From the NCBI GenBank assembly GCA_030603385.1, contig JAUVXW010000004.1, positions 1 through 64,000 of the forward strand: a stretch of DNA of 64,000 bases. Direction: 5' to 3'. Below, one piece after another: positions 1-64,000 of this stretch. The stretch's first letter is position 1. Each line of letters begins with the position of its first letter. Below the pieces are notes generated by a model. The model had not been told where the DNA came from, did no database searches, and saw only the letters and a program-made list of their open reading frames with translations. Source of the DNA: Promethearchaeota archaeon (lineage in GTDB: Archaea; Asgardarchaeota; Lokiarchaeia; Sigyniarchaeales; SOKP01). The translations under genes and the position numbers were made by a program.

Positions 1-242
1 GTTAAAACAAACTGCTTAGGTGTTTTATATTTTTTTAAGTGTTGACATTTAGGACTTTTACACTGAAATGTATCGACTCTAGTATTTTTTCTTCCATGAG
101 TTCCGAATTCTCCAACTTTCGGGCTCCCGCAAACAGGACAACAGACTTGGAGTTTTCCCAACGAGAATCGCGTTCCATTCTCATTTTGAGCCTCGAGTGG
201 TCGCCAAAGTGGTCCATAAACCTTTTTTTTCCTTCCAACCAT
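1..242 (-). CDS. 5' part of a Zn-ribbon protein running off the window edge, probably a transposase N-terminus
   Basis: ATG at 242 opens a frame with no stop to the edge: MVGRKKKVYGPLWRPLEAQNENGTRFSLGKLQVCCPVCGSPKVGEFGTHGRKNTRVDTFQCKSPKCQHLKKYKTPKQFVL. The CPxC...FxCxxxxC pattern resembles IS1/IS6-like Zn ribbons. Not in the ORF track. Confidence 0.55.
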   Translation of the reverse strand, partial: MVGRKKKVYGPLWRPLEAQNENGTRFSLGKLQVCCPVCGSPKVGEFGTHGRKNTRVDTFQCKSPKCQHLKKYKTPKQFVL

Positions 243-550
243 GTGATATTTTAATAATTCTTCGCTTAAATATGTTATTGGCAAAAATCATAACGAACAA
301 AATGAAATTATAGCAATAAGAAGTGATTTAGTTGAGTCCGATAAAAATATAAAATTAACAACACAACTCTCAATGTTAAAGAGGTGAAAGATAAAAAAAA
401 GCGGGTAGAAATATTTTATAAACGAAGAACGTTGAAAGAGTTTATAATTCTTCATTCATTTATAAAATTACCCTAAAATTCTAAATTCTCATTTTCTTTG
501 CTAATTCAAAATTTAAAAAAATTAGGAAACATTAAAATTAATACTCTACT

Positions 551-1297
551 ATGGTTAAAAAAAGAAAAAAACGTGTAAGACGTGGTCATCCAATAGCAAT
601 TCTTATTGGTCTGCATAATAGTGATGCTGTATTTTGGAGAATATTCAGTGGGACTATTAAGCTACACTTCAAAATAAATCGTGGAAGGAAGAGAAGAAAT
701 CAAAATAAAAAGCAATTATATCATTTTCATGAGGAAATCATTAACACATTAAGACCTATAATTAAAGAAGGTATCAGAAGTGTAATACTGCTTTCCCCCC
801 CGAAAGAAGAATATTCTGATGAGTTTCTTAATCACGTTAATAAACATCATTCATGGTTATTAAAAAAAGGGGGTCAGCAGGTTGTCTTTTCTAAGATCAT
901 AGGTAATCAAGCGAAGACTCAAAAGGATGTGTATTACCTAAAAACACAAGAATATTTTAAAGACATTGTTGATAATACTTCAAATCAAGAGGGGTTGTTA
1001 ATTTTGGAAGAATTGATGGAAGTAATTAACAAAAATGAAAAGTTCTCAAAAATTCTTTATACATGGAGAGAAATCGATCATGAACTAAGGCTCATTAAAA
1101 AAAATCCTAATTTACCTAGACCAAATTATATTATTCTAACTGAAGAATATCTAAAAAATCCAAAAAATAGAAATAAAACACATCGAATTTTACAAATTGC
1201 AAAAAATCTTGAGATTAAAACTAAAATCGTCAGTCAAGAATCCGAGGCGGGTACTATCGTAGACAAATTTGGGGGATTAGTATGTTATTTTAGATAA
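551..1297 (+). CDS. Pelota/aRF1-like protein with only the middle and C-terminal domains
   Basis: VILLSPP..Y.DEF resembles the eRF1 domain-2 motif. The C-terminus KTKIVSQESEAGTIVDKFGGLVCYFR matches the pelota/eRF1 domain-3 end. No N-terminal domain. Confidence 0.65.
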   Translation: MVKKRKKRVRRGHPIAILIGLHNSDAVFWRIFSGTIKLHFKINRGRKRRNQNKKQLYHFHEEIINTLRPIIKEGIRSVILLSPPKEEYSDEFLNHVNKHHSWLLKKGGQQVVFSKIIGNQAKTQKDVYYLKTQEYFKDIVDNTSNQEGLLILEELMEVINKNEKFSKILYTWREIDHELRLIKKNPNLPRPNYIILTEEYLKNPKNRNKTHRILQIAKNLEIKTKIVSQESEAGTIVDKFGGLVCYFR

Positions 1298-1400
1298 AAG
1301 TTAGGTAAATATTTAATTTTTTGTGAATTGAACCTTACTGTTACAAGATTTATAAGTATGAGAAGAAAATATTTATTATTCTCGTTTTATTTCTCAATAT

Positions 1401-2477
1401 ATGAATGCGAAGGAGAGATATCTAGCAGTTCTTGACGATAATAAACGGGAAGAGTTAGATCGCGTTCCTACGTTTGTCCAGTATATTCGTCCAGAGTTTG
1501 TTGAGGTGCATCAACAAAAATTTGTAAACATGAGGGTGCCTTTCAAGTCAGATATTTCCAGATTTAAGGACGCATATTTTATGGGATTTGAATCCGTTTT
1601 TGCGAATTTTCATCCTGGTTTAAGGGTAAGTCGAGTAGAGGTGGAAGACGAAAAAGGTGAGAAAGTATTAGTAGCTTGGAATGGTCAACCACCTATGAAA
1701 AGAATGGGATATTACAAGAGAGGATTGTTTTTTTCAATTGACAATTTAAACAAAGTAAGGGAGACAATGCGGAAGGTTGACGATTCTGCAGAAATTCAAA
1801 AGACAATGGACCATTACGAAAGGATTTCATCATATATATTTCCAGTTATTGAAATAGGAGGAATATTTGATACTTTGTGGCAATCTATGGGATTTAAAAA
1901 TTTTTCATATCATCATCGAAAAAATTCCAAGCTTTATCGAGAATTGGTTAAATATTTTGCGGAATTAACCCTCATTCGAGTTCAATCGATTATTGATGCT
2001 ACGGGGAGTCGTGCAGGGGTTTTAAATATCAATGATGATATCGCATTCAAGGGGCGCTCGATGATTTCTCCTGAAAGGTGGGAACAAGATATTGGGATAT
2101 ACTATAAAGAAATCTGTTCCATAATAAGCGATGCGGGAATGAAGACAACAATGCATACAGATGGAGATATAACTGATATGATTCCTGTTTTGAAGAGAAT
2201 CGGTTTTAAAGGGGTTCAAGGTTGGGAAGGAGGGGCGGATCCACTTATTGTGAATGAGAAATATCCTGATTTTGTGATTAATGGATTTGGTGATATATCC
2301 CAGATTATTCCGTTCGGTTCCAAGGAAGAGATTTTCAATCATGTGAAAGAGTTAATGGATGCTCTAAAGGAAAATCGTCATTTTATAATCGGACCGAGTA
2401 CAGTCATTTATGAAGGTATACCTTTCGAAAATGTGGAATATTTCATTGAAGCCTCTATGCGTTATGGCAAATATTAA
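1401..2477 (+). CDS. Uroporphyrinogen decarboxylase / MtbA-CmuA methyltransferase family protein
   Basis: N-terminal MNAKERY...DRVP, DDIAFK..MISP, HTDGDI, and C-terminal FIIGPS...IPFENV are typical of the URO-D superfamily. Confidence 0.8.
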   Translation: MNAKERYLAVLDDNKREELDRVPTFVQYIRPEFVEVHQQKFVNMRVPFKSDISRFKDAYFMGFESVFANFHPGLRVSRVEVEDEKGEKVLVAWNGQPPMKRMGYYKRGLFFSIDNLNKVRETMRKVDDSAEIQKTMDHYERISSYIFPVIEIGGIFDTLWQSMGFKNFSYHHRKNSKLYRELVKYFAELTLIRVQSIIDATGSRAGVLNINDDIAFKGRSMISPERWEQDIGIYYKEICSIISDAGMKTTMHTDGDITDMIPVLKRIGFKGVQGWEGGADPLIVNEKYPDFVINGFGDISQIIPFGSKEEIFNHVKELMDALKENRHFIIGPSTVIYEGIPFENVEYFIEASMRYGKY

Positions 2478-2597
2478 GATATTACTAGGTTTTCGTTGCA
2501 TATATGAGAAATATTTTCATTTTGGCTTTAATCAGAAACATTCTAAAAAAGGAAGAAAAAGTCCGTAGTCGGCAAGAGAAAAATCCGTACTTATTTA

Positions 2598-3518
2598 TTA
2601 TGGAAGATTAAACAATTTTCTCGTTTTTTCAACTGTACCAGAATCAAATTTCTTAAATAAGGCATAAGCAGCAATCGGTACTATACAACCGCAATTGTCA
2701 CATAATAGTGGTGAATTTCCCATGACACAAAACTTTTGTTTTCCATTAGGATAGAAACTTTTTATTTGACCGGTTTTAAATATGCAATGTGGTACAAATT
2801 CTTTTGACAGGTATAATTCTAACATTTTTTTTGAATAACAAATAAAATTTCCATATTCATGCATTACTTTTAAAATGTCTTTAATTGTCTTTTTTAATAT
2901 ATTTCCTTTTAATAAAAGTGGGTCGTTAGGATAACCAGTGTACAATGAAAAAACAAATCCAGAAGCACCATTATCGTGAGCAATCTTAACAACAGCTTTA
3001 ATTTCCTTATGATTTAATGTCATAATGGTTGATATAACAACCGGATTGCTTTCCCGGATATTTTGAATGACTTTATTAAAAACCTTCGCACCTCTTATCT
3101 TATCATGAGTTTCCTTTGTACCATCAATACTCACCCAGTATCTTGGTTGTTTATATCCATTAAATCGAGGTAATTTTATAATTCCATTTGATACAACTTG
3201 AACTGAGGAGAAAATTTTAATCGCTTCTTTTATAACATCCATTCTTAAAGTAGGTTCTCCACCGGTTAAAACAGCTATTTTTGTTCCTAATTTTCTATGA
3301 TATTTAAAAACCTTAACCCAGTCTTCGTTGGATAATTCTGTTCTTTTACTTCTTAATTCCGATGTTGATGAAAAAAAATAACAATGCTTACATTTTAAAT
3401 TACATTGCCAAGTTAAATCATAATTCACATATAATGGAACATTTCTTACTATTGATCGTAAAAATGATGGTCCCATGGAAATAAAATTTACTATATTTCC
3501 CAAGCTAACTAATCCCAT
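2598..3518 (-). CDS. Radical SAM protein
   Basis: CNLKCKHC (CxxxCxxC), TGGEP, VSIDG, and a Cys-rich C-terminal segment (C..GN...CDNCGC). Confidence 0.9.
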   Translation of the reverse strand: MGLVSLGNIVNFISMGPSFLRSIVRNVPLYVNYDLTWQCNLKCKHCYFFSSTSELRSKRTELSNEDWVKVFKYHRKLGTKIAVLTGGEPTLRMDVIKEAIKIFSSVQVVSNGIIKLPRFNGYKQPRYWVSIDGTKETHDKIRGAKVFNKVIQNIRESNPVVISTIMTLNHKEIKAVVKIAHDNGASGFVFSLYTGYPNDPLLLKGNILKKTIKDILKVMHEYGNFICYSKKMLELYLSKEFVPHCIFKTGQIKSFYPNGKQKFCVMGNSPLLCDNCGCIVPIAAYALFKKFDSGTVEKTRKLFNLP

Positions 3519-3705
3519 TATTGTAGATAGAAGATTCGGTGCTTTAAAAATTTTAAATTTTATAATACTATTTTAATTTACTTAATTTCAAAAAACTACT
3601 ATTTTATGGAATCTCTTTTAGCTTTTTACTAGGTTAAAAACCAAAATACATAAAAGGGATCCTAGAAACAAAATCCTTTAAGCAAAATGGATTGATATAC
3701 TTCTA

Positions 3706-3739
3706 TATAACATAATGAGATATAAGAAAGTAAAAAAAA
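3706..3739 (+). repeat. 34-bp direct repeat, left copy
   Basis: TATAACATAATGAGATATAAGAAAGTAAAAAAAA, 32/34 identical to 4796-4829. Confidence 0.8.
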
Positions 3740-3822
3740 GAGAGAATGCAAAATTTTTAAATTTTCTTAAAATCAAAAATAAGAGTAAGAAATAAATATG
3801 TGATCCTCATATATCATCATAT

Positions 3823-4317
3823 ATGATCATATTAGATGCTTCTCCATTAATCCATCTTACTAAGATTGGTAAATTAGAATATATCATTGGTCTTTTTGAT
3901 TATATCATAATATCTAATGCCGTATATAAAGAAGTCATTGAGGAAGGGATAAAAGCGGGATATACTGATGCTACTCTTATATTAAATTATCTTAAAAATA
4001 ATAAAATCAAGAAAATTAAGATTGAAAATCCCGACCCATTATTAGAAGATTATCTACATCCTGGAGAATCAGAATCAATTCAATTAGCAAATCACTTAAA
4101 ATGTATTTTAGTTATGGATGAAAAAAAAGGGAGATTAATAGCAGAGCAGAAGGGGATTGAATTTTTAACCACAGCTGATGTGTTATTACTCTTATTGAAG
4201 GAAGGTTTAATAAATTTTGATTTTTTTAAAAAAAATCTCGCAAAATATTCTGCGGATGGATGGTTAGGAGCTGATTTATATCAAAAATATTTAGAAGAGG
4301 GAAAAAAATATGAGTGA
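3823..4317 (+). CDS. PIN-domain (DUF3368-like, VapC-type) toxin
   Basis: MIILDASPLI, V..EV, LHPGESESI.LA, MDEKKGR: the acidic PIN residues are present. Confidence 0.85.
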   Translation: MIILDASPLIHLTKIGKLEYIIGLFDYIIISNAVYKEVIEEGIKAGYTDATLILNYLKNNKIKKIKIENPDPLLEDYLHPGESESIQLANHLKCILVMDEKKGRLIAEQKGIEFLTTADVLLLLLKEGLINFDFFKKNLAKYSADGWLGADLYQKYLEEGKKYE

Positions 4318-4669
4318 AAGGTTATCAATTGTTATTCCATCAGAAATGCATGATGATCTTGAAAAATTACAAAAAATATTAAAAATGGATAAAAGTACTG
4401 TAATTAGACACTTACTTTCTAAATCTATCCGAGAGGTAAAAATAGAAACAATGTTAGATGAATATAGAAAGGGAAAACTGTCTCTTGGGAAAGCTGCTGA
4501 ATTAGCGGGAGTTAATTTATGGGAATTCATTGAACATTGTAGGAGGAATCAAATTAAATTAGATTTAACTGAAGAGGAAGCGGAAATTGGAATAGGCAGA
4601 GTTGAGAAAATTGACGTTCAAAAATATAAAAAAACTATTAAGAACTCATTAGAATCACTTGAGAAATGA
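4310..4669 (+). CDS. UPF0175-family antitoxin with N-terminal RHH-like region
   Basis: Y..GKLSLGKAAELAGV..WEF signature. Overlaps the PIN gene stop. Confidence 0.85.
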   Translation: MSERLSIVIPSEMHDDLEKLQKILKMDKSTVIRHLLSKSIREVKIETMLDEYRKGKLSLGKAAELAGVNLWEFIEHCRRNQIKLDLTEEEAEIGIGRVEKIDVQKYKKTIKNSLESLEK

Positions 4670-4795
4670 AAATTAATAAGATCTGGTAACTTAGTTCCGG
4701 ATGGTTTATAGAAATTGAATTTATAATTACTAATGAAATCCCTATCCATCCTTTATTGATTTTTTGTAGTCTGATTATCGCATATCTATTTCTTT

Positions 4796-4829
4796 TATAA
4801 CATAAAGAGAAATAAGAAAGTAAAAAAAA
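4796..4829 (+). repeat. 34-bp direct repeat, right copy; on the minus strand a pyrimidine/T-rich terminator-like tract downstream of icd
   Basis: TATAACATAAAGAGAAATAAGAAAGTAAAAAAAA, 32/34 identical to 3706-3739. Confidence 0.8.
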
Positions 4830-4865
4830 ATCTTTAAATCAAATAAGTTAACAAATCTCAATCTA

Positions 4866-6062
4866 TTATTTTTGATAGTTATTCCACTTTTCTTCAAGGT
4901 TTGGGTCTTGAAGGGTCTCCATTATGTATTTCGCATAATCTTCACCAGTGGCACCTGTATCTCTTCCTGTAAGGACTAGCTTCTTCTCATAGGTGGCACA
5001 AATATCAAGAGCCATTTCAAGTTTTTTCGCTTTATCTACAAATCCTATGTGGTTTAAAAGTAATGCGGCAGCTTTTATGATACTCGATGGGTCAGCATAT
5101 TTTGCTCGTCCTTCTTCAACCATTCTAGGAGCTGAACCATGAATTGCTTCAAACATCGAATACTCTTTACCTATATTCGCACTCCCAGCTGTTCCTACTC
5201 CGCCTTGAAGTTGAGCAGCTTCGTCGGTTATGATGTCTCCATAAAGGTTAGGTGCGACAAAAACTTTAAAATCACTTTGACGAGCTGGATCAATTAGCTT
5301 CGCAGTTGCAATATCTATGTACCAATCGTCCCATTTGACTTGTGGATATTCTTTTGAAATTTCTTCTGCCATGGCAAGAAATCTACCATCAGTAGCTTTT
5401 ACTACATTTGCCTTTGTTACAACCGAAACACGATTGATATTGTTTTTTGCTGCGTAGTCAAAAGCTAAACGTATGATTCTATCTGAACCTTGTTTTGTTA
5501 TCACTTTAAAATCGATTGATAAATCATCAGATATATTAATTCCTTTTGAGCCTAAAACATAAGCACCCTCTGTATTTTCCCTAAAAAACATCCAATCTAT
5601 TCCTAATTCTGGAACTTTCACTGGTCGAACATTTGCAAATAGGTCTAACTCACGTCTCATCGTTACATTAGCGCTTTCGATATTTGGCCACTTATCTCCT
5701 TTCCTCGGCGTGGTCGTGGGCCCCTTGAGGAGGACATGACATTTTTTAATCTCTACTAGAACGTCATCAGGAATAGCCTTCATTACTTTTGCTCTATTCT
5801 CTATTGTTAATCCCTCAATGACTCTAAATTCTACATCCCCCCTACTCGCTTCATCCTTTAGTAAAAATTCTAATATTGCTTGTGCGTGTTTCGTAATGAA
5901 TGGACCAATTCCATCACCTCCAACTAGACCAATAATAATCGGTTTCAACTTGGAATAGTCTGTCCAATCAGCAGCTTTTTTCATGCGTTCAACTCTTTCG
6001 AGTTGTTCTTTAACAATTGTTTCAAAGTGTTTTTTTGCATTCTCAACAATTTCATTCATCAT
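4866..6062 (-). CDS. icd: Isocitrate/isopropylmalate dehydrogenase family enzyme, probably isocitrate dehydrogenase
   Basis: GDGIGP, KGPTTTP, SAN..MRRELDLFANVRP, RENTEG.Y, NLYGDI.TD, EAIHGSAP. Specificity is inferred from the TCA context. Confidence 0.75.
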   Translation of the reverse strand: MMNEIVENAKKHFETIVKEQLERVERMKKAADWTDYSKLKPIIIGLVGGDGIGPFITKHAQAILEFLLKDEASRGDVEFRVIEGLTIENRAKVMKAIPDDVLVEIKKCHVLLKGPTTTPRKGDKWPNIESANVTMRRELDLFANVRPVKVPELGIDWMFFRENTEGAYVLGSKGINISDDLSIDFKVITKQGSDRIIRLAFDYAAKNNINRVSVVTKANVVKATDGRFLAMAEEISKEYPQVKWDDWYIDIATAKLIDPARQSDFKVFVAPNLYGDIITDEAAQLQGGVGTAGSANIGKEYSMFEAIHGSAPRMVEEGRAKYADPSSIIKAAALLLNHIGFVDKAKKLEMALDICATYEKKLVLTGRDTGATGEDYAKYIMETLQDPNLEEKWNNYQK

Positions 6063-6230
6063 AAACTACCTCTAAATTTGTTTTGTTCCATAATTATTAA
6101 GATATTACAATATCTTGGTATTCTTAGCTTTCTTATTAAAATTATACTTTTTGAATATAGTTTTCAAAAATTTAAGAAGGTTGTTAATGACAGTTCTTTT
6201 CCCTAATTTTTCCCATAAATTGGTGGTAGT

Positions 6231-8171
6231 CTAAGAAGAAATTGGTGCGTTTAAAACATCACGTTGTGCTGTTGGTGCTTCTAAACCCTCATGAAGAAGA
6301 ATTAAACTTAACATTATTACAAAGATATATAATCCTGGCCAATAAATAGCTTCAAATGCAGACCAATGCCCCCTCCCATAACTGAAAGTTATTCCTAATT
6401 GAGCTGTAGTTTCATCCCCTACCCCTACATAACCAAGCATTTGATATAACATGATCCCAAAAGCCATTTCTAATGGAATATATTTAATTGCTACTTTAAT
6501 TACATTAATATAGCTAGATTCACGTCTTATAGCATTAGCTATGATTACAGTAAAATTTATAGTTAATAAAAGCCCAATAATCATTATAATTATAAATATG
6601 GGCCTTATTCCCCTAAAAAGAATACTCGATAAAATAAGAAGCAATAATCCCGGAATTACGAAAAACATTATCATTAAGCCAATAATACCGTTGTGCAAAT
6701 ATCGATGGAACCTACCTGCAAGAAAACCAAATGCAGAACCAAAAACTAATCCTATAAGGGTTACTATAATTCCAAAGACAAGAGCATCCCGAGTTCCATA
6801 GATTAATCGTGCAAGTATGTCATAACCGTATAATGTTGTACCTAAGGGATGATCAAGTGAAGGTAATTCGAAAGAAATACCACCCGGTGGAATGTATGGT
6901 GGAGTAACCTCGTGTAGACTATAAGGAGTAAATAATTGAGGGAATACAGATATAAAAACGAGGAATATCATTAATCCTAATCCAACTATTGTAAAAGGAT
7001 TCTTTAAGGTAGTTATTACATAATTTTTTAATTTAGTTATAGGTTTGGTCTTATGCTTTTTTTCTATTGCAATTTTCGGTTCAGATAATGGTGATGATAC
7101 TTCCTCCCTAAATTTAAAGGATTCGATTACGTTGTATATTTTTTCCCGATAGATTTCGATTTTGCTGCGTATATTTTTCCGAATTAATTTGATTTTTTTA
7201 GGGATTTTTTTCCGTAAGAATTTGTAGACAATGGGAATTATGTTAGAAAAAAACATAGTATAAGAAAATAATATAATTATCATAAAAATACACCCATTGA
7301 TAAGGAGAAAATCTCCCAGGTATATAGACATCAAAAAATAATAACCAAAACCCGTCCGATTAAACGTTATTTCTACTACAAGAACAAGAGCAAACAGAAT
7401 TCCAAATATCTTTCCAGCTGTAAAAGAATTTGAAACAAAAGAAGTGTCTTTTGAATTGCGTTCTATATTAGTTTGGGTTTGTTTAGTAATCAGAGCTGTT
7501 ATCACAAAACTTAATGAGATCACTGGTAAAATACCGTGTTCTATAATACTTCCTGCTAAGTCCCAATTTCCATCAACAATAGAATCAAATAATGGAAATC
7601 CAGTAATAAGTGGCGAAACGGGAATAGATGGATCAAAATAAAACAAAACAGGTAAAGTATCACTAAATTCAAGTTGCATTAATGTTGCCATGAAAAATAT
7701 TGGCATTGCAAGACCTATAATGGTAAATATCCGTATTATTAAACCTTGGATTTTATCTCTTTTCTTCACCCAAATTCTTCCAAGTTTAATTCCTATTAGC
7801 CCTATTATTATCGGTAGAAACATTGTTTCAATAGTTCCTGGGACCATATTTCTCATTAATTCAGTAACTGGTGTACCTTCAGCGATTATAAAGGATAAAC
7901 TCCAATCTCCCGTGAAGAACCTGCCAACGTATCTAGTAAATTGTATAAACCATGGATCAGAAACACCAAGTCTTATCAATTCTGCTTGATATCTAGCAAG
8001 ATCTATTACAAGAGGCGGTATCCCATTTAAATGAGGATTTCTCATTCCTAAATAATAGACAAAAAAGCTAAGTATTAGACCGATAAACAATACACATATT
8101 CCATAAGCAAAAGAAATTGATATAGTAATAACTATTTTCTTTTGAGATTCTCTCAATTTCTGCCCGTCCAT
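6231..8171 (-). CDS. Fused DppB-DppC-like ABC permease (two TM domains)
   Basis: The DppB-like half has QF..Y..RFFTGDW..S and E..F.R.G.G. The DppC-like half has PS..HPLGT..YG.DILARLIYGTR..L. A basic linker joins them. Confidence 0.8.
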   Translation of the reverse strand: MDGQKLRESQKKIVITISISFAYGICVLFIGLILSFFVYYLGMRNPHLNGIPPLVIDLARYQAELIRLGVSDPWFIQFTRYVGRFFTGDWSLSFIIAEGTPVTELMRNMVPGTIETMFLPIIIGLIGIKLGRIWVKKRDKIQGLIIRIFTIIGLAMPIFFMATLMQLEFSDTLPVLFYFDPSIPVSPLITGFPLFDSIVDGNWDLAGSIIEHGILPVISLSFVITALITKQTQTNIERNSKDTSFVSNSFTAGKIFGILFALVLVVEITFNRTGFGYYFLMSIYLGDFLLINGCIFMIIILFSYTMFFSNIIPIVYKFLRKKIPKKIKLIRKNIRSKIEIYREKIYNVIESFKFREEVSSPLSEPKIAIEKKHKTKPITKLKNYVITTLKNPFTIVGLGLMIFLVFISVFPQLFTPYSLHEVTPPYIPPGGISFELPSLDHPLGTTLYGYDILARLIYGTRDALVFGIIVTLIGLVFGSAFGFLAGRFHRYLHNGIIGLMIMFFVIPGLLLLILSSILFRGIRPIFIIIMIIGLLLTINFTVIIANAIRRESSYINVIKVAIKYIPLEMAFGIMLYQMLGYVGVGDETTAQLGITFSYGRGHWSAFEAIYWPGLYIFVIMLSLILLHEGLEAPTAQRDVLNAPISS

Positions 8172-8246
8172 TTCACGTATATTAATTAAGAAAAATAATG
8201 AGAGAAGAATATAAAAATATTATTATTTGAACAGATTTACAAAATA

Positions 8247-10082
8247 TTATTCAGTAAATAATATTTCATCATAAGGTTGGCGAAATAATCCGGCTCGTTG
8301 GCGTTTTTGGTCAAAAATATGACCCATCATCCCGATAGACCTCCCCAAAACGAAAAGCCCGTTCAAAGCTTCACTATAAATTACATCTTCAACTTCTTCT
8401 TTTGTATAATCCAAATTTTCTAATAAATCTAAAAACGTAATACCAATACAACCATCAACATTTAGAATAAGGTTATTTCTTTTTGATGTAGTAACCTTTT
8501 CCACTTCTAAAGCGTAGTCTAAGTGAGGATGTTTTGGGAAATTTTTAAGTATAAATTCTTTCAACAAAACGACTCGCATATCAGGATTTTGAACAGATTT
8601 GATTCTATGACCAATTCCAGGAATATTGATTTTAACTACTTGTTTCATATAATTCATAAACTCTACTGGTTTCATTTCTTTCTCCATTGCCTCTCTGAAA
8701 TATTTGGCAGCATCAGATACAGCACCACCAAAGCGAGGCCCAATCGTAAGAATCCCACTTGCTAAAGCGGACATTAAATCTTTTCCTGCTCGAGCAGTAA
8801 TAATCGCATTATGCGCTCCTGAAACAGCAGGACCGTGATCAGCAGTTAATTTGATAACCATTTCAATATATTGCTGGGCAAAATCTGGTAACTCGCGTTT
8901 AAACCAGAGCAATCCAATTACGTAACCAATCGATTTATTCTCTCTTATAATCTTGTCCAATGGGACCTGATTAAATGTAACAATTTCACCTCGATCATCA
9001 CTTATTGATACAACAACATCAGCAGGACGTCTCACTACACCTAATCTTGTGGCATCATTAAAATCTAATGGTACCTTTGGCGGTTCAAAATCTTCGGCTG
9101 GCTTAATTTTCCCTTCTTTTACTAAATTTTCAAATGTTTGCCTAATCATTTTATCTAAATCTTCATAAGAATCGGGAACAATTGCTCCAGCTTCTCTAAG
9201 TGCTTTATTTTTTGCTTCTGCTGTTTCCATATCACTTCCAGCCATAGCTCCGGCGTGGCCAAATTGCAAACCTGCCGGGAGAATACGTGCTCCTGTTCCA
9301 GCAACCCAAATTACTAATGGTTTAGTAATCTTTCCCGCTTTTATAGCATCTATGATAGCATATTCATCCTTTCCGCCAATTTCTCCTAAAGTAACTAGCA
9401 TTTTAATTTTAGGATTAGCTTCATAACGTAATAGATGGTCAATTAATTGAGAACCAGGATATCTGTCTCCTCCAATTGCAATTCCTTCATGAATTCCATC
9501 GGTAGTTTGAGAGATCATGAAGTTCATTTCATTTGATAAACCACCAGATTTAGATACAAATCCTACCGATCCTGGCCTATAAAGTTTGGACAATTCTATA
9601 TTTTCAATAGTTCCAGCGGTATTTCCTATCTTAAAAGCACCAGCTTTAATTCCGCCTACAGTCGCAGGACCAATTATTACTTTATTTCTTTCATTAGCAA
9701 TTTTAATTAAATGCCTAGTTTGTCTTTCTGGCATACCTTCTGCAATAATTGCCACAGTTCGAATTGTCTCAGATTCAAGTGCTTCTTTACTTGTCGGATA
9801 TGAAGATCGAAATGAAGCAAAATTAACCATAACATCAGCCTTAGGATGGTTTTTAATAGCTAACTGCAATGTTTTATACACTGGTACAACAATCTCATTT
9901 GATCCCCAAAATACTTTATGATAGGCAACGGCAGCAGCTTGAGTTGGGCGTATTACTGCCGCAACTGAAGGTTTTTCTCTTTTACAGACAAAATCAAAAT
10001 CTAGCATTCTTTGTATGGCTCTTGCTTGAAAACCATAAATAATAGCCTGAGTGTTTTCATCAAACAAATCGTAATCTTCCAT
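8247..10082 (-). CDS. aclA: ATP-citrate lyase alpha subunit
   Basis: QRMLDFDF.C.R..PSVAA, NFASFRS, GPATVGGIK, phospho-His motif QFGHAGA, and citryl-CoA lyase domain ADHGPAVSGAHN / PGIGHRIKS..NPD / LILNVDG. Confidence 0.95.
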   Translation of the reverse strand: MEDYDLFDENTQAIIYGFQARAIQRMLDFDFVCKREKPSVAAVIRPTQAAAVAYHKVFWGSNEIVVPVYKTLQLAIKNHPKADVMVNFASFRSSYPTSKEALESETIRTVAIIAEGMPERQTRHLIKIANERNKVIIGPATVGGIKAGAFKIGNTAGTIENIELSKLYRPGSVGFVSKSGGLSNEMNFMISQTTDGIHEGIAIGGDRYPGSQLIDHLLRYEANPKIKMLVTLGEIGGKDEYAIIDAIKAGKITKPLVIWVAGTGARILPAGLQFGHAGAMAGSDMETAEAKNKALREAGAIVPDSYEDLDKMIRQTFENLVKEGKIKPAEDFEPPKVPLDFNDATRLGVVRRPADVVVSISDDRGEIVTFNQVPLDKIIRENKSIGYVIGLLWFKRELPDFAQQYIEMVIKLTADHGPAVSGAHNAIITARAGKDLMSALASGILTIGPRFGGAVSDAAKYFREAMEKEMKPVEFMNYMKQVVKINIPGIGHRIKSVQNPDMRVVLLKEFILKNFPKHPHLDYALEVEKVTTSKRNNLILNVDGCIGITFLDLLENLDYTKEEVEDVIYSEALNGLFVLGRSIGMMGHIFDQKRQRAGLFRQPYDEILFTE

Positions 10083-10100
10083 TTTCTAATCTCCTCTTTT

Positions 10101-11393
10101 TTAGGTTTTACCCTCTTCCGCTTTTTTTATTAATTCAACAACTCTGGTCATATGGGTATATCTATCATATACTTCAAATGGAATTCCAGTTTCTTCGCCA
10201 ACCTGTTTCATAAGTTCTAAACCTTGCTTCTCATTAGGACCGCCTCTACGCACGAATATTTTTACATTAGCCTTCTTCAACTTATCAACAGATTTTTTAA
10301 TAGCGCTAACAATTCCCGTAAAAGTAGCCTTCACATCTGTAAAATTAGCAATTCCTCCTCCAATAATAAGATATTTTGGTTTTCCTTGAGGATCAGGTTT
10401 TTCTGTTATTATATCTATAATTGTTTGAGCATAGATTTCAGTATGTTCGCGTGAGGGATTACCACTATATTCGCCATAATTCCCCAATTCACTCCCAAAT
10501 CCAAGATCAACTACAGTATCCGTATAAATAACTGAAGCTCCACCTCCTGCAACCATAGTCCATACTCGTCCATCCCTATTTAAGATGGTAAATTTAAGAG
10601 AGGCACCAGTTTTTTCATCTAATTCATGAATCATTGCTTCTTCCTCTGACATTGTTTGACCAAACCCCGCTGGAAATTCTATAGGATTATCTGTGTTACC
10701 CCAAGTATCACCATGCAAAAAAATAGCAGTATCATCCAAACGAGCTTTTACATCTAAAGGAACAATTTCCTTATCTTCGGTAATAGCAAATGGATTAATT
10801 TCAAAGAAAGCAAAATCTTGATCAACGTAAACTTGAAAAAGACCTTTTATAAAAGGAATTAGAACATCTTTATATTCGCCTAAATCTGGCAATTTTCCTT
10901 CTAAGTCAAAAGTATTTATATCCGTTCCAAGGGGAACAGGTACATGAATCACCTTATCCCAATTTTCTTCGACAAAAATGCCACCTTCAAAACTAAAGTG
11001 GATAATATCATTTTCCCTATCAGAAGTAATAGAAACATAATATTCTTTTTCATGAGGGATGAAAGGTTCGATAAGCAGGCGTTTTAACGCACCTCTAATA
11101 TTCCCAATTTCGCACACTCTATCTAAATTATCAACACAAAATTGTTTCATTTCATCACAATTCGCATCAAGTAGAAGTAAATTTGCTTTTCCTCGTTTTC
11201 CAAATAATTGATCAGGTTTAACAACTACTTTTTCTGTTTCTATCCAGGGATTATCCTTAACTAATTGTTCTAAATCAGTATCACATTCAGCAATAGCTAA
11301 TTTATTATGATATTTAAATTCTGCATAGTATTTTGGCAATTCTTTTGCTAAAAGCATTTTAGCATCATATTCATAAATATTTTTTTGAGCCAA
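10101..11393 (-). CDS. aclB: ATP-citrate lyase beta subunit (ATP-grasp and citrate binding), TTG start
   Basis: MAQKNIYEYDAK, VVKPDQLFGKRGK, GASLKFT.LN..GRVWTMVAGGGASV, NYGEYSGNP, GGGIANFTDV, RRGGPN. Confidence 0.95.
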   Translation of the reverse strand: MAQKNIYEYDAKMLLAKELPKYYAEFKYHNKLAIAECDTDLEQLVKDNPWIETEKVVVKPDQLFGKRGKANLLLLDANCDEMKQFCVDNLDRVCEIGNIRGALKRLLIEPFIPHEKEYYVSITSDRENDIIHFSFEGGIFVEENWDKVIHVPVPLGTDINTFDLEGKLPDLGEYKDVLIPFIKGLFQVYVDQDFAFFEINPFAITEDKEIVPLDVKARLDDTAIFLHGDTWGNTDNPIEFPAGFGQTMSEEEAMIHELDEKTGASLKFTILNRDGRVWTMVAGGGASVIYTDTVVDLGFGSELGNYGEYSGNPSREHTEIYAQTIIDIITEKPDPQGKPKYLIIGGGIANFTDVKATFTGIVSAIKKSVDKLKKANVKIFVRRGGPNEKQGLELMKQVGEETGIPFEVYDRYTHMTRVVELIKKAEEGKT

Positions 11394-11670
11394 ATTTCTC
11401 TAACTCTTTCTGTGATTATTATAATTTGATTAAAATAATAATTTGTATAGAATCCTTTGTCATATAAATTTTACTTGAGTTATAAACATGGGTAAATTTT
11501 CCCTTAATCTACATATTCAATGTTTCCCTTTAAAAAAAAAGAATAGGAGAACCAGTTTTCAATAGAGAAATTTGGCTCAATCCTTTTATAATACATAATC
11601 AATTAATTTAAAAGAACAAGATAACAATAATATCCTAATATTTATATTCTAAATAAATTGAGGGATTATA

Positions 11671-13029
11671 ATTCCTGATTATGATTTAATAATTATAGGA
11701 GCAGGTACTTCTGGCTTTCCTTCAGCTAAAATCGCTACAGGATATGGTAAGAAAGTTCTATTATTAGGAGAGGGCGCCTTAGGAGGTAAATGTATAGAAA
11801 ACGGATGTATTCCAGCTAAAGCGATGATTTATGCGGTAAAATTATATAAGCAAGCCATTAATGCAGAAAAATTTGGTGTTATTATAAAACGAGCGAGTTT
11901 AAATTTTAATAAAGTACTCGAATATACAGAAAAACTAGTTCATGATGCTATTCAAGGTAATGAACGTCAACTATCTCAGTTTGATAATATTGATTTAATC
12001 AGGAAGAAGGGTCATTGTGTAAGTGAATCCTCTGTTGAAGTAGGAAATGAAGTCTACACGGCACCAAATATTTTGGTATCTACTGGTACTAAACCTTGGA
12101 TCCCTCCTATTGAAGGAATTAATAACGTAGATTATTTAACACATGAAACAATATTCAATTTAAAGAAACTGCCAAAATCTATCGCTTTTGTTGGCGGAGG
12201 GTTTATCTCTTTAGAATTTGCGAATGTATTTAACATGTTTGGTAGTAAAGTATTTATCATTGATACAAATTCTCGTCCGATCTTCCAAGCAGATGAAACT
12301 ATATCAATCACAATAAAAAAGTATTATGAAGAAGATGGAATTACATTTATTTCTAATTCACGAACCTCAAAAGTTTCTAAATCGTCAGAAAGTATTTTCT
12401 TAGAAACTAATAAGGGGGAAACAATTGAGGTTCAAAAAATGATGTTATCAACTGGTTTTACTGCTAATACGGAAGGACTTAATTTAGAAGCTGCGGGTGT
12501 TGAGACTGATAAAAGGGGTAATATAATTGTGAACGATTATTTGCAGACCACTAAACCAAATATTTACGCTATAGGTGATATTTTAGGGAAAACTCAATTT
12601 ACTCACATGGCACTTCGAGAATCTAAAATAGTGATTCATAATATATTCGAAGAAAATAAGATCCCCGTTAGCTTTGAAAATATTCCTTATGCTGTTTTTA
12701 CAGATCCTCTAATTGGTTCAGTAGGGAAGACAGAACAAGAGTTAAAGGAAACAGGAGTAAACTATAAGGTTGTCCAAACAGAATTCCCTCGTTCTTCAAG
12801 GGGTAATTTAATGAAGCTTAAGCGTGGAATTGTAAAATTACTTTATAATGATAAAGAACAAATTTTAGGTTGTCATATAATTGGAGAACATTCCGATATC
12901 TTGATTCATGAGATAGTACCATTAATACACCTTCCAAATGGGTTGTCGATTTTCAGAAAATTAGTCCATGCTCATCCAACGTTACCAGAATTATTTCGAA
13001 ATCTACAAGAACAATTAGGCTTTTTTTAA
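11671..13029 (+). CDS. Dihydrolipoamide dehydrogenase-like pyridine nucleotide-disulfide oxidoreductase, probable ATT start
   Basis: The frame extends upstream of the annotated ATG (11824) through PDYDLIIIGAGTSG and the redox motif GGKCIENGCIPAK. An in-frame TGA lies at 11659 and there is no ATG/GTG/TTG before the motifs. C-terminal HPTLPE. Confidence 0.85.
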   Translation: MPDYDLIIIGAGTSGFPSAKIATGYGKKVLLLGEGALGGKCIENGCIPAKAMIYAVKLYKQAINAEKFGVIIKRASLNFNKVLEYTEKLVHDAIQGNERQLSQFDNIDLIRKKGHCVSESSVEVGNEVYTAPNILVSTGTKPWIPPIEGINNVDYLTHETIFNLKKLPKSIAFVGGGFISLEFANVFNMFGSKVFIIDTNSRPIFQADETISITIKKYYEEDGITFISNSRTSKVSKSSESIFLETNKGETIEVQKMMLSTGFTANTEGLNLEAAGVETDKRGNIIVNDYLQTTKPNIYAIGDILGKTQFTHMALRESKIVIHNIFEENKIPVSFENIPYAVFTDPLIGSVGKTEQELKETGVNYKVVQTEFPRSSRGNLMKLKRGIVKLLYNDKEQILGCHIIGEHSDILIHEIVPLIHLPNGLSIFRKLVHAHPTLPELFRNLQEQLGFF

Positions 13030-13126
13030 ATAAATTAAAGTTGAATAAAGCTATTACTAAAATTGTTATTCTTAAATCTAATCTAATATTGTTTTGTTAA
13101 GCCCCTGAATTGGATTGATCGGTAAT

Positions 13127-14098
13127 TCAAACACGTTTTGTTTTATTTTCTTCTACCGGATGTTTTTCTCTATAAGGTTTTGTTGTTTCTCGATAATATG
13201 ATTCTCCATGATTATTTAACAGTTCCCATGCCTGATTTAATTCTGGTGGCATATCTGGTATCCAAAAGCGATCGGGGATTGCTTCCGACGGATTCCACTT
13301 CCTTTTAATTTCAATATCAGCAGTTATAAATCCTTCTCCATCTTCACGCTTCATACGAGCTAGGATTTTCCCGCTTCCATCAACTATTTGGGTCTCTCCT
13401 ACATAATAAGATTTATATTGGAAATCTGGCATAAGTGGCATTTCACCAATAAAATCTCCAGCGTGAGCAGCGTGTATTACATGAACACCTAACATTCGAG
13501 CAAACTTAGCTGGCGTTTCTATCATCATCTCTAAGGTTTTAACTCGAAGTTCGGATGGAGACCCTCCAAGTGGTTGTTCGGGTAATGACCACCAGCATGA
13601 GCCTCCTACTACGATATCTACACGACCCAACATGCGTAAAGCTGTTCGAGATCGTACAAATTCCCAACACAGCACAGCACCAATATTCCCAATCTTAGTT
13701 TCAAGTACACCCTCATCTGTTCCACCAATATAATAGCAATTTTCCCACATCGTCGGTTGATCTTTATCATGGAAATGTAAAGAGCCATCTGGAAAAGCTA
13801 ATACAAAAGTATTGTAACTTTCCTCACCTCTCAGAGCAATAAGCGATCCACCGATAATACCATTATTTTTTTTAGCAAGGATACTAAGTAGTTGAGTTGG
13901 TTCCCCGTTAATAGGTCTAACAACATCTAGCATTTTTGGATGAAAACATACAGCACTTGTAAAAAATTCAGGTAAAATTATCAGTTCAGCACCTTCTTTA
14001 AATGCACTGCTAGCTAACTGCTTTGCAGATTTTAGATTTGCTTTCACACTCCCTAATTCTGCTGTCATTTGGACTGCTGCAACTCTCACTTCTCTCAC
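13127..14098 (-). CDS. Carbon-nitrogen hydrolase (nitrilase superfamily)
   Basis: AAVQ, LPE, YNT, K, CWE catalytic triad pattern. Confidence 0.9.
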   Translation of the reverse strand: MREVRVAAVQMTAELGSVKANLKSAKQLASSAFKEGAELIILPEFFTSAVCFHPKMLDVVRPINGEPTQLLSILAKKNNGIIGGSLIALRGEESYNTFVLAFPDGSLHFHDKDQPTMWENCYYIGGTDEGVLETKIGNIGAVLCWEFVRSRTALRMLGRVDIVVGGSCWWSLPEQPLGGSPSELRVKTLEMMIETPAKFARMLGVHVIHAAHAGDFIGEMPLMPDFQYKSYYVGETQIVDGSGKILARMKREDGEGFITADIEIKRKWNPSEAIPDRFWIPDMPPELNQAWELLNNHGESYYRETTKPYREKHPVEENKTKRV

Positions 14099-14127
14099 TT
14101 CGTTTTTAAAATATTATCAATTCTCTA

Positions 14128-14904
14128 TTAAATAGCTAAACCCCCTGTAACATTAAACTCCTGACCTGTAATATAATCAGAAGCGGGGGATGCTAAAAAC
14201 ATTAAAAGATTTGTCACATCTTCAACTGTCCCAATCCTACCCAATGGGATTCTTGTATTCCCTGCTTTCAACATAGTTCTTATAAGGTCTTCTGAATTTA
14301 GATATATGCCCGTAGTATGAATACCAGGTAATATAGTATTTACAGTAATTTTTGGTGCTAGAGCCTTTGCAAATAGTTTTGCCATTGCATTGACACCAAC
14401 TTTTGATATACAATATATTGGGAGTATAGGCGATAATTGTAAGGCGCCCATTGAAGATGTACATATTATTTTTCCCGCAAGAGGCTCAAACTGTTGTTTT
14501 CTCATTTTTTTTATTAAAGCATTCGCAACAAGCCATTGTCCCTTTAAATTTACGTCTAATATTCTATCCCAATCTACTTCCTTTACTCGTGTTATATCCC
14601 TGAGAGAATAATCTGCGATACCTGCATTATTAAATAATATAAAAACATTATCTAATTCTTCAAAGGTTTGTTTTGCCATTGCTTTTACTTGATCAGACTT
14701 TGAAACATCACATATAATGGGCACTACCTTACGACGTGATTTTTCTGCAACTTTTTTAGCAGTTTCTTCTAAAAGTTCTTCATTAATATCTAATAAAACG
14801 AGATCTGCTCCTTTTTCAGCAAGAGCATAGGCTGCACCTCGTCCAAAACCAGAAGCTCCACCAGTGATCAGAGCTCCTTTCCCTTCAAGAAATTTTTCCT
14901 TCAT
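14128..14904 (-). CDS. Short-chain dehydrogenase/reductase
   Basis: TGGASGFG, NNAG, YCISK (YxxxK), PLGRIG, YITGQ. Confidence 0.92.
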   Translation of the reverse strand: MKEKFLEGKGALITGGASGFGRGAAYALAEKGADLVLLDINEELLEETAKKVAEKSRRKVVPIICDVSKSDQVKAMAKQTFEELDNVFILFNNAGIADYSLRDITRVKEVDWDRILDVNLKGQWLVANALIKKMRKQQFEPLAGKIICTSSMGALQLSPILPIYCISKVGVNAMAKLFAKALAPKITVNTILPGIHTTGIYLNSEDLIRTMLKAGNTRIPLGRIGTVEDVTNLLMFLASPASDYITGQEFNVTGGLAI

Positions 14905-15068
14905 TTAAAAACACCTTTTTTAGAATTACATTATTCATATTAGATTTTTTCTTCTAATAAAGGTTAATAATTTGAAGCTTGATTTGGAATTTTCCAATTA
15001 TGATTTAATAAAAGATAATATTATTATATTATAATATTCAATTTCAGAAGTTTTAGTATTGAATTATT

Positions 15069-16586
15069 ATGGCAAAAATAATAATAGACACAAAAATTGA
15101 AGCATCAGAACAAAAAAAAATCAGCAAACACATTTACGATCATTTTGCTGAGCATTTAGGACGCTGTATTTATGATGGGATATGGGTTGGAGAAGATTCT
15201 TCAATACCTAATACAAATGGAATAAGAAATGATATCGTGCATGCACTGAAAAAAATTAGGATCCCAAATTTACGCTGGCCAGGGGGTTGCTTTGCTGATG
15301 AATATCACTGGAAAGATGGTGTTGGTTCTCGGGAAGATAGACCTAGACGAATAAATACTCACTGGGGTGGCGTTATCGAAAATAATCATTTTGGAACTCA
15401 TGAGTTTCTAGAATTGTGTGAACAACTTGATTGCGAACCTTATATTTGTGGAAACGTAGGCAGTGGAACTATTGAAGAAATGTCTCAATGGATTGAGTAT
15501 ATTACTTTTGAGGGGAATAGTACTATTACAGAACTACGAAAGAAAAACGGGAGAGAAAAACCATGGCGTATAAAATATTGGGGCGTAGGAAATGAGAATT
15601 GGGGCTGCGGGGGACATATGACAGCAGATTATTACTCCGATTTATTTCTACGTTATTCAACTAATTGTAAAAATCTTTCTGGGAGTAAGTTATATAAGGT
15701 AGCTTGTGGTCCTGTAGGAGAATTTCCACTAGACTGGGTACTACAATGGGTTGAGACAGTAATGAAAAAAACTTCAATTGCGACTCTTTTTTCTCCATTA
15801 ATTCATGGTTTATCATTACATTATTACACTCGAGTAGGGGCTCAACCAGCGACAGTAATGAATGAAAAAAGATGGACAGTTGCAATGGAAAGGGCTCTTT
15901 ACATGGATAAACTTCTCTCAGAAATTAATATTATAATGGATAAGTATGACAAATCTAAAAAGATAGAAATAATTGTTGATGAATGGGGTGCTTGGTGGGG
16001 AAATGAAAATAATACCAATCCATGGTTCTTTTATCAACAGAATACTATAGCTAGTGCTTTAATTGCATCCTTACACCTAGATATCTTTCATAAACATTGT
16101 GCACGTGTACACATGGCAAACCTCGCTCAAACTGTAAACGTTTTACAATCAATAGTTCTAACTAAAGAAGAAGAAATGCTTTTGACTCCGACATACCATG
16201 TTTTTGATATGTATAAAGTACATCAAGACAGTATGTTATTACCAATTAAAATTGAATCTGAGAATTACAAACATGGGAGAAGAACCATACCTGTCATTAA
16301 TGGTTCAGCTTCAGTTGATTCTGACAATCAAATGCATATATCATTGAGCAATATTAATCCCAGTCAAGACGTTGATACTGAAATTCAATTTAATGATTTT
16401 AATTTGGAAAATTGCGAATTAACAGCTAAGATCCTTCGAAGTGAGCAATTAAATGCACATAATACTTTTGAAGCACCTGAAACTGTTAAACCTGAAAAAT
16501 ATGTTAAAGAGAACTTTAACATAAGGGGGAGTAATATTTTCTTTAAAATGCCCTCAAAAGCAATTTTGGTCATTCAATTAAAATAA
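15069..16586 (+). CDS. abfA: Alpha-L-arabinofuranosidase (GH51)
   Basis: EHLGRCIY, RWPGGCFADEYHW, GNENWGCGG, DEWG, MANLAQTVNVLQ. Confidence 0.93.
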   Translation: MAKIIIDTKIEASEQKKISKHIYDHFAEHLGRCIYDGIWVGEDSSIPNTNGIRNDIVHALKKIRIPNLRWPGGCFADEYHWKDGVGSREDRPRRINTHWGGVIENNHFGTHEFLELCEQLDCEPYICGNVGSGTIEEMSQWIEYITFEGNSTITELRKKNGREKPWRIKYWGVGNENWGCGGHMTADYYSDLFLRYSTNCKNLSGSKLYKVACGPVGEFPLDWVLQWVETVMKKTSIATLFSPLIHGLSLHYYTRVGAQPATVMNEKRWTVAMERALYMDKLLSEINIIMDKYDKSKKIEIIVDEWGAWWGNENNTNPWFFYQQNTIASALIASLHLDIFHKHCARVHMANLAQTVNVLQSIVLTKEEEMLLTPTYHVFDMYKVHQDSMLLPIKIESENYKHGRRTIPVINGSASVDSDNQMHISLSNINPSQDVDTEIQFNDFNLENCELTAKILRSEQLNAHNTFEAPETVKPEKYVKENFNIRGSNIFFKMPSKAILVIQLK

Positions 16587-16626
16587 AAATAATAATAAAT
16601 TTATTGATTTTATTTAGGTAATAGTT

Positions 16627-19317
16627 ATGATAAAGCCACCGTACAAATTAAGATGTGAATATGTTGAAAATCCAATTGAAATAGATACACCATTTCCACG
16701 GTTTTCATGGATTTTGGAGCATGAACAAAGAAATCAATCTCAATCAGCTTATCAAATCATTGTTTCTTCTGAAGAATCCCTCTTAAATTCAGAGAAAGGT
16801 GATCTGTGGGATACTGGAAAGATCATTTCAGAAAATAATATCAATATAGAATATAATGGTAAACCATTGAAAAGTAATGAAATGTATTTTTGGCATGTAA
16901 AATGGTGGGATAAAGATAATTCAGAAAGCAGCTTTAGTAGATTTTCATCTTTTGGGATGGCACTTTTAGAAAAATCTGATTGGAAATCAAAATGGATTAG
17001 CAAAAAAGATTTTGTTGATAAAAAGACAAGGATAAGTTTGCAGTACAAATCAGGAGGAGTAGGTCTTTTTGGCAGATTAAAAGAAGTCAATGCAATCTAT
17101 TTAAGAAAAGAATTTAATGTAGAAAAGCAAATTGAAGCAGCAAAACTCTATATAAGTGGCTTAGGATATTATGAATTGAGACTGAATGGGAAAAAGATAG
17201 GAGATCGAATTCTAGAGCCAGCACAGACGGATTACAACAAAATCGCCCTTTATTCCACATACGATATAATTGATCATCTACAAGAACGCAACGCCATTGG
17301 AGTGATATTAGGAAATGGGCGATGTGTTGAACTTTATGGGTACGATTTTCCTAAACTTATAGTTCAGATTCAAATTCAATATACCGACGGAACAAGCGAA
17401 ATTATATGCACTGATGAGAGTTGGAAGTTATCAACTGGACCAATTTTGGAAAATGGAATCTATTATGGCGAAAAATTTGATGCCCGTCTTGAAATGCCTG
17501 GTTGGGATAATCCAAATTTTGAGGATTCTGCTTGGGATAATGTATCTGTAGTTGAGGGTTATAATTTAGCTTCCCAGTTAATGCAGCCTATCCAAATAAC
17601 AAAAGTTATGACACCTCAAAAAGTGGAGAGTCCACAACCAGGAATGTATATATATGATTTTGGTCAAAATTTTACTGGATTTATTCGCTTAAAAGTTCAA
17701 GGTCCTAGAGGATGCCAGGTAAAAGTAAGATTTGCCGAATTGATAAAAGAAGACGGGACTTTAAATACTGCTACTAACAGAAGTGCTCCCGTAACCGATA
17801 TATATATTCTAAAAGGAGAAAGAGAAGAAATATATCAACCTCACTTCACTTACCATGGTTTCAGATATGTTGAGTTGACAGGATTTCCAGGTGTTCCATC
17901 AAAAGATTCTATTGAAGGATATTTTTTTCATAGTAATGTACCTAAGGTAGGTGAGTTCTTTTGTTCCAATGAATTAATCAATAAAATCCATACTAATATA
18001 ATTTGGGGTCAATTAAGTAATCTGATGAGCATTCCAACAGATTGTCCTCAGAGAGATGAGAGACATGGATGGATGGGAGATGCACAAATAGTATCTGAAG
18101 AAGCGATGTTAAATTTTGATATGGCCCTATTCTATACCAAATATTTACGAGATATACAATTATCTCAAAAGGAAGATGGTAGTATATCAGACGTTGTTCC
18201 ACCTCATTGGCCCATATATCCCGCGGATCCCGCATGGGGCTCTGCTTATATTACAATAGCATGGCATATATACTGGTATTATAGTGATATTCGAGTACTT
18301 AAAGAACATTATGAATCATTTAAGCTATACATTGAATTTCTTTCAAATACTTCCAAAGACAACATTCTTTCTATAGGCAAATATGGAGACTGGTGCCCTC
18401 CAATGTGTATTGTTTCAAAAAGAACACCAATAGATTTGGTTTCAACCTGGTATTATTATCATGATACTCTTATATTTTCAAAAATCGCAAAAATCTTAGG
18501 AAATGATAAGGATTGCACTTATTATTCTGAAAAAGCAAAGGAAATTAAGGATGCTTTTAATCGAGAATTTTTAATGCATACTTACAAATATATTAAAGTA
18601 TCCTTTACGGATAGAGCAATAAGTCAAACGTCAAATGTACTTCCACTATCTCTAAATATGGTTCCTGAAAATAGAGAAAAAGAGATATTGAATTCCCTCA
18701 TAGAAGCTATAAGGGGACATTATGATTATCACATGGATACTGGGTTGGTGGGAACGAGATATATTCTTGAAGTGTTGACTGAAAATGGATATCCAGAAAT
18801 CGCATATAAGATGATAACTCAGACTAGTTTTCCTAGTTTGGGTTATATGATAAAAGAGGGGGCAACAACCATATGGGAACGATGGGAAAAACTTGAAAGC
18901 TCAGGGATGAATTCACAAAATCACATTATGCTGGGATCTGTAGATACATGGTTCTATAAAACATTAGCTGGAATTAAATCTTTAACACCCGGATGGAAAA
19001 CTTTTAGAATAAAACCATTTATATCAGAAGATATGAATTATGCTCAAGCTAAACTAAATTCAATTAAAGGACTAATTTACAGTGCATGGGAGAAAAAAGA
19101 TTTAAACTTCAAACTTACTGTAATCATTCCTGTTGGGTGTGATGCTGAAGTATGGGTTCCAATTAAAGATGAAAACTCACCAATTAAAGAGGGTGATACT
19201 GTTATTTGGGATCGTGAGGAAAGAGGAACCGGTCATTTAGGTATAACCTTTAAGTCAAAAGAGGATAATTATGTGGTGTTTAATATTGGTTCAGGTTATT
19301 ATGAGTTTTCTAGCTAA
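16627..19317 (+). CDS. Alpha-L-rhamnosidase (GH78)
   Basis: DFGQN, FTYHGFRYV, PTDCPQRDER.GW.GDA, GATTIWERW, SQNHIMLG. Confidence 0.93.
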   Translation: MIKPPYKLRCEYVENPIEIDTPFPRFSWILEHEQRNQSQSAYQIIVSSEESLLNSEKGDLWDTGKIISENNINIEYNGKPLKSNEMYFWHVKWWDKDNSESSFSRFSSFGMALLEKSDWKSKWISKKDFVDKKTRISLQYKSGGVGLFGRLKEVNAIYLRKEFNVEKQIEAAKLYISGLGYYELRLNGKKIGDRILEPAQTDYNKIALYSTYDIIDHLQERNAIGVILGNGRCVELYGYDFPKLIVQIQIQYTDGTSEIICTDESWKLSTGPILENGIYYGEKFDARLEMPGWDNPNFEDSAWDNVSVVEGYNLASQLMQPIQITKVMTPQKVESPQPGMYIYDFGQNFTGFIRLKVQGPRGCQVKVRFAELIKEDGTLNTATNRSAPVTDIYILKGEREEIYQPHFTYHGFRYVELTGFPGVPSKDSIEGYFFHSNVPKVGEFFCSNELINKIHTNIIWGQLSNLMSIPTDCPQRDERHGWMGDAQIVSEEAMLNFDMALFYTKYLRDIQLSQKEDGSISDVVPPHWPIYPADPAWGSAYITIAWHIYWYYSDIRVLKEHYESFKLYIEFLSNTSKDNILSIGKYGDWCPPMCIVSKRTPIDLVSTWYYYHDTLIFSKIAKILGNDKDCTYYSEKAKEIKDAFNREFLMHTYKYIKVSFTDRAISQTSNVLPLSLNMVPENREKEILNSLIEAIRGHYDYHMDTGLVGTRYILEVLTENGYPEIAYKMITQTSFPSLGYMIKEGATTIWERWEKLESSGMNSQNHIMLGSVDTWFYKTLAGIKSLTPGWKTFRIKPFISEDMNYAQAKLNSIKGLIYSAWEKKDLNFKLTVIIPVGCDAEVWVPIKDENSPIKEGDTVIWDREERGTGHLGITFKSKEDNYVVFNIGSGYYEFSS

Positions 19318-19339
19318 CAGAAAATGAAAAGAAGTAGAT

Positions 19340-20701
19340 TTAAAATATTTTTAAAACGTATGCAGCAGACTCGAATAAATCTTCTGGTAAAGTAACATTG
19401 ATGTTTTCGTCATCTTGATTCCATGCCAGATTCCCTTCGTAACCAAGTAATTGTATTTTTTTAGATTCCTCTAATGATATCGATAAAATTGTTAGATTAT
19501 TCCTTCGTGGTTTATCTAATAAATGAATGTATAGGATATCACCTTTCTGCGTAAATCTAAGCTCAATATCATATAGTGTTTTTCCTTCAGCTCTTTTCCA
19601 AGGTCGAGTTCCATATATTGCCTCACCATTTATTTTGAGCCATTTTCCAAATCCTAATAATGCTTCTTTTTGAAGTTCTGGTACTGTACCGTCAGCCATA
19701 GGTCCAACATTAAGTAATAGATTTCCATTTTTACTCACAATGTCTATAAACATTCGTATTAACTCATCCGGTTTTAGGTAATCTTTTTCAGTTTCCATTT
19801 TATTATAACCAAACGAATAACCTATACCCCGAGTACTCTCCCATTTTAATTCGGTTATGTCAGGCATCATCCTATATTCTGGAGTCGCAAAATCTCTATG
19901 TCTAACTTTTGGATGCTTAAATTCTGATTTATGAAATTGAATCCATCTGTCATTAATAACACCATCAGGATGTTTATTATAAAAATACGCAAAAATTTCG
20001 TAAACATTTGTATTTGGGGGATATCCTATATCATTCCATAGAATTATAGGATCATACTTATCCATTAACTCATACCAATGGTGATTAGCATATTTTGTAT
20101 ATTCTATTTCACTTGGACCATTTATTCGCCAACTTTCATCATCCGTTATTGGATTTGGATTCCAAGACCAATCTAATGCTCCAGAGTAGTAAAGACCCAT
20201 CCTTAATCCCTTACTTTTAACAACTTTTGTAAGTTCTCCCACAATATCACGACTAGCATAATAATTTTCATTTTTGGGATTTGGGTACCTACTAGGCCAT
20301 AGGAGGAATCCGTCATGATGTTTTGTCACTAGCACAACATATTTTGCACCAGCTTTTTTGATTAGGTCAGTCATCTCTTCTGGATCCCATTTTTTTATCT
20401 CATCATTAAAAATCTCTGCAAATCTATCATAAGAAAAGTCATCACCATAATTTTCTTTATGATATTTTTGAGTGGGGCTTCCCTCAATCATTAATGAATT
20501 TAAGTACCATTCGGCATAAGGATTATTCTTCATATGGATATCTACTCCTCTTTTCTGGGATTCACCTAAAGTTAATTTTTCCGCAGCAAAAGCAGGAACA
20601 GAAAAAAGTCCCCAGTGTATAAAAATACCAAGTTTAGCGTCATGGAACCACTTAGGGACTTCATGTTGTTTTAATGATTCTTTTTCAGGAATATATTTCA
20701 T
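19340..20701 (-). CDS. Alpha-L-fucosidase (GH29)
   Basis: WF.DAKLGIFIHWG, KHHDGF.LW, LWND, NLLLNVGP..DG, NGEAIYGTRPW. Confidence 0.93.
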   Translation of the reverse strand: MKYIPEKESLKQHEVPKWFHDAKLGIFIHWGLFSVPAFAAEKLTLGESQKRGVDIHMKNNPYAEWYLNSLMIEGSPTQKYHKENYGDDFSYDRFAEIFNDEIKKWDPEEMTDLIKKAGAKYVVLVTKHHDGFLLWPSRYPNPKNENYYASRDIVGELTKVVKSKGLRMGLYYSGALDWSWNPNPITDDESWRINGPSEIEYTKYANHHWYELMDKYDPIILWNDIGYPPNTNVYEIFAYFYNKHPDGVINDRWIQFHKSEFKHPKVRHRDFATPEYRMMPDITELKWESTRGIGYSFGYNKMETEKDYLKPDELIRMFIDIVSKNGNLLLNVGPMADGTVPELQKEALLGFGKWLKINGEAIYGTRPWKRAEGKTLYDIELRFTQKGDILYIHLLDKPRRNNLTILSISLEESKKIQLLGYEGNLAWNQDDENINVTLPEDLFESAAYVLKIF

Positions 20702-20748
20702 TTTTTATTAACTCTTTTTTTTATATAATCATGAATTAATAGAATTTA

Positions 20749-21044
20749 TTATAGGTTGCCATATAGAGGTCCAAAATTGGCACATGCACGATAATCGGCA
20801 CTTTCTAAATCTTCTGTGCCAAAAGCATTCCATGCACTCGGCCTAAATATGTTAATATTTTGAATATTGTGCATACACACTGGAATTTTTAGCATGGAAG
20901 CGAGAGTGATTAAATCAGAACCAATGTCTTGATTATTATTTCCCATTCTTTATCTTTCTGTTGCCTTGATTTTTGTACTTCTAACGGGTTAGTGTCTTTT
21001 CCTTCTTTACAATATTTTTTTACCCATTTTATAGCATTATGCTC
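20749..21044 (-). pseudogene. fucI: L-fucose isomerase remnant: two non-adjacent fragments joined out of frame
   Basis: Fragment 1 (about 21044-20928) [36 protein letters not shown] matches the FucI middle region. Fragment 2 (about 20927-20749) [20 protein letters not shown]...[26 protein letters not shown] matches the FucI C-terminus. Confidence 0.85.
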
Positions 21045-21326
21045 CTATATCAAAAGCTATAAATTTTGACATTTTATTATGAAAGAAAATTATGAGTATA
21101 GGATTTAAAATTTATTAAAATTTTACTTAATCTATTAAAACATTTTAAAATGGAACTTAAAATGGATCTCATCAAATTCAGTGTAAAAGCGATTTTTTAA
21201 TAGAAGAGAAATAATAAAATCTAAGATTAGTCTAAGACTCCATTAAAAGTTTACAATATTAAACTATATATTAAACCTTGATAGTATTATAATTATAAAA
21301 AAAAAAAATAAAAAGTGAAAAAAAAA

Positions 21327-21536
21327 ATGACCCAAGCTTATGAAAAAGTAATGGAAATGGAAAGTCCTAAAATTGAACAAGTTGAAACACCAATAGAAAG
21401 TGAAGTTGATGAATTACTTGGAGATTTGAATCCAAGATATTTTGAGGAAGGTATGACTCTTGAAAATGCACTAGAAAAGGTTTATTCATCAGATATTTAT
21501 TCTAGTAGCAGATATAATATGTTTAGGCCTTTTTAG
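21327..21536 (+). CDS. Small acidic hypothetical protein
   Basis: Isolated ORF with protein-like composition (MTQAYEKVMEMESPKIEQVE...). ATG follows an A-rich leader, and a T-rich tract lies downstream. Confidence 0.6.
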   Translation: MTQAYEKVMEMESPKIEQVETPIESEVDELLGDLNPRYFEEGMTLENALEKVYSSDIYSSSRYNMFRPF

Positions 21537-21657
21537 AAGAATTAAATATTTTTTTATATATTATCTTATTCTTATTTTTAAACATTAAAAAATAAATTAT
21601 TGATCCCATTATAAAGGTTCATTAAGAGTTATCTATTACTACTCTTCTTAAAAACTA

Positions 21658-21768
21658 ATGAGTGATTTACGGTGTATTTCTAGAACCTGGCAAGTTGGAG
21701 GAGGAACTTCACAAATTCAGAACCATATTATGAGCTCTGTCTTAAGACAACTGTTTAAACTCATTTAA
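21658..21768 (+). pseudogene. Acyl-CoA dehydrogenase C-terminal remnant
   Basis: SRTWQVGGGTSQIQNHIMSSVLRQ resembles the ACAD C-terminal motif R...I.GGT.EIQR.II. The rest of the gene is absent. Confidence 0.55.
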
Positions 21769-21808
21769 AAATCACAAAGTCTAAATTAAAAAAATAAGAA
21801 GTTAATAG

Positions 21809-22180
21809 TTAATCTGTCTTCAAAACAATTGTTATTGCTCTTGTAAGTCTAATAACATCTATTACTTTACCAGTTTCTACTTTAATTTCTTCCCGACTAA
21901 TCGCATGTGTAAAATCTCCTTTCCCTTGACAAATTTTTGTAATAGAGTTGTTATCTCCAGACATAACTATTTCCGCATCCTGTGAAGTTCCAGAGTTGAT
22001 GACGATTTCTTGATCTTTAATTGCCAAATAAAATGGATCCTCTTCTTCCAAATTAAATTGAAATATCATATTCCAATTTACTGTTTTTCCCCCGACATCT
22101 GTTATAAATACTTGTAGAGCTTTAGGATTTTTGTTCATTCTTTTAATTATTTCCATTAAATTTTCTCTTGCGACTCCCAA
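21809..22180 (-). CDS. SCP2 sterol/lipid-binding domain protein (TTG start)
   Basis: FQFNL....FYL.I......G....A.IVM......I..G..D...A.....IKV..G pattern. SD GGAGG upstream. Confidence 0.8.
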   Translation of the reverse strand: MGVARENLMEIIKRMNKNPKALQVFITDVGGKTVNWNMIFQFNLEEEDPFYLAIKDQEIVINSGTSQDAEIVMSGDNNSITKICQGKGDFTHAISREEIKVETGKVIDVIRLTRAITIVLKTD

Positions 22181-22182
22181 TT

Positions 22183-22677
22183 TTAGTCTCCTCCTTCAAA
22201 TTCAGGTTTACTTATCCAATTTGAATATTCATCTTCAGGAACAAAGAAAAAATCCGTCATTTTACCCTCTCTTTCTTTTTGAAAAACAGCCCTCACTCTC
22301 TTTCCTTTTTTAATCTTAGAAGGTACCAAATTTTCTGAGAAAATTCCTTGTAATAATGCAGTGTCGGCTCCATCTAACTTAATATATCCTGTAGCATAAG
22401 GTATATTTTTAATGAATGCTGATGTCGTAAACCATACGATTGTGCTTACTTCTATGGTGCCAGTATGCTTTACTTCAACCCAATCAGCTGGTACGAAGCA
22501 ATCTGAGCAATTTATCCTAGGGGGCATCCAAATCTTCCCGCATTTTGTACATTTTGCTCCCAAAATCTTTTTATTCTTCATTAATTCTAAAAAAAACTTG
22601 GATTGCCCTCCCATCGAATATTTATAATTTATTTTTATTATGTCTCTTATTTCATGCGCTTGAAATTCATTACTCAT
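22183..22677 (-). CDS. DUF35 Zn-ribbon/OB-fold acyl-CoA-binding protein
   Basis: GAKCTKCG...PPR..C..C, IPYA.G.IKLDGADT, G.RVRAVF. Overlaps the thiolase stop. Confidence 0.9.
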   Translation of the reverse strand: MSNEFQAHEIRDIIKINYKYSMGGQSKFFLELMKNKKILGAKCTKCGKIWMPPRINCSDCFVPADWVEVKHTGTIEVSTIVWFTTSAFIKNIPYATGYIKLDGADTALLQGIFSENLVPSKIKKGKRVRAVFQKEREGKMTDFFFVPEDEYSNWISKPEFEGGD

Positions 22678-23915
22678 TATTTTTTCATCCCCTCCTCATT
22701 TTCCATTACAATTATAGCAGCGTATGCTGCCCCAGGACCTCCAATTGAATGTGAAATAGCCCTTCCATTTTCAATTGTTTTCACCTGATGTTTTCCCGCA
22801 TCTCCTCTTAATTGAAGTGCAGCTTCCCCAGTCGACATAATTCCTGTTGCCCCTACCGCATGACCACATCCAATAAGCCCTCCTGATGGGCAACATGGTA
22901 CTTCACCATCCATTAACGGCCCTCCTGATTCAATCCATTTACCACCTTCACCGAAAGGAACAAAACCTAACTCTTCGTAAGATATAACTTCTTGCCCAGA
23001 AAAGGCATCATGTAGTTCTGCTAAATCAATTTGACTTTTAATTTTATCGTACTCTAAACCTGCCATTTTGTATGCCGCTTTTGCCGCATAGATATTCGAA
23101 TATAATCTTCCCATATCTTCCCTATTCCCTATAAAACAATCTGTATTCGCAGCACCGACCCCTGTTATCCAAATAGGATTCTCAACTTTTAATTCTTTAA
23201 CTTTATCTTCACTTGCTAGAATCAATGCTGCTGAAGCTTCTGAATATAAACAACAATCTAATAGTTTAAACGGATAACATATAATTCTCGAATTCATAAC
23301 ATCTTCTACAGTTATTTTCATTGGTGACTGGGCTTTAGGATTATTCATCGCATTTCCATGATTTTTTACTGAAACCAACGCCATTTGTTCTTCTGTAGGA
23401 TTTCCGAATTCCTCAAAATGAGCATTAATCATACTCACATAAGAACTAGCTGCCATCATTCCCATAGGATACTCATAAGTCATATCTGCTGAATATGCTA
23501 TAGAGTTAAGTACTTCAGGTGTGGTAGTTCCAGTTTGCTCATCATAACAATCATTACACTTCTCTACCCCAAGACATAGATTCAAATCAGATAATCCTGA
23601 AGCGATTTCAGCATAAGCCATACGAACTGTATACCCTCCTGTTGCACCTCCTGTGGCTATTCTTGTTCCAGGTTTATTATTCATTCCAATATACGAATTG
23701 ATAAATATATCCGGCATAAATTGTCGCTCAAAAAGTTCGTTATAAATACCATAAACAGTTGATTGTAGATCCTCATGTGTGATCTCCGCCCCGTTTTTAT
23801 TTGAATCTTCCAGAGCCAATTTTGTAGCGTCATATGCAAGTTCAAAATAAGTTTTATCCAAATACCGGGTTTTGAAAGGTGTAGTACCAATACCTATTAT
23901 TGCTACTCTTTTCAA
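22677..23915 (-). CDS. SCP-x-type thiolase domain protein (TTG start)
   Basis: VAIIGIG.T.F, VSVKNH.NA..NP.AQ, ELHDAF, SGGLIG.GHAVGATG. Confidence 0.9.
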   Translation of the reverse strand: MKRVAIIGIGTTPFKTRYLDKTYFELAYDATKLALEDSNKNGAEITHEDLQSTVYGIYNELFERQFMPDIFINSYIGMNNKPGTRIATGGATGGYTVRMAYAEIASGLSDLNLCLGVEKCNDCYDEQTGTTTPEVLNSIAYSADMTYEYPMGMMAASSYVSMINAHFEEFGNPTEEQMALVSVKNHGNAMNNPKAQSPMKITVEDVMNSRIICYPFKLLDCCLYSEASAALILASEDKVKELKVENPIWITGVGAANTDCFIGNREDMGRLYSNIYAAKAAYKMAGLEYDKIKSQIDLAELHDAFSGQEVISYEELGFVPFGEGGKWIESGGPLMDGEVPCCPSGGLIGCGHAVGATGIMSTGEAALQLRGDAGKHQVKTIENGRAISHSIGGPGAAYAAIIVMENEEGMKK

Positions 23916-24046
23916 AATTTCCTCAACAATTTTTTTAATTTTAATTTAATTTAGATAGAGTCATTAATTAATGTTTCAAATTAAGAAAGGAAACTGAGAA
24001 TTATATTAAAGAAAAGATTTATTTAATTTTTCTTTTATATTGTTGT

Positions 24047-25884
24047 AGAGAATATTTTTAAATCTATAAATTACCCTCATTTTTAAAAATTTTAAATTTT
24101 ACTCCGACTAAAATCGTTATTATCCCATTCTTAAAAATGTCGGATTTCGCGAATATTGTGGTAAAAGGATCTGAAACCCATCTTCTTTCGCAATTTCAGG
24201 AAATATTGAATAAAGGTCAACGCCCTTTGTCATTATAAAGGTGCGAGCTTTCCCAATCATGTCAGGTCTTCCAAGTTTGTAAGCAGTATTAATCTTGAGA
24301 AGATCTAATATCAAAATTAAATAACGATGCTTTGAAACCATTTCTAACCCACGCACGTTTGCTCGTCTAGCGTGATATACGACAATATTATGAGAAAATT
24401 GGCGCTCAATTTCAGATCTAATATTCATCATTAGGATTAAATCTTCCTTTGTCCAATCAAAAGGAATAAAATCCATATTAACGTAGAAATTATCATTGAG
24501 TTTCGTAATATTTTGATACTTTATGGACTTTTTTGAATTTATTAAAGGAATGATACCCATTTCAAAAATCCACTCTAAAATCTCGATGGAGTATGGACCA
24601 GCGTCAGCTAGGATTATCAAGGGGCTCTCGAAACCTAAAGTAAAAAAATGCTTAAATGTCTCTTTAAAAACAGTGTATTCGTCTGTATTACCCGGAAATA
24701 ACTCACAATAGATTGGAACGGAACGATTGCCGCAATAAGCGTAAATTGTTGACACTTTATATCCCACACCATAGATTTTTCCTTGATGTCTACAAAATCC
24801 CGCGTCAGGATCGTTATAAGAGCCTTTTTCTTTGTTGAAATGATCGCTACTATTAGAATGAACGAATTGTGCATCCCAAATCAATATCCTATTTATTACT
24901 ATCTTAAACTCGTATGTCTCTTCAAGCAATTCAAGAAAAAACTGCCTTAATGCTTCTAAGGGAATGGCTCTTAATGCATGGCTTACTATAGATACATCAG
25001 GAAAGTAGAACGGGTCGTGAAGCACGGTTTTAAGGTAATTAGCTTGAAAATATCTAATTGCATTCATGTAGGACGTGTAATTATCAATTCCTATGTGAAT
25101 ACGGGACAGTTCAATTATGATTATATCGTGTAAGAATCGATCTCTAAAAGAAATCCCTTTTGCTTCTAATTTTTCCTGTAAATTATCAAAATAAGAGAAG
25201 TTATTACAAGTTATAATGTGTTCAAAAAAGCCTGTAAAGCCAGAAAGTGCTTTCAGCATCAGTTTTTCAACCTGACTAATCCCTTTATAAGTTATTTCTG
25301 ACACTGGTACAACCGCTACATCTCGAAATCTCCTAAGATAGTATGGTTTAATCGCTGTTAAATCCCCCTTTTTAATAAAATGGTCGATCTTATAGAATAA
25401 TTTTGTTATATCTTTCTTTCGACCGCGCTTTTGCTTTGATTTTCGAGGGACGCTATTTATAAGTTTCATCGCTGTCCTGTAATCTTTCGGGATTCTCATC
25501 ACAAATATCTGTTTTTCTATCTTAAATATATAGTCTGTAATTTGCATTTGAGCAAACGAATCATTATTTTTATATTTTAAAACAATCAATTGTTTTCCTC
25601 GATGTTTTATGATTATTAATCTTAAAGTCAATATAAATGTTTTGGTTCATTTGATGCATTCTATCTATAACTTTCACTGATTTTAAACCCTAATTCATTC
25701 TGTGAAATCCAATTCTAAAAGAACTAACACGAAGCTATAAACATTTATTAGATTTCACATTAACTCGAAGCTTGTTTTTCCATTTACGCGACGAAATTTA
25801 AATAAGAATATTTAGAAATTTAGTCGGAATAAGATTTAAAATTTTTAAAAATAAGATTAATTTATAGATTTAAAAATAATCTCT
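24047..25884. mobile_element. Insertion sequence with DDE transposase and about 66-bp imperfect terminal inverted repeats
   Basis: 24047-24112 matches the reverse complement of 25819-25884 at 60/66 positions. The transposase stop lies 8 bp inside the left repeat. Confidence 0.8.
24120..25631 (-). CDS. DDE transposase (IS4/IS5-like superfamily); true start may be further downstream (e.g. MRIPKDY)
   Basis: WDAQF, DPDAGF...GYKV, PGN..E, LADAGPY, RSEIERQFS (D, D, E triad with R..IE). Confidence 0.85.
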   Translation of the reverse strand: MTLRLIIIKHRGKQLIVLKYKNNDSFAQMQITDYIFKIEKQIFVMRIPKDYRTAMKLINSVPRKSKQKRGRKKDITKLFYKIDHFIKKGDLTAIKPYYLRRFRDVAVVPVSEITYKGISQVEKLMLKALSGFTGFFEHIITCNNFSYFDNLQEKLEAKGISFRDRFLHDIIIIELSRIHIGIDNYTSYMNAIRYFQANYLKTVLHDPFYFPDVSIVSHALRAIPLEALRQFFLELLEETYEFKIVINRILIWDAQFVHSNSSDHFNKEKGSYNDPDAGFCRHQGKIYGVGYKVSTIYAYCGNRSVPIYCELFPGNTDEYTVFKETFKHFFTLGFESPLIILADAGPYSIEILEWIFEMGIIPLINSKKSIKYQNITKLNDNFYVNMDFIPFDWTKEDLILMMNIRSEIERQFSHNIVVYHARRANVRGLEMVSKHRYLILILDLLKINTAYKLGRPDMIGKARTFIMTKGVDLYSIFPEIAKEDGFQILLPQYSRNPTFLRMG

Positions 25885-25924
25885 GTATAGTGTCAATTAA
25901 TTGATTAAAAGATTGATGATTTAA

Positions 25925-26359
25925 ATGGTAAATCAAGATTTGTTAAACAATGTTAAGTCCAAATTAAACGAAAGCGGAACCGTTACTGCTGATGATACAC
26001 TCCAGTTATTAGAAGTTTATAAACAAATATCTTTAGAAAAAAAGGAATTACAAGAGGAATTCGAAGATATGGCAATGTTAGACATGGAGTTTCTTGGTCA
26101 AATTATAATTTCTGATGAAAATAAGAAATTTTGGTTAAAATTCAAGGAAGGGAAAGTTGATTTTGGGGAAGGTGAAGTTGAAAGACCAACTCTAACCTTT
26201 ACCACTACCATGAACGTTTTTTCAGGGATATTATTTGGTCATATAGAAATTTCAAGTGCCCATAAGGCTGGAGATATTTCATTTGAAGGTAGAGGTGAAG
26301 AACTCATGGATTTTCAAGCAATAACTTCAGTTATAAATGATTTCTTACAAAATTTATAA
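25925..26359 (+). CDS. SCP2 sterol/lipid-binding domain protein with N-terminal helical extension
   Basis: FWLKF..GKV..GEG...PTLT.T......IL.G......A...GDI..EG. Confidence 0.8.
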   Translation: MVNQDLLNNVKSKLNESGTVTADDTLQLLEVYKQISLEKKELQEEFEDMAMLDMEFLGQIIISDENKKFWLKFKEGKVDFGEGEVERPTLTFTTTMNVFSGILFGHIEISSAHKAGDISFEGRGEELMDFQAITSVINDFLQNL

Positions 26360-26421
26360 TTCCGTTTGAATAAACCAGAGAAAATTATATTAGGAGCTTG
26401 GATAAAACTTTCCATTCATCC

Positions 26422-27282
26422 TTATAAAATTTGTTTAATTAATCGGGGAATATCCCAAGGAGTATCAGCAATTAAAGCACCTGCTCCTGTAAGAGCTCTA
26501 ATTTTACCTTGTGCGGTGCCAAAATCACCTGAAATGATTGCACCCGCATGACCCATCCGTTTACCTTCTGGAGCGCTTCTTCCGGCTATATATGCCACGA
26601 CAGGTTTATCAGTATGATGTTTTATAAATTCAGCAGTTTTTTCTTCTTCATCGCTACCAATCTCTCCAATTAAAACAATAATCTTGCTGTTAGCTTCATT
26701 TGAATAATATTCAACAGCCTCTAACATTGTGGTACCACGAACTGGATCTCCTCCAATTCCGATGTAGGCTGAAACTCCGATTCCTGCTTTCCCTATCGCT
26801 TTGGTAATTTCATAGGACAAGGTACCGCTTTTTGAGATAACCGCAACATTTCCATAGTTGCACATATCACCCGGCATTATCCCCAATTTTATTTTATCTG
26901 GTATCATCATACCAGGGCAATTTGGTCCTAGTATATGTAGATTTCGTTCATGAGCCATCTCAATTAATCGAATCATATCAAAAACGGGAACATTTTCAGT
27001 TATAATACAGGTCATATTAATTCCAGCAAGTATGCTTTCCTTAACTGCATTAAAGGTAAATCGTGCAGGAACAAATATAATACTAGTATCACATCCTGTT
27101 TCTTCAGCTGCTTCTTCCACAGTATTAAACACGGGAATTTCATAAACAGTCTGACCGCCTTTCTTAGGGGTAACTCCTGCTACAATATTGCTTCCATAAT
27201 CTAACATTAAACGTGAATGGAACATGCCTTGATTTCCAGTAATACCTTGAACTACTACCTTGGATTTTTCACTGATGTACAT
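26422..27282 (-). CDS. sucD: Succinyl-CoA synthetase alpha subunit
   Basis: VQGITG.QG.FH, GPNCPG, SKSGTLSYE, GIGGDP, GEIG, RMGHAGA. Confidence 0.93.
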   Translation of the reverse strand: MYISEKSKVVVQGITGNQGMFHSRLMLDYGSNIVAGVTPKKGGQTVYEIPVFNTVEEAAEETGCDTSIIFVPARFTFNAVKESILAGINMTCIITENVPVFDMIRLIEMAHERNLHILGPNCPGMMIPDKIKLGIMPGDMCNYGNVAVISKSGTLSYEITKAIGKAGIGVSAYIGIGGDPVRGTTMLEAVEYYSNEANSKIIVLIGEIGSDEEEKTAEFIKHHTDKPVVAYIAGRSAPEGKRMGHAGAIISGDFGTAQGKIRALTGAGALIADTPWDIPRLIKQIL

Positions 27283-27283
27283 C

Positions 27284-28408
27284 TTATCCCCCTACAACCT
27301 CCTTTATCTTTTGTACTGCATCCAATACATTTTGAAAAGCCGTAATTCCAGCATTATTAAGGAGGGAAATTCCTTCTTTATCGTTTGTGCCAGTTAATCT
27401 TATTACCATCGGTGGTGTATCTTTAAAATCTTCTAATGCTTGAATTATTGCTTCTGCAACTACATCACAACGAGTAATTCCACCATAAATATTTACTAAA
27501 ACAGCTTTTAGGTTCATTTTAAGTAGCAATTCTAATGCTTTATATACCCGTTCTTTACTTGCTCCACCACCAACATCTAAAAAATTTGCAGGTTTTAATT
27601 CTAATTCTGATAGAACATCCAATAATGCCATTGTCAATCCAGCTCCGTTTGCTAAAATACCGATTTCACCAGAGAGCTCTACAAATGAAAATCCAGCTTC
27701 TTTTGCTAATTTTTCTAGCTGTGAAAGTTTTTTGTTTTGTAACTCTTGAACGATTGGTTGTCGAAATGCTGTATCATCATCTAATATCATTTTACCATCA
27801 ACTGCTACTAATCCAGAAGGAGTAAGAACTAACGGATTTATCTCTACAAGCTGTGCTTCAATGCTTTTAGTAATTTCCCATAATTTTATAAATAAATTTA
27901 TTACCGAATCCAAGAGCTCTCCTTTAAATCCTAGCTGTTTTGAAACTTTACTAGCGAGATCTTCCGTTAGTCCTTCCTTCAATTTGAAGCTCTCTTTTAT
28001 TATTGCTTCAGGATTAGTTTTAGATACTTCTTCGATGTCAATTCCACCTTCTTTACTTGCAATAATGAAAAATTGTCGTCCTGATGCGTCCAAAACTATT
28101 GAGCAATAATATTCTTGGTCTATTTGAGCTAACTCTTCTATAAGAATAGCTTCTACTTGGAATCCCCCAACTTCTCTACTAAAAAATTCTTTACAAAGAG
28201 ATATTGCTTCCTCCTTAGATTTAGCTATTTTTATCAATCCTGCTTTTTTTCTGCTCCCAATTGCAATTTGAGATTTAATAATTGCAGGAAATGTGAATTG
28301 ATTTACTTTTTCTTCTACATCTTCCACTTTTTCAATAATAATATTGTCCGCTAATGGAATGTCAAATCTGCTGAAAATTTTTTTACTTTCATATTCAAGT
28401 AATCGAAT
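27284..28408 (-). CDS. sucC: Succinyl-CoA synthetase beta subunit, probable ATT start
   Basis: In-frame extension upstream of the listed GTG gives (M)RLLEYESKKIFSRFDIP, the canonical SucC N-terminus, after GGAGGGA. Also EINPL, NGAGL.MA..D, PANFLDVGGGA, NIYGGITRCD, RLTGTN. Confidence 0.92.
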   Translation of the reverse strand: MRLLEYESKKIFSRFDIPLADNIIIEKVEDVEEKVNQFTFPAIIKSQIAIGSRKKAGLIKIAKSKEEAISLCKEFFSREVGGFQVEAILIEELAQIDQEYYCSIVLDASGRQFFIIASKEGGIDIEEVSKTNPEAIIKESFKLKEGLTEDLASKVSKQLGFKGELLDSVINLFIKLWEITKSIEAQLVEINPLVLTPSGLVAVDGKMILDDDTAFRQPIVQELQNKKLSQLEKLAKEAGFSFVELSGEIGILANGAGLTMALLDVLSELELKPANFLDVGGGASKERVYKALELLLKMNLKAVLVNIYGGITRCDVVAEAIIQALEDFKDTPPMVIRLTGTNDKEGISLLNNAGITAFQNVLDAVQKIKEVVGG

Positions 28409-28623
28409 AAATTATCCCTCCTTTTTGTGTAGCTTACTAGCAGCAATCTAATCCCAAATTAATATGAAATTCATTCATTTATTAATAAAATTTTTTCTAA
28501 TAATCTATAAAACAAATATCGGAATTTAGGTAGTTTCTGCTTATTTCTTGTTGTTCTTTGGAATACTTTAATATATAATAAAGTGAAATAAATAATTACA
28601 AGTAAATTTTGTTGAATATTAAA

Positions 28624-30033
28624 ATGAAAGCATCCAGTGAAACCCAAAAATCAGATAATTTAAAAGGTGCTTCTAACACGAAATTGTTTACATTTTCTAT
28701 GGGATATTTTCTTAATATTTTTGTTATGGTGGCTTTCAATTCTTATGTTTGGACATTTTACGAAGTAGAACTTGGCTTAATAGGTATCGTGTCGTTATGG
28801 CCAATGTATTTGGTAATCGCGAATGTGATATATATGATATGGAGTATGATAACTAATCCTCTTTTAGGATATTTTACAGATAAACCTCTTAGATGGACAA
28901 AGAAAAGGGGTTTTCACACCCCTTGGATCATCATTGGGGGAATTCCAACGATAATATTTTTTTTCCTGCTTTTCACACCACCAAAAGTAACAGGAGTGGG
29001 AAGTGTTATCCCAATTTTAGTTTATTATATATTGATAGTTTGTCTATTTGACACATTTTATTCACTTCTTCAAACACATTCTTTTGGGGCTTTTGCTGCG
29101 CACTTTAGAGGTGATAAGGAGCGTGTTAAAGCAGGATTTTCAACTCAAATCTTCACATTTATAGCAAATTTTGCAGCAATCGCAATCTGGTCTCAAATTA
29201 TTGACACTGAATCATTTACAATTGCGGCATTGGTAAGTGTAATACTTTTAGGTATTTCTTTAATTATTTTTATTCCAGGATCAAAGGAATCTGACGAAAT
29301 AAAAGAACGATTCATTGTAGGATATGAGAATGCAGAAAAAGTTTCCTTTTTCAAAACCATGAAAATTGCCATAAAACAAAAAAATTTCATGTTAATAGTG
29401 TTTACATACATTTTATTTATGATAGCAATGGGATTAGTAAGTATGAATTCATTTAATTTCGTTGGTGATGTTTTACAGGCAAAACAGAAGATTAGAACCG
29501 TAGAATCACTCTTGATGCTCATTTCCTCTTTAATAACAATGCCAATATGGTTTTATGTGACAAAAAAAATTGAAAATTCAACCATGTATTCACTTGGATT
29601 AATCATTTTTGGATTTGTTGTATTATTTAACTTGTTTATTGTAAATGTATTCCAATTCTTTCTAACCGCAATTTTTAGAGGTGCTGCGATTGCAATGTTT
29701 TTGATTATGTTATCACCCTTATTTGCTGATTGTTATGATGAAATTGCAGTAAAAACTCAAAAACATCAACAGGCTACATTATTAGGAATTCGCAATTTTT
29801 TTCTTAAAATTTCTATAACAATTCAAAGCTTAATTATAGCATTTATACATATTATCACTGCGTATGAACCAATTAACCCAAGTGGGGAGGCATTATTTGG
29901 TCTTCGCTTAATCCAAGGACTATTCCCATTTCTATTTTGTATAATTGGTGCCATAATTTTTTATAAGTGGTATGACTTGAAAGGAAATAAAAAACAAGAA
30001 ATTATGCAGAAATTGCAGGAAATGGGATTATAA
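28624..30033 (+). CDS. MFS transporter, glycoside-pentoside-hexuronide (MelB-like) type
   Basis: About 12 hydrophobic segments; NPLLGYFTD, PWII.G, ADCYDE, Y.L...K..EI...L at the C-terminus. Confidence 0.85.
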   Translation: MKASSETQKSDNLKGASNTKLFTFSMGYFLNIFVMVAFNSYVWTFYEVELGLIGIVSLWPMYLVIANVIYMIWSMITNPLLGYFTDKPLRWTKKRGFHTPWIIIGGIPTIIFFFLLFTPPKVTGVGSVIPILVYYILIVCLFDTFYSLLQTHSFGAFAAHFRGDKERVKAGFSTQIFTFIANFAAIAIWSQIIDTESFTIAALVSVILLGISLIIFIPGSKESDEIKERFIVGYENAEKVSFFKTMKIAIKQKNFMLIVFTYILFMIAMGLVSMNSFNFVGDVLQAKQKIRTVESLLMLISSLITMPIWFYVTKKIENSTMYSLGLIIFGFVVLFNLFIVNVFQFFLTAIFRGAAIAMFLIMLSPLFADCYDEIAVKTQKHQQATLLGIRNFFLKISITIQSLIIAFIHIITAYEPINPSGEALFGLRLIQGLFPFLFCIIGAIIFYKWYDLKGNKKQEIMQKLQEMGL

Positions 30034-30055
30034 AATTTTCTTACTATCTTCCTTT

Positions 30056-30468
30056 CTATTCAAGTAACTGAGGAATCCAAGCTGAATTTCCTTTTGTTAT
30101 TTTATATTTCTTTAAAACTTCTTTATGAATCTTTTTTAGAAACGAGAAATATTCATTACCATATATAGCTTTTCCCCTTCCATGGCAAATAAACTTGTAC
30201 AATGTCTTTTCTTTATCATACTAACAAATTCATTAGGAGTATATCCTAAAGGTTCAATTGGATCCAGTGTCTCAACCATGCTGAAAAGCATTTCTGCTCT
30301 TTCAAAATATGATTCAGGCAATTTTGAGGATATTACTACTAGATCAACATCACTTCGTTCATTAAAATCTCCTCTTGAGAAAGATCCATACAATATGATG
30401 CATTCTGGGTGTAATTCTCTAACAACTTTTTTACAAAACTTTTTAATCCCATTATTGATCTTTCTCAT
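30056..30468 (-). pseudogene. Minimal nucleotidyltransferase (MNT) antitoxin with a 1-nt frameshift near 30175
   Basis: LYGSFSRGD....SDVDL motif. The expected C-terminus GKAIYGNEYFSFLKKIHKEVLKKYKITKGNSAWIPQLLE* continues in another frame to the stop at 30056. Confidence 0.75.
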
Positions 30469-30575
30469 TTAATATAACACCAGTTATAAAATCCATTTTC
30501 CTTATCTACAACTGCTGATTTAAACGTATTGTTCGCCTCATTCATCCACCTATTATATTCTTCAGTGTCAAACAT
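30465..30575 (-). pseudogene. HEPN toxin, internally deleted (36 aa left)
   Basis: MFDTEEYNRWMNEANNTFKSAVVDKENGFYNWCYIK* is a HEPN N-terminus. Its TGA overlaps the MNT ATG (ATGA). Not in the ORF track. Confidence 0.75.
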
Positions 30576-30700
30576 AATATTTTTACCTTATATAAAACTA
30601 ACTCTAATGAAATTAAGGAACAGAACAAATAAATTTTTATGGCACTGTTAAACAAATTTTATTTTATAAATTAATTTTTAGGGAAATAGAAGAGTTAATT

Positions 30701-31519
30701 TTAATCTAAACCCTTTATTTTAAGTGGCGGTCGCGGAGCTGTCCTACGGTATTTAACTGCAGGATAACCTAATGTGAAAGCCCCGAGCACCATTCCCTTT
30801 ATTCCTAAAATCTTTAAAATCTCCTTATTCATAGGAACAGCTCCTTGAATCATTCCAATCCAACAAGTTCCAAGACCAAGACTTTCAGCTGCTAGCATAC
30901 CATAAGTTAAAGCAATTCCAGCATCATTTGCCCGTAATCCAATCATTACTGTGTTTTTTTCAACAACCCTATAATATAGTACAATTACATGAGGTGCATT
31001 GTAAAAAATACTCCGACCTATAGATTTGAAGTATTTGAGTGCTTGTTCACTTGATTGAAATCCCATATATTGGTATTGAGTTTTCACTATTTCATCGCTC
31101 AATGCTTCGATTTTTTCAGGATCAGATAAAATTACGTATCGCCACATTCGGGCATTAGAAGCGCTTGGAGCATATCTCATTGCATCAAAAATTTTTTCGA
31201 TTAATTCCTTAGGAACTTTTTTATTTTTATAAAGTCTTATTGATCGTTTTGCGCGTATGAGTTTATAAATCTTGTCGAAATCTACAATACTTTCTGGAGA
31301 ATCTATTCCTGGAAAAGTCTCAACATCATCTAGATCCTTTGTAATAATCGCATCTTCAGGACAAATTGCTATGCAATGTCCACAGATATTACATGTATTT
31401 AGACTTTCATTGAAAACTACTTCTTTATCTTTATTAACAGAAAAATAAGCACGACCACACTCTTGGATACAGAGCTTACAATTTGTACATTTTTCTTTAT
31501 CAATACCGATTACTGACAT
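30701..31519 (-). CDS. Nitroreductase with N-terminal 2x[4Fe-4S] ferredoxin domain
   Basis: CTNCKLCIQEC, CNICGHCIAICP, KRSIR.Y, APSASN, GLGTCWIG. Confidence 0.92.
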   Translation of the reverse strand: MSVIGIDKEKCTNCKLCIQECGRAYFSVNKDKEVVFNESLNTCNICGHCIAICPEDAIITKDLDDVETFPGIDSPESIVDFDKIYKLIRAKRSIRLYKNKKVPKELIEKIFDAMRYAPSASNARMWRYVILSDPEKIEALSDEIVKTQYQYMGFQSSEQALKYFKSIGRSIFYNAPHVIVLYYRVVEKNTVMIGLRANDAGIALTYGMLAAESLGLGTCWIGMIQGAVPMNKEILKILGIKGMVLGAFTLGYPAVKYRRTAPRPPLKIKGLD

Positions 31520-31614
31520 GTTAGTTAACCTTAATGTGAATAATTTATTCTTTTTTTAAGAAAATTAAGGGTAATTTATAAAAAATTGGCTAATTATTAG
31601 CAAATTTAATTATT

Positions 31615-31869
31615 AACCGGATAAATACATTCCAGTAGTATAAAGCAAATAGCTACTACGAGGATAATTCGCACAATCCTTATGATCATGAAGCTGCAAT
31701 GAAACTAGCTTTAGATACAAATAAATTTGCTTTAGGCCTACTTTATCTAAATCTTAACAGGAAAACTTACGGAGAAAATGTCCGTATTTACGATAGTGAT
31801 AAGAGACCTTTATATCAAAGGGAATTAAACAGAAAAAAGTATGAATATTTGTTAGAGACATTCCGATAA
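31615..31869 (+). pseudogene. C-terminal remnant of a 2-oxoacid:ferredoxin oxidoreductase beta subunit (KorB/PorB-like)
   Basis: NRINTFQ*YKANSYYEDNSHNPYDHEAAMKLALDTNKFALGLLY...TYGENV..YD.D.RPLYQRE. This matches the N..NT..WY...Y / DP.D...A / G..Y pattern. The conserved Trp codon is TAG (31636) and the 5' part is absent. Confidence 0.7.
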
Positions 31870-31903
31870 TTTGCTTAAAACTAAGACATTTTTTTTCAAA
31901 GAA

Positions 31904-32497
31904 TTATTTTAATTTATCTAATATATCCCTTGAGATATTTCTAATATTGTTATTGAAATCTAATTCAAAAGCTTTAACAATTTCTTTAAAATCATTTTCT
32001 AAATCCGCCCATTTTATTCGAAAATGAAAATAATCCCAGTCTAAAGAATCTTTATTTGCAATTATAATTTTCAATACATCATCATTATCGATTGAGCTAC
32101 GATCACTTCTTGCCAATTTCGTTAATATATAATCTTCAACAGCAAGAACATAAACATCCCCAAAAAACAACTGTATTTTATCAACCATTTGATCATCCCA
32201 TTGAAAAGCATCGCAGGGTTTTAGCCATATTTCTGCCTCACTATTCTTCCCAAATACTGTGAATAAATCATGATCTATTTTTGGTTGTTGCTTTGTATTA
32301 ATCTCTTTTTCTTTTAAGGCTTCAATATAAGTATTTAGCTTCTTCTGAGATTTGATTTTAATACAAACATCAATATCTAGAGTTGTTCTTGCAACATTAT
32401 AAGCAGGAAGAGCTAACCCTCCGATTATAACAGTCGTAATCTTATAGTGAGATGCAACATCTAAGATAATTTGGAGTATATTACTTATCAACTTCAA
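31904..32497 (-). CDS. Nucleotidyltransferase (DUF6036/AbiEii-MenT-like)
   Basis: IIGGLA...Y...RTTLDID, EDYILTKL....R...D..DV, LDWDY. Confidence 0.8.
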   Translation of the reverse strand: MKLISNILQIILDVASHYKITTVIIGGLALPAYNVARTTLDIDVCIKIKSQKKLNTYIEALKEKEINTKQQPKIDHDLFTVFGKNSEAEIWLKPCDAFQWDDQMVDKIQLFFGDVYVLAVEDYILTKLARSDRSSIDNDDVLKIIIANKDSLDWDYFHFRIKWADLENDFKEIVKAFELDFNNNIRNISRDILDKLK

Positions 32498-32642
32498 TCA
32501 ACCTAAGCATATCCTTGAAAATTTGTTCTGGAGTTTTGCCCCTTTCAATTAGACGTTGAAACTCATCTACTTTTTTATATGCTCGTTCTATATCTGCAAG
32601 AGTAATATGAATAGGGGCTCTTTTTTCTTTTTCCGGTCTCAT
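32481..32642 (-). CDS. Small partner protein (53 aa) upstream of the nucleotidyltransferase, putative antitoxin
   Basis: MRPEKEKRAPIHITLADIERAYKKVDEFQRLIERGKTPEQIFKDMLRLIEVDK*, overlapping the NTase start. Not in the ORF track. Confidence 0.6.
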   Translation of the reverse strand: MRPEKEKRAPIHITLADIERAYKKVDEFQRLIERGKTPEQIFKDMLRLIEVDK

Positions 32643-32788
32643 TTTTTTCTAAGAAACAAATGTTTTTAGTTTCATTTATAATTTTATGTTGTTTAAACCT
32701 ATAAATTTATTTTTTCTATTTCTTCTACACTTATTTTATATCTTATTAGTAAAATGTTTTTATTCAATACAATAAAGTATGATATTTA

Positions 32789-34501
32789 ATGAGAATCGAA
32801 GAATTTGATGTATTAGTTGTCGGGGCAGGTCTTAGTGGTTTAAGGGCAGGTTTAGAATTATCGACTAAATGGAATACAGCAGTTATTAGTAAAGTTTTTC
32901 CTGTTCGGAGCCACTCTGGAGCTGCTCAAGGAGGGATCAATGCTACCCTAGGTAATTTAGAAGAAGGAAAAGGCGACACTCCCAAAGGACATGCATTTGA
33001 TACCGTAAAAGGTTCTGATTATCTCGCAGATCAAGATATCGTAATGTTTATGTGTGAAGAAGCCCCAAAGATTGTTGTTGAGTTTGAAAGTATGGGTGCT
33101 CCTTTTTCCCGATTGGATTCAGGTTTAATTGCACAGCGACCCTTTGGAGGAGCAGGTTTTCCACGTACATGTTATGCGGGTGATAGAACAGGTCATGCTT
33201 TACTTCACACACTCAATGAACAATCTATTCATAATGGGTTGAATTTTTTTGATGAATACTTTTTAGTAGATCTTTTCAAAGCTGGGGGGAGAATCGCAGG
33301 ATTAATTGCCCTTGATATTGCTAAGGGTGAATTAGTGTCATTTCGAGCACCATATGTTATATTAGCAACTGGAGGGTTCGGACGTATTTTTAAATTCTCT
33401 ACTAATGCTGTTATCAATACAGGTGATGGAGTTGGAGCGGCATTTCGAGCCGGGATCCCAATGCAAGATGTTGAATTTGTTCAATTTCATCCAACAACTT
33501 TATTTGGGACAAATATATTAATAACCGAGGGCGCTCGGGGTGAAGGTGGATATTTATTTAATAACAAAAATCATCGTTTTATGGAAAAGACCGCACCAAA
33601 AGCCATGGAACTCGCCCCACGTGATATTGTAGCACGTTCAATTGAAACAGAAATTATTGAGGAAAGAGGATTTGAAAATTCATATGTTCATTTAGATCTT
33701 ACTCATTTAGGTGCTGAGAGAATTAAGGAGAGACTTCCTGGTATTAGAGAGATTAGTATTTCTTTTGCAGGAATTGACCCAATTGATGAACCAATCCCTG
33801 TACAACCTGGTCAGCATTATTCAATGGGTGGAATTGGAACTAAATTCGATGGAATATATGGGGAAACAGATCTACCAGGACTTTATACTATTGGTGAATG
33901 TTCTTGTTTATCTGTTCATGGTGCTAATCGATTAGGTGGTAACTCGTTATTAGAAACTGCAGTATTTGGGAGATATATAGGAAGAAAATTACTTAAAAAA
34001 GGATTACCTAATAAACCATCATTAAGCGAAATTCAGATTGCTGAAGAAAAGGCAATCAATAATATCGAAAGATTATTTAAGAGCTGGAGTGAAAATACTG
34101 GTAAAAAACCCGTAGAGATTAGAAATGAAATGGGAGAGACTCTGAATAGGAATGTAGGCGTCTATAGAACTGATAAGGATCTTAAGAAAGCGACCACAAC
34201 CCTTCCAAGATTACAAAAAGAATTCTTAAACACACAAGTTTCAACTGAAGATAGAAGATTTAATTACGGACTAATCCGAACTTTAGAACTTAGAAGTATG
34301 TTAGATATTGCAGAAGCAACTTCTTATGCCTCATTATGGAGGAAAGAGAGTAGAGGCGCTCACTTCCGTATTGATTACCCTACGAGAAATGATGATAAAT
34401 ATCTCGTGCATACAATGATTTATAGAGTAAAAGATGGGTTGGAGATAAAGACAAAACCAGTTAAATTAGGAATATTTGAGATCAAGGAGAGGAAATACTA
34501 A
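32789..34501 (+). CDS. sdhA: Succinate dehydrogenase/fumarate reductase flavoprotein
   Basis: GAGLSG, RSHSGAAQGGI (FAD-His), QFHPT, LITEGARGEGG, ELAPRDIV, HYSMGG, HGANRLGGNSL, ESRGAH. Confidence 0.95.
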   Translation: MRIEEFDVLVVGAGLSGLRAGLELSTKWNTAVISKVFPVRSHSGAAQGGINATLGNLEEGKGDTPKGHAFDTVKGSDYLADQDIVMFMCEEAPKIVVEFESMGAPFSRLDSGLIAQRPFGGAGFPRTCYAGDRTGHALLHTLNEQSIHNGLNFFDEYFLVDLFKAGGRIAGLIALDIAKGELVSFRAPYVILATGGFGRIFKFSTNAVINTGDGVGAAFRAGIPMQDVEFVQFHPTTLFGTNILITEGARGEGGYLFNNKNHRFMEKTAPKAMELAPRDIVARSIETEIIEERGFENSYVHLDLTHLGAERIKERLPGIREISISFAGIDPIDEPIPVQPGQHYSMGGIGTKFDGIYGETDLPGLYTIGECSCLSVHGANRLGGNSLLETAVFGRYIGRKLLKKGLPNKPSLSEIQIAEEKAINNIERLFKSWSENTGKKPVEIRNEMGETLNRNVGVYRTDKDLKKATTTLPRLQKEFLNTQVSTEDRRFNYGLIRTLELRSMLDIAEATSYASLWRKESRGAHFRIDYPTRNDDKYLVHTMIYRVKDGLEIKTKPVKLGIFEIKERKY

Positions 34502-35265
34502 TGGTAGAAAAACATAAATTTTTAGTTTATAGAAATTCTGGTAATGGAAAAAGTCATTATGACAAATTCGAATTTCCAGTTTCAAAGGGTATGAGTATTT
34601 TAGATGCTCTTTTTTATATACAGGATTATTTTGATTCAACACTAGCTTTTCGTTATGCGTGTAGGGGAGCAATTTGTGGATCATGTGGAATGACTATAGA
34701 TAAAGTACCCTTGCTCGCGTGTAGAACTCAAGTATCTACCGTTAAAATTGCTAAGAAACCCATTAATTTGCCTGAGTTTAAATTTGGTGATCATCCAGAT
34801 TGGGATCCTGATACTGAAATTTTGGTTGAGCCATTACCGAATATGACAGTTTTAAAAGATTTGGTTGTAGATATGAAACCTTTCTGGAAATTTTATAGAG
34901 AGATTGAACCGTTTTTTGAAAGAGAGTTGAATGATATTGCTCCAGAATCAACACAATCACCATCTCAAATGAAAAAAATTGAACGTCTAGTCTATTGTAT
35001 ATTGTGTGGATTATGCTGGGCTTGCCCTGTTAGCAACAAAAATCCAAAATATTTAGGACCAGCACAATTAGCAAAAGCAGAGAGATTTATAAGTGATTCA
35101 AGAATATCAAATGAGAAACAGAGATCAATTCTTTCACGTGTTTTAAAGGATGATGCAGTTCCTGCATGTGAGAAATTTTTCGTCTGCAATCGGATCTGTC
35201 CTAAGGGAGTTATGCCAGGGACAGCAATTAAGGATATAAGAGATAAAAATATCAGTGAGAGATAA
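34501..35265 (+). CDS. sdhB: Succinate dehydrogenase/fumarate reductase Fe-S subunit
   Basis: CRGAICGSCG...LAC, PLP...V.KDLVVD, CILCGLC..CP, C.....C...CPKG. Confidence 0.93.
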   Translation: MVEKHKFLVYRNSGNGKSHYDKFEFPVSKGMSILDALFYIQDYFDSTLAFRYACRGAICGSCGMTIDKVPLLACRTQVSTVKIAKKPINLPEFKFGDHPDWDPDTEILVEPLPNMTVLKDLVVDMKPFWKFYREIEPFFERELNDIAPESTQSPSQMKKIERLVYCILCGLCWACPVSNKNPKYLGPAQLAKAERFISDSRISNEKQRSILSRVLKDDAVPACEKFFVCNRICPKGVMPGTAIKDIRDKNISER

Positions 35266-35451
35266 GAGTTAAAGATTTTGTTTTTCTTTTTATAGAATTT
35301 TTTATTTCTTTTTTCTATTGTAAATATACAGTAAGATTCATTCAATTATTTTGAAAATCTAAGGGATTCTATAATATTAATAAACCGTTTTTCTATTATT
35401 ATATTTAAAGGAGTTAACAATATAAAGTTAAAATATGGTATGAAAGAATAA

Positions 35452-35688
35452 ATGACATCTGAATCAAATAATAATTTTAGAAAAATTACTAGAGATTTTA
35501 AAGGAAGAATAGAGTTAATGAAAAAAACGGAGTTAAAAAAAATTGAGTCAATTTTCTTAGAAATCTATGAATTAGGATTACAAGATTACATTCAAAAGGA
35601 AAAAGAGAGATATCCTGATAAAACTCATAAAGAAATTATTATAAATATGTATCAGTTCCATGATAAATTACGAGGGAGAAAAAAGTAA
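35452..35688 (+). CDS. Small partner protein upstream of the nucleotidyltransferase, putative antitoxin
   Basis: Short helical ORF (..KERYPDKTHKEII..) directly abutting the NTase start. Confidence 0.6.
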   Translation: MTSESNNNFRKITRDFKGRIELMKKTELKKIESIFLEIYELGLQDYIQKEKERYPDKTHKEIIINMYQFHDKLRGRKK

Positions 35689-36318
35689 ATGGAAAACACT
35701 TATAAACAAGCATTTTTACAAATAATTGATTTTTTAGAAGGCTTGGAAGAAAACAAGGGTGTTAAATATTATTTAGTAGGAGGTATTTTAGTAAATTTAT
35801 ACTCAGACTTTAGGATTACTCGTGATATTGATATTGTAATAGATTTGCAATCATCTAATATTACTCTTGCCGATTATATTTCACTATTGGAAAAAAATAA
35901 TTTTCATCCATTACAAGATTGGAAAACAACTTTATTTCTGGCTAGAGAAATCAATATTATTCAATTTTTAGACAAAAGCGATACGGTAAGATATGATAAT
36001 CACATAGTAGTAAAAATCAGTAGCAATAAATATAAAAAAATGGGTCCCATTGGATTAAAAAAGAGAGTTCGAGAGAGGGTCTTTGGCATTGAATGCTGGG
36101 TTACTTCAAAAGAAGATTTTATCTTAAGTAAATTAGTATATGGAGGTTGGCAAGATTATACTGATGCTTTGGGGTGTTGGTTACGTTTTCAGAATGAATT
36201 AGATAAGGATTATTTAGAATTTGTTAGCAGTCAATTAGATATAGAACAAGAATATTTATTATTAAAATCTGGAATAGATGATCCAGATGACTTTTTCAAA
36301 AGATTAAAAGGAAAATAA
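35689..36318 (+). CDS. Nucleotidyltransferase (DUF6036/AbiEii-MenT-like)
   Basis: YYLVGG....Y...R.TRDIDIV, SKEDFILSKL, QD..DA, LD.DYL. Confidence 0.8.
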   Translation: MENTYKQAFLQIIDFLEGLEENKGVKYYLVGGILVNLYSDFRITRDIDIVIDLQSSNITLADYISLLEKNNFHPLQDWKTTLFLAREINIIQFLDKSDTVRYDNHIVVKISSNKYKKMGPIGLKKRVRERVFGIECWVTSKEDFILSKLVYGGWQDYTDALGCWLRFQNELDKDYLEFVSSQLDIEQEYLLLKSGIDDPDDFFKRLKGK

Positions 36319-36468
36319 TTATTTCATGGATATTTTTAAGCTTTTAATCCTCGATTTTTTTTCTTGTTTTCAATAATTTAGATATCTTCTTTTTCAAATG
36401 AAGCTTTATTTAATTCTAAATAGTATTAAAAAACAAAAAAAAAATAAATAGCACAAAGTGAGAATTGA

Positions 36469-37935
36469 GTGTCGAAAGAAGAATATTATAAACCTACTTG
36501 GAATTCTTTAAAGAAGCATAGAACTCCGGAGTGGTTAGACGACGCAAAATTTGGGATTTACTACCATTGGGGTGTTTATTCAGTTCCTGCATGTGGCCCT
36601 AACGTCAGTTGGTATCCGCTCTGGATGTATAGAAAAGGTTCTCGACAATATGAATACCATGTTAAACATTATGGAGATCCATCTGAATTTGGTTATAAAG
36701 ATCTAATACCCCTGTTTAAAGCAGAAAAATTCAATCCCGATGAGTGGGCAAAATTATTTAAAGATGCGGGAGCTAAATTCGCCGGTCCTGTTGCGATTCA
36801 TCATGATTCCTTTGCCATGTGGGATAGTAAGGTAACTAAATGGAATGCTACCAATATGGGTCCAAAGAGGGATACTGTCGGTGAAATGGAAAAAGCGATA
36901 AGAAAGCAAGGTATGAAGTTTATGGTTGCATTCCATCATGCTGCAAATTGGTTCTTCTTTCCACATTCTATTCCTGAATATGATACTTCAAATCCAGAAT
37001 TCGCAGGGTTATATGGTGTGAGATACAATGGGAAATATAAACGATATCAGGTATGGCCAAATAAAGAATTTCTTGATTGGTGGAAAGCTATTGTTATTGA
37101 AGTAATTGATAAATATAAACCTGATCTTATATGGTGGGATTTTGGATTGGGAAGGATTAATGAAAAATATAAAAAAGAAGTTTTGGCACATTATTTTAAC
37201 AGCGCTGATGAATGGGGAAAAGAAGTTGAAATACTTTATAAAATGAACAATATTCCCCCCGGAGTGGGGGTAGTTGATTACGAAGTGGGGCGGGCAAATA
37301 AATTAACATATTATAAATGGATAACAGATACTTCTGTAGATATTAATGCTCAAAGTACAGCCTGGGGTTATGCTCGAGAAGCGGGTGTAAAGTCATCTAG
37401 AATACTCGTTCATAATTTCATTGATCGAGTGGCAAAACATGGTTATTTAGTTATTAATGTGGGTCCAAAGGCTGATGGCACTATACCAGAGCTCCATCAA
37501 GAAGCATTACTGGATATGGGAAAGTGGTTGGAACTTAACGGGGAGGCTATTTATGGAAGTACCCCCTGGTCAATTGCTGAAGAAGGACCTACAAAATTGG
37601 ACGAGGGTGGTATGTTTTCTGAAAGAAGTGATCGACCGTACACTCCAGAAGATATCCGGTTCACAGTGAAGGATAATGCACTTTATGCAATTGTATTAGG
37701 ATGGCCTTATAGACCAAAATGGACAATTTCAACCCTTAGAAAATCTTTAATAAATGTAGATCAAAATGAAAATAATTCAATCCATCTTATCACAGAGGAA
37801 GAAATCAAATCTATTAAAATGTTGGGAGTTAATCAAGATCTTAGATGGACATTAGACGATGATGGCTTACATATAGAAGTTCCAGATAAAAAGCCATGCG
37901 ATCACGCAGTAACTTTCAAAATTAGTTGGAATTAG
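36469..37935 (+). CDS. Alpha-L-fucosidase (GH29)
   Basis: PEW..DAKFGIY.HWG, HHD.FAMW.S, WWD, NVGPKADGTIP, NGEAIYGS.PW. Confidence 0.93.
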   Translation: MSKEEYYKPTWNSLKKHRTPEWLDDAKFGIYYHWGVYSVPACGPNVSWYPLWMYRKGSRQYEYHVKHYGDPSEFGYKDLIPLFKAEKFNPDEWAKLFKDAGAKFAGPVAIHHDSFAMWDSKVTKWNATNMGPKRDTVGEMEKAIRKQGMKFMVAFHHAANWFFFPHSIPEYDTSNPEFAGLYGVRYNGKYKRYQVWPNKEFLDWWKAIVIEVIDKYKPDLIWWDFGLGRINEKYKKEVLAHYFNSADEWGKEVEILYKMNNIPPGVGVVDYEVGRANKLTYYKWITDTSVDINAQSTAWGYAREAGVKSSRILVHNFIDRVAKHGYLVINVGPKADGTIPELHQEALLDMGKWLELNGEAIYGSTPWSIAEEGPTKLDEGGMFSERSDRPYTPEDIRFTVKDNALYAIVLGWPYRPKWTISTLRKSLINVDQNENNSIHLITEEEIKSIKMLGVNQDLRWTLDDDGLHIEVPDKKPCDHAVTFKISWN

Positions 37936-37995
37936 TCTGGTTTTTAAAAATTTTTTTTACTAAATTTTTTTAAGAATATTAGATAACAGATATCT

Positions 37996-40290
37996 ATGAA
38001 TACCAGATTATTAGAATCTAAAAAGATTATTAGAAATACTGTTAATCGAGTTCAATACCTAAAACAAGAAGGAAATTCTTTTATTTTCAAAACCGAGGGG
38101 CGATCTTATCCTAAAAAAATTCAAGAACTTCTTCCTAGGAACAAAGTACAAGAAGTTGATAAATTTAATGGTTTCTTACAAATAGAAAATCTTTCAGATA
38201 CAATTTTTAGAATTCGTTATAAAGAAGCTGATACCATTGAAGAAAATGAAACCCCTATGGTTATTGGCACATTCGAAGGCCCTCAAAATATAGATATTTC
38301 GATATTGAAAGACAAGATTGAAATAAAAACTAATAAGATAAATATAAATATAATTCTATATCCTTTTAGAGTTCAAGTAAACAATTTTACTGAAAAAAAA
38401 TTATGTGGAATTGGGGGTTTTGAAAAACATGATTTCAGGCAATGGGATTCATTTAATGCGGGAATTTGCTATTCACAAAGTGATAAATCTCCAATTGCTG
38501 TTGAATTGTTTGATCTCGATCCTCATGAAGCGATTTATGGATTTGGGGAAAAATTTACGCGATTAAATAAGGTTGGGCAAACTATTGATATATTAACAGA
38601 AGAAGCTAGTAGCACAATATCTCCACGGACTTATAAACCTATACCGTTTTTTGTAAGCACTAAAGGATATGGGGTATTTTTTAACCATTCAAGTCTGATG
38701 ACATGTTGGGTTGGCAGTTTAAGCTCTGGAGATATTCAGATTGCAATCGAAGATAATTTTCTAGATTATTTTGTCATTTTAGGGGATATTAAGGAGATTC
38801 TTTCTCAATATACAGATATTACTGGTAAGGGAGTAGTACCTCCAAAATGGAGCTTTGGCTATTGGCAATCTAAAATCTCGTATAAAAGTGCAGGTGAGAC
38901 TCTGAAAATAGCCCGAAAACTTAGAGAAAATAAAATACCTTGTGATATAATTCATTTAGACACCTATTGGTTTAAAGAAGATTGGTACTGCGATCTTGAA
39001 ATGGATAAAGAGAGGTTCCCAGATCCTGAAGCATATTTTAACGAAATGGCTAAAATGGGTTTTAAAATTTCTTTATGGCAATTACCTTATATTCCTGAAG
39101 GTTCTCAATATTTCGAGGAACTAAAAGCGGTTGATGGTTTTGTAAAAACTAGAGATGGTGAAATATATGATACTGGCATAATTTTTAGCAGAGAAAAAAG
39201 AATCGCGGCATGTATTGATTTTACTAACCCCAAAGCGGTTGAGGTTTATCAAAAATGGATTGGCAGACTCCTTAAATTAGGGGCTAAAGTAATTAAAGTT
39301 GACTTTGGGGAACAAGCACCTATCGATGGTATTTATCATAATGGCAAAACAGGTCGTCGAATGCATAATTTATATCCTCTTCTTTATAACCAAGCAGCAG
39401 CTAAAATAACAAAAGAAATACATGGGATAGGATTTATTTGGGCAAGATCGGCATGGGCAGGTTCACAACGTTATCCTGTTCATTGGGGGGGTGACAGCTC
39501 AGCTAACTGGTTTAATATTATACCAACCCTAGAGGCGGGACTTTCATTTGGACTTTCTGGATTCCAATTTTGGAGTGAAGATATTGGCGGCTTCACAGGC
39601 AATACTGGCGGAGATCTATTAATTCGTTGGATGCAAATGGGATTATTTCATTCTCATAGTAGGATTCATGGGACTTTTAAAAGGGAATTATATAGATTTA
39701 ATAAAAATGTTATAAAGATTTGTCGTGATTACATTAACTTACGATATCGTTTAATCCCATACATTTACGGTTCTGCAATAAAATGTGTTGAAACTTCTTT
39801 ACCGATGACTAGAGCGCTAGTAATTGAATTTCAAGACGATCCAACTGTATGGAATATTGGTGATCAATTTTTATTTGGAGATTTCTTTTTAATAGCACCA
39901 ATTTATAGAGCTGATAATAATAGAGCTATTTATTTTCCTGAAGGGACATGGGTTGATTGGTGGACTAAAGATAAAATTAAAGGAAAGCAATGGATTAACA
40001 TTGATTCAGATATTGACAAACTGCCTCTTTATGTAAGGGAAGGAGCGATAATTCCAATGGGTCCTATCATGCAATACATTGATGAATTTGAAATTAGTGA
40101 AATTGAATTATATATTGCACCCTTTCAAAAAGATGGAACAACTGAATTCACTATACCAGTAAATAATGAAATGATCAAAGTTGAGTATACAGCTTTAAAA
40201 GGAGAGCATAATCTTAAGATCGAAAAGAGTAAAGTTAAATTCAAGATTGTAGTAATGGGGAATGAGGAGTTAAAAATTAATAAGGAATAA
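37996..40290 (+). CDS. GH31 glycosidase, alpha-xylosidase-like
   Basis: YGFGEKF, YKPIPF, PP.WSFG.W, DFTNP, KVDFGE (nucleophile), HWGGD, DIGGF, HSRIHG. Confidence 0.9.
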   Translation: MNTRLLESKKIIRNTVNRVQYLKQEGNSFIFKTEGRSYPKKIQELLPRNKVQEVDKFNGFLQIENLSDTIFRIRYKEADTIEENETPMVIGTFEGPQNIDISILKDKIEIKTNKININIILYPFRVQVNNFTEKKLCGIGGFEKHDFRQWDSFNAGICYSQSDKSPIAVELFDLDPHEAIYGFGEKFTRLNKVGQTIDILTEEASSTISPRTYKPIPFFVSTKGYGVFFNHSSLMTCWVGSLSSGDIQIAIEDNFLDYFVILGDIKEILSQYTDITGKGVVPPKWSFGYWQSKISYKSAGETLKIARKLRENKIPCDIIHLDTYWFKEDWYCDLEMDKERFPDPEAYFNEMAKMGFKISLWQLPYIPEGSQYFEELKAVDGFVKTRDGEIYDTGIIFSREKRIAACIDFTNPKAVEVYQKWIGRLLKLGAKVIKVDFGEQAPIDGIYHNGKTGRRMHNLYPLLYNQAAAKITKEIHGIGFIWARSAWAGSQRYPVHWGGDSSANWFNIIPTLEAGLSFGLSGFQFWSEDIGGFTGNTGGDLLIRWMQMGLFHSHSRIHGTFKRELYRFNKNVIKICRDYINLRYRLIPYIYGSAIKCVETSLPMTRALVIEFQDDPTVWNIGDQFLFGDFFLIAPIYRADNNRAIYFPEGTWVDWWTKDKIKGKQWINIDSDIDKLPLYVREGAIIPMGPIMQYIDEFEISEIELYIAPFQKDGTTEFTIPVNNEMIKVEYTALKGEHNLKIEKSKVKFKIVVMGNEELKINKE

Positions 40291-40384
40291 CTTTATTAAA
40301 TTTAAGAAATCTCTCGAATCAAATTAATAACAGTAAAGATTTTTTCCTTCAATTCGGAAGTTTGATAAGGATTTATTAATTCAT

Positions 40385-41233
40385 CTATTTCCATCTATCG
40401 AGAGTAGGATTCCACATTCCTATATATAATTTTTCATCAAAACTATTAAGAAGAGACATATCTTCTTCAGATAGGGTAAAATCGAAGATTTGAGAATTTT
40501 CTATTATATGTTCTTCTTTTGATGATTTAGGGATTACAATGATATTATGTTGTAAATCCCATCGGATTAATATTTGAGCAGTAGTTTTATTATATTTTTG
40601 AGCTACTTCCATGAGCTTTTTGTCGTCTAATTTTCTTCCTTTAGTTAAAGGGCTATAAGCTTCAAGTCTGATGTCATGGTTCTCACAAAAATCCTTTAAA
40701 TCTTTTAAATATAGATAAGGGGTAAGTTCAACTTGATTAACTGTTGGTATAACATCTGCTTCGTTTAGTAATTCTTCAAGATGATGTTGATAGTAGTTAC
40801 TTACGCCTATAGAACGAGCTTTTCCATCTTTATAAATTTTCTCTAGAGCTTTCCACGCATCTTGTCGATGGGTTGGTTCTGGCCAATGTAATAAATAAAG
40901 ATCGACGTAGTCTAAATTTAAACTTTTTAGGCTTCTCTCAAATGCTTTCAGTGCTTTATCATATTGAAATGATGATATCCAAAGCTTAGTTGTAACAAAA
41001 ATTTCCTCTCGTTTTAAATCGCATTCCTGCATTGCATTCTTTATACCTTGACCAACGCCCTTTTCATTACCATATATCGTTGCGGTATCGAAATGCCGAT
41101 ACCCCGCACTAATAGCCCAACGAATGGCATTTACTACGGTATTTCCATCCGAAATTTCCCATGTGCCTAGCCCTAAAAGTGGTATTTCAACACCATTATT
41201 TAATTTAATTTTGGAGTTTATGTTTAAATCCAT
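40385..41233 (-). CDS. Aldo/keto reductase
   Basis: GLGTW, GYRHFDTA..YGNE, TTKLW, DLYLLHWP, IGVSN, IPKS. Confidence 0.95.
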   Translation of the reverse strand: MDLNINSKIKLNNGVEIPLLGLGTWEISDGNTVVNAIRWAISAGYRHFDTATIYGNEKGVGQGIKNAMQECDLKREEIFVTTKLWISSFQYDKALKAFERSLKSLNLDYVDLYLLHWPEPTHRQDAWKALEKIYKDGKARSIGVSNYYQHHLEELLNEADVIPTVNQVELTPYLYLKDLKDFCENHDIRLEAYSPLTKGRKLDDKKLMEVAQKYNKTTAQILIRWDLQHNIIVIPKSSKEEHIIENSQIFDFTLSEEDMSLLNSFDEKLYIGMWNPTLDRWK

Positions 41234-41275
41234 AATTTCTCACCTCACTGTTTTTTCAACCAATTTTTCATGTCT

Positions 41276-43066
41276 TTAATCAACTCTTTTTGTTGAAGCT
41301 GCCATTTTATTAGGATCTGACATCACTTCAACAATCGAGGGCTTTCCAGAACTTAAAGCTTGTTCTAAAGCATCATCCATTTTGTCTGGTGTTTCAACTC
41401 TAATTCCAAAGCCTCCACAAGATCGAGCAAACTCAGCAAAATTAGGATTAGGAAACTCGACTCCATAGATTGGATAACCATCACGTATTAATTCTTTTTT
41501 AATATTTTTTAAAACACAGTCATGGAATAAAACAACTACAATGTTCAAATTTTCTCGCACTACTGTTGTAAAATCAGCCATTAGCATAGCGAATCCTCCA
41601 TCGCTCGCAAGGCAAATAACTTGTCTTTCGGGATAATTTATTTTCGCTGCAATTGATGCAGGCAAAGCAAAACCCATACTTGCCATATTTGCATTTAGAT
41701 AAGTTCTATGTCCTTCGCAAATGAATTTCTTATAGAAATGATATGTATGATCACCCACATCCACACAGATTATGGCATCGTTTTCTAAAATTCTCCTCAT
41801 AGATTGAATAACATACCCTGGATTTATTGGAACCGATAAATCTTTTGCTTCTAATTCAAGTTCAGCCATATGTTTTTGTTTCATTTTAAAAACGTGTGAT
41901 AAAAAATTATTGTTTTCCTGTTTTACTTCTACTAAAGGTATTAATTTCTTAAGAGTGAGTTTACCATCACCTATTAATCCAACATCAACATCAAAGGTTT
42001 TACCTATTCGAGTTGGGTCATGATCTATTTGTAATATTTTTACGTTTGAAGGCACGAGATTTGCTTGTCTAAAGCCTGAGCCAATAATAATTATTAAATC
42101 ACATTCTCGAATAGCCATAGCTGAATATTTTGTCCCTATTGAGCCTAATACGCCCACAGCATATCTATGTGTTTCATGAACAACACCTTTAACTCGTGAG
42201 GTAGTGGCAATTGGGGCTTTCAATTTCTCTGAGAGTTCAATAAGTAGTTCTCCAGCATATCTCGATCCCCATCCCCCGAATAATACTGGTCTGGTGCATT
42301 TATTGATTAGATCTGCCGCTTTTTGTATTTCCTCATCAGTTGATATAACATTACTTTTAAACAATCGTTTTTCTGGTTGGATTATTTTATCATCTAATTT
42401 ATCAACAAGAACATCTGTCGGGCAACTTAAAACAGCTACTCCTGGTTTCTTGAGTGCATATTTTGCTGCCATCATTGTAAGCTTAATTGCCTGATTCGAT
42501 CTTGCAATAGTTTCAGCGTATTCTGCAAAGGGTCGAAATAATGTAATTTGGTCTATCTCTTGAAAAGCTTCACTACCTAAGTAAACTTCAGCAATTTGAC
42601 CTACAAGTGCTAAAACGGGGCTTCTATCAGTTGCAGAGTCCATTAATCCAGTAATTAAATTAGTGGCTCCAGGTCCAGCAATAGACATACAAACACCCAA
42701 CTTACCGGTAATCTTCCCGTGAGCAGAAGCAATGAAAGCAGCTGTTTCTTCATGTCTAGTTAAAATAAAATCAATTTTTTCGTTTTCACGAATTGCATTA
42801 ACTAAAGGAAGATTAGAATCTCCAGGAATTCCAAAAACATGCGTAACTCCAAAAGCAACTAATTGTTCAATAATTTTTTCTGCTACATTTGTAGTTATAT
42901 TTTCATCCCCTTTACTCACCCCCTCTGGAACAAAAGCACTTTTAGGTGCACCGCAAACAGGACATGTCCAAGAGTCAGATAAAACGGCAAATTTTTTACC
43001 CTCGTTTTTCTCATCATAAATAAAATTACAGACAGAACATCTAAATCTAGCCAAAATTTTCACCAA
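41276..43066 (-). CDS. Rubredoxin-fused TPP-dependent enzyme (pyruvate oxidase/acetolactate synthase family)
   Basis: N-terminal CSVC.FIYD...WTCPVCGAPK..F rubredoxin, then FGIPGD, RHEE.AAF, GPGATN, MGFALP, and SDGG in place of GDG. Confidence 0.88.
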   Translation of the reverse strand: MVKILARFRCSVCNFIYDEKNEGKKFAVLSDSWTCPVCGAPKSAFVPEGVSKGDENITTNVAEKIIEQLVAFGVTHVFGIPGDSNLPLVNAIRENEKIDFILTRHEETAAFIASAHGKITGKLGVCMSIAGPGATNLITGLMDSATDRSPVLALVGQIAEVYLGSEAFQEIDQITLFRPFAEYAETIARSNQAIKLTMMAAKYALKKPGVAVLSCPTDVLVDKLDDKIIQPEKRLFKSNVISTDEEIQKAADLINKCTRPVLFGGWGSRYAGELLIELSEKLKAPIATTSRVKGVVHETHRYAVGVLGSIGTKYSAMAIRECDLIIIIGSGFRQANLVPSNVKILQIDHDPTRIGKTFDVDVGLIGDGKLTLKKLIPLVEVKQENNNFLSHVFKMKQKHMAELELEAKDLSVPINPGYVIQSMRRILENDAIICVDVGDHTYHFYKKFICEGHRTYLNANMASMGFALPASIAAKINYPERQVICLASDGGFAMLMADFTTVVRENLNIVVVLFHDCVLKNIKKELIRDGYPIYGVEFPNPNFAEFARSCGGFGIRVETPDKMDDALEQALSSGKPSIVEVMSDPNKMAASTKRVD

Positions 43067-43200
43067 CTTATAAAGAATACAATATTGATTTAAAGTTATT
43101 TACGGAAATAATGAGAAATAAACTTTAGGCATATAAACTATAAGTTTTTATTAACACCAAAACTAATTCTTTTTAATTCTAATATTAAAATTGATACAAA

Positions 43201-44112
43201 ATGTCTGAAGAAATTATTAGGAAAAAATTTCCTCAATTTAAGAGCGAATTTGCTGAAGTTAACAACATTAAACTTCACTATGTTAAAGCAGGTCCGGAGG
43301 AAGGAAAACTAATTGTTTTTTTGCATGGATTTCCCCAGTTTTGGTATATGTGGAGAGATCAGCTTTTAGATTTTTCAAAAGATTACTTAGCAGTTGCTCC
43401 TGACATGAGGGGATATAATCTCTCATCTAAACCCGAGGAAATTGAACAATATCAACCTCAACATATGGTAGAAGATCTCAGGGCATTAGTCGAGGACCAT
43501 TTTAATCGTAAAGAATTTATATTAGTTGGACATGATTGGGGTGGTGTTGTTGCTTATCCATTTGCGAGTGCGTATCCAAATTTGGTTGAAAAACTAATTA
43601 TTATCAATGCTCCTCATCCAAATGTATTTGCGAAATTATTAGCAAAAAATAAATCTCAACAATCTTCAAGTTCATATGTATTATTTTTTAGATCACAAAA
43701 GGCTGAGGAAGTATTGTCTGCAAATAATTATGCTGCTTTGTTGGGCGTAATTGCTACTCCTGAAATGGAGTTTAGTGATGATGATCGCCAAATGTATATA
43801 GAAGCATGGTCTCAACAAGGTGCTTTAACTGGAGGACTGAATTATTATCGAGCTGGTGGATTACGTCCTCCATCACAAGGAGAAAAAATCTCAGAAGTAG
43901 CGGGTGAGCAGATGGAGATAAATCAAATAATGATAAATGTTCCGACATTAGTAATTTGGGCAGAGAAAGACACCGCTCTAACAGTTCATAATCTTGAAGG
44001 TTTGGATGAATTTGTACCTGAATTAGCTATTAATCGCATTCCAGAAGGATCTCATTGGGTTATTAATGAACAGCCTGAGAGGATAAATAAATTAATTAGG
44101 GATTTTATATAG
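43201..44112 (+). CDS. Alpha/beta hydrolase, epoxide hydrolase-like
   Basis: HGFPQFWY.W, PDMRGYN.S, GHDWGG, NYYRA, HWV..E.P. Confidence 0.92.
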   Translation: MSEEIIRKKFPQFKSEFAEVNNIKLHYVKAGPEEGKLIVFLHGFPQFWYMWRDQLLDFSKDYLAVAPDMRGYNLSSKPEEIEQYQPQHMVEDLRALVEDHFNRKEFILVGHDWGGVVAYPFASAYPNLVEKLIIINAPHPNVFAKLLAKNKSQQSSSSYVLFFRSQKAEEVLSANNYAALLGVIATPEMEFSDDDRQMYIEAWSQQGALTGGLNYYRAGGLRPPSQGEKISEVAGEQMEINQIMINVPTLVIWAEKDTALTVHNLEGLDEFVPELAINRIPEGSHWVINEQPERINKLIRDFI

Positions 44113-44182
44113 AAATGTTGTAAGCCTAGACAAATAAGTCAAACTTATATATTTTTTTAACATATTTAATCTTTAGATAAAA

Positions 44183-44731
44183 ATGTCAATTCAAGAACTA
44201 GATGATTTTATAGTTTATGAATTAGAAGATACTGGAATGAGAAAACTGGTAGAGAATATTACCCCTCAGAGTTTACAATCCATTTTACATGCAAAACAAG
44301 TTCTTATTATCGTTAGAAGAGATTTAAAAAAGATTTTTATTTGGAAAGGCTCAGCATCTCCAGTAAAGAAAAGATTCATAAGCTCACGAGTAGCTACTGC
44401 CCTTCGGGATGAATTAGAAGAGAATTGCAGAATTATTTCTGTAGATCAAGGCGATGAAGCTCAAGAATTCCTAAATGCATTTGGATTGGAATCAATGCCA
44501 GCAACTGAAGTTTTAGAAGATATGCGTTATGAAAGAAATATTGAAGAAAAGGGGAATCAATTTCAAGAATCTAAAGTTTTAATGCCAACGATGAAGTCTA
44601 AACCTAAAATTAAATTAAAAGAAAGTCCTAAATTAGATCTTACTAAAGTGGATAGAAAGAAGATTATTCAATTATTGATAAACATAAATCAAGATGTAAG
44701 TAGAATAATTGACATTTTAAAAAATTCTTAA
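44183..44731 (+). CDS. Single gelsolin-domain protein with C-terminal extension (Asgard eukaryotic-signature type)
   Basis: VLIIV......IFIWKG..S.V.KRF.S...A.....E.....I..VDQGDE..EFL..F gelsolin-repeat pattern. Confidence 0.8.
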   Translation: MSIQELDDFIVYELEDTGMRKLVENITPQSLQSILHAKQVLIIVRRDLKKIFIWKGSASPVKKRFISSRVATALRDELEENCRIISVDQGDEAQEFLNAFGLESMPATEVLEDMRYERNIEEKGNQFQESKVLMPTMKSKPKIKLKESPKLDLTKVDRKKIIQLLININQDVSRIIDILKNS

Positions 44732-44862
44732 ATGATTTCTTCTAAATTCTAAAGCTTAGTTATTGGATTTTAATCACAATTTATTAGATATTAATATAAA
44801 CTTTTTTTATAATTGCTATTCTAATAACCTTATAAGAATTCAATTGAAAGATGAAATGAATT

Positions 44863-46242
44863 TTGAATTATCGTATTGAAAAAGATGTTTTAGGGGAATT
44901 AGAAGTTCCTACTGATGCTTATTGGGGTATAAACACTCAAAGAGCGATTAAAAACTTTCAAATAAGTGGCAAAAAATTTCCTGAGATTTTTATTAGATCT
45001 TTAGCTCAATTGAAGAAAGCTTGCTTATTGGCAAATATGGAATTAGGTTTGATTGACAAAAACAATGGTAATGCAATTGATGATGCTTTAAATGAAGTTT
45101 TGGAAGAAAATAAGCATATAGACCAATTTCCTATTGATATATTTCAAACGGGGTCTGGAACTCAAACTAATATGAATATGAATGAAGTTCTGGCCAATAG
45201 AGCTAATCAGATTCTTGGATTTCCCATGGGAAATAAACAGCCAGTACACCCAAATGATCATGTGAATAAAAGCCAATCATCTAATGATGTAATACCAAGT
45301 ACTATGCATATTTCCACTTTACATATGATTCAAAAACTCCTCCCAACGCTAGAAAGACTTAAAGAATCCTTGGAAACTAAAATTAAAGAGTTTAAGGATA
45401 TTGTAAAAGTAGGGAGGACACATCTACAAGATGCCGTTCCTATACCGTTATCTTTAGAATTCGAAGTGTATAAAAAACAAATCGGGACTAACATAGAAAG
45501 ATTACGAAGCGCTTGTAATGAATTATATTATATTCCAATTGGAGGAACAGCATTAGGAACAGGATTAAATGCCCACGAAGATTTTGCGAAACTTACCATA
45601 GCTCACCTTTCTAAAATTACTAATTTACCTTTTAAGAGTAATCCTGTAAAAGCAGAAGGAATTGCTTCACATAATACTATTGTTAAAGTTAGTGGTGATT
45701 TACGATTATTGTCTTTATCTCTTTTAAAAATGGCAAACGATATTCGTTGGATGGGTAGTGGACCTCGAGCTGGACTATCAGAATTAGAATTACCAAAAAA
45801 TGAGCCAGGATCTTCTATTATGCCCGGAAAAGTAAACCCGACTCAATCTGAGGCTTTAATCCAAGTTTGTCTTCAAGTTTTAGGGAATGATTCTGTAATC
45901 TCTTTTGGGGAAGCATATGGTAGCATTTTAGATTTAAATGTATGTAAGCCTGTTATGATTATAAATTTACTTGAATCCATTGATATCCTTATTGGAGGAA
46001 TCAATTCGTTTAGTGATCATTGTTTAATAAATTTGGAAGCAAATGAAGAACAAATAAATAATCAACTAGATGACATGCTCATGATTGTTACAAATCTATC
46101 ACCTATAATTGGGTATGATAAATGTTCAGAGATCGCGCAGAGGGCATATAAAGAAGGAAAAACGTGTAAAAAAGTAATTAAAGAGATGGGTCTAAAAATA
46201 GATAATTTAGATGAATTACTAGATCCTAAAAAAATGGTATAA
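44863..46242 (+). CDS. fumC: Fumarate hydratase class II (TTG start)
   Basis: QTGSGTQTNMN.NEV, HPNDHVN.SQSSND, GRTHLQDA, GSSIMPGKVNP. Confidence 0.95.
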   Translation: MNYRIEKDVLGELEVPTDAYWGINTQRAIKNFQISGKKFPEIFIRSLAQLKKACLLANMELGLIDKNNGNAIDDALNEVLEENKHIDQFPIDIFQTGSGTQTNMNMNEVLANRANQILGFPMGNKQPVHPNDHVNKSQSSNDVIPSTMHISTLHMIQKLLPTLERLKESLETKIKEFKDIVKVGRTHLQDAVPIPLSLEFEVYKKQIGTNIERLRSACNELYYIPIGGTALGTGLNAHEDFAKLTIAHLSKITNLPFKSNPVKAEGIASHNTIVKVSGDLRLLSLSLLKMANDIRWMGSGPRAGLSELELPKNEPGSSIMPGKVNPTQSEALIQVCLQVLGNDSVISFGEAYGSILDLNVCKPVMIINLLESIDILIGGINSFSDHCLINLEANEEQINNQLDDMLMIVTNLSPIIGYDKCSEIAQRAYKEGKTCKKVIKEMGLKIDNLDELLDPKKMV

Positions 46243-46254
46243 TTTTTGAGGTGA

Positions 46255-47316
46255 ATGTATACGACTGAAATTAAAACAGTAGAAGATGTTCGCAATATTG
46301 CTAGAGAGAAGTTAAAAGGTATATGTGGTGTCTATAAAGATTGTGATGGTGATACACGTAGACTTTGTCAAGGGCAAAGTTATGGAAGAGCTCTAGGGAT
46401 TGGGGGTATTGGGAGTGGTGCTAGTTTTAATAATAACTTCTTAGCACTCAGAAAATACAACTTAAAAATGAAATTAGTGGAAGAAGATTTTACTCCCGAT
46501 ACTTCATACAATTTTTTCGGTAAAGATCTCTCTATGCCTGTCATGGCTGCAAGTGTTGCGGGTGTTAACAGTTTTGGGGGTGATTCGGTGATCACTGAAC
46601 AAGAGTTTTGCCGTTCTGTGGTTCTAGGCTGTAAGGCAGCAGGATCTCTGGGTTGGAGGGGAGATACATATACTTATTCTCTTGAAAAATCCTATGGCAT
46701 TAATGCAATCGCGGAAGCTAACGGATTTGGCGTTAAAATTGTAAAACCACGAGAACAGGAAACAATAATCAAATTTTTTAAAAAAGCTGAAGATATTAGA
46801 TGTATTGCTGTAGGTATTGATACAGATGGTTGCGGTTCATATGCGATGAATACCCATAACAAACCAGTCTTTAAAAAATCAGTTGAAGACATTAAGGAAT
46901 TAGTTTCTGCTACAAACTTACCAGTCATTATTAAAGGTGTAATGTGTGTTGAAGATGCATTAAAGGCAAAAGAATCTGGAGCAGCAGCTATAGTAGTATC
47001 CAATCACGGGGGAAGAGTGTTAGATCATACTTCCGGAACAGCAGATGTTTTACAACCTATAGTTAAAGAACTGAAGGGTAAAATAAAGATTTTAGTTGAT
47101 GGTGGTATTCGTAATGGTTATGATGTACTAAAGATGCTCGCACTTGGAGCTGAATCTGTTCTAATTGGACGTGATATTATTCGAGCTTCTGTTGGAGCAG
47201 GTATTAAAGGAGTACAGATTCATATGGAATACATGCAAAAGACCATTCAGAAAGCAATGAAGATGACGAATTGTAAGACATTGAGAGATGTCTCTTCAGG
47301 CATTTTAAATTATTAA
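46255..47316 (+). CDS. FMN-dependent alpha-hydroxy-acid oxidase/dehydrogenase with N-terminal Cys motif
   Basis: C.V...CDG...C.G, PVIIKG, VVSNHGGRVLD, DGGIRNG.DVLK.LALGA, GR. Confidence 0.9.
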   Translation: MYTTEIKTVEDVRNIAREKLKGICGVYKDCDGDTRRLCQGQSYGRALGIGGIGSGASFNNNFLALRKYNLKMKLVEEDFTPDTSYNFFGKDLSMPVMAASVAGVNSFGGDSVITEQEFCRSVVLGCKAAGSLGWRGDTYTYSLEKSYGINAIAEANGFGVKIVKPREQETIIKFFKKAEDIRCIAVGIDTDGCGSYAMNTHNKPVFKKSVEDIKELVSATNLPVIIKGVMCVEDALKAKESGAAAIVVSNHGGRVLDHTSGTADVLQPIVKELKGKIKILVDGGIRNGYDVLKMLALGAESVLIGRDIIRASVGAGIKGVQIHMEYMQKTIQKAMKMTNCKTLRDVSSGILNY

Positions 47317-47372
47317 AATATGCTTAATTATATCCATTTGATAGTGGTTTCACTAATTAAAACTTTAATAGA

Positions 47373-48032
47373 GTGAAAATGGAAAAAGGAGAAGTTATAG
47401 GGAAAGGAAGGACAGCAGAAGTAATATATTGGGGTAATAACAGAGTTTTAAAACTATTCTACAAAGATTTTCCAAGTAGTATAATAGATTATCAATATAA
47501 AGTAGATACCTTGATTGGGAAAATTTTTCCAAATTGTCCTAAAGCTTTAGAGAAAATTGAAGAAAACGGTAGAATTGGTATCCTTTACGAATATATCGAA
47601 GGAATAGTCTTAAGGGAATTCATGGGGAAAAAAATCAAAAGTGTAGGTAAAGCTCTTAGAATGTTAGCAGAAATCCACGTTGAGATGCATAAGTACGAAA
47701 TAAAGGATATCAACTCTCAAAAAAATTCTTTTAAACTATCAATTCAACAGACGGATGTTGCCAGAACTTTTTATGTATTAAAATACGGTTTGGCACCTTC
47801 TGATGAATATACTCTTAAGAAAAGTTTTTTACATAGATTTTTTTTCAAAGCAATTAAATCTCTTGTGGCAAAAACATATATCAAGCATTATCTAAAACTA
47901 ACTGGTAAATCCATGGAAGAGATTAAGAAATGGAATCTTGCTATATTTGCCACGCGCCTTCGTGATCCAGTGCCTTTAGAATATGATAATTTATTGAAAA
48001 TGATCAATAATTCACTTAAACATTATAAATAA
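47373..48032 (+). pseudogene. Aminoglycoside-phosphotransferase-like kinase with an in-frame deletion of the catalytic core (pseudogene or pseudokinase)
   Basis: The N-lobe (GKGRTAEV..., VLKLF, YEYIEG, LA..H..MH) joins directly to DVART. The HGD.H..N and D(W/F) motifs are missing. Confidence 0.7.
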
Positions 48033-48046
48033 ATTTTTAAAATTGT

Positions 48047-48055
48047 AAAAAAAAA
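48047..48055 (-). terminator. Oligo-T terminator candidate downstream of the SECIS
   Basis: T9 run on the minus strand right after the stem-loop. Archaeal intrinsic terminators are oligo-T. Confidence 0.45.
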
Positions 48056-48066
48056 GACGAGTAATT

Positions 48067-48135
48067 TCCCAGAACCCTTGCAAGGTTGTCATCATGTGCC
48101 AATCATTTATGCACATAAATCATTCTTATCTGGGA
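48067..48135 (-). promoter_or_regulatory. Eukaryote-like SECIS element in the 3' UTR
   Basis: Minus strand: UCCCAGA-UAAGA-AUGAU-UUAUGUGC-AUAAAUGAUUG-GCACAUGA-UGAC-AACCUUGCAAGGGU-UCUGGGA. This gives helix I, an AUGAN/NGAN kink-turn core, helix II and apical AAA. It starts 6 nt after the stop codon. Confidence 0.85.
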
Positions 48136-48141
48136 TATTGA

Positions 48142-48657
48142 TTATAAATGTTTTTCGATTGCTTCAACAATTAATTCTATTGATGGTCTATCTGTTTTTG
48201 CCCCAATATATTGCCACACTATGTTTCCTTCTTTATTAATAAGAAATTTTGATGGTATAGCATGACTTATTTGTAATCCATCGTGTACCGCAGACTTTCT
48301 ATCTAAGAAAACATTATAGGCCTTACTAATTCTACCAGCTCGATCAGTAATAAACTGTATTTTATAGTTATTTTTGTACTTCATTTTTATTAGTTTATCA
48401 GGAAGATCTATTGCGATAGATATTAGTTTGACATTATTTTTTTTTAATATTGACAAGTTTTCATTTAGGTAATTGAGATGTTTTTTACAATGAATTCACC
48501 AACTTCCACGAAATAAATCAAGTAAAATACCTTTATACTTTTTTAGCAATTCAGTTAAATTTATGGTATCACCATCTATATCTTCTGTGTCAATCATAGG
48601 TGCTTTAGTTCCTAATGGTAAACCTTTATTTGGTGTTGAAATATGCAATTCTGTCAT
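48142..48657 (-). CDS. Selenocysteine-containing peroxiredoxin-like (AhpC/TSA, redoxin) protein, UxxC active site
   Basis: The two listed ORFs are in one frame separated by TGA at 48496-48498: FRGSW-U-IHC, the position of the first Cys of the thioredoxin-fold CxxC. Downstream motifs IAID, D....I..AY.V, PSKFLIN..G.I.W.Y, RP are intact. Confidence 0.9.
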
Positions 48658-48789
48658 AATTGAAATAATTATTTTTTCAATACTTAAAGGGTTTTTCAAT
48701 AAATTATAAACGTTTGAGATTAATGTTTTAAAAGCCTAATAATTAAATACCTACTTAATTTACTTAAAGGTAAATTTAAGATTTCAAAA

Positions 48790-50067
48790 ATGAGGGAATA
48801 TTATATGAATCGCGAATTAAAAAGTTGTGAGACAACAGATTCATTTGCGTGTGAAGATTACAAAGAAAAAGAACCTAAGATGTGTGAACTTGACCAATCT
48901 AAGACTTATAAAGGATTAGTTGGAATTTATGTAGATGAAAGTACTATAACCTATATTGATGGACTTAAAGGAGAATTATACTATCGAGGTTATCCTTTAC
49001 ATGATTTAGTTGATAATTCTTCATTTGAAGAAGTTGCATATCTGTTAATATATGGAAAGTTACCTTCGAAATCAGAATTTGAAGCTTTTAATGATGAATT
49101 AATTAAGGAACGAAATATACATGATAATATTTTAACAATTTTAAAAAGCTATCCAAGAAATACTACTAGAATAGAGTTATTAAGAACTTCAGTTTCCGCA
49201 TTATCTCTTTATGACCCAGATGATTATGACTTTTCAGAAGAAGCAAATATTAGGAAAGGTATAAGAATAATCGCGAAAATTCCAACAGTTTTAGCTTTTT
49301 CTCACAGAATTCAGAGTAATCTGCCTTTAATAGAACCTTCAGAAGACCTCTCTCATGCATGTAATTATTATTATATGATGACAGGAGAGGTTCCCAATAA
49401 TGAATTTACTCGTTATTTTGATAAAATATTAATTTGTCACATGGATCACTCGATCAACAGTAGCACTTTCTCCTGTAGGGTTACTGTCTCAACTTTGTCA
49501 GATATGTATAGCGGTATAACAAGTGCCATTGGAACACTTCGAGGGCCTCTTCATGGGGGTGCCAACGAAAGAGTAATAAACTCAATGTTGGGAGAAGTAA
49601 AGAAAATAGAAAATGTTACCCCTTGGGCAAAATCTAAGTTGGAAAACAAAGAAAAGATAATGGGTTTTGGGCACCGAGTTTATAAGACATGGGATCCCCG
49701 AGCTAAAATCTTGCGTGATATAGCTAGGGAATTATGGAATAATCCTGAAATCGTGGAGAAGATTCCAGATTTACAACATGAAGAACATAAAGGTGATATA
49801 GATAATATTTTTGAAATGACAGAAATACTTACAGATTTTATGATCAAAACCAAAAATATTTATCCAAACGTCGATCTATATTCTGCTGGTGCCTTACATG
49901 CATTAGGAATACCTACAGCATTATTTACACCTTTGTTCGCTGCTTCTAGAAGTGCTGGGTGGGTAGCTCATGCCATAGAGCAACTTTCCGACAATAAACT
50001 GATCAGACCACGACTTCGATATGTGGGCGACCTAGATAAGAATTATATTGGTATTGAGAAGAGATAA
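48790..50067 (+). CDS. gltA: Citrate synthase (Si type)
   Basis: GL.G....S.I..IDG..GEL.YRGY, H.DH..N.STF, GPLHGGANE, MGFGHRVYK..DPRA, YPNVD.YS, R..GW.AH, RPR. Confidence 0.93.
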   Translation: MREYYMNRELKSCETTDSFACEDYKEKEPKMCELDQSKTYKGLVGIYVDESTITYIDGLKGELYYRGYPLHDLVDNSSFEEVAYLLIYGKLPSKSEFEAFNDELIKERNIHDNILTILKSYPRNTTRIELLRTSVSALSLYDPDDYDFSEEANIRKGIRIIAKIPTVLAFSHRIQSNLPLIEPSEDLSHACNYYYMMTGEVPNNEFTRYFDKILICHMDHSINSSTFSCRVTVSTLSDMYSGITSAIGTLRGPLHGGANERVINSMLGEVKKIENVTPWAKSKLENKEKIMGFGHRVYKTWDPRAKILRDIARELWNNPEIVEKIPDLQHEEHKGDIDNIFEMTEILTDFMIKTKNIYPNVDLYSAGALHALGIPTALFTPLFAASRSAGWVAHAIEQLSDNKLIRPRLRYVGDLDKNYIGIEKR

Positions 50068-50082
50068 TGCATAACTGATAAA

Positions 50083-52761
50083 GTGGAAAGAATGGATGAA
50101 GCAGAAATTAAATTAAAAGTCAAAGAAATAATCAAATCAAAATTAGGAAATATTTCAATTTTTAATATTCAAAGACTAAAAGATTTAGATTTAGGAGATC
50201 CAAACAAATTACCCTATTCTCATAAGATTTTACTTGAAAATTTTTTAAGAAATTTAGACGGTAAGCGGGTTAAAACAGATCACTTGCTTTCACTTTGCCA
50301 ATGGGATTGTAAAAGCAAAATCATGAGTGAGGTTCCCTTTATTCCATCGAGAGTTCTCCTTCAAGATTTTACCGGAGTTCCCTCCGTAGTAGATTTAGCA
50401 GCTTTAAGATCAGCCATAAAAAGAGCAGACGGAGACCCATCTAAAATTAACCCATTAATTCCCGTAGATTTAGTTATTGATCACTCTATACAAGTTGATT
50501 ATTATGGGACTAAGGACGCTATAAAATTAAATGAAAAAAAAGAGATGGAGCGCAATCGTGAACGATATACACTACTAAAATGGGCGCAAGAAGTATTCCA
50601 TAACTTTAGAGTAGTACCTATGAGCCGAGGGATTTGTCATCAAGTTAATTTAGAATATTTGGCTTCAGTGATTCACGTTAGAGAAGAAAATGGCGAATTA
50701 ATAGGATTTCCTGACACTTTGGTTGGAACTGATTCTCATACTACAATGATAAATGGTTTATCCGTCCTAGGATGGGGTGTAGGGGGTATAGAAGCCGAAG
50801 CCGTAATTTTAGGTCAACCTTATTATATGAATATACCAAAAGTTGTGGGAGCAAAACTAATAGGGGAAATTAAAGAAGGAATAACTGCAACTGATATTGT
50901 TTTAAATATCACTCAAATTCTTAGAAATCATGGTGTTGTAGGAAAATTCGTAGAATTTTATGGTCCTAGCTTAAAAAAACTTTGTCTTGCTGATCGAGCA
51001 ACTATAGCAAATATGTCTCCAGAATATGGGGCAACAATGGGATTTTTCCCTATTACTGAGGAAACACTGAAATATTTGATAGATAGTGGAAGAAAAAAAG
51101 AACATGTAGATTTTGTAGAACAATACGCAAAAAAAGTAGGACTTTTCTATACAGAAAATGCCCCTATACCAGATTATAGTGAAAATTTGGAAATAAATTT
51201 AAGTGATATTAATCCAAGTCTAGCGGGTCCAAAACGACCTCAAGATCGAATTCCCTTAAAGGAGATGAAACGTGCTTTTATTAATGATATGAAAAAAGTA
51301 TTTGATAAAAAAGAAGATCTTGAGAATATTTCTAATGGAAAGGATTTAAATCATGGTTCCGTTGTTATAGCTGCAATTACTTCTTGTACTAATACATCGA
51401 ATCCATCTGTCATGATTGGGGCTGGACTTTTAGCAAGAAATGCTCTTGAAAAAGGCTTAAAAGTCAAAAGTTTTGTAAAAACAAGTTTTGCCCCTGGATC
51501 TCGAGTGGTTATTGATTACTTAAATGATGCAGGATTAATGCCATATTTAGAAGAATTGGGCTTTAATCTGGTAGGTTATGGTTGTACTACTTGTATTGGA
51601 AATAGTGGTCCTTTGAAAGATGAATTTGTAAAGGATATTAAAAATAATGATTTGGTTGCAACATCAGTTCTTAGTGGAAATAGAAATTTTGAGGGGCGTA
51701 TCAGTCCTCATGTTAAGGCAAACTATCTCGCGTCTCCACCTTTAGTTGTGGCTTTTGCTTTAGCAGGTACTGTAGCAATAAACATGGAAGAAGATCCATT
51801 AGGTTTCGATCCAGAGGGAAATCCTGTTTATTTAAGAGATATATGGCCAAATTCAGAAGAGATTTCCGAGTTAAGTGATAAATTTGTTACCTCAAAGTTA
51901 TTTAATAAAGAATATGAAGAAATCTTCAAAGGATGGGGGTTGTGGAATGAACTCAAACCACCAAAAGAAGAAATTTATCATTGGGATGAAGACTCATCTT
52001 ACATACGAGAACCTCCCTTCTTTATAAATTTTCCATTAGTAGAGCCCCCTTTGAATGATATAAAAGATTCAAGAGTCTTAGCATTGTTAGGTGTTTCGGT
52101 TACAACTGATCACATATCTCCTGCAGGGGCAATCCCTAAAGATATGCCTGCTGGAAATTATCTTATTTCAAGGGGAATAAATGTGAAAGATTTTAACTCA
52201 TTTGGGTCTAGACGAGGAAACCACGAGGTTATGATGCGGGGCACATTTGGAAACATTAGAATAAAAAATAAGTTAGTTGAGAAAGAAGGGGGATGGACAA
52301 AGGATTTTCTTTCTGATGAGATTGTTCCACTATATAATGCTGCAATGGATTATATTTCAAAAGATATTCCATTAATAGTTCTGGCTGGGAAAGATTACGG
52401 TATGGGAAGTTCTCGGGATTGGGCGGCGAAAGGTACACAACTTTTAGGTGTTAAAGCTGTTATTGCAGAATCATTTGAAAGGATTCATAGAAGTAATCTT
52501 GTAGGGATGGGTGTTTTACCGTTACAATTCATAGGAAGTGAGAATACTGAATCTTTGGGCATAGATGGAACTGAAGTGTTTGATATTGTTGGAATTAAAG
52601 ATATTAAACCCTTCTCTGAAGTGGAAGTTACAGCTAGGAAAAGTAATGGTGAAGAAACAAAATTTAAAGCATTAGTACGCCTTGATAGTGCGGTTGATAT
52701 TGAGTATTATCAAAATGGTGGAATATTACATACTGTCTTAAGAAAGATGTTAAAGAATTAA
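50083..52761 (+). CDS. acnA: Aconitate hydratase A (AcnA/IRP family)
   Basis: QDFTGVP, DHS.QVD, GTDSHT, SCTNTSNP, GYGCTTCIGNSG, TTDHISPAG, GSSRDWAAKG. Confidence 0.96.
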   Translation: MERMDEAEIKLKVKEIIKSKLGNISIFNIQRLKDLDLGDPNKLPYSHKILLENFLRNLDGKRVKTDHLLSLCQWDCKSKIMSEVPFIPSRVLLQDFTGVPSVVDLAALRSAIKRADGDPSKINPLIPVDLVIDHSIQVDYYGTKDAIKLNEKKEMERNRERYTLLKWAQEVFHNFRVVPMSRGICHQVNLEYLASVIHVREENGELIGFPDTLVGTDSHTTMINGLSVLGWGVGGIEAEAVILGQPYYMNIPKVVGAKLIGEIKEGITATDIVLNITQILRNHGVVGKFVEFYGPSLKKLCLADRATIANMSPEYGATMGFFPITEETLKYLIDSGRKKEHVDFVEQYAKKVGLFYTENAPIPDYSENLEINLSDINPSLAGPKRPQDRIPLKEMKRAFINDMKKVFDKKEDLENISNGKDLNHGSVVIAAITSCTNTSNPSVMIGAGLLARNALEKGLKVKSFVKTSFAPGSRVVIDYLNDAGLMPYLEELGFNLVGYGCTTCIGNSGPLKDEFVKDIKNNDLVATSVLSGNRNFEGRISPHVKANYLASPPLVVAFALAGTVAINMEEDPLGFDPEGNPVYLRDIWPNSEEISELSDKFVTSKLFNKEYEEIFKGWGLWNELKPPKEEIYHWDEDSSYIREPPFFINFPLVEPPLNDIKDSRVLALLGVSVTTDHISPAGAIPKDMPAGNYLISRGINVKDFNSFGSRRGNHEVMMRGTFGNIRIKNKLVEKEGGWTKDFLSDEIVPLYNAAMDYISKDIPLIVLAGKDYGMGSSRDWAAKGTQLLGVKAVIAESFERIHRSNLVGMGVLPLQFIGSENTESLGIDGTEVFDIVGIKDIKPFSEVEVTARKSNGEETKFKALVRLDSAVDIEYYQNGGILHTVLRKMLKN

Positions 52762-52863
52762 CATTTTTCTTTTACCTTGTTATATAAAAAAAGTTTAATT
52801 TTTACTATATTAATTATCTAAATATAATTCTATAATTAGGGCAAATAAAAAAGAGAAAAAATG

Positions 52864-53385
52864 TTAAGGATTTTGTTTTTGATTTTTCATAGCAAGCCCC
52901 ATCTTGCGCCAAGATTGCCTTCCGAGCTCCCACATTTTTCCCTGAGTATTTTCCCCTTTTAGTTCGCGCCCAATCCACTTTTGTCCGGCTGGAACATTTT
53001 TTCCCATGCCAACAAAAGAGGTGGCTCCAACCATGGCATCATCTTCAACGGTCACTGTTATCATCAATACTGATTGTATACCTACAACAGTATTATTTTT
53101 AACTGTTGCGCCGTGAACAATAGCACCAAAACCTATTAAATTATTATCTCCAATGGTAGTTTTAAATCCTTCAGCAGTATTTATAATACAAGCATCTTGA
53201 AACACATTTTTAGCCCCGATCTCAACCTTCGCAAAATCCCCACGCATTATTACTCCCTGGTAAACAACATTATCTGGACCCAATGTAACATCACCAACAA
53301 TCCACGCAGATTCAGAAATCCAACACGAGGGATCGATGGTTGGAGTTTTAGCCTTCCCATCAATTTCAATTGAAATAATTGGCAT
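52864..53385 (-). CDS. Gamma-carbonic-anhydrase-like left-handed beta-helix protein lacking two metal-ligand His
   Basis: A.IVGDV.LG, MRGD...V.IG...QD, VHGA.V hexapeptide repeats. The expected His positions read N (QDACIIN) and F (IGFGA). Confidence 0.8.
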   Translation of the reverse strand: MPIISIEIDGKAKTPTIDPSCWISESAWIVGDVTLGPDNVVYQGVIMRGDFAKVEIGAKNVFQDACIINTAEGFKTTIGDNNLIGFGAIVHGATVKNNTVVGIQSVLMITVTVEDDAMVGATSFVGMGKNVPAGQKWIGRELKGENTQGKMWELGRQSWRKMGLAMKNQKQNP

Positions 53386-53518
53386 AATATCTTTAAAATT
53401 CTATTTTATAAAAAGTTAAAGTTAGTTCTATGTGTTATTAGTTTAGCCTTTCTATTTGTAAATGTTTAAATGTATATTTTTAAACTATTTTATTACAAAG
53501 TACTTTGTTGAGTTATCT

Positions 53519-55162
53519 ATGTCTGAAACAGGGTTAAAAATATTTAAACTCAATTTTGATGGGTCTTTCAATGAGATTTCTTATGAAAATATAAAAGATG
53601 TTTTTACAATTGTAAACATCTTAGCTATTTATGTGTCCCAAAAGAAAACAATGTATATCTGGATAGGACGCAATGCAACTCAAGCTTTAAAAAATCATAT
53701 TTCAAATATCCGAGTGTTAGTGAAAGAAGAATTTCCTGACTTTCGTATTATTCGTAATTTTACATTTGAAATGAGGGATGAGCCATTTGAATTTTTCCAG
53801 AATTTAAATATATCTAAAGAAGAACTGTATAAAATCATTGATTATCAAGAAAAGGTGATGTTGCCTACCTTAAAGAAAATAGATACATTAAAAACTAAAT
53901 TGGAAAGTCTTATTGATACAGAAGACTATGCCAATGCTATTAAAATATCAGAAGAGATCATTGTGTTAGCAAATCAAATCGATGATAATGCAGTTTTAAC
54001 AGAGCAAAAAAGATTAATAACTGAAATTAAGTTAAAAAATGAAGATAAGCAAATTATCGATGAAATTTCAGAAAAAACATCCACCGTTGATAAAGAATTT
54101 TCTAAATTAATTAAAGCAAAAGAGTTTTTAAAAGCACATCAGTTGGTAGAAGAATTTGAAAAGAGCTTCAGTACTACATATGATTTATCGGCAATACCTA
54201 TAGCTAAGGATTTATTATCAAGAGAAAAGAAAATATGGAAAAAAGAACAAGACCGATTAATAAAATCACTAAATAAGTTAGAGAACGACCTTTTTCTGGC
54301 ACTGAGGAATCTCGAAATCGAAACAGCACTCAACTTATTGGAAAGAGGGAAAGCATTTTTCTTGAATCTTATTAATGAAGAAGTTAAATTGAAATGGAAG
54401 AGATTTGAAACCGATATTCAGATTGCGAAGCAGAAGGTTGAGCTCATCAAAGTCTGCGATAATTTCATTATTGAGTATGTTAAATTAAAAGATAAATTTC
54501 AATTTAACACAATAACTACAAAATTAGGTAGTTTACTCACAAAGGTTCAAAAATTAAAAATTACTGATTATAAGAAGAAATTAGAAGATATTAATAAAGA
54601 AATCAATTCCGCTGAAGACTCTTATAATAAAAAATTAGCAGAAATTGCTGAATTAGAGAAAAAAATAAAATCCAACCAAAAGAACAATCTTTTAGATGAT
54701 ACCTTAAAAAATTGTCAAAGTATTATTAAGCTTGTTAAGTCCATAAATAAGTTAGATTTAGAAGAAAAATACTCTGCAATTTTAATTCAAACCGAGGAAG
54801 CAATTGAAAATAAAAGAATCTTTGAGGAAAAACAAGAAAACTTAAAAGAAGAGCTCACTCAATTAGAAAAAGTGTTTGGTTCTTCACTAAAACGTATGGA
54901 TATAGCCAAAACAGGAGAAATAATTGAGAAATCAAAAATTTTTCTTGTTGAACTTGTTGATGATAAAACAAAAGAGAAGTGGAATGCGTTAGAAAAAAAA
55001 TTTAAGTTAACTAAAAATCTCATTCAAAATGTTGAAAATTTAAGTAGAAACGGGATCACGGCTTTAGAATCGAAATCATATAAAGATTCCCTTAATAATT
55101 ATGAACAGATTATAAATCTAATTCAAGGATACACCAAACAAATACAAGGAAAGGTGGGATAA
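53519..55162 (+). CDS. Gelsolin-like N-terminal domain fused to a long helical-repeat region
   Basis: ILAIY......MYIWIG.NA....K...........EP.EFF gelsolin-like unit, then about 430 aa of charged helical repeats. The likely start is M20 of the listed ORF. Confidence 0.7.
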   Translation: MSETGLKIFKLNFDGSFNEISYENIKDVFTIVNILAIYVSQKKTMYIWIGRNATQALKNHISNIRVLVKEEFPDFRIIRNFTFEMRDEPFEFFQNLNISKEELYKIIDYQEKVMLPTLKKIDTLKTKLESLIDTEDYANAIKISEEIIVLANQIDDNAVLTEQKRLITEIKLKNEDKQIIDEISEKTSTVDKEFSKLIKAKEFLKAHQLVEEFEKSFSTTYDLSAIPIAKDLLSREKKIWKKEQDRLIKSLNKLENDLFLALRNLEIETALNLLERGKAFFLNLINEEVKLKWKRFETDIQIAKQKVELIKVCDNFIIEYVKLKDKFQFNTITTKLGSLLTKVQKLKITDYKKKLEDINKEINSAEDSYNKKLAEIAELEKKIKSNQKNNLLDDTLKNCQSIIKLVKSINKLDLEEKYSAILIQTEEAIENKRIFEEKQENLKEELTQLEKVFGSSLKRMDIAKTGEIIEKSKIFLVELVDDKTKEKWNALEKKFKLTKNLIQNVENLSRNGITALESKSYKDSLNNYEQIINLIQGYTKQIQGKVG

Positions 55163-55163
55163 G

Positions 55164-56117
55164 TTGACTGAAGGAGAAGTAAAACCAATAAAGGAAAAAG
55201 AAGAAAAACGAAAAATAAAACTCATTTCGCAAATTGATGACTTACTTGCGATTCAAGGTCAATGCTATATGAAAGGGCAGTTAAAGGAGGCATTAGATCT
55301 AGCAGATAATATAATAGAGTTAGCAGAAACAGAAAACTTAGAATCATTCATAAGGGAACAAGAAGATTTAAAAGCAAGAATAAAGGGGATATTAAAAAAG
55401 AGAGAAGAAGAGAAACGAGGACAATTAATTGGGCAAATAAAATCTGAATTAGCAAAATTAGAAGTTGATTTTAATAAAGCCTTTAAAGTAGAGGATTTCT
55501 CGAGAGTAGAGTTAATTTTAAATAATGCTAAAAAACCCCTTTTTGAACTTAGTGATGAGAAGGCTAGCTTGAAATGGAGAAAGTTTGAGAATGAATATAT
55601 AGATACCAAGGCAAGAAAAGGAATAATTAAGCAAGTATTGAAATTAATTAAAGAAAGTTCAGAATTAAAATCGAATTTTCAATTTGAAGACTTAAAACTG
55701 AGGTTAACTTATTTAATAGAACAGGTTCAAGATAAAGACATCAAGGATTATTTAGAGAAATTAAGAGAGATCGAAAAAGAAACTATTGCAGCAGAAGATT
55801 CCTACAAAAATACTCAAAACAAAATAAAACAAATTTCAGAAAAAATTACTGTTGAGAGAGAAAGAAAAGAATTTCAATCAGCGATAAAAAACTGTGAAGA
55901 GCTTATTAAACTTGCCAAATCAATTAATAAGAAAGATAAAGTAGAAAAATATTCAGCTATTATAACAGAACTTAAAACTGACCTTGAATTTGAAGAATTA
56001 AAAGAATCTATCAGAAAGCTAAATGATCATGGATTAGGCTCTCTAAAAAATGGTAAAATTCAAACTTCAATTGAAAAATTCAAACAAATTAAGGACGCCT
56101 TAAACAAATACGTATAA
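55164..56117 (+). CDS. Helical-repeat protein, paralog of the C-terminal part of the upstream gene
   Basis: Shared blocks: LKWKRFE/LKWRKFE, I.DY..KL..I.KE...AEDSY, KNC..IKL.KSINK.D..EKYSAI. Confidence 0.75.
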   Translation: MTEGEVKPIKEKEEKRKIKLISQIDDLLAIQGQCYMKGQLKEALDLADNIIELAETENLESFIREQEDLKARIKGILKKREEEKRGQLIGQIKSELAKLEVDFNKAFKVEDFSRVELILNNAKKPLFELSDEKASLKWRKFENEYIDTKARKGIIKQVLKLIKESSELKSNFQFEDLKLRLTYLIEQVQDKDIKDYLEKLREIEKETIAAEDSYKNTQNKIKQISEKITVERERKEFQSAIKNCEELIKLAKSINKKDKVEKYSAIITELKTDLEFEELKESIRKLNDHGLGSLKNGKIQTSIEKFKQIKDALNKYV

Positions 56118-56194
56118 GTAAGTATTAAATATCCATCATTTGCCATATAACTCAATTAAATAAAAAAAAAGAATTAAAAAATTTTATTGGTTTA

Positions 56195-58120
56195 TTAAGC
56201 ATGTTTTTGCTTAATATGAGGTAATTTACCACCAGCTTTTAAAACTTCAATTTCAGTTTCGCTCAAAGAATGCGTCAATGGAATGTCAATATTTTTACTT
56301 AGATTTTTCAGTATTACCTTTCCAGTTTGTAATGTTGTTAAGTCAATTTCGAAATTATCTCCTTGTTCAATTCTATTATAATCATCCTTATTTGCGAACG
56401 TTAAAGGTACAATTCCAAAATTCACGAGATTAGCTAAATGAATACGAGCAAAAGATTTAACGATTACTGCTTTAAGACCTAAATATTTTGGAGCAATTGC
56501 GGCATGTTCTCGACTTGAGCCCTGACCATAGTTTTCCCCTCCTACTATAAAACCCCCATTTCTTTCTAATGATCTATCATGAAAGGATTCATCTACATCA
56601 ATGAAAACAAACTTACTTATTTCTGGAATATTGCTCCTTAAAGGAAGTATCTTAGCTCCTGCCGGCATTATATGGTCTGTGGTAATATCATCCTCAACTT
56701 TTAGCAGAACTTCTCCTTCTAACTTTTCTGGTAAAGGATTAAGTTCAGGTAATGGTTTAATATTAGGCCCCCTTACGATTATAACATCTTTAGCCCTTTC
56801 AGGAGGTAAAGGTGGAATTATCATATTATCGTTTACTATAAACTTCTTTGGCATGTCGATTTTAGGAGGTTTTCCGATTGATCTTGGATCTGTTAATTTT
56901 CCAGCAAGAACAGAGGCGGCAGCAGTTTCAGGACTTACTAGATATGCTTGAGCACTTCTCGTTCCTGATCTACCTAGAAAATTCCGATTAAATGTTCTTA
57001 ATGTAACAGCATCAGTTTTAGGTGCAAGTCCCATACCAATACAAGGACCACATGCATTTTCTAATATTCTTGCACCTGATTCAACTAAATAAGCCATCTC
57101 ACCTGATTTTATCATATGATCTACTACTTGCCGAGATCCTGGAGAAACTGTAAGAACTGTGTTTTCACTAATAGTTTTTCCTTTCATAATATTAGCGACT
57201 ACTTTTAAATCTCTTAACGAGGAGTTAGTACAGGATCCAATGCACACTTGATCAACAACTAATCCCTCAATTTCTTTCACAGATTTTACATTACCAGGAC
57301 TATGAGGTTCAGCAATAAGAGGTTCAAGATCATCTAAATTTATCTCTATTCTTTCATCATATTCAGCATCGTTATCAGGTACTAAAGACACCCATTGATC
57401 TCCTCTTTCTTGAGCTTCTAAAAATTCTTTAGTAATATCGTCAGAAGGAAAAATCGAAGTAGTTGCGCCAGTTTCTGTTCCCATATTCGTAATTGTCCCT
57501 CGTTCTGGAACAGTCAAAGTTTTTATTCCTGGTCCAGTATACTCTAAAACTTTATTAACTGCCCCTTTAACACCTATCCTTCTTAATACTTCTAGAATAA
57601 TATCTTTAGCTGAAACGTAATCAGGCAATTTGCCTGTAAGATACACATTAACAACCTTTGGCATTTTTAGTCGGAAAGCTTCACCTGCCATAGCGGCAGC
57701 TACATCAAGACCTCCTGCTCCAATTGCAATTGATCCTACTCCACCTCCTGTTGGAGTATGACTATCGCTCCCTAGTAGTGCCTTTCCAGGTCTTGCGAAT
57801 CTTTCTAAATGAACTTGATGACATATTCCATTTCCTGGGCGTGAAAAATAAAGTCCATATTTAGCAGCAATGCTTTGGAGGTATCTATGATCATCTGGAT
57901 TCTTAAAATCTGTTTGTAAAGTATTATGGTCAACATAGCTTACAGATAATTCTGTTCGTACACGATCAATACCAATAGCTTCAAATTGTAAGTAAGCCAT
58001 AGTGCCTGTTGCATCTTGAGTCAACGTTTGATCGATCTTTATTGCGATATCAGTGCCTTTTTCGAGTTTACCTTCAATTAAATGTTGTTCTATTATTTTT
58101 TCAGTTAGAGTTTTTCCCAT
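56195..58120 (-). CDS. Second aconitase, short (about 640 aa) type common in anaerobes
   Basis: QDATGT, DHN, GSDSHT, GSCTN, CGPCIG, TFNRNF.GR, TTDHI.PAG, GSSREHAA. Confidence 0.88.
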   Translation of the reverse strand: MGKTLTEKIIEQHLIEGKLEKGTDIAIKIDQTLTQDATGTMAYLQFEAIGIDRVRTELSVSYVDHNTLQTDFKNPDDHRYLQSIAAKYGLYFSRPGNGICHQVHLERFARPGKALLGSDSHTPTGGGVGSIAIGAGGLDVAAAMAGEAFRLKMPKVVNVYLTGKLPDYVSAKDIILEVLRRIGVKGAVNKVLEYTGPGIKTLTVPERGTITNMGTETGATTSIFPSDDITKEFLEAQERGDQWVSLVPDNDAEYDERIEINLDDLEPLIAEPHSPGNVKSVKEIEGLVVDQVCIGSCTNSSLRDLKVVANIMKGKTISENTVLTVSPGSRQVVDHMIKSGEMAYLVESGARILENACGPCIGMGLAPKTDAVTLRTFNRNFLGRSGTRSAQAYLVSPETAAASVLAGKLTDPRSIGKPPKIDMPKKFIVNDNMIIPPLPPERAKDVIIVRGPNIKPLPELNPLPEKLEGEVLLKVEDDITTDHIMPAGAKILPLRSNIPEISKFVFIDVDESFHDRSLERNGGFIVGGENYGQGSSREHAAIAPKYLGLKAVIVKSFARIHLANLVNFGIVPLTFANKDDYNRIEQGDNFEIDLTTLQTGKVILKNLSKNIDIPLTHSLSETEIEVLKAGGKLPHIKQKHA

Positions 58121-58322
58121 TTTAATCAAATTCGAGTAAGTTATTGAATATAAGTAGATACAAAAAGTAATGAAAATAAATTTTACTTTAATTTTTAAAA
58201 AAAGAAGAAATTTAATTAAAAAAAATGTTGGAATTTATAGTGCTGTAGGGGTTATAGAAAAAGATATAATCTACAACAAATTTAAATAATTATAATCAAG
58301 TTAAACTATAAGAGTTGAAACC

Positions 58323-58859
58323 ATGAGAGAAGATTTAGAACCACTTACTAAAGGGGAATTATTAGATTACATCGAAGACATCTCCAAAAACTGGCTTGCA
58401 ATCGATGGTACTTGGTTTCAAGCAGTTGAAAAAGAATTTGGCCTTGACAAGGCTATTGAGCTTGATATAGAACAATGGAAAAGATTTACTATAATTGAAG
58501 CGAAAAGAATTAAGAATCGATTCAAAATTCCCGAAAATGGGGGAATTCCCGCTTTAATCCAGGCATTAAAATATAGAGTATATGCAAATATTAACATACA
58601 AGAATTTGTTGAGGTATCTGAAATCCGGTGCGTGTTTAGGATGAAGAATTGTCGTGTACAGTATGCTAGGAAAAGTAGAGGGCTTCCAGACTTCCCATGT
58701 AAATTACTTGGTATACAAGAATATTCACTTTTTGCACAAACAATAGATCCTAGAATTAAAACAAATTGTATAACATGTCCACCAGACCCTCATCCTGAAA
58801 ATTATTGGTGTGCGTGGGAGTTCATACTAGTAGAAGACAACGATTCACAAAAATATTAA
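58323..58859 (+). CDS. DUF6125-like protein
   Basis: KNWLAIDG.WFQAVE..FG...A, CRVQ.AR...GL..FPC, C..CPPD.HP...WC.WEF. Confidence 0.7.
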   Translation: MREDLEPLTKGELLDYIEDISKNWLAIDGTWFQAVEKEFGLDKAIELDIEQWKRFTIIEAKRIKNRFKIPENGGIPALIQALKYRVYANINIQEFVEVSEIRCVFRMKNCRVQYARKSRGLPDFPCKLLGIQEYSLFAQTIDPRIKTNCITCPPDPHPENYWCAWEFILVEDNDSQKY

Positions 58860-58989
58860 GTTATATTAGATTTAAAAAGCGAATTATCTTATTCCTATAA
58901 TAACAAGCCAATAATTTATTAGAATTGGATTACTAACAAAATTATCAATAAATATTATAATTCAATTAATCATAATAAAATGAAATAAA

Positions 58990-59424
58990 ATGTCAGAAGA
59001 GTATATAAGAGGCCAAATAAGCGCCAAGGAAGATGAAATTACGCGAATTGAAGAAGATGCTTCAAAAAAAGACGCTTCAGCAGAAGCAGAAATTGAAGAA
59101 GAATTTGATCCAAAAATAGAAGAAGCGAAAGCAAAAGTAGAGGAAGAAGAAGGTTTGCGAGATGAAGCTATTGAAAAAGCAGCAGAATGGACTGCTAAAA
59201 AGAAAGAAAAAATCGCTGCTGCAAAAGATGCAAATAAAAAGCTTAATACTTTAAAAAGTGATAAAGAAAAATCCCTTAATGTGAAATTAAAAGAAATAGA
59301 AACTGAGAAAAAGTCCCAAATTAAAGAAATTCACGGAGAAATTAAAGCTCTACAAAAACAATTACTCGCTTTAGAAAAAGAAAAAGCTAAACAAGCTAAA
59401 CAAGCTGAACAGGCTGAAGATTAA
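58990..59424 (+). CDS. Charged coiled-coil hypothetical protein
   Basis: E/K/A-rich, essentially all helical, followed by a T-rich tract. Confidence 0.7.
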   Translation: MSEEYIRGQISAKEDEITRIEEDASKKDASAEAEIEEEFDPKIEEAKAKVEEEEGLRDEAIEKAAEWTAKKKEKIAAAKDANKKLNTLKSDKEKSLNVKLKEIETEKKSQIKEIHGEIKALQKQLLALEKEKAKQAKQAEQAED

Positions 59425-59532
59425 ATCAATAGGATCTTTCTTGTTATTTTTTTTATTTAATTTTTTTTAATATTTTTTTTATTTTTCTGGAAATCACTTC
59501 TTTATAAATAATCGAAAACCAAGGTTTATTGG

Positions 59533-60084
59533 TTGATATTATTAACGGGTTTTGGTCCATACGATAATTATAAAAGAAATATTAGTAGCGAGATTGTTAA
59601 AAATCTTGAGATTGCAGACTTGGATATAAATATTAGAAAAGAAATATTACCAGTTAGTTGGAAATTTAGCATTAGATCATATCAAGACATATTAAATAAA
59701 TTATCGAGAAAACCAAAAATTGTAATCCTATTAGGAATACATTCAAATAGACATTATCATTTAGAAAACCTTGGTTGGAATTTTGCGTTTGGACAAGATA
59801 TCGATAACTACATTAAAATCGGAATTATTAGATATAATTTACACTTATGGCTGCGAACTATATTAAATGTAAGAAAACTATATTCATTACTAAAGGAGAG
59901 AATTGATATTAAGTTATCAAACTTTGCAGGAACGTATTTATGTAATTATCTCTATTATTGGGCTCTTTCTCTCTCAGATAAAAAATATCCTGTTTTATTT
60001 ATTCATCTTCCCAATAATGAGAAATTAAATAGAGGTGTAGAAATCATTAGTACGATCATTAGAACTATAAATACTATTCTCTAA
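59533..60084 (+). CDS. pcp: Pyroglutamyl-peptidase I
   Basis: ILLTGF.PY...N.S, LPV, E..., AG.YLCNYLYY, FIHLP (Glu-Cys-His triad). Confidence 0.85.
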   Translation: MILLTGFGPYDNYKRNISSEIVKNLEIADLDINIRKEILPVSWKFSIRSYQDILNKLSRKPKIVILLGIHSNRHYHLENLGWNFAFGQDIDNYIKIGIIRYNLHLWLRTILNVRKLYSLLKERIDIKLSNFAGTYLCNYLYYWALSLSDKKYPVLFIHLPNNEKLNRGVEIISTIIRTINTIL

Positions 60085-60104
60085 TCAAATAGCTATAATT
60101 AAAT

Positions 60105-60248
60105 TTAAAGATTAATGGGTAACTTTTGACCTTTTTCATTGATTTTATCTTTTAAAATATCGGGATGAAGTCTTAATTCATCATAAAGCCAAGACATGAG
60201 CCTTAATTTTGAGTTGTAAATCTCAACTTCTTCTTCAAAAAGTTCCAT
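60105..60248 (-). CDS. Small hypothetical protein (47 aa; an alternative in-frame ATG is at 60272)
   Basis: MELFEEEVEIYNSKLRLMSWLYDELRLHPDILKDKINEKGQKLPINL*, preceded by GAAGGT. Fills an otherwise empty gap. Not in the ORF track. Confidence 0.45.
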   Translation of the reverse strand: MELFEEEVEIYNSKLRLMSWLYDELRLHPDILKDKINEKGQKLPINL

Positions 60249-60393
60249 TCTATGGTTACCTTCTATATTCATTATATTCCATGAGATCCAAGAAACATAT
60301 TTATCTGTGTAATATCCGGATATTATCTAATTTGTTTTAAATGGAAAATTTTGAAATTTGAAGAGTTTTTTCAAAATAAAACAACTGGAAAAT

Positions 60394-60807
60394 TTAACTT
60401 TTTAAGTATTTCTTTTTAATATCATCAAGAATATATATTATATCTTCGATTGGATTGCCATCAATTACTTTATCCAATTTTTCAATTAATTCTTTAGGAA
60501 AGATCTCAAATTTTGCAATGTTCTCTCTATATTCTTTTAATTGATCAGAGACTGAATATAATGAATTACTTCTTTTTATTTCTAATTCCCTAGAAACGAC
60601 ATTCCCAAAAGATTCTATCAATTCATTATAAATACTGTTTTCGAATTGTTGTACTTCATAATTCACTTCGAAAATCATGTGATCATATTTTTTATTAACA
60701 TCTTGGATTTCTTTTTCCCTTTCCATATTAATTTCATCGATTTTTGGCTTCAAAGATTTCTTTCTTAAATCTAGCTCTTCAAGTTTGGAATCTAAATGGT
60801 TGGTCAT
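60394..60807 (-). CDS. Coiled-coil hypothetical protein
   Basis: Charged helical composition; no recognisable motif. Confidence 0.65.
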   Translation of the reverse strand: MTNHLDSKLEELDLRKKSLKPKIDEINMEREKEIQDVNKKYDHMIFEVNYEVQQFENSIYNELIESFGNVVSRELEIKRSNSLYSVSDQLKEYRENIAKFEIFPKELIEKLDKVIDGNPIEDIIYILDDIKKKYLKS

Positions 60808-60972
60808 ATTACTTTTTAATAAAGGATTTTATTTAAAGAATTAGCTAAAGCCATTTATGAATAGAAATTTACTTTAAAAATCTATGTTAATACTATAACT
60901 TCTAAAAATAAAAATTATATCTTTAGCATTATTTCAAATAATCAAACCATTTGAAAAACCATTGAGATTTAT

Positions 60973-61881
60973 ATGCCAAAAAAGGTTTTAATCCCAGAAC
61001 CAGAAGACAACTTAAAATATATTGATGTTCATTGCCATATGCCATTTCCACGTCCTAGAAACGACCAGTTGCCAACTGATCAAGAGCAAATTTTAAATTA
61101 TTTTAAATTGGGAGGGCAATATTTGATTACAAGTACAATAGATATGCATACACTTAATCTAACATTAGCATTTATGAAAGAAGGTTACAAGAATTTTGGT
61201 TTTACTTGTGGTTGGGCACCCCAGACTGTAACTTATTCTCCTAAGGTTAAATATGAAACTGAATGGAGAAAGTGGGTAGAATTTATTCAAAATAATCAAG
61301 AAAAATTTTTAGCGATTGGAGAAATAGGATTAGATTTTCATCACGCAAAAACTCTAGAAAAAAGAAATAAGCAAATATATGTTTTCAAACAAATAATAGA
61401 ATTAACTAAGGATTATGATAAACCATATGTTTTACATGTTAGAAATGCAGCTGAACATGAATTCGATAGGAACAATCCTAAACATAGGTTTAATAAAAGA
61501 GATGGTGTCAATAAAGAAGTCCTTAATATTTTAAAAGAATTTAATATTTCACCGAAGAAAGTTTTGTGGCATTGTTTTTCGGGGCCAGAGGATTATGGGA
61601 GAACTCTACCTAATCAGGGTTTTATCATTTCTGTTCCAAGTTCCGCTTATGGTTTTAATAGATGGCGTAGAGTTTCTAAAAACTCTCCTTTAGAATCAAT
61701 AGTAACAGAAACAGATTCTTATTATCAACACCCTTATAAAAGAGGACCTATAAACGTACCTTCAAATGTGAGATATTGTATTGCTGCTATAGCATATTCT
61801 CATAATGTACCTCAAAAATTAGTAAGTGAAAGAACAGTAGAGAATGCAAAAAGGTTTTTCAAATTAGAATTTGAAATTTAG
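60973..61881 (+). CDS. tatD: TatD-family metallo-hydrolase/DNase
   Basis: IDVHCH, AIGEIGLD, LHVR.A, HCFSG, ETDS. Confidence 0.9.
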   Translation: MPKKVLIPEPEDNLKYIDVHCHMPFPRPRNDQLPTDQEQILNYFKLGGQYLITSTIDMHTLNLTLAFMKEGYKNFGFTCGWAPQTVTYSPKVKYETEWRKWVEFIQNNQEKFLAIGEIGLDFHHAKTLEKRNKQIYVFKQIIELTKDYDKPYVLHVRNAAEHEFDRNNPKHRFNKRDGVNKEVLNILKEFNISPKKVLWHCFSGPEDYGRTLPNQGFIISVPSSAYGFNRWRRVSKNSPLESIVTETDSYYQHPYKRGPINVPSNVRYCIAAIAYSHNVPQKLVSERTVENAKRFFKLEFEI

Positions 61882-61939
61882 AAATGTTAAAAAATTAGAT
61901 ACTCATTACTCTAAATACTAATATTAATTTTAATTAGAA

Positions 61940-62464
61940 TTGGTGAATTTATTGAAAATTTTAGTAACCTATTTTTCACAAACTGGAAATACAGAAAAAG
62001 TTGCGAGAAGTATTTATGAAGGATGTCAAGGTGAGGATGTAGATTTAAAACCTATTAAAGAAGTAGATCCTTCAGATTTGAAAAACTTTGATTTAGTCTT
62101 TTTAGGATCTGGTATTTATGCAAGCAGAGTAAATAAAGCACTCTCAGATTTAGTAGCTGCAGCTCAAGAATTACCTCTAAAATTCATATTTTTCTCTACC
62201 CACGCAAGTAAAGAGGCTTATCAAGATGGCTTTAAAGTAGTGAAAAAAAAAATTGCGGAATCATCACAAATAATAGATGAGTTTGATTGCTGTGGTGATA
62301 ATATTGGTGTACCTGAGGCAATGCGTAAAGCTATGTTAGAAAGATTGCCGGAAGATAAACGAAAAGAAGCTGAAGAACATCAACAATGGCTGAAAGGAAG
62401 ACCAAATGAAGAAGATCTACAGAATGCTAAAAATTTTGCTCAATCGGTAATAAAAAAGCTATAA
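61940..62464 (+). CDS. Flavodoxin-family protein
   Basis: YFSQTGNTEKVA, DLVFLGS, FSTH, P.EEDL..A..FA. Confidence 0.88.
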   Translation: MVNLLKILVTYFSQTGNTEKVARSIYEGCQGEDVDLKPIKEVDPSDLKNFDLVFLGSGIYASRVNKALSDLVAAAQELPLKFIFFSTHASKEAYQDGFKVVKKKIAESSQIIDEFDCCGDNIGVPEAMRKAMLERLPEDKRKEAEEHQQWLKGRPNEEDLQNAKNFAQSVIKKL

Positions 62465-62514
62465 ATCTAATAATTACTGATTTTTTATTTCTTTTCCTTT
62501 TTAATGAATACTCC

Positions 62515-63885
62515 CTATCTTGTTTTTAATATCGTCATTTGTAATAGAAACAATTTTCTAAAAATCTTTCTTATAATCTCGCTCCTAAATAATGTTCTGA
62601 TCAGTTTCAATAATAAATGATGTTTTGGTTTGAATGTACTCTTGTTTTTATCATAACTAATCCGTTTAATGAAAAAATTGTTTTGTAGTATTGAAATAAT
62701 TAATTGATAGGTTATAATCGCAATTATATCCCAAGCTCGTTTTATATGCTGTTCTGGATATTGTAATTGTTCTCCCATTGCCATCCTTACAATTTCAATA
62801 ATATGATATAAATCAATCTTACTCCCTATAAGTTCACGTGTTGCCCATAATAAATATAAACAGCCACTGCAATAAGAGACTAACGCTTTTGCTCCTGTCT
62901 CTTCTGCTTCTTTGAATTTTTTACATCCTTCTGAAATAAGATCAAATGGAATTGAACTATTTCTTACCCAAGAAGCTCCTGCTCCAAAACCACAGCAGAG
63001 AGAATCTTTTTTAATATGTTTCATTTCCTTAATTTCACAACCGCACATTTCCAAGATTTTTCTTGGTGGGTCCCAATATTTTCCACTTAAAGCTTTTGAA
63101 TAACAGTTGTCGTGAATAGTTACACTAAAGTTTAATTTATTTGTAATCGGTAGTTCTCCAGATTTTAGACTATTTAACATCCAATCATTAAAATTAATAA
63201 AATCTCGATTATGGTTAACTCCCATTTCCTTACGATGTACTTCTGAAAAGATGTATTGAACTGCGTCTACTGTATGAGCAATGTTTTTGACATCCCATTT
63301 ATCAAAATCAGTTTTGCATTTTTCAGCAATTTTCTGAACAACATCTAGATATCCCCCTTGGTATAAATACGCACCGCCTTCCCATTGATCAATTAGATCA
63401 ATCGGTTTAAAAAAGTCTAATAATTTACTACCACCTAGTATAAATGGAAATAGATGTGTGTAATTTCCAATTATCAAGATTGTATCTTCTGGATTAGGTG
63501 TATAACTCATCCAATCAAAAATCCACTTCCGTTCTTGATTAGATAAGAATATATTAAGCAACTGCCAAATATTCGGTACTTCTGTTGGGCAAACAAATTT
63601 ATATAATGGAGGAGCACCCCGTTTCTTATATTTATCATTCCACCTCTCAAGAATTAATTGATAAGGATTAGCATTTTGAGGGCAGTATAAATTACATGAA
63701 AAGCACGTATTGCATTTAGAAAGTACATACTTAGATTCTTTTCTTTTAATTAATCTTTCAATTTCCTTTTTTGATTCTTCTAAGGGTAATTGTAGAACAG
63801 GGCATAGATGAAAGCATTGTCCACATAGATCACACAACTCTTCATTAAAAGCAGAGATTCTTTTACCCGTAGTCATCTTTACCAT
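62515..63885 (-). CDS. HdrD/GlcF-like Fe-S protein (ferredoxin plus CCG domains; first CCG degenerate)
   Basis: CDLCGQC...CP, CNTCFSC...CP, HDNC, CCGFG, YCSGC. Confidence 0.85.
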   Translation of the reverse strand: MVKMTTGKRISAFNEELCDLCGQCFHLCPVLQLPLEESKKEIERLIKRKESKYVLSKCNTCFSCNLYCPQNANPYQLILERWNDKYKKRGAPPLYKFVCPTEVPNIWQLLNIFLSNQERKWIFDWMSYTPNPEDTILIIGNYTHLFPFILGGSKLLDFFKPIDLIDQWEGGAYLYQGGYLDVVQKIAEKCKTDFDKWDVKNIAHTVDAVQYIFSEVHRKEMGVNHNRDFINFNDWMLNSLKSGELPITNKLNFSVTIHDNCYSKALSGKYWDPPRKILEMCGCEIKEMKHIKKDSLCCGFGAGASWVRNSSIPFDLISEGCKKFKEAEETGAKALVSYCSGCLYLLWATRELIGSKIDLYHIIEIVRMAMGEQLQYPEQHIKRAWDIIAIITYQLIISILQNNFFIKRISYDKNKSTFKPKHHLLLKLIRTLFRSEIIRKIFRKLFLLQMTILKTR

Positions 63886-64000
63886 GCCTCTCCGTACATT
63901 GGTGGGTCTTCAGGGATTTCAGCTAATTTAAAAGTCTTTTTAGAAAATATTTTTGGTACTTGCTTCCTAATAGTGCCCCAGAAAAAGTGTTTCGCACGTT
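63879..64000 (-). CDS. 3' end of an upstream gene, probably a paralogous Fe-S/CCG protein
   Basis: Open frame RAKHFFWGTIRKQVPKIFSKKTFKLAEIPEDPPMYGEAW* whose stop overlaps the next start. It weakly resembles the KRAW...F.I tail of the downstream protein. Confidence 0.5.
   Translation of the reverse strand, partial: RAKHFFWGTIRKQVPKIFSKKTFKLAEIPEDPPMYGEAW

Follow-up and report, generated by a model that had tools for sequence, protein, structure and literature searches.

Analysis of a 64-kb window, by which we mean the whole stretch of DNA under study, indicates that its minus strand carries one gene for a 171-residue Prx/BCP-like selenocysteine (Sec) oxidoreductase, in which UGA-54 is recoded via a lokiSECIS element in the 3' UTR. 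We put the probability of this reading at about 0.93. The sequence-only reading of this DNA had likewise proposed a single 171-aa Sec enzyme, and that proposal is supported here by conservation of the TGA, by dN/dS, by the match to a SECIS model and by the finding of most Sec machinery genes in the genome. In the mechanism that we propose, the nucleophile of a cytoplasmic thioredoxin-fold enzyme would be selenocysteine U54 in the box U-I-H-C57. UGA-54 would be decoded by Sec-tRNA(Sec), brought by an archaeal SelB/EFSec-type factor, and the recoding would be directed from 373 nt downstream by a 3' UTR lokiSECIS set in a three-way junction, with the transcript probably ending at a run of nine U. 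The features of the locus and of the Sec machinery of its host are collected in Table 1.

Table 1 Features of the PrxL locus in the 64-kb window and Sec machinery genes elsewhere in the same genome
Feature	Position	Strand	Evidence or remark
PrxL (Prx-like, U-x-x-C) selenoprotein gene, 171 codons + TAA	48142..48657	-	Reading frame, Pfam, model, dN/dS
UGA codon 54, Sec, first position of the U-x-x-C redox box	48496..48498	-	Conserved TGA, ResA alignment
TTTATAA, possible TATA box, 47 nt upstream of the ATG	48704..48710	-	Suggested by reading the sequence
Complete SECIS, three-way junction	48067..48135	-	Match to model R1, covariation, RNAalifold
Helix I, 5' strand UCCCAGA (partner 48067-48073)	48129..48135	-	Fold; orthologue covariation
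5' half of predicted kink-turn core GAAUGA: G(-1b) + AAU loop + GA	48120..48125	-	Invariant in 20/20 paralogue and 8/8 distinct orthologue elements
Helix II and apical loop	48091..48119	-	9 positions on each side; 11-nt loop 48100-48110
GA (3' half of tandem G.A core), then C(-1n), which pairs with G48125	48088..48090	-	G-C pair invariant, 20/20 and 8/8
Hairpin 3, AACCUU-GCA-AGGGUU, between the core and the helix I 3' strand	48073..48087	-	Fold, RNAalifold
Helix I, 3' strand UCUGGGA	48067..48073	-	Fold, orthologue covariation, RNAalifold
U9 tract, probable archaeal transcription termination signal	48047..48055	-	Function suggested by the tract
tRNA-Sec	contig C41:48216-48304		63 bits, above cut-off; ARAGORN anticodon tca
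SepSecS	starts 68 nt downstream of tRNA-Sec		486 bits, above cut-off
SelB-type factor	~5 kb from tRNA-Sec		234.5 bits against an NCBIfam cut-off of 242; selB is the best family
PSTK	contig C1		148 bits, full length, below the NCBIfam cut-off; best family match

With the TGA read through, the minus-strand frame 48657..48142 runs for 171 codons from the ATG at 48657 to the TAA at 48144-48142 and contains a single TGA. This TGA (48498-48496) is codon 54 and lies inside the motif FRGSW-U-IHC, so that the frame agrees with the earlier description of one frame broken once, at the redox position. Under translation table 11 the same strand yields two pieces, 48699..48496 (67 aa, ended by the TGA) and 48456..48142 (104 aa). 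In public catalogues the family appears either as C-terminal fragments of 104-117 aa, labelled "redoxin", or in full length with a W in place of Sec, the latter form being what a gene caller yields when it uses a table in which TGA is Trp. The expectation that standard annotation splits the gene was thus borne out, with the W calls as a second form of the same error. The mis-calling is systematic, the correct annotation is a Sec-containing PrxL, and the relevance of this point lies mainly in annotation.

The PrxL gene stands alone on the minus strand, with a convergent 219-aa ORF, for which no Pfam family was found, on one side and a divergent citrate synthase gene on the other. A T-rich run follows the SECIS in all orthologues and paralogues. 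Scans for bacterial-type promoters and terminators, a type of scan that is not applicable to an archaeon, detected nothing resembling a terminator, and promoter-like sites were no more frequent than background. The G+C content of the window is about 32%, and ARAGORN found no tRNA in it.

The predicted protein has a thioredoxin/peroxiredoxin fold. Pfam AhpC-TSA matches residues 16-148 at 1e-19 with the TGA inside the domain, and Redoxin matches at 4.5e-13; the top NCBIfam matches are a ResA-type thiol-disulfide oxidoreductase and a thiol peroxidase, all of them under their cut-offs. The AlphaFold model, built with 25 homologues, has a pLDDT of 88.5 and a pTM of 0.86, and places U54 immediately before the helix 55-66. 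A Foldseek search places the model closest to peroxiredoxins of the archaeal BCP/PrxQ and AhpE types, at TM scores of about 0.8 (Sulfolobus Bcp4, 0.81), and the protein's best sequence matches among solved structures are ResA (E 6e-13) and A. pernix BCP (E 7e-11). W-U-I-H-C aligns to W-C-x-x-C of ResA, which puts U54 at the first, nucleophilic Cys of the CxxC box. Besides U54, the sole Cys in the translation is C57; PrxL proteins are reported to have no Cys outside the redox box (PMC4989117). No hydrophobic N-terminal stretch was seen on reading the sequence, and the protein is therefore probably cytoplasmic. Its redox chemistry would pass through a selenenylsulfide between U54 and C57 that is reduced by a thiol donor.

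The 3' UTR element begins 6 nt past the stop codon. Its AUGA core (48123-48120, minus strand) lies 18 nt past the TAA and starts 373 nt downstream of the UGA. Helix II is formed by UUUAUGUGC / GCACAUGAU at 48119-48111 / 48099-48091, in which eight positions form standard pairs and the first, next to the core, is U.U; this first position is also unpaired in 12 of the 20 paralogue elements. The apical loop AUAAAUGAUUG (48110-48100) is 11 nt long, has A at four of its first five bases and ends in G; the base before this G is U in the present gene and A in two orthologues. The minimum-energy fold of the element is a three-way junction, in which the GAAUGA and GAC strands would adopt a kink-turn. 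The sequence-only reading had described a hairpin with helix I, an AUGA/GA core, helix II and a U9 tract, all of which are present; it had missed a further hairpin at 48087-48073, and the stem comprises nine positions.

The fold energy of the single sequence is unremarkable (z = -1.13), and the case for a SECIS therefore rests on comparison, namely on conservation, covariation and model search. The covariance model R1 was trained on 20 elements that lie behind genes of the two other PrxL subfamilies in other species, with the present gene and its orthologues excluded. In the 64-kb window, R1 gave one significant match, 48049-48140 on the minus strand, with 71.5 bits and an E value of 1.9e-16, and the next score was 13.6 bits. 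A model search of 48040-48141, which had been suggested as a check, was thereby answered in favour of a SECIS. Of the 23 pairs, 12 show two-sided changes in the paralogue set, a number reached in none of 500 shuffles, and sliding the partners by one to three columns lowers pairing from 89% to 30-51%; in helix II, eight of the nine pairs show compensatory change. The orthologue set (eight distinct sequences) pairs in 90% of cells and has six pairs with two-sided changes spread across all three helices (0/500 shuffles), two of them in helix I (U-A to G-C and G-C to U-A). The RNAalifold consensus independently yields the same three helices.

The same geometry recurs elsewhere in the genome. A whole-genome scan with the pattern ATGA-9-11-9-GA/AA found it behind other TGA-containing genes, namely a PrxL paralogue, three VhuD genes, one HdrA gene, two genes for proteins with a U-U pair and a small membrane ORF, and these elements were recovered when the genome was searched with R1. 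The genome thus contains nine or more genes that combine a TGA with an intact SECIS. The pattern also matched at many other places; one such match in the window, at 34873-34907 on the plus strand, was set aside as a chance match: it has no covariance model support and no plausible TGA-containing ORF before it. An Rfam scan of 47900-48800 at E <= 10 returned no SECIS family and four chance matches of at most 16.5 bits; standard SECIS tools have likewise been reported to fail on Lokiarchaeota (PMC4989117). The designation of the element as eukaryote-type therefore holds for its eukaryote-like lokiSECIS geometry and does not extend to a match with the Rfam model of eukaryotic SECIS at E <= 10.

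Of the genes whose presence had been proposed as a check on Sec use, those for tRNA-Sec, SepSecS, PSTK and a SelB-type factor were found in the genome and the one for SelD was not. These genes bear on the first alternative, that UGA-54 is read as Trp, Cys or another standard residue through a code change or near-cognate suppression. The W at the site in full-length public metagenome calls and the absence of SelD from the MAG would fit such decoding. The W, however, is what a TGA=Trp table produces, and TGA is an ordinary stop elsewhere in the genome, where it ends 207 of the 1530 ORFs of at least 300 codons. Moreover, the site corresponds to the nucleophilic Cys position of a CxxC fold, at which Trp would be inactive, and the four Sec genes just named occur together with a SECIS 3' of the gene. 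We consider decoding as a standard residue very unlikely.

An equally slight chance attaches to the possibility that the Sec pathway has been lost in this strain, which would leave the gene a relic with a truncated product only. SelD was not found in the MAG, an assembly of 58 contigs with an estimated completeness of 94%, and both the family model and a congener's SelD gave only AIR-synthase-like distant paralogues. The best match to TIGR00476 (87 bits, contig C34) was rejected as SelD, being AIR-synthase-like and without the N-terminal Sec/Cys motif. Against loss of the pathway, the other Sec genes have intact open frames, the TGA-containing genes with intact SECIS elements described above persist, the assembly falls short of full completeness, and selD is present in 29 of 30 congeners, mostly as two adjacent Sec-containing copies. 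Multiple selD genes have been reported in Loki- and Thorarchaeia (PMC11227280). We read the missing selD as an assembly gap and not as a loss, and retain the reading of a functional Sec gene.

Conservation of the TGA points the same way. Homologues are present in 33 of 61 related genomes, and 48 of 48 homologous places carry one or two in-frame TGA codons. All redox motifs extracted from the homologous loci read F-R-G-x-W-U-x-x-C/U, and they fall into three subfamilies with U at the site in each: FRGSWUIHC, to which the present gene belongs, the widespread FRGNWUSHC, and FRGTWU[ST]YU with two Sec. Within the genus searched, the FRGSWUIHC subfamily occurs in six genomes, as against about 25 for the FRGNWUSHC paralogue. 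The orthologous contigs come from Promethearchaeia/Promethearchaeota archaeon ABR03, Loki_b32, Hel_238_bin13 and YT5_013, and metagenomes from marine sediment, cold seeps and the subsurface contain the stretch. Across seven orthologues (this gene and six from other assemblies) the TGA is invariant. In comparisons with the six orthologues, dS ranges from about 0.2 to 2.1 and in five of the six is close to 1 or higher, and dN/dS is 0.10-0.14 before the TGA and 0.03-0.09 after it, so that both halves are under selection at the protein level. Cys-containing close homologues were sought and none was found among 24 aligned database homologues; all those covering the site show W, i.e. TGA. The question raised earlier of whether homologues have Cys at this position thus received a twofold answer: the homologues retain the TGA, and the nearest solved relatives (ResA) have the first Cys of CxxC there.

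These data leave a negligible probability to the view that the TGA arose by nonsense mutation, or by a mistake in sequencing or assembly, and that the gene is a pseudogene or truly reads TGT or TGC. A single assembly does leave room for error, and the orthologue in one relative genome (G013) is frameshifted near its 3' end. Nevertheless, the TGA occupies the same codon in every homologous place, the seven orthologues share it at saturated synonymous divergence with a downstream dN/dS of no more than 0.14, and a conserved SECIS lies 3' of the gene. In four independent metagenome runs, contigs span the codon, and the differences listed for them include no variant at 48496-48498. A sequencing error, which had been named in advance as a result that would overturn the Sec assignment, is contradicted by the conservation of the codon, the six other orthologues included; the variants listed for the four runs are in line with this. 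Just as improbable are two separate small genes (53 or 67 aa; 104 aa) followed by an unrelated hairpin and terminator, as the table 11 ORF calls and the database entries for fragments of 104-117 aa would have it, since one Pfam domain and one compact predicted fold cross the TGA, the 104-aa piece would be left with neither the active site nor the first beta-alpha unit, and the downstream RNA is specifically common to other TGA-containing genes.

The surroundings of the SECIS core were compared among its relatives. The nine pattern-scan elements of the genome and 20 of 20 paralogue elements have in common a lower helix (helix I), a short internal loop on the 5' side whose last bases are G-AAU-GA, a C after the 3' GA (or AA), and then a hairpin of 4-7 bp that abuts the 3' strand of helix I. 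Between gene families (VhuD, HdrA and the other TGA-containing genes) helix I and the hairpin differ wholly in sequence but still pair. When helix II was constrained, the junction topology appeared in eight of nine minimum-energy folds, with z values from -0.7 to -3.7 against shuffled flanks. A count of shuffled sequences with an equally good three-way junction was uninformative owing to its loose criterion, and the energy z-scores and the recurring topology were used instead. In kink-turn terms, position -1b is taken by the G that precedes GA by three bases and position -1n by the C behind the 3' GA; in a tenth, weaker candidate element, on contig C53, these two positions are U and A. The junction is conserved across unrelated selenoprotein genes and is general to the genome, not special to the PrxL gene.

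The position of the stop codon relative to the junction differs among PrxL genes. The other two PrxL subfamilies translate the 5' strand of helix I as their final residues (...N-P-K/N), and UAAGAAUGA supplies their UAA stop codon. The FRGSWUIHC subfamily keeps UAAGAAUGA and has its stop 12 nt further upstream, which leaves the whole junction untranslated. Thus in most PrxL paralogues the stop and the last codons lie within the junction, whereas in the FRGSWUIHC subfamily the stop has moved upstream with the structure intact.

No account of the three-way junction was found in the main text of PMC4989117 or of PMC11227280, nor by a full-text search for SECIS together with "three-way junction". 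A kink-turn elaborated into a three-way junction is known as a k-junction (Wang et al. 2014, PMC4005666), and the SECIS junction appears to resemble one: it has tandem G.A pairs, a 3-nt loop (AAU), G-C at -1b/-1n and a three-way branch that replaces the continuous C helix. The k-junction was defined on TPP riboswitches and not on recoding signals, and the SECIS is compared with it here by secondary structure alone. We tentatively suggest, as a possibility that we rate as less likely than not, that the SECIS of this genus is larger than the published core, stem and loop, being k-junction-like with its canonical helix reduced to one invariant G-C pair that has helix I and the 3' hairpin as flanking arms. 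Should recoding require these extra arms, they could be the docking site of a putative archaeal SECIS-binding factor. The three-way-junction context is the only element here that may go beyond the literature, and hairpin 3, helix I and the G-C pair offer themselves as mutational targets for the study of recognition.

Comparison with known systems places the remainder within published work. Mariotti et al. 2016 (PMC4989117) described PrxL.1 with two Sec, PrxL.2 with one Sec and the lokiSECIS in Lokiarchaeota. Among the Asgard genomes that use Sec, Huang, Xiao & Zhang 2024 (PMC11227280) found 43% to encode Prx-like selenoproteins, most of which have type I eSECIS-like elements, and the Prx-like list in their supplement contains seven sequences with G-S-W-X-I-H-C and one with G-S-W-X-I-L-C. 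The member from GCA_000986845 is, as judged by reading, almost identical to the present PrxL over its C-terminal 100 residues, which identifies our gene as an orthologue of a published selenoprotein. It shares with published PrxL proteins the Prx/thioredoxin-fold domain, the Sec-first U-x-x-C box, the lack of any other Cys and a lokiSECIS near the stop; nothing essential differs, and it is an orthologue in another MAG. The PrxL family, the orthologue group and the SECIS type have thus all been published before, and the gene is a rediscovery.

Among solved enzymes, ResA/TlpA and BCP/PrxQ show the best likeness to PrxL in sequence and fold. They differ in the redox box: ResA has C-x-x-C and Prx enzymes have T/S-x-x-C with the peroxidatic Cys second, whereas the box here is U-x-x-C with Sec first.

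The element itself agrees with the lokiSECIS (Asgard type I eSECIS-like) in its AUGA and GA flanks, its nine-position stem, its 11-nt A-rich loop ending in G, its position just past the coding sequence and its match to R1; it differs in the penultimate loop base, which is U here and more usually A. The lokiSECIS as published comprises core, upper stem and loop, whereas helix I, the fixed G-C pair and the 3' hairpin are also conserved here; a GAC/AAC trinucleotide has been noted for the SECIS of archaeal VhuD (PMC4989117). With the euryarchaeal SECIS of Methanococcus and Methanopyrus the element shares its 3' UTR position and its host the PSTK and SepSecS route to Sec. That type is defined by GC-rich stems with a GAA/A bulge between them (PMC4989117), and reading of 48040-48141, in sequence and in fold, revealed no such stems and bulge, in line with the earlier view that the element is unlike the methanococcal one. 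The eukaryotic SECIS (Rfam RF00031, SECIS_1), which is bound by SBP2, is similar in its location in the 3' UTR, its action at a distance, its AUGA...GA core, its unpaired apical A's and its order of helix I, internal loop and helix II; the element here differs in its extra hairpin 3' of the internal loop and in having no Rfam match, and no homologue of SBP2 is known in Lokiarchaeota (PMC4989117). The present gene adds a well-supported example of Lokiarchaeia with a eukaryote-like kink-turn SECIS that would act from the 3' UTR.

The selenocysteine (Sec) machinery genes of the source genome (G000) were found clustered on its contig C41 (42328-49673), outside the window. No selD was found in the whole genome, a 94%-complete MAG, and its absence probably reflects an assembly gap; selD with an in-frame TGA is carried by 29 of 30 congeners, in most of them as two adjacent copies.

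Further TGA-containing ORFs with SECIS elements were also identified in this genome. A paralogous pair on contigs C10 and C34 contains adjacent TGA codons (in the contexts GCUUEK and HADUUAD), each ORF being followed by a lokiSECIS-type element, and a short ORF on C20 has an in-frame TGA (GGSSUACV) and one predicted membrane helix. No Pfam family was found for any of the three. On contig C53, a SECIS-like three-way junction has a longer apical region and a U/A rather than G/C pair below the core. It starts 2 nt after a TGA that ends or interrupts an ORF of ~300 aa and unknown family (AEDCE-TGA), and this TGA is either a plain stop, with the element serving another gene, or a Sec codon unusually near its SECIS.

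Features identified in the source genome (G000)
Feature	Location	Detail
Paralogous ORF 1, ~120-160 aa	C10:102034-102543 (+)	adjacent TGA-TGA codons
Paralogous ORF 2, ~120-160 aa	C34:53489-54001 (-)	adjacent TGA-TGA codons
76-aa ORF	C20:5677-5910 (+)	one TGA
SECIS of 76-aa ORF	C20:5913-6004	39 bits with R1, the covariance model from 20 paralogue elements
SECIS-like junction	C53:12133-12227 (+), = locus L062:1501-1595	34.9 bits
tRNA-Sec	C41:48216-48304	68 nt upstream of SepSecS
SepSecS	C41:48372-49673	
SelB-type factor	C41, match 42328-43230	~5 kb from tRNA-Sec/SepSecS

A simple ATGA-9-11-9-GA pattern also matches the window at 34873-34907 (+). This match is probably due to chance, since it receives no support from the covariance model and no credible TGA-containing ORF precedes it.

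We inspected the PrxL paralogues in congeners (loci L025-L045) and the one at G000:C4:199726-200355. In the FRGNWUSHC and FRGTWU[ST]YU subfamilies, the SECIS internal loop (UAAGAAUGA) contains the stop codon UAA, and the codons for the final residues form the 5' strand of helix I; the coding sequence thus overlaps the recoding signal. The orthologue of the main gene in isolate YT5_013 (L023/L068; G013:C13:69379-69890) has a frameshift near residue 140 and poorer pairing in hairpin 3; either this copy is decaying or the frameshift is an assembly error.

Public protein catalogues (P0002-P0068) contain the homologues in two forms: C-terminal fragments 104-117 aa long, and full-length entries in which W stands at the Sec positions, some of them with two such W. 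The PrxL family is systematically mis-annotated in these catalogues.
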